Virus record (IMG/VR): IMGVR_UViG_2671180435_000010
Origin: a virus
Taxonomy: Duplodnaviria; Heunggongvirae; Uroviricota; Caudoviricetes
Strand: one strand, 5' to 3'
Length of the DNA: 6,280 nucleotides
Position numbers and translations under genes: made by a program. This document shows, piece by piece, positions 1-6,280 of the stretch. Each line of letters opens with the position of its first letter. Within the stretch, counting starts at the first letter, position 1. The notes below the pieces were generated by a model. It was not told the origin of the DNA and searched no databases. It worked only from the letters and a program-made list of their open reading frames with translations.

Positions 1-2
1 AA

Positions 3-170
3 ATTAAAGAAAGATTCAGAAATGCGAAGCTAAAGAACAAGGTTAGTGACCTCGATGACTTTGATGATAGTGACGATGATTTTACTTTTACACCAAAAAA
101 GAAAACTCACACCGAGCCAAAGAAAGAAAAAGTTAAAGTCAGACGTGTTTATGGTGGAGGAATGTTTTAA
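3..170 (+). CDS. 3' end of a gene that begins upstream of the window (5' truncated); acidic D-rich segment followed by a basic K-rich tail; function unknown
   Basis: Frame open from window start to TAA 168-170 (...DLDDFDDSDDDFTFTPKKKTHTEPKKEKVKVRRVYGGGMF*); stop overlaps the next ATG by 1 nt (TAATG), typical of a translationally coupled operon. Not in the ORF track because it is partial. Confidence 0.45.
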   Translation: MKERFRNAKLKNKVSDLDDFDDSDDDFTFTPKKKTHTEPKKEKVKVRRVYGGGMF

Positions 171-466
171 TGAAAACTTATAATGGCGAGAGAAAATACC
201 GTGACTATTTACTCAGACGTTACAGCATTTCTCGTGAAGGTTACTTGATGAAAGATACTCACGGGGAAGTTTACCGGATTCGACCGAAGAAAGAAGGGAG
301 GGATTATTATTTCGTCGATGATGTGACAGATTTAAAGATTGACGCTTTGAAGTTTGCGGTGCTGTATCATTACGATTTATGGGATTCAGTCCACCAGCTA
401 CGATTAAAAGACGGTGACCCCGGTAATCTGAGGGCCACCAATATTATCAAGGGAAAGTGCCGGTAA
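170..466 (+). CDS. hypothetical protein, 98 aa; weak resemblance to HNH_3-type endonuclease core (tentative)
   Basis: ATG 170 preceded by GGAGG (156-160, 9-nt spacer); 98-codon ORF. Segment VHQLRLKDGDPGNLRATN loosely recalls the His...DG...NLR core of phage HNH_3 endonucleases, but only one Cys is present and no zinc-finger pairs, so the family call is unverified. Confidence 0.6.
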   Translation: MKTYNGERKYRDYLLRRYSISREGYLMKDTHGEVYRIRPKKEGRDYYFVDDVTDLKIDALKFAVLYHYDLWDSVHQLRLKDGDPGNLRATNIIKGKCR

Positions 467-475
467 GGCCACCAG

Positions 476-652
476 CTATTTATTTACTGAAATCTCTATC
501 TCAACACGAAGAAGTTTAAGTCGAATTGTAAGCTTTGTCTTTTTTGTAATGACTCGATTCATAACGCAAAACACCAATAGCACAATAAATACCGCAAAGC
601 CCAACGAGCTAAAACGATGAGATTCAATAATTGCTGTGAAAAAATCATGCAT
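476..652 (-). CDS. possible small single-pass membrane protein (58 aa from ATG at 650-652; ORF track extends to GTG at 682)
   Basis: Minus-strand ORF in a ~290-bp gap between + strand genes; hydrophobic stretch LGFAVFIVLLVFCVM followed by a basic tail; AAGGA motif 7-8 nt upstream of the ATG at 652 on the minus strand; candidate promoter upstream on the minus strand (-35 TTGTCA, 17-nt spacer, -10 TACTAT). Could still be a chance ORF in AT-rich DNA. Confidence 0.25.
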   Translation of the reverse strand: MHDFFTAIIESHRFSSLGFAVFIVLLVFCVMNRVITKKTKLTIRLKLLRVEIEISVNK

Positions 653-701
653 TAATTTTCCTTTTGTGAAAGGAAACAGCACCTGTATCAGCCCCTACAA
701 C

Positions 702-753
702 CATAGTATCATGTAAATGAGGTACTGACAATATGTTAAATAGATGTTAAGAT
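702..753. promoter_or_regulatory. candidate back-to-back divergent sigma70-like promoters with overlapping -35 hexamers
   Basis: + strand: CTGACA 725-730, 17-nt spacer, TAAGAT 748-753, placing the start site near 760, upstream of RBS AAGGAG 774-779 and ATG 790. - strand: TTGTCA (complement of 726-731), 17-nt spacer, TACTAT (complement of ~703-708). Hexamers match consensus 4-5 of 6; prediction by eye only. Confidence 0.25.
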
Positions 754-789
754 TGTAGTATGAGTAAGAGATTTAAGGAGATTTTTACA

Positions 790-1080
790 ATGACTCACAC
801 AGTTACGCGCCTTTTGCCAGAGGCATTTGAACGACTGGCAGCAATCAAAGCCAAATATCCCGATATGAAGCACACAGCGCTTGTTGGGGAGATTTTAAAA
901 GAGTCGGTAAACCTTAGCCCTTTCGATAACGTTAAGGGCGTCGCAGAGGGTTCTAAGGCCATCAGAATCACAACGGGCCAACTGGAACTACTCAAAGCAC
1001 AGTCCGCAGTAGCAGGTTGCTCAATGATTCAGGTGTTAAGCGCTAAGGTCCATCAACTGGCGGATAGATTGGAGGTTTAA
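790..1080 (+). CDS. hypothetical protein, 96 aa (ORF track starts at ATG 760; ATG 790 preferred)
   Basis: AAGGAG at 774-779 sits 10 nt before ATG 790; the 760 ATG has no RBS and would lie at the predicted transcription start. Stop TAA 1078-1080 overlaps the next start. Confidence 0.65.
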   Translation: MTHTVTRLLPEAFERLAAIKAKYPDMKHTALVGEILKESVNLSPFDNVKGVAEGSKAIRITTGQLELLKAQSAVAGCSMIQVLSAKVHQLADRLEV

Positions 1081-1301
1081 TGTGTTATAGGTTCCAATAT
1101 TCCACACTTGGCCGCCACCTAATCAGACAGAATTTAGCAGATGCTGAATTTGAAGATGTGACCCTCAAAGCAAACAAACGATTAAAACCCTCTCAAATCC
1201 ACCAGCTTAAACACGAATTAAAGCCACTGGTAATACTCGACTATAACGACCCTGAACAGCTTGAGCAGGGAATTAAGCTTATTTCTGAATGGGGTGCTTG
1301 A
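1080..1301 (+). CDS. hypothetical protein, 73 aa
   Basis: ATG 1080 overlaps the upstream stop (TAATG); GGAGG at 1071-1075; ORF in track; no family recognised. Confidence 0.6.
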   Translation: MCYRFQYSTLGRHLIRQNLADAEFEDVTLKANKRLKPSQIHQLKHELKPLVILDYNDPEQLEQGIKLISEWGA

Positions 1302-1516
1302 TGAAAACTATCACAGTACAACTTCAGACTAATAAAGCATTTCGTTATTTTGAAAACTTGCTTGAGTTATACGAAGGATGGGGAAGTATCCACGGCAAAG
1401 ATGATATCTATCTTCACTTGTCAGCCCCTAACTATTCTCTGAAGACTCCGGTTAAGCAAAGCTGGTTAAAAGACTACGGTCACCAGATGGGGCTATTAGT
1501 CTCAGACTTGAGCTAA
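1301..1516 (+). CDS. hypothetical protein, 71 aa (in-frame alternative ATG at 1289)
   Basis: ATG 1301 overlaps the upstream TGA by 1 nt (TGATG), giving MKTITVQLQ...; the ORF-track start at 1289 would overlap the upstream gene by 13 nt and has no RBS. Confidence 0.6.
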   Translation: MKTITVQLQTNKAFRYFENLLELYEGWGSIHGKDDIYLHLSAPNYSLKTPVKQSWLKDYGHQMGLLVSDLS

Positions 1517-1662
1517 AAACAGCAAAACATATCTCTCAGGCTTTACCAGACGCACCAGAAACGTTTTTAAGCCCCTAATCAGGGTAACTTAGGGAATCGC
1601 CTTAAGTGGTCTAAAAAAGGGGTTAAAACGTCTTAGAATGCGATACAGGAAGGATTTTAAAA

Positions 1663-1968
1663 ATGAATTACCCAATGCAAATTATGGTTGACCAAGAAAC
1701 CATGAATTGGTTGATTGACCTGAACAGGTCGGGCTTTAATATCTATTTCATGCATTGTTTTGAAGCGTCAACGTATATTGACAAGCATATAATCAACGAA
1801 ATTAAACTTGGTGACTATGTTCACAAGCTGGAAGTAACAGACCCATACAATAAGCGCTTTATCATTGAAGAGTGCAATCGACTTGATTTAAGCCCTGAGC
1901 AATTATTGAAGCTGAATGTATTCTTGACCTATCAGAATGAATTAAACCCTTACAGCGAGGTGATGTAA
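1663..1968 (+). CDS. hypothetical protein, 101 aa
   Basis: AGGAAGG at 1647-1653, 9-nt spacer to ATG 1663; ORF in track; possible weak -10 TAGAAT at 1634-1639 upstream; no family recognised. Confidence 0.65.
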   Translation: MNYPMQIMVDQETMNWLIDLNRSGFNIYFMHCFEASTYIDKHIINEIKLGDYVHKLEVTDPYNKRFIIEECNRLDLSPEQLLKLNVFLTYQNELNPYSEVM

Positions 1969-2045
1969 TGACACTCGTTATTCTCTGGATGACTTTAGGG
2001 TTATTTGTTGGTTGCTGGGTAGGTAATACGGTAAATAAGAATTGA
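1968..2045 (+). CDS. possible micro-protein, 25 aa, single hydrophobic helix (MTLVILWMTLGLFVGCWVGNTVNKN)
   Basis: ATG 1968 overlaps the TAA of the upstream gene by 1 nt (TAATG), the same coupling seen at 170, 1080 and 1301; 18-residue hydrophobic core followed by a polar tail; below the ORF-track length cutoff. Very short, so it may be chance. Confidence 0.25.
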   Translation: MTLVILWMTLGLFVGCWVGNTVNKN

Positions 2046-2069
2046 TGTTACCAATCTGTTAAAAAGCTG

Positions 2070-2098
2070 TTGACAAATAACCTTAAGCATGAGATGAT
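2070..2098 (+). promoter_or_regulatory. candidate sigma70-type promoter
   Basis: Perfect -35 TTGACA at 2070-2075, 17-nt spacer, -10 GATGAT at 2093-2098 (invariant A2 and T6 present) preceded by an extended -10 TG at 2090-2091. Lies in the intergenic region after the 1663..2045 gene pair. Confidence 0.3.
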
Positions 2099-2190
2099 GG
2101 TAATAGGGAAGAGCAACTCTTCCTGAATTAAACTATTAATCATTCTACATCAATGATAGTTATTCTGAAAGGTGCAATGCTTTTCGCTAC

Positions 2191-2220
2191 ATGACCTTTC
2201 AGGTTAGTCTGAGAGGTCAT
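2191..2220 (+). other. strong RNA hairpin (12-bp stem, 6-nt loop) of unknown role
   Basis: 5'-ATGACCTTTCAG-3' (2191-2202) pairs with 5'-CTGAGAGGTCAT-3' (2209-2220): 11 Watson-Crick pairs plus one G-U, loop GTTAGT. No U-run follows, so it is not a canonical intrinsic terminator. It encloses the ATG at 2191 that the ORF track uses as a start. Confidence 0.35.
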
Positions 2221-2499
2221 CTCGAAAAGTACTCTTGTTCATTNNNNNNNNNNNNNNNNNNNNNNNNNNNNNNNNNNNNNNNNNNNNNNNNNNNNNNNNN
2301 NNNNNNNNNNNNNNNNNNNNNNNNNNNNNNNNNNNNNNNNNNNNNNNNNNNNNNNNNNNNNNNNNNNNNNNNNNNNNNNNNNNNNNNNNNNNNNNNNNNN
2401 NNNNNNNNNNNNNNNNNNNNNNNNNNNNNNNNNNNNNNNNNNNNNNNNNNNNNNNNNNNNNNNNNNNNNNNNNNNNNNNNNNNNNNNNNNNNNNNNNNN

Positions 2500-3174
2500 A
2501 CTGAACATCCAGCTATCACTATTCAGCGTAAAGAGCATGACAAGCGTATTGAGCTTGANNNNNNNNNNNNNNNNNNNNNNNNNNNNNNNNCGCTAAAGAT
2601 GTCACCAAAAACAACCATCTTTGTGTCTCCTGAGCCTCAAGAGATGCCTGATATTTGCAAGAGTGAAGCATTACTTGAGCTTGAAAAGAAATATTACCAA
2701 CTGCTGAAAGAACAGCGCCTTAGATTAGATGACGCTTACAGCAAAGTTACCTTGATGCAATCAGCTATTGAGCCGTCAGAATTTGAGATTCAGGATGAAT
2801 TGTCACAGAAACCATTTGTCTATTACCAATACGAAGATAATGATGGTTTTGGTACTTTTCAAGAAAACGTCGCAGCCGTGATTAGTAGTCTTCCTGCTGG
2901 ACATCGAATTGTGAAGATGGTTAAGGCATCAAGAGGTGCTGGTCAGTTTATTTACATGACTAATAAGAGCGATGAAGAACTCGCTGAAATTGCTAGACAG
3001 AACATCTTGGCATCACGTAACAAGCAACTTGATAATGTTAAGTTGTATCTCTCAAGAGAGCTTCAGGCTATGAAAGAGCTTGTGAAAGAATATGAAGATG
3101 CTAAGAAGATTGCTATGCAGGCTGATATTGAGCAGCTTACGAAGATTTCTAGCAAATATGCAAAGGCTATTTAA
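2500..3174 (+). CDS. hypothetical helical/coiled-coil protein; 5' end hidden in the masked N block (true start somewhere between 2191 and 2599)
   Basis: Frame open from the first unmasked base (2500) to TAA 3172-3174, and in the same frame on both sides of the 32-N block; heptad-like K/E/L-rich C-terminal half. The 2191 ATG has no RBS at proper spacing (AAAGGTG is 16 nt upstream) and sits inside a hairpin, so the 327-aa model in the ORF track is doubtful. No family recognised; it does not look like a beta-rich major tail protein. Confidence 0.65.
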   Translation, partial: TEHPAITIQRKEHDKRIELXXXXXXXXXXXXLKMSPKTTIFVSPEPQEMPDICKSEALLELEKKYYQLLKEQRLRLDDAYSKVTLMQSAIEPSEFEIQDELSQKPFVYYQYEDNDGFGTFQENVAAVISSLPAGHRIVKMVKASRGAGQFIYMTNKSDEELAEIARQNILASRNKQLDNVKLYLSRELQAMKELVKEYEDAKKIAMQADIEQLTKISSKYAKAI

Positions 3175-3198
3175 TTAATAATTAAAAGGTGGTGGTGA

Positions 3199-3405
3199 AT
3201 GATTGATTTAACAGAACGCTATGAGCTTATTAAAGCAATTAGTGAACGATTGAAAGAACAACCCAACAAACCAAAACGAATCAAATCATTCACCTCCTCT
3301 AAGCAAAAGAATAGAATCAGGAAAATAGCTAAGTGGTGTCTTGATAAATTACCAAGTGATTGTCAGATTGTTGGTGAAGATGGTAATTATTATCTGGTTA
3401 GGTAA
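3199..3405 (+). CDS. hypothetical small basic protein, 68 aa
   Basis: Strong RBS AAAGGTGGTGG at 3184-3194 before ATG 3199; ORF in track; K/R-rich; sits immediately upstream of the tape-measure-like gene. Confidence 0.55.
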   Translation: MIDLTERYELIKAISERLKEQPNKPKRIKSFTSSKQKNRIRKIAKWCLDKLPSDCQIVGEDGNYYLVR

Positions 3406-3503
3406 CAAGATTGGTTGGGTGAAAATCTACGGGAGAGATTATCGAGTGATATCGGTAGTCTTTCCCTTTTTCGTATATGAACACTTAAAGAGGTGAAACA
3501 TGA

Positions 3504-5684
3504 ATGAGCAAATTCACAGTTGATAGTTTTATCGTTGAACTTAGTTTCAGTGAAAACGTTATTAAGGGCTTGCAAAGAGTTGAAAAGGCAGCTTTGCAGT
3601 CAGCACAAAGAATTGAACGCAATTTGAATAGAGCGTTTAAGGTCGATACCAAGCAACTTGACAGCAATCTGACAAGTTCTTTAGGGCAGCTTGAAAGGAA
3701 GTTTAATAAGACCTTTGACAAGATTGAGCAGAGAGCAAGAAGCACAAAAGCATTTCAGTTTGCCACCAGATTTAATGACACTGTTAATCCTCCAAAACAA
3801 TCAAGGCAACCACGAATTAGCGGAAACAGAGCAATCACAGCAGCGCATAGCGTGAATATGTCTAAGCTTGGTGATATTAATCCGCTGATGGCTAAAATGT
3901 TTAAAGCACAGTATTACAGCTTAAGCGGTAAGGCTGGTAATATTGGAAGTGAAAAGTTTAACGCTGAACTTGCAAAATTAAATCAATCTCTTCGTGAAAC
4001 GTTGAATAAACTCAGGTCACAGACAAAGACCGCCAGCATTAACAATACAAGCGACGCATTTAATAATCTTGCAAGCAATGCGATTAAATTATCTGGTGCA
4101 TTTTACTCTGTGATGGGTGCTCTTAACGCTTACAAGGCCATTATGAATGCAGGTCTTAAACGAGATTCCGCACAGAGAGCCGCTAAGTTTGTACTTGGTG
4201 ATAAAGCATCTGAAGCTGAGGTATTTATTCGAAATTTAGCAGACAAGACAGGTCTTAATATCTCTGAAGGGCTATCAAGCTACGCTAAGTTTGCAGCAGG
4301 TGCTCAGGGTTCTATGTCACAGGAACAGACACAGGAGCTATTTGGTAATGCAACGGCTATGAGTCGCTTAATGGGGCTTTCTAACGATGAGCTAAACGGC
4401 ATTTTGAGAGCATTTGAGCAGATGGCGAGCAAGGGCAAGATTCAGGCTGAGGAATTACGTGGGCAGTTAGGTGACCGTATGGCTGGTGCATTTAAGCTAT
4501 TCGCTGAAGCATTGGGTATGACTGCTACAGAGCTTGATGCAGCCATGAAAAACGGGAAGGTACTTTCCGCTGATACTCTCCCTAAAGTCGCTAAACAGAT
4601 GGGCTTGATGATTGATAAAGCGGGTGGCTGGGCTGAAGTCACTAAGAGCACTCAGACAGCTTTAGGTAAGTTAGCAAACAATTGGGATGATACGATGGTG
4701 AAAATCTTCTCAGGTTCACAGGATGAGCTAAACGGCTTCTTATCCAGCCTGAGTAACCTGCTTAGTGAAATGGGGATGAGTTCTTCTATCGCTGGTGATG
4801 CTATCGGTGGACTTATCGACATGCTTAAAGCTGGTGTAGATGATATTCGCGTATTCAATAACACCATTGAAGGCTGGATTTTACAGACTAAGAAGTTCTA
4901 TTACAGCCTTGATGACACTAAACGAAAACTACTTGATGAAGTCGGTGATGGTTTTATCAACTTCGTCAAAGGTCTTGCTATAGCGTTATCTGCAAAGACG
5001 CTATTCAGTGCTACTACAGGGGTTATGAACCTGACAAGAGCAATCACAACGTTAGGTACAAGAGCTAATCAGGTGGCTGGTCAGGTAGCTACTGGTAAAG
5101 GTGGTGGAAAACTGAAAGGTGTAGCTGGTGGTGTAGGTAGTGCTCTTGCAATTGGTTATGCTGATGACGGTTATGAAACAGCGTTAGCATTAGCTTCAAT
5201 GATTCCACAAATCAGAGGCGTCACTCTTGGTTTATATGCATTGAAGAAAGCACTGGATTTTATGAATCAGGAAGTAGTCAAAAACGCTAATATGCATCCG
5301 TCTGGGGTAGGTGTGGGTAGTGACTTTAATCCCGTGTATTCTGGTGACCCTAATAAACCGAATATGATTAACGAAGGATGGAGTAGAATTTTTAGTTCAA
5401 TGGGTGAATTGTTTAACAATGCCACAATGAATATTGCAAGATTCAATCATCCAGAGTTAAACAACATTAAGCAAGATTCAGCATTAACGAGTGCAGATAT
5501 TCAGGGTCTGAGGGATGAAATTAGTGCTTTGAGTAAGCGTATTCAGGAGCCAGTGAAAGTTTCACTTGGTGGTCAAGTTGTCGTTCGACCAGATGAACCA
5601 TCTTTCTTTACTTTCAATCAATCAGCTAATGACCAGTTCACGCAGGATATGCTCTTAAGTTCAAGCTATCCAGAGGAAGAATGA
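3504..5684 (+). CDS. putative phage tail tape measure protein, 726 aa
   Basis: RBS AAAGAGGTG at 3488-3496, 7 nt before ATG 3504; by far the largest ORF. Predicted to be long and helical with A/K/L/N/S-rich composition, a central block (KASEAEVFIRNLADKTGL...ELRGQLGDRMAGAFKLFAEALGMTATELDAAMKNG) resembling the conserved tape-measure domain, and a Gly-rich segment (GKGGGKLKGVAGGVGSALAIGY). Family call is by recognition only, with no HMM search. Confidence 0.75.
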   Translation: MSKFTVDSFIVELSFSENVIKGLQRVEKAALQSAQRIERNLNRAFKVDTKQLDSNLTSSLGQLERKFNKTFDKIEQRARSTKAFQFATRFNDTVNPPKQSRQPRISGNRAITAAHSVNMSKLGDINPLMAKMFKAQYYSLSGKAGNIGSEKFNAELAKLNQSLRETLNKLRSQTKTASINNTSDAFNNLASNAIKLSGAFYSVMGALNAYKAIMNAGLKRDSAQRAAKFVLGDKASEAEVFIRNLADKTGLNISEGLSSYAKFAAGAQGSMSQEQTQELFGNATAMSRLMGLSNDELNGILRAFEQMASKGKIQAEELRGQLGDRMAGAFKLFAEALGMTATELDAAMKNGKVLSADTLPKVAKQMGLMIDKAGGWAEVTKSTQTALGKLANNWDDTMVKIFSGSQDELNGFLSSLSNLLSEMGMSSSIAGDAIGGLIDMLKAGVDDIRVFNNTIEGWILQTKKFYYSLDDTKRKLLDEVGDGFINFVKGLAIALSAKTLFSATTGVMNLTRAITTLGTRANQVAGQVATGKGGGKLKGVAGGVGSALAIGYADDGYETALALASMIPQIRGVTLGLYALKKALDFMNQEVVKNANMHPSGVGVGSDFNPVYSGDPNKPNMINEGWSRIFSSMGELFNNATMNIARFNHPELNNIKQDSALTSADIQGLRDEISALSKRIQEPVKVSLGGQVVVRPDEPSFFTFNQSANDQFTQDMLLSSSYPEEE

Positions 5685-5696
5685 TTTAACGGTGTT

Positions 5697-5749
5697 CTAC
5701 GTGAATAAAGCAAAGTTAATACCCACACCAAAAATTATTTTTCACGTAG
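5697..5749. repeat. 9-bp perfect inverted repeat CTACGTGAA / TTCACGTAG separated by 35 nt
   Basis: Arms at 5697-5705 and 5741-5749 read directly from the sequence; A-rich spacer. In the intergenic region after the tape-measure gene. Confidence 0.3.
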
Positions 5750-5779
5750 CTCACGCTTAACAGAGAAAATACATATATA

Positions 5780-6280
<501 letters not shown>

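What the first reader, a model, noticed from the sequence alone, without database searches (positions are those of the whole stretch)
790..2045. Chain of coupled small ORFs with no recognisable function
Three consecutive genes (96, 73 and 71 aa) linked by 1-nt stop/start overlaps, then after a 146-bp gap a 101-aa gene overlapped by the micro-ORF. None shows a motif I can assign. Small, co-translated orphan genes like these in phage genomes can be head-tail joining proteins, but such proteins are usually larger; they are also the kind of genes that turn out to be anti-defence or host-takeover factors. This is a candidate region, not a claim.
Basis: inference. Interest (0 to 1): 0.4.

Follow-up and report, generated by a model that had tools for sequence, protein, structure and literature searches.

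The report
Small-gene operon in a satellite-like island
The five small back-to-back genes are real and conserved, but they lie in an 11-kb mobile chromosomal island of Shigella/E. coli that resembles a parasite of Felix-O1-type phages, not in a phage; only the first gene, a DNA-binding switch protein, can be given a probable function.

Summary
Observation confirmed. ORFs 790-1080 (96 aa), 1080-1301 (73 aa), 1301-1516 (71 aa), a 146-bp gap, then 1663-1968 (101 aa) and 1968-2045 (25 aa) exist with 1-nt overlaps. All have Shine-Dalgarno motifs. All, including the micro-ORF, evolve under purifying selection.

The setting is not a phage. The window matches a Shigella sonnei chromosomal island of about 11 kb. 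Relatives in E. coli, E. albertii and Citrobacter are inserted at three sites by a large serine recombinase. They carry a replication-initiator-like gene plus a tape-measure gene and a Dit-like baseplate gene related to virulent Felix-O1-like phages. This layout parallels the Vibrio PLE satellites.

The 96-aa protein is predicted to be a tandem ribbon-helix-helix DNA binder (best fold matches TraY and single-chain Arc). Phased ATGTTAA heptads sit in its own promoter in every island type that carries its gene, exact in two and a variant pair in the third. It is probably the operon's autoregulator.

The 73-, 71- and 101-aa proteins are narrow orphans with no usable fold assignment. The 25-aa product is a conserved membrane peptide. 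There is no support for head-tail or tail-completion roles. Anti-helper or defence roles are neither shown nor excluded. The satellite lifestyle is inferred, not demonstrated.

The parts
711..750 (+). Three phased heptads: ATGTAAA 711-717, ATGTTAA 733-739, ATGTTAA 744-750 (start-to-start spacing 22 and 11 bp). Candidate operator for the 96-aa RHH protein.
   Evidence: The exact pattern ATGTTAA-N4-ATGTTAA occurs once per island locus, always at the promoter of the operon encoding the 96-aa family. This includes the divergent L007/L010 islands, where the surrounding sequence differs. Binding has not been tested.
725..753 (+). Sigma-70-like promoter, CTGACA-17-TAAGAT with an extended -10 TG, upstream of the chain. 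Relatives have a consensus TTGACA at -35.
   Evidence: scan; alignment of 8 island loci. A divergent promoter-like site, TTGTCA-17-TACTAT, lies at 731-703 on the minus strand.
790..1080 (+). 96-aa gene: predicted tandem ribbon-helix-helix (beta-alpha-alpha x2) DNA-binding protein, probably the operon's autoregulator.
1080..1301 (+). 73-aa gene: orphan domain. In sister islands it forms the N-terminal part of 128-141-aa proteins that end in a resolvase-type HTH.
   Evidence: alignment A5; H13, L14, R16, D54, Y55, L67, I68 invariant. Pfam HTH_28/HTH_23 hits on the fused form. A 53%-identical homologue occurs in L008/L022. No family or PDB sequence hit.
1301..1516 (+). 71-aa gene: orphan. Homologues occur in three island subtypes, including the divergent L007/L010 type.
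   Evidence: tblastn at 29-49% identity in L007, L008 and L010. Alignment A6. phmmer against 1.84 billion representatives finds only 3 genuine clusters. dN 0.18 against dS 2.6. No PDB or Pfam hit.
1517..1662 (.). 146-bp intergenic gap that splits the chain into two translationally coupled units. A gap of 137-178 bp sits at the same position in the other island types.
   Evidence: As RNA it folds into a long hairpin, -33.4 kcal/mol, z = -2.0. No promoter-like site on the + strand. Function unknown.
1663..1968 (+). 101-aa gene: orphan, a distant homologue (25-35% identity) of the 107-aa gene that occupies the same slot in the other island types. Always directly precedes the micro-ORF.
1968..2045 (+). 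25-aa micro-gene, MTLVILWMTLGLFVGCWVGNTVNKN: one hydrophobic helix plus a conserved polar tail (GNTVNKN).
   Evidence: Same length and frame in nine aligned loci, with tblastn matches in further loci at 64-92% identity. dN/dS is about 0.15-0.35 in all but the closest pairs, with dS up to more than 1.
476..652 (-). Context: divergently transcribed 58-aa membrane-protein gene (MHDFF...). It shares the promoter/heptad region with the chain.
   Evidence: 38-98% identity across island loci. Called as a gene in L018/L019. SD AAGGA lies 8 nt upstream of the ATG.
2070..2098 (+). Context: conserved promoter-like site, TTGACA-17-GATGAT with TG, 25 bp after the micro-ORF. It heads a ~370-nt leader before the 236-aa gene.
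2464..3174 (+). Context: 236-aa gene (start hidden in the N-masked stretch), called 'transposase' in RefSeq without any HMM support. Coiled-coil C-terminus. Possible tail-assembly factor.
3199..3405 (+). Context: 68-aa gene immediately upstream of the tape-measure gene.
3504..5684 (+). Context: tape measure protein. It is colinear with, and about the same length as, the Felixounavirus TMP (29-34% amino-acid identity).
   Evidence: Pfam TMP_3 2e-21 and phrog_4036 4e-93..
5841..6280 (+). Context: Dit-like baseplate gene, 72% amino-acid identity (intact L002 copy) and 87-95% nucleotide identity to the Felixounavirus gene that follows the TMP. In this window it is a pseudogene: 74 nt are missing at 5988/5989, giving a stop at 5991-5993.
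   Evidence: (PF21821 Dit_like).

Best explanation
The five ORFs are genuine genes. They form the central, non-structural block of an ~11-kb integrative island.

The island reads, left to right:
- a small serine recombinase and a Dam-like methyltransferase;
- a replication-initiator-like winged-helix protein and a 98-aa ORF;
- a divergent 58-aa membrane-protein gene;
- THIS CHAIN;
- a long leader, then a 236-aa gene, a 68-aa gene, the tape-measure gene and a Dit-like hub gene;
- a large serine recombinase.

Proposed working (inferred, except where marked shown):
1. Gene 1 (96 aa) is a single-chain tandem ribbon-helix-helix protein. The fold is shown at moderate confidence. It is proposed to bind the 11-bp-phased ATGTTAA heptads lying inside or next to its own sigma-70 promoter. 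That would autoregulate the rightward operon and possibly the divergent membrane-protein gene, as Arc, Mnt, CopG and omega-type repressors do.
2. Genes 2-3 (73 and 71 aa) are fast-evolving, modular accessory proteins. The 73-aa domain is fused to a resolvase-type HTH in sister islands, and the slot can also hold an HNH endonuclease. They probably act on or with nucleic acid in the island's induction or replication control.
3. Genes 4-5 (101 aa plus a 25-aa membrane peptide) are an invariantly coupled pair placed just before the promoter and leader of the tail-gene operon. I guess they gate late (tail-module) expression or act on the helper or host envelope.

The island as a whole most resembles a PLE-type phage satellite, one that would exploit virulent Felix-O1-like myoviruses by supplying its own tape measure and baseplate hub. 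On that reading the chain is its control and interference module, not virion hardware.
For: Genes are real:
- ORF statistics.
- dN/dS below 0.35 for the 96-, 101- and 25-aa genes in all but the closest pairs (which differ at only 4 nt), 0.07 for the 71-aa family, and frames retained at saturated dS for the 73- and 71-aa genes.

Island, not phage:
- All window proteins are exact Shigella sonnei proteins.
- The element lies between ymdF and wrbA.
- Relatives split yecE or mdtG cleanly, each with its own large-serine-recombinase variant. Pfam Resolvase + Recombinase + Zn_ribbon_recom; phrog_95 4e-78.
- The Rep-like protein hits PHROG replication-initiation families (6e-9 to 9e-7) and DnaD_N/HTH_36 weakly.
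- Only the TMP and Dit-like genes match phages, specifically Felixounavirus. The TMP is 29-34% identical over its full length. The Dit-like protein is 72% identical, with 87-95% nucleotide identity.
- No other island protein has a phage hit.
- GC is 39.6%.

Precedent: PLEs encode their own TAC, TMP and baseplate hub, 20%, 20% and 41% identical to ICP1's, and build chimeric tails (PMC12987554).

Gene 1:
- The AF2 topology is beta-alpha-alpha twice.
- BFVD hits are tandem RHH proteins of archaeal viruses.
- G76-C77-S/T78 between the helices of repeat 2 is conserved in all 23 aligned sequences: G76 and C77 are invariant, residue 78 is S or T.

Operator:
- ATGTTAA-N4-ATGTTAA occurs once per island, always at the promoter of the operon that encodes the 96-aa family. 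This holds in the L007/L010 type too, where the protein is only 33-36% identical and the promoter is rearranged.
- A 70%-identical protein subtype has a variant pair, ATGTTAT/ATGTTAA, at 10-bp spacing.

Synteny: the order 96-aa family, then 73-aa domain (with HTH or with the 71-aa gene) and/or HNH, then 101/107-aa family, then the 25-aa peptide, then the tail module, is kept across Escherichia, E. albertii and Citrobacter. The 25-aa peptide was not detected in two loci, L003 and the Citrobacter L023.
Against: - No RHH Pfam model matches the 96-aa protein at E <= 1.
- The heptad is not enriched in the window overall: 5 found against 3.1 expected. The motif was also chosen post hoc.
- DNA binding, transcription units and expression are untested.
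- The 73-, 71- and 101-aa proteins have no fold or family assignment. Their roles are therefore guesses from position.
- The satellite lifestyle is not shown. No excision, replication or packaging data exist.
- No capsid-remodelling or packaging gene is recognisable.
- IMG/VR hits are proviruses predicted in isolate genomes, not particles.
- In S. sonnei the island is degraded. The Dit-like gene is truncated and IS-disrupted, the large serine recombinase is split by an IS3 element, and the -35 is mutated to CTGACA. In this very window the chain may no longer serve its original purpose.
Confidence: 0.45

Rival explanations
1. The chain, or its 73/71-aa and 101/25-aa parts, consists of effectors rather than regulators. 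These would be small proteins that interfere with the helper phage or with other phages (abortive infection, superinfection exclusion, takeover of helper functions), with the 25-aa peptide and the divergent 58-aa protein acting on the membrane. This overlaps with the best explanation and could hold for some genes while gene 1 remains a regulator.
For: - Fast divergence and modular replacement: 73+71 aa versus a 128/141-aa fusion versus HNH.
- The arrangement is patchy: only 20 of 5426 complete E. coli genomes have the full 73/71/101 arrangement, whereas 244 have at least a partial match to the region.
- Satellites are known to carry helper-inhibiting small proteins, for example PLE Rta (PMC12987554).
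- The hydrophobic 25-aa peptide is under purifying selection.
Against: - No PADLOC hit.
- The slots are occupied by diverged orthologues in conserved order, not by unrelated cargo.
- No toxicity or defence data exist.
- No anti-defence library was available to test that branch.
Confidence: 0.25
2. The block is a decaying remnant of a defective prophage, and its genes no longer do anything useful.
For: - The S. sonnei copy carries IS21, IS1 and IS3 insertions, a 74-nt deletion in the Dit-like gene and a weakened -35.
- One E. coli copy (L006) has frameshifts in the Rep-like and 96-aa genes and an IS3 element in the 236-aa gene.
Against: - Purifying selection acts on all testable genes.
- The same ~11-kb unit, with an intact recombinase, is inserted cleanly at three different loci and in several genera.
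- Apart from the TMP and Dit-like genes, none of the 13 island proteins searched by tblastn has a phage homologue from which a 'remnant' could derive.
Confidence: 0.12
3. A type II toxin-antitoxin (addiction) module, with the RHH protein as antitoxin and repressor and the 73- or 71-aa protein as toxin.
For: - The location on a mobile element fits.
Against: - The RHH is a tandem single-chain form with no C-terminal toxin-binding tail.
- No toxin family matches the 73- or 71-aa proteins.
- The downstream partner varies between islands: 73 aa, a 128/141-aa HTH fusion, or HNH.
- In L006 the 96-aa gene is frameshifted while the 73- and 71-aa genes are intact in a viable strain.
Confidence: 0.06
4. 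Virion completion proteins (head-tail joining, tail completion or tail-assembly chaperones) belonging to the adjacent tail module.
For: - The chain is on the same strand as, and upstream of, a tape-measure gene.
- Small coupled genes are common in such modules.
- PLE encodes a TAC next to its TMP.
Against: - No PHROG or Pfam structural family matches.
- There is no homologue in Felixounavirus or any other of 50,697 phage records.
- Gene 1 is a DNA-binding fold.
- A promoter plus a ~370-nt leader, a 236-aa gene and a 68-aa gene lie between the chain and the TMP. Those two genes are the better chaperone candidates.
- The island has no head genes to join to.
Confidence: 0.05

Closest known systems
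[quoted passage not shown]
   Same: - A small chromosomal island integrated by a large serine recombinase.
- Its own replication initiator.
- Many small orphan ORFs.
- A partial tail module (TMP plus baseplate hub) only distantly related to that of a virulent myovirus. PLE's TAC, TMP and BhuB are 20%, 20% and 41% identical to ICP1's (PMC12987554). Here the TMP is 29-34% and the Dit-like protein 72% identical to Felixounavirus.
   Different: - Different host family and different candidate helper.
- About 11 kb against about 18 kb (the PLE size is from my own knowledge).
- No sequence comparison with PLE genes was possible.
- No recognised TAC, capsid-remodelling or nuclease genes.
- No experimental evidence for induction, replication or transduction.
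- The small-ORF chain has no known PLE counterpart.
Tandem (single-chain) ribbon-helix-helix DNA-binding proteins: F-plasmid TraY, engineered single-chain Arc, archaeal-virus AvtR, DndE
   Different: - Sequence identity is only 10-19%.
- No Pfam RHH model matches.
- TraY works at oriT in a relaxosome and DndE in DNA phosphorothioation. Neither context is present here.
RHH repressors that read phased short repeats in their own promoters (omega of pSM19035 on direct heptads; Arc/Mnt of P22 immI; CopG)
   Same: - A small RHH protein is encoded first in its operon.
- 7-bp repeats spaced one helical turn apart overlap the promoter.
   Different: - Those proteins are single RHH units that dimerise. 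This one is a covalent pseudo-dimer.
- Binding here is inferred from the co-occurrence of gene and motif only.
Small regulatory and interference genes of other satellites (P4 delta/epsilon/psu/sid; PICI stl/str/ppi)
   Same: Short, fast-evolving genes lying between the replication module and the morphogenesis-hijack module of a satellite. This comparison rests on my own knowledge of those elements.
   Different: There is no sequence or demonstrated structural relationship. The island lacks the tyrosine integrase, primase, AlpA and capsid-size genes that define those families.

Membership tests
Ribbon-helix-helix (MetJ/Arc/CopG) superfamily, tandem form (96-aa protein) | beta-alpha-alpha topology, twice in one chain, with the two strands able to pair | tested here: met
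Ribbon-helix-helix (MetJ/Arc/CopG) superfamily, tandem form (96-aa protein) | Sequence match to a curated RHH family model | tested here: not met
   No Pfam, NCBIfam or PHROG hit at E <= 1. The profile against PDB sequences gives only noise. A distant relative (L007, 92 aa) gives DndE at E = 0.09, below threshold.
Ribbon-helix-helix (MetJ/Arc/CopG) superfamily, tandem form (96-aa protein) | Sequence-specific binding to repeated DNA sites | not testable with these tools
   The only evidence is indirect: ATGTTAA-N4-ATGTTAA occurs once per island, at the promoter of the gene's own operon.
PLE-like phage satellite (the island that holds the chain) | Integration by a large serine recombinase into specific chromosomal sites | tested here: met
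   The recombinase has Resolvase + Recombinase + Zn_ribbon_recom domains. Insertions are clean next to wrbA, inside yecE and inside mdtG. In the S. sonnei copy the gene is split by an IS3 element.
PLE-like phage satellite (the island that holds the chain) | Own replication initiator | tested here: inconclusive
   The 317-325-aa protein hits PHROG replication-initiation, DnaD-like and O-like families at 6e-9 to 9e-7, but Pfam HTH_36 and DnaD_N only below threshold. No origin was identified.
PLE-like phage satellite (the island that holds the chain) | Satellite-encoded TMP and baseplate hub related to, but diverged from, those of a virulent helper | tested here: met
   TMP: PF20155, phrog_4036, 29-34% identity and colinear with the Felixounavirus TMP. 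Dit-like: PF21821, 72% amino-acid identity, 87-95% nucleotide identity. A TAC was not identified.
PLE-like phage satellite (the island that holds the chain) | Induction, replication and packaging on helper infection, with inhibition of the helper | not testable with these tools
   No experimental data were found, and no paper describing this island.
PLE-like phage satellite (the island that holds the chain) | Sequence homology to PLE genes | not tested
Type II toxin-antitoxin module | A conserved cognate toxin gene next to the antitoxin, and an indispensable antitoxin | tested here: not met
   The partner gene varies between islands. There are no toxin family hits. In L006 the 96-aa gene is frameshifted while the 73- and 71-aa genes are intact.
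Head-tail connector, tail completion or tail chaperone proteins | Match to structural families, or homologues in the structural module of related phages | tested here: not met
   No PHROG or Pfam hit. No blastn or tblastn hit in the phage collection, which includes 213 Felix-O1-like records that match the neighbouring tail genes.
Known anti-phage defence systems | Match to a PADLOC model | tested here: not met
   No hit for any of the five proteins at E <= 1.
Anti-defence proteins (Acr, anti-RM and similar) | Match to a curated anti-defence family | not testable with these tools

The most novel reading that the evidence does not exclude
The chain is the control and interference module of a previously undescribed family of PLE-like satellites in Enterobacteriaceae (Escherichia, Shigella, Citrobacter). 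These satellites would parasitise virulent Felix-O1-like myoviruses by supplying their own tape measure and baseplate hub. On this reading the tandem-RHH protein is the master switch. The orphan 73-, 71- and 101-aa proteins and the 25-aa membrane peptide would be new helper-sensing or helper-inhibiting factors with no known homologues.
Probability: 0.3. Interest if true: 0.75.

Novelty: new variant of a known kind. Interest (0 to 1): 0.45.

Why it matters
If the island is a satellite of Felix-O1-like phages, about 9% of complete E. coli genomes would carry a tractable counterpart of the Vibrio PLE/ICP1 system. The basis is 499 of 5426 genomes, plus essentially the whole S. sonnei lineage represented in the protein collection.

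Tail hijacking by a satellite-encoded tape measure was demonstrated only in 2026, and only for PLE. Felix-O1-like phages are used for Salmonella typing and in biocontrol and therapy cocktails, so a resident element that targets them has practical weight.

The gene chain examined here would then be where the element's switch and its helper-directed small proteins are encoded. It offers one directly testable handle: an RHH protein with its heptad operator.

If the island is not a satellite, the finding reduces to an ordinary set of conserved orphan genes led by an RHH regulator on an integrative element.

Tried and rejected
1. Family scans of all five proteins and their neighbours against Pfam, PHROGs, NCBIfam and PADLOC found nothing for the chain.

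2. DNA and tblastn searches of phage and plasmid collections found no match for the chain. The 236-, 68- and 98-aa proteins and the Rep-like protein also had no match.

3. A concatenated 73+71-aa query to the big homologue search returned only one frameshifted variant. It wasted one of three searches. Exact cluster look-ups and phmmer were used instead.

4. Profile searches of the 96-, 101/107-, 73/141- and 71-aa families against PDB sequences gave only noise.

5. A profile-profile test for homology between the 96- and 101-aa families, prompted by the idea that both are tandem RHH, was negative (hhalign probability 0.2%).

7. The idea that the 73- and 71-aa genes are a split pseudogene of the 141-aa protein was rejected. 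Only the 73-aa part aligns. The 141-aa C-terminus is an HTH unrelated to the 71-aa protein, which has its own homologues.

8. The idea of an invertible segment at the left end, because the small recombinase appears in both orientations, was rejected. The two recombinases are different genes, 41% identical.

9. The heptad is not enriched window-wide. Only its placement and co-occurrence with the gene count as evidence.

10. Rfam found no known RNA family in the window or in an intact island.

11. The 146-bp gap has one weak inverted copy elsewhere in a single island (L004). It is not a general feature.

12. Literature searches for a description of this island, or of Felix-O1 satellites, found nothing.
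Full report
OBSERVATION

- 790-1080, 96 aa
- 1080-1301, 73 aa
- 1301-1516, 71 aa
- a 146-bp gap at 1517-1662
- 1663-1968, 101 aa
- 1968-2045, 25 aa

Each junction shares one base (TAATG, TGATG, TAATG). Shine-Dalgarno-like motifs precede the starts: AAGGAG 775-780, GGAGG 1071-1075, AGGAAGGA 1646-1653 and GAGGTG 1957-1962. The motif before 1301 is weaker. The 96-aa start at ATG790, rather than ATG760, is confirmed because all family members begin M-x-HTVTR.

Four same-strand ORFs covering 82% of the region never arose in 2000 composition-matched simulations, where mean coverage was 6.6% and the maximum 53%.

Comparison with related loci shows purifying selection:
- 96-aa gene: dN/dS about 0.15-0.25.
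- 101-aa gene: about 0.1-0.3.
- Micro-ORF: about 0.15-0.35 in all but the closest pairs, which differ at only 4 nt. It keeps exactly 25 codons and a GNTVNKN tail in nine loci while dS exceeds 1.
- 71-aa family: dN 0.18 against dS 2.6.
- 73- and 71-aa homologues at about 50% identity keep open frames at saturated dS.

All five are therefore genes.

WHERE IT IS

The window is not a phage genome. All of its small proteins are exact matches to Shigella sonnei proteins (PSZ80_19550-19575), each seen on at least 1000 contigs. In S. sonnei chromosomes the region lies between ymdF and wrbA.

Relatives occur in 499 of 5426 complete E. coli genomes, and also in E. albertii and Citrobacter. They form an 11-12 kb unit inserted cleanly at three sites:
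- next to wrbA;
- inside yecE;
- inside mdtG.

Each site has a cognate large serine recombinase at the right end (Resolvase + Recombinase + Zn-ribbon domains; phrog_95 4e-78).

The gene order is:
- a small serine recombinase and a Dam-like methyltransferase;
- a winged-helix protein with PHROG replication-initiation hits (6e-9 to 9e-7) and a 98-aa ORF;
- a divergent 58-aa membrane-protein gene;
- the chain;
- a ~400-bp non-coding stretch that starts with a conserved TTGACA-17-GATGAT promoter-like site;
- a 236-aa gene (labelled 'transposase' in RefSeq, with no HMM support) and a 68-aa gene;
- the tape-measure protein and a Dit-like baseplate protein;
- the large serine recombinase.

GC is 39.6%.

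Only the last two structural genes resemble phage genes, and specifically those of Felix-O1-like virulent myoviruses:
- The TMP is colinear, of nearly equal length, and 29-34% identical.
- The Dit-like protein of the intact L002 copy is 72% identical, and the window's copy shows 87-95% nucleotide identity.

Nothing else in the island has a detectable phage homologue, and nothing matches plasmids.

The S. sonnei copy is degraded at its right end. The Dit-like gene has lost 74 nt at 5988/5989 and is followed by IS21 and IS1 elements. The recombinase gene is split by an IS3 element.

THE INDIVIDUAL GENES

96 aa. The family is confined to Escherichia, Shigella and Citrobacter, with 41 clusters at 61% identity or more.
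- AlphaFold2 gives strand-helix-helix twice, joined by a disordered linker (pLDDT 61).
- Foldseek against viral models returns tandem RHH proteins of archaeal viruses.
- No sequence model detects this. The assignment is therefore structural and of moderate confidence.

73 aa. It aligns with the N-terminal ~80 residues of the 128-141-aa proteins that occupy the same slot in other islands. Those proteins end in a resolvase-type HTH. A 53%-identical stand-alone form exists in L008/L022.

71 aa. Homologues at 29-49% identity occur in three island subtypes. In the L007/L010 subtype the 73-aa slot holds an HNH_3 endonuclease instead. An exhaustive phmmer search of 1.84 billion representatives found only three genuine clusters.

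101 aa. It is a distant homologue (25-35%; tblastn E 2e-10 to 7e-7) of the 107-aa protein in the same slot of the other island types. Its AF2 model is poor (pLDDT 54), and its fold matches are generic and not used.

25 aa. This is a single hydrophobic helix. It follows the 101/107-aa gene with a 1-nt overlap in nearly every locus examined (not detected in L003 and L023). At the amino-acid level it is better conserved between island types than the 101-aa family: 64-92% identity against 25-35%.

A CIS-ELEMENT LINKED TO THE FIRST GENE

Upstream of the chain lies a conserved sigma-70-like promoter. It reads TTGACA-17-TAAGAT in relatives and CTGACA in this window. Inside its spacer are two ATGTTAA heptads 11 bp apart, with a third, ATGTAAA, 22 bp further upstream. 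The third heptad overlaps a divergent promoter-like site for the 58-aa gene.

The exact pattern ATGTTAA-N4-ATGTTAA occurs once per island, always at the promoter of the operon that encodes the 96-aa family. In L007/L010 the protein is only 33-36% identical, the gene is second in its operon, and the promoter is rearranged so that the heptads lie upstream of -35. The pattern is there too. A 70%-identical protein subtype has a variant pair at 10-bp spacing.

I infer that the 96-aa protein autoregulates this promoter. This is untested.

WHAT THE ISLAND RESEMBLES

A Nature 2026 paper (PMC12987554) shows that Vibrio cholerae PLE satellites encode their own tail-assembly chaperone, tape measure and baseplate hub, 20%, 20% and 41% identical to ICP1's. 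PLEs are known, from my own knowledge, to be integrated by a large serine recombinase, to replicate on their own, and to be parasites of the virulent myovirus ICP1. They assemble chimeric tails. The paper notes that other putative satellites carry tmp genes.

The island here has the same combination: a large serine recombinase, a Rep-like gene, and a TMP plus hub diverged from a virulent myovirus. The nucleotide-level patches shared with Felixounavirus indicate recent recombination with such phages. I found no paper describing this island or any Felix-O1 satellite.

The satellite reading is an inference from architecture. Excision, replication, packaging and helper dependence are all untested, and no capsid-related or packaging gene is recognisable.

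MOST LIKELY EXPLANATION AND RIVALS

I commit to the following, at confidence about 0.45.

The chain is the non-structural control block of this satellite-like island:
- Gene 1 is a tandem-RHH autoregulator.
- Genes 2-3 are modular, nucleic-acid-associated accessory factors.
- Genes 4-5 are a coupled pair sitting immediately before the tail-operon promoter. They would either gate late expression or act on the helper or the envelope.

Rivals:
- The small proteins are helper-directed or defence effectors (0.25, partly compatible with the above).
- The block is a functionless prophage remnant (0.12). Selection and clean multi-site insertions argue against it.
- It is a toxin-antitoxin module (0.06). 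The variable partner gene, the absence of toxin hits, and the L006 frameshift in the 'antitoxin' with intact partners argue against it.
- The proteins are virion completion proteins (0.05). No structural family hits, no phage homologues, a DNA-binding fold for gene 1, and the absence of head genes argue against it.

VERDICT

It is wrong about the setting. One of the five genes gains a probable function.

The genuinely interesting point lies one level up. The chain belongs to an apparently undescribed, widespread Enterobacteriaceae island whose architecture parallels PLE and points at Felix-O1-like phages.

Interest is 0.45 for the finding as given. The novel reading has a probability of about 0.3 and would deserve about 0.75 if true.

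Noticed in passing
window 3504-6280; L001 (phage garuso) 7025-10032: The tape-measure gene and the following Dit-like gene are the only parts of the window with phage relatives, and those relatives are Felix-O1-like virulent myoviruses. The TMP is 29-34% identical at amino-acid level. The Dit-like protein of the intact L002 copy is 72% identical, and the window's copy shows 87-95% nucleotide identity in 213 phage records. That implies recent recombination between the island and such phages.
   Followed up: yes
window 5988/5989; L017 14002-20306: The Dit-like gene lacks 74 nt that are present in all relatives, so it stops at 5991-5993 after 50 aa. In S. sonnei genomes, IS21 and IS1 elements follow it, and the large serine recombinase gene is split by an IS3 element. 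The S. sonnei copy of the island is immobilised and partly decayed.
   Followed up: partly
window 476-652 (minus strand; longer ORF to 682): A 58-aa membrane-protein gene is transcribed divergently from the chain. It has its own SD and a promoter-like site at 731-703. It is conserved at 38-98% identity across islands and is not annotated in any of the RefSeq E. coli records examined.
   Followed up: partly
window 170-466: The 98-aa ORF overlapping the end of the Rep-like gene aligns by eye with the small HNH_3 endonucleases found in other island subtypes (...DG[DN]..N...N[LI]). It lacks the first catalytic His, and neither BLAST nor Pfam gives a match. It may be a degenerate, 'domesticated' HNH.
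   Followed up: partly
window 2046-2463 (N-masked 2244-2499 and 2560-2590); L017 10383-10781: A ~400-bp non-coding stretch lies between the micro-ORF and the 236-aa gene. It contains a conserved TTGACA-17-GATGAT promoter-like site (2070-2098), a 12-bp inverted repeat (atgacctttcag...ctgagaggtcat, 2190-2219), and in the unmasked S. sonnei sequence a tandem TTGAATCCTTT repeat. There is no Rfam match. It may be the regulatory leader of the tail operon.
   Followed up: partly
window 2464-3174; L002 22450-23160: The 236-aa protein is named 'transposase' in many RefSeq records. It has no Pfam or PHROG hit, no NCBIfam hit on its unmasked 193-aa part, and no PDB-sequence or phage-collection match. The name looks like an annotation artefact. 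Its position and coiled-coil C-terminus would suit a tail-assembly factor.
   Followed up: partly
window 3431-3466: A strong terminator-like hairpin (15-pair stem followed by a T-run) lies between the 68-aa gene and the tape-measure gene. TMP expression may therefore need read-through or antitermination.
   Followed up: no
window 725-730: The -35 hexamer of the chain's promoter is CTGACA in this S. sonnei window. It is the consensus TTGACA in all seven related island loci aligned with the same promoter.
   Followed up: partly
window 1517-1662; L004 10668-10763: The 146-bp gap folds into a long hairpin (z = -2.0). A 106-bp segment of it has one 73%-identical inverted copy near the left end of a single other island (L004). 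Significance unknown.
   Followed up: partly
L011, L016, L023 versus window 3504-5684: Tape-measure proteins of different island variants are only 47-51% identical to each other, whereas the Dit-like proteins are 62-74% identical. The island TMP is diversifying fast.
   Followed up: no
L002 17086-17655 versus L005 3878-4429: The small serine recombinase at the left end appears in opposite orientations in different islands. These are different genes (41% identity), so this is cassette replacement, not an invertible segment.
   Followed up: yes

Follow-up and report, generated by a model that had tools for sequence, protein, structure and literature searches.

Vibrio PLEs are parasites of the virulent myovirus ICP1 and encode a large serine recombinase (PMC12987554, Nature 2026). 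The chaperone, tape measure protein (TMP) and baseplate hub proteins that they encode have been shown experimentally to be built into chimeric tails (PMC12987554). Another group, the cf-PICIs, encodes its own capsid, portal, head-tail connectors and terminase, and the PICI and cf-PICI models of SatelliteFinder treat tail genes as forbidden components (PMC10085698).

Here we analyse a window of 6,280 nucleotides (the whole stretch of DNA presented), which is part of the Shigella sonnei chromosome, inside a mobile element at the 5' end of wrbA, and is not a phage. The element resembles a PLE in that it is small and chromosomal, encodes a large serine recombinase and has a strictly virulent myovirus as its presumed helper (from homology), and in that it carries a partial tail cluster, around a TMP and an adjoining baseplate-proximal protein, without capsid or terminase. 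In both, the TMP has diverged from that of the helper more than the baseplate protein has (identities of 20% versus 41% for PLE11, and about 30% versus about 95%, for the N-domain, here). The differences lie in size (about 18 kb for a PLE, about 11 kb here), in hosts (V. cholerae for PLEs; Escherichia, Shigella and Salmonella, with a Felixounavirus helper lineage, here), possibly in the second tail gene (BhuB in PLEs, a tube initiator of the Dit_like family, corresponding to Bas63 gp18, here) and in the position of the tail assembly chaperone, where no recognisable chaperone is found but instead two genes that we call p236 and p68. By analogy, the element would be PLE-like in strategy; the parallel is one of architecture only, and we do not file it as a PLE. 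With the cf-PICIs it shares the form of an enterobacterial satellite-type element with a predicted TMP, whereas their capsid, portal, connector and terminase genes are all absent. The cf-PICIs use a tyrosine integrase, PICIs are marked by alpA and pri-rep, and P4 is marked by psu-delta-sid. General Pfam, PHROG and NCBIfam scans of the element returned no PICI, cf-PICI or P4-like marker (capsid, portal, terminase, primase-type or P4-type).

Results

The window lies in a decayed copy of a chromosomal element

The exact TMP of the window was found in 4.8-Mb chromosomes, flanked by rutEFG-ymdF on one side and wrbA-yccJ-agp on the other, and the NCBI source name for the exact 236-aa protein is Shigella sonnei. 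Compared with the empty site of K-12 (L018 1688/1694), the insertion point falls at wrbA codons 6-7. The window contains the following features, in which L002 is an unmasked copy of the element and L003, L005 and L007 are further loci.

1..170, plus strand: 3' end of the gene for a 317-aa HTH_36 protein with an acidic tail (frame-3 translation; gene at L002 5734-6687)
170..466, plus strand: early gene, 98 aa (open reading frame called in all loci; without family match)
476..682, minus strand: small hydrophobic open reading frame, 58-68 aa (gene calls in L003, L005 and L007 give 58 aa; conserved in ECONIH2)
760/790-1080, 1080-1301, 1289/1301-1516 and 1663-1968, plus strand: four small early genes of a variable early module (open reading frames)
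2244..3174, plus strand: p236 gene, encoding a 236-aa coiled-coil protein (unmasked copy at L002 8961-9671)
3199..3405, plus strand: p68 gene, encoding a 68-aa basic protein (open reading frame, clusters and composition)
3431..3471, plus strand: terminator-like hairpin with a T run, between the p68 and TMP genes (comparison of elements)
3504-5684, plus strand: intact TMP gene, 726 aa (open reading frame, profile matches and alignment)
5692..5760, plus strand: 69-nt cassette (GTGTTCTACGTGAA...CACGTAGCTCACGCTTAA) before the tube-initiator gene (comparison of elements)
5841..6280, plus strand: tube-initiator (Dit_like) pseudogene, running off the window (identified from intact homologues)

An uninterrupted 11.1-kb copy occupies the same wrbA site in E. 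coli 97-3250 (L010 3620-14760). The S. sonnei copy is broken. Its tube-initiator gene stays in frame for 50 codons, is then shifted by a 74-nt deletion between 5988 and 5989, and is interrupted further by IS1 and IS21; its recombinase gene is split by an IS3-family element. This copy has lost the ability to make a tube initiator and to excise itself with a recombinase of its own. S. sonnei is a young clone with many IS elements, and because the copy is inactivated for mobility, its retention is uninformative on function. Interference with incoming phages, by way of its intact TMP, p236 and p68, is the most that it could still achieve.

The 726-aa protein is a tape measure protein

An earlier note on this DNA had called the 726-aa product tape-measure-like, and we found that it is a true tape measure protein. 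It matches Pfam TMP_3 (PF20155; 77 bits, cut-off 41) over residues 234-398, TIGR02675 (57 bits, cut-off 21) and PHROG 4036, 'tail length tape measure protein' (4e-93), and it aligns to the TMP of the Felixounavirus Bas63, gp017 of the solved virion (PDB 9ndy_F), at 3e-74. The similarity is uneven along the protein: the first 45 residues are about 75% identical to Felixounavirus TMPs and the C-terminal LLSSSYPEEE is identical in them, while the body shows only 20-45% identity. All element TMPs retain the phage-like first ~45 residues and a C-terminal tip of the form LLSSS[YF]PE[ED][ED]. In the Bas63 structure, contacts of the TMP with the hub and puncturing proteins were seen for its last 25 residues (PMC12609058). 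No record in the phage collection was more than 60% identical to the window TMP.

The tail length of roughly 110 nm given earlier is arithmetically correct (726 aa at 0.15 nm per residue makes 109 nm), and the same rule gives ~110-112 nm for Felixounavirus TMPs of 735-748 aa. Because the TMPs of the element family (682-726 aa) are nearly equal in length to those of the helper, no striking tail phenotype is predicted.

The two upstream genes belong to neither a major tail protein nor a chaperone family

The start of the p236 gene and the region upstream of it lie under runs of N (2244-2499 and 2559-2590), leaving 2500-2558 and 2591-3174 readable. Position 2500, where the earlier reading of the region began, is only the edge of this mask, and a 327-aa open reading frame at 2191-3174 proved to be a masking artefact, as the unmasked L002 copy gives 236 aa.

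The description of the upstream products as a helical coiled-coil protein and a 68-aa basic protein was borne out. In an AlphaFold (AF2) model of p236 (pLDDT 79), a long coiled-coil hairpin with antiparallel arms is combined with a small alpha/beta domain, and fold searches gave only generic coiled-coil matches. About 3,100 clusters of p236 come from Escherichia, Shigella and Salmonella, and at 50% identity there are only 23 representatives. The NCBI name 'transposase' for p236 has no support from any NCBIfam, Pfam or PHROG model and is taken here to be a naming artefact. p68 has a pI of 9.7, with 16 lysines and arginines against 9 acidic residues, and is specific to this element family: its 60 clusters carry only Escherichia as source name, many being unnamed, and it has zero matches in Pfam, PHROG, NCBIfam and PADLOC. 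Against 50,697 phage records, tblastn with p236 returned nothing at E <= 1, and p68 gave two matches at chance level only (E 3-6).

That this pair is neither a major tail protein nor a chaperone also stood, as family profiles and profile-profile comparison were negative. Chaperone candidacy was rejected by BLASTP and by hhalign against the Felixounavirus chaperone (hhalign probability 0.1%), and no chaperone homologue was found elsewhere in the element. Nor is there a -1 frameshift pair: neither upstream gene contains an in-frame X_XXY_YYZ slippery heptamer, and the -1 frame of p68 is full of stops, including those at 3375 and 3384. Across all three proteins, then, profile and structure searches matched the 726-aa protein to tape measure families and the upstream two to no standard major tail or chaperone family.

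A conserved ~11-kb element with precise borders

Intact E. coli relatives are ~11.1 kb long and have precise borders at three chromosomal sites, mapped at wrbA, at yecE and on the yciI side. The recombinase type goes with the site (546-547, 507 or 506 aa), and its domains are PF00239, PF07508 and a Zn ribbon. The gene order is a small resolvase, variable early genes, p236, p68, TMP, tube initiator and the inward-facing large serine recombinase. TMP and tube initiator are the only recognised virion genes; annotations together with Pfam, PHROG and NCBIfam scans revealed no capsid, terminase, sheath, tube, hub or lysis genes in the element, nor anything recognisable as a packaging signal or as a gene for redirecting terminase or setting capsid size. 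The proposal that the window shows an atypically organised phage tail module is not supported: the usual tail neighbours are absent because the TMP gene sits in a chromosomal mobile element, ~11 kb long and with a serine recombinase, which lacks sheath, tube, capsid, terminase and lysis genes.

The order from p236 through p68, TMP and tube initiator to recombinase was kept in all 25 metagenome loci, as far as the contigs extend, with TMP identities of 37-97% and p68 identities of 40-96%, and also in an IMG/VR locus that is divergent and encodes a TMP of 682 aa. All four late-module genes are under purifying selection, with dN/dS of 0.27-0.60 for p236, 0.04-0.24 for p68, 0.12-0.32 for the TMP and 0.05 for the tube initiator. 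Related sequence occurs in 469 of 5,426 complete E. coli genomes (about 9%). By source names, the hosts of the family are Escherichia coli, E. albertii, E. marmotae, Shigella and Salmonella; when species-representative genomes were scanned, a single locus came up, in an Escherichia sp. We did not find the family described in the full-text literature searched.

Among metagenome contigs of ~10-12 kb none was circular, and none of nine contigs of 8.5-11.9 kb had terminal overlaps. An 11,198-nt ENA contig considered as an excised form is an integrated copy, since its first base lies 8 nt beyond the left border and its last within the recombinase.

Both tail genes are homologues of Felixounavirus genes

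The identity of the gene downstream of the TMP gene was out of reach of the earlier note, as were the Felixounavirus homology of both tail genes and the masked start of p236. Intact relatives of this downstream gene match Pfam Dit_like (PF21821) at 73 bits and Bas63 gp018, 'tube initiator protein' (PDB 9ndy_A), at 5e-114. Judged by sequence, the two tail genes of the element are homologues of Felixounavirus gp17 and gp18, which in Bas63 (PDB 9ndy; PMC12609058) occur in the same order, TMP then tube initiator. The shared parts are the N-terminus and hub-binding C-terminal tip of the TMP and a near-identical tube-like domain. DNA identity between element and Felixounavirus across the N-domain of the tube initiator is 89-93%, compared with 91-93% between elements and 92-95% between phages; identity to Mooglevirus is only 74%. 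In contrast, the C-terminal extension, roughly 90 aa long, differs from that of Felixounavirus, being replaced by an element-specific one (about 45% nucleotide identity to phage).

The surroundings of the pair differ as well. In Felixounavirus, sheath, tube and frameshifted chaperone genes precede it and hub and wedge genes follow, whereas the element has the pair by itself; and the two genes overlap in the phage but are separated in the element by a spacer of ~157 nt that contains the element-specific 69-nt cassette. Outside the pair, a 63-150-nt stretch upstream of the first operon of the element is 70-87% identical to a divergent intergenic region of Ounavirinae. In the phage collection, the recorded hosts of Felixounavirus are Escherichia, Salmonella and Shigella.

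Discussion

We propose, with a probability of about 0.55, that the element family is a satellite of virulent Felixounavirus myoviruses that builds chimeric tails in a manner analogous to PLEs. Upon infection by the helper, the element would be induced and produce a TMP and a tube initiator of its own. In place of helper gp17 and gp18, the two would occupy the baseplate hub, where they would nucleate the tube and determine how long it becomes, giving chimeric tails in which the helper hub, tube, sheath and fibres surround a satellite core. Such tails would favour the satellite, itself presumably packaged, and impair the phage, an effect that experiments have demonstrated for PLEs and ICP1. Indirect signs of dependence on a helper are the near-phage DNA of the tube-initiator N-domain and the helper-like intergenic stretch. 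p236 and p68, which stand in place of the missing chaperone pair, may act as a chaperone of the TMP or as inhibitors of the helper TMP. The earlier suggestion that the protein is tape-measure-like but serves another assembly comes close in spirit: the protein is a true TMP that would most likely serve a satellite in completing tails from helper parts. Just short of an even chance, in our judgement, is the broader claim that these are widespread, diverse and undescribed ~11-kb satellites of Felix O1-type phages in Escherichia, Shigella and Salmonella, which swap TMP and tube initiator and whose p236 and p68 are new, family-specific proteins that manipulate tail assembly, as an analogue of the chaperone, as an Rta-like inhibitor of the helper TMP, or as both.

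The same genes could instead form a mobile anti-phage defence island that is never packaged, its TMP and tube initiator being decoys that poison Felixounavirus tail assembly. Helper-compatible TMP termini and a near-identical tube-binding domain would suit a dominant-negative decoy, and the diversification of TMP and p68 across the metagenome loci resembles an arms race; packaging and capsid functions are not recognised in the element and circular forms were not seen. Interference with tail assembly is known from Tai (PMC11364771) and from Rta of PLE11, and the proposed outcome would be the same here, an infecting phage unable to complete its own tails. Rta (80 aa) and p68 are both small and without recognisable homologues, and p68 adjoins the TMP gene. 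However, PADLOC-DB v2 gave only weak matches to HTH regions (E >= 1e-4) and nothing for p236, p68, TMP or tube initiator. Moreover, the element carries a recombinase of its own and genes for putative replication or regulation, and it is found, with precise borders, at no fewer than three sites; it must therefore spread horizontally by one route or another. The near-phage DNA of the tube-initiator N-domain likewise fits repeated recombination with replicating helper genomes. We consider defence as the sole function unlikely; the satellite and defence readings are not exclusive, as satellites also defend.

Decay of the S. sonnei copy, with its three IS insertions and 74-nt deletion, and the listing of related loci in IMG/VR as predicted proviruses might suggest an eroded temperate prophage, Felix O1-like or of another myovirus, of which only the TMP and its neighbour gene survive. 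Erosion is very hard to reconcile with the same ~11-kb gene set found uninterrupted and with exact borders at three sites and repeated in 25 of 25 metagenome loci, or with purifying selection on all four late genes. There are no fragments of sheath, tube, hub, capsid or terminase genes, the DNA upstream of the TMP gene matches no phage save for a ~130-nt stretch, and the closest TMP in the phage collection is no nearer than 60%; we regard this origin as highly improbable. Scarcely credible, finally, are the readings of a functional phage tail module of unusual order and of a tailocin or contractile injection system with this protein as its TMP-like effector. Contractile injection systems with TMP-related effectors are on record (PMC13277306), yet at every locus the 10 kb on either side contained no sheath, tube, baseplate wedge or injection-system genes, and the flanks are chromosomal housekeeping genes.

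If the satellite reading is true, the tail-swapping strategy of PLEs would also operate in the best genetic models, against a genus with a solved virion (Bas63), and the selective incorporation of a satellite TMP into tails would become testable in E. coli. Felix O1-type phages serve in Salmonella typing and biocontrol and are present in therapy collections; host-range prediction would then have to reckon with an element that is resident in about 9% of complete E. coli genomes and may disrupt the tails of these phages. The element would expose the tail-gene rule of SatelliteFinder as a blind spot, and we propose that the family escaped satellite-finding tools because such tools treat tail genes as disqualifying. 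The window alone, holding a decayed S. sonnei copy, is of modest importance.

Other features of the window

The HTH_36 protein is a putative replication initiator or regulator; its homologue at L010 5622-6557 matches Pfam HTH_36 at 29 bits. The early module varies between relatives, and the four small genes at 760..1968 have neither family matches nor DNA matches in phages; the hydrophobic frame at 476..682 was negative in Pfam. An Rfam scan of the intact element found no RNA family. The motif CTTTTAAG occurs at 3-4 sites against about 0.6 expected and at zero in one element, and is a suggestive lead only.

The terminator-like hairpin at 3431..3471 is kept in all seven elements compared, with G-C pairs replaced by G-U and a single compensatory change. 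That the 69-nt cassette might be a promoter copied from a phage was considered and rejected, since it has no Ounavirinae match and is absent from the phage collection. It reads GTGTTCTACGTGAA...CACGTAGCTCACGCTTAA here and has TACGTAG in most relatives. A second copy precedes the TMP gene in other elements, and the cassette is a putative promoter or regulatory element.

The tape measure gene and its neighbours

The window derives from the Shigella sonnei chromosome, and all of its long open reading frames (ORFs) lie on the + strand.

Genes of the window (coordinates, strand, description)
1-170, +, end of a 317-aa gene
170-1968, +, five small genes
ending at 3174, +, gene for the coiled-coil protein p236, start masked; full gene at 8961-9671 of L002, an unmasked S. 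sonnei copy
3199-3405, +, gene for the 68-aa protein p68
3504-5684, +, gene for the 726-aa tape measure protein (TMP)
5841-5993, +, 50-codon ORF, preceded by a 156-nt spacer and carrying on in another frame to the window end

The window contains two runs of N, at 2244-2499 and 2559-2590, which change its length: relative to the otherwise identical L002 (8761-9023 and 9083-9087), 256 N stand for 263 nt and 32 N for 5 nt. Masking of these 263 nucleotides hides codons 1-21 of the p236 gene together with its promoter region; the product is truly 236 aa long. An apparent 327-aa ORF at 2191-3174 was rejected as a masking artefact, as is any ORF spanning the N runs.

Every test identified the 726-aa protein as a TMP. 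It matched Pfam TMP_3 (77 bits), TIGR02675 (57 bits) and PHROG 4036 (4e-93), as well as gp017, the TMP of the solved virion of the Felixounavirus Bas63 (9ndy_F, 3e-74). The gene after it encodes a homologue of the Bas63 “tube initiator” gp018 (9ndy_A, 5e-114; Pfam Dit_like). Upstream, neither p236 nor the basic p68 (pI 9.7) matched a tube, chaperone or any other family in Pfam, PHROG, NCBIfam or PADLOC, and neither resembled the Felixounavirus chaperone by BLASTP or profile-profile comparison. No in-frame slippery heptamer was found, and stops in the -1 frame are many, including those at 3375 and 3384. These results confirm an earlier note, which had described a TMP-like gene lacking both its usual tail neighbours and a canonical -1 frameshift pair; of the span given there, 2500-5684, the left edge is merely the end of the mask.

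The p236 model consists of a long coiled-coil hairpin and a small alpha/beta domain (pLDDT 79). We found approximately 3,100 p236 clusters at 90% identity, with the source names E. coli, E. albertii, E. marmotae, Shigella and Salmonella, and no phage homologue. Hundreds of NCBI records name p236 a “transposase”, a label that NCBIfam, Pfam and PHROG models do not support and that appears to be a propagated misannotation.

The genes belong to a chromosomal mobile element

The exact TMP sequence is recorded in thousands of assemblies, and the exact 236-aa protein carries the NCBI name Shigella sonnei. In complete 4.8-Mb chromosomes, the TMP gene is flanked by rutE-rutF-rutG-ymdF on one side and wrbA-yccJ-agp on the other. 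Comparison with the empty E. coli K-12 site placed the insertion point at wrbA codons 6-7 (L018, the K-12 locus, 1688/1694). The S. sonnei insert measures 16.3 kb, of which 4.7 kb are three IS elements.

Intact elements have a constant order. A small resolvase is followed by an early block that varies between elements and includes genes for Dam-HTH, HTH_36 and HNH or AP2-HNH proteins and small unknowns. Next come p236, p68, TMP and a “phage baseplate protein”. The last gene, convergent with these, encodes a large serine recombinase (506-547 aa), of a single type at each site. The order p236, p68, TMP, tube initiator, recombinase was kept, as far as the contigs reach, in all 25 metagenome loci, including those whose TMP is as little as 37% identical to the reference. 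An IMG/VR provirus call shows the same order, with a p236 that is 57% identical and a TMP of 682 aa; TMPs of the family span 682-726 aa, compared with 735-748 aa for those of Felixounavirus, a difference that would shorten a tail by about 1-8 nm. Of 5,426 complete E. coli genomes, 469 contain related sequence. Genes for sheath, tube, hub, capsid, terminase and lysis were absent from every copy examined, the element showed no recognisable packaging signal or capsid-related function, and no circular forms were found among the metagenome contigs checked.

Mosaic similarity to Felix O1-type phages

In Bas63, a tube-initiator hexamer is seated on the hub and serves as its adaptor to the tube, a C-terminal extension of ~100 residues of the same protein threads the baseplate, and the final 25 residues of the TMP touch both hub and puncturing protein (PMC12609058). 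In the Ounavirinae, sheath and tube genes are followed by a frameshifted chaperone, and this by TMP, tube initiator, hub and further genes. The two tail proteins of the element are exactly those at the core of tube nucleation.

At the sequence level, the similarity between element and phage is mosaic. DNA of the tube-initiator N-domain is 89-93% identical between elements and Felixounavirus, compared with 91-93% between elements and 92-95% between phages; identity to Mooglevirus is 74%. The C-terminal extension is specific to the elements, being ~45% identical to phages and 96-97% identical within the main element type. The TMPs of elements and phages are ~30% identical overall, and both ends resemble the phage proteins in every element TMP: an N-terminal stretch of ~45 residues (~75% identical) is kept, as is LLSSS[YF]PE[ED][ED] at the very C-terminus. 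The DNA of both TMP gene ends is 80-86% identical to phage garuso, and the TMP body recombines among elements. Values of dN/dS between 0.04 and 0.60 show purifying selection on all four late genes (p236, p68, TMP and tube initiator).

Outside the window, 5' of the first rightward gene of the element, a stretch of 63-150 nt (L002 4561-4623; E. coli ECONIH2, L008 15451-15513; E. coli 97-3250, L010 5179-5310) is 70-87% identical to a divergent intergenic region of Ounavirinae phages (Silverhawkium, L022 2501-2647; RPN213, L023). It holds the perfect palindrome TCTTAAAAGGCTTTTAAGA, and also CTTGTCAAGCCCTTTGTCAA. Candidate roles for the stretch are those of an origin, a packaging site, or a promoter or operator that responds to the helper. 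Apart from this stretch, DNA 5' of the TMP gene had no match to phage DNA.

Felixounavirus-type TMP genes are also present in the records “Staphylococcus phage SA1” (GU169904) and “Campylobacter phage A132” (MG065664), which suggests that these records are mislabelled or contaminated.

Decay of the S. sonnei copy

We scored the lesions of the S. sonnei copy relative to the intact element. A 74-nt deletion between window positions 5988 and 5989 shifts the frame of the tube-initiator gene, the 3' part of which also carries two insertions; a third interrupts the large serine recombinase gene.

Insertions downstream of the window (L002 coordinates)
12937-13703, IS1, in the tube-initiator gene
13809-16446, IS21-family, in the tube-initiator gene
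17717-19044, IS3-family, in the recombinase gene

The genes for TMP, p68 and p236 are intact. The S. sonnei copy is immobile and unable to make the tube initiator.

A candidate satellite with chimeric tails

We favour the reading, at a probability of roughly 0.55, that the element is a Felixounavirus satellite that builds chimeric tails. During infection by its helper, the satellite would substitute its own tail core. We consider this the simplest account of an element that is compact, mobile and selectively maintained, has helper-compatible TMP and tube-initiator genes as its sole virion genes, and exchanges DNA with strictly virulent phages. That the same genes instead serve as a decoy defence that is not transferred seems unlikely, though it is the rival to which we give most weight. 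We consider it highly improbable that the element is a prophage remnant, and more improbable still that it is an odd tail module or an effector of a contractile injection system; the rest of the probability is given to none of these readings. If the element is a satellite, p236 and p68, which occupy the chaperone position, may by conjecture act like a chaperone, inhibit the helper TMP, or do both.

The same strategy has been shown experimentally for the Vibrio PLEs, satellites of phage ICP1 (PMC12987554). There, PLE-encoded chaperone, TMP and baseplate hub proteins replace those of the phage in particles, and Rta, a small PLE11 protein, blocks the phage TMP; the same study notes that further satellites, Vibrio PLE-like elements and cf-PICIs, carry putative tmp genes (PMC12987554). 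Our element resembles the PLEs by architecture, but its host and presumed helper differ and we do not class it as a PLE. Nor do we class it as a PICI, a cf-PICI or P4-like, since general Pfam, PHROG and NCBIfam scans of its proteins turned up none of their marker families. PADLOC matched no system to the element. Its TMP and tube initiator are, from their profile matches, members of known protein families; a description of the element itself was not found in the full-text literature searched. SatelliteFinder lists tail genes as forbidden components in its models for PICIs and cf-PICIs, which would help explain why such elements were missed.

Local regulatory features

A terminator-like hairpin with a T run (3431-3471) lies between the p68 and TMP genes. 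It is kept in seven of seven related elements, divergent ones included, and may gate tail-gene expression. Upstream of the tube-initiator gene is a 69-nt cassette (5692-5760) that contains an inverted repeat (CTACGTGAA...TTCACGTAG here, TACGTAG in most relatives). Many elements have a second copy upstream of the TMP gene, which is missing in the window; the two copies lie at 9875-9943 and 12156-12224 in one such element, L009, and at 9297-9365 and 11572-11640 in another, L029. No cassette occurs in the phage collection. Phage TMP and tube-initiator genes overlap; those of the elements are separated by ~157 nt. Another inverted repeat, TCAAAGGCTTGG / CTAAGCCTTTGA, lies at 5780-5826, immediately 5' of the tube-initiator ribosome-binding site, and is also found in L009 and L029.

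On the minus strand, antisense to the early genes, is a small hydrophobic ORF of 58-68 aa (476-682). It has no family match, is near-unchanged in E. coli ECONIH2 (L008 17875-18081), and may encode a small membrane toxin or exclusion protein.
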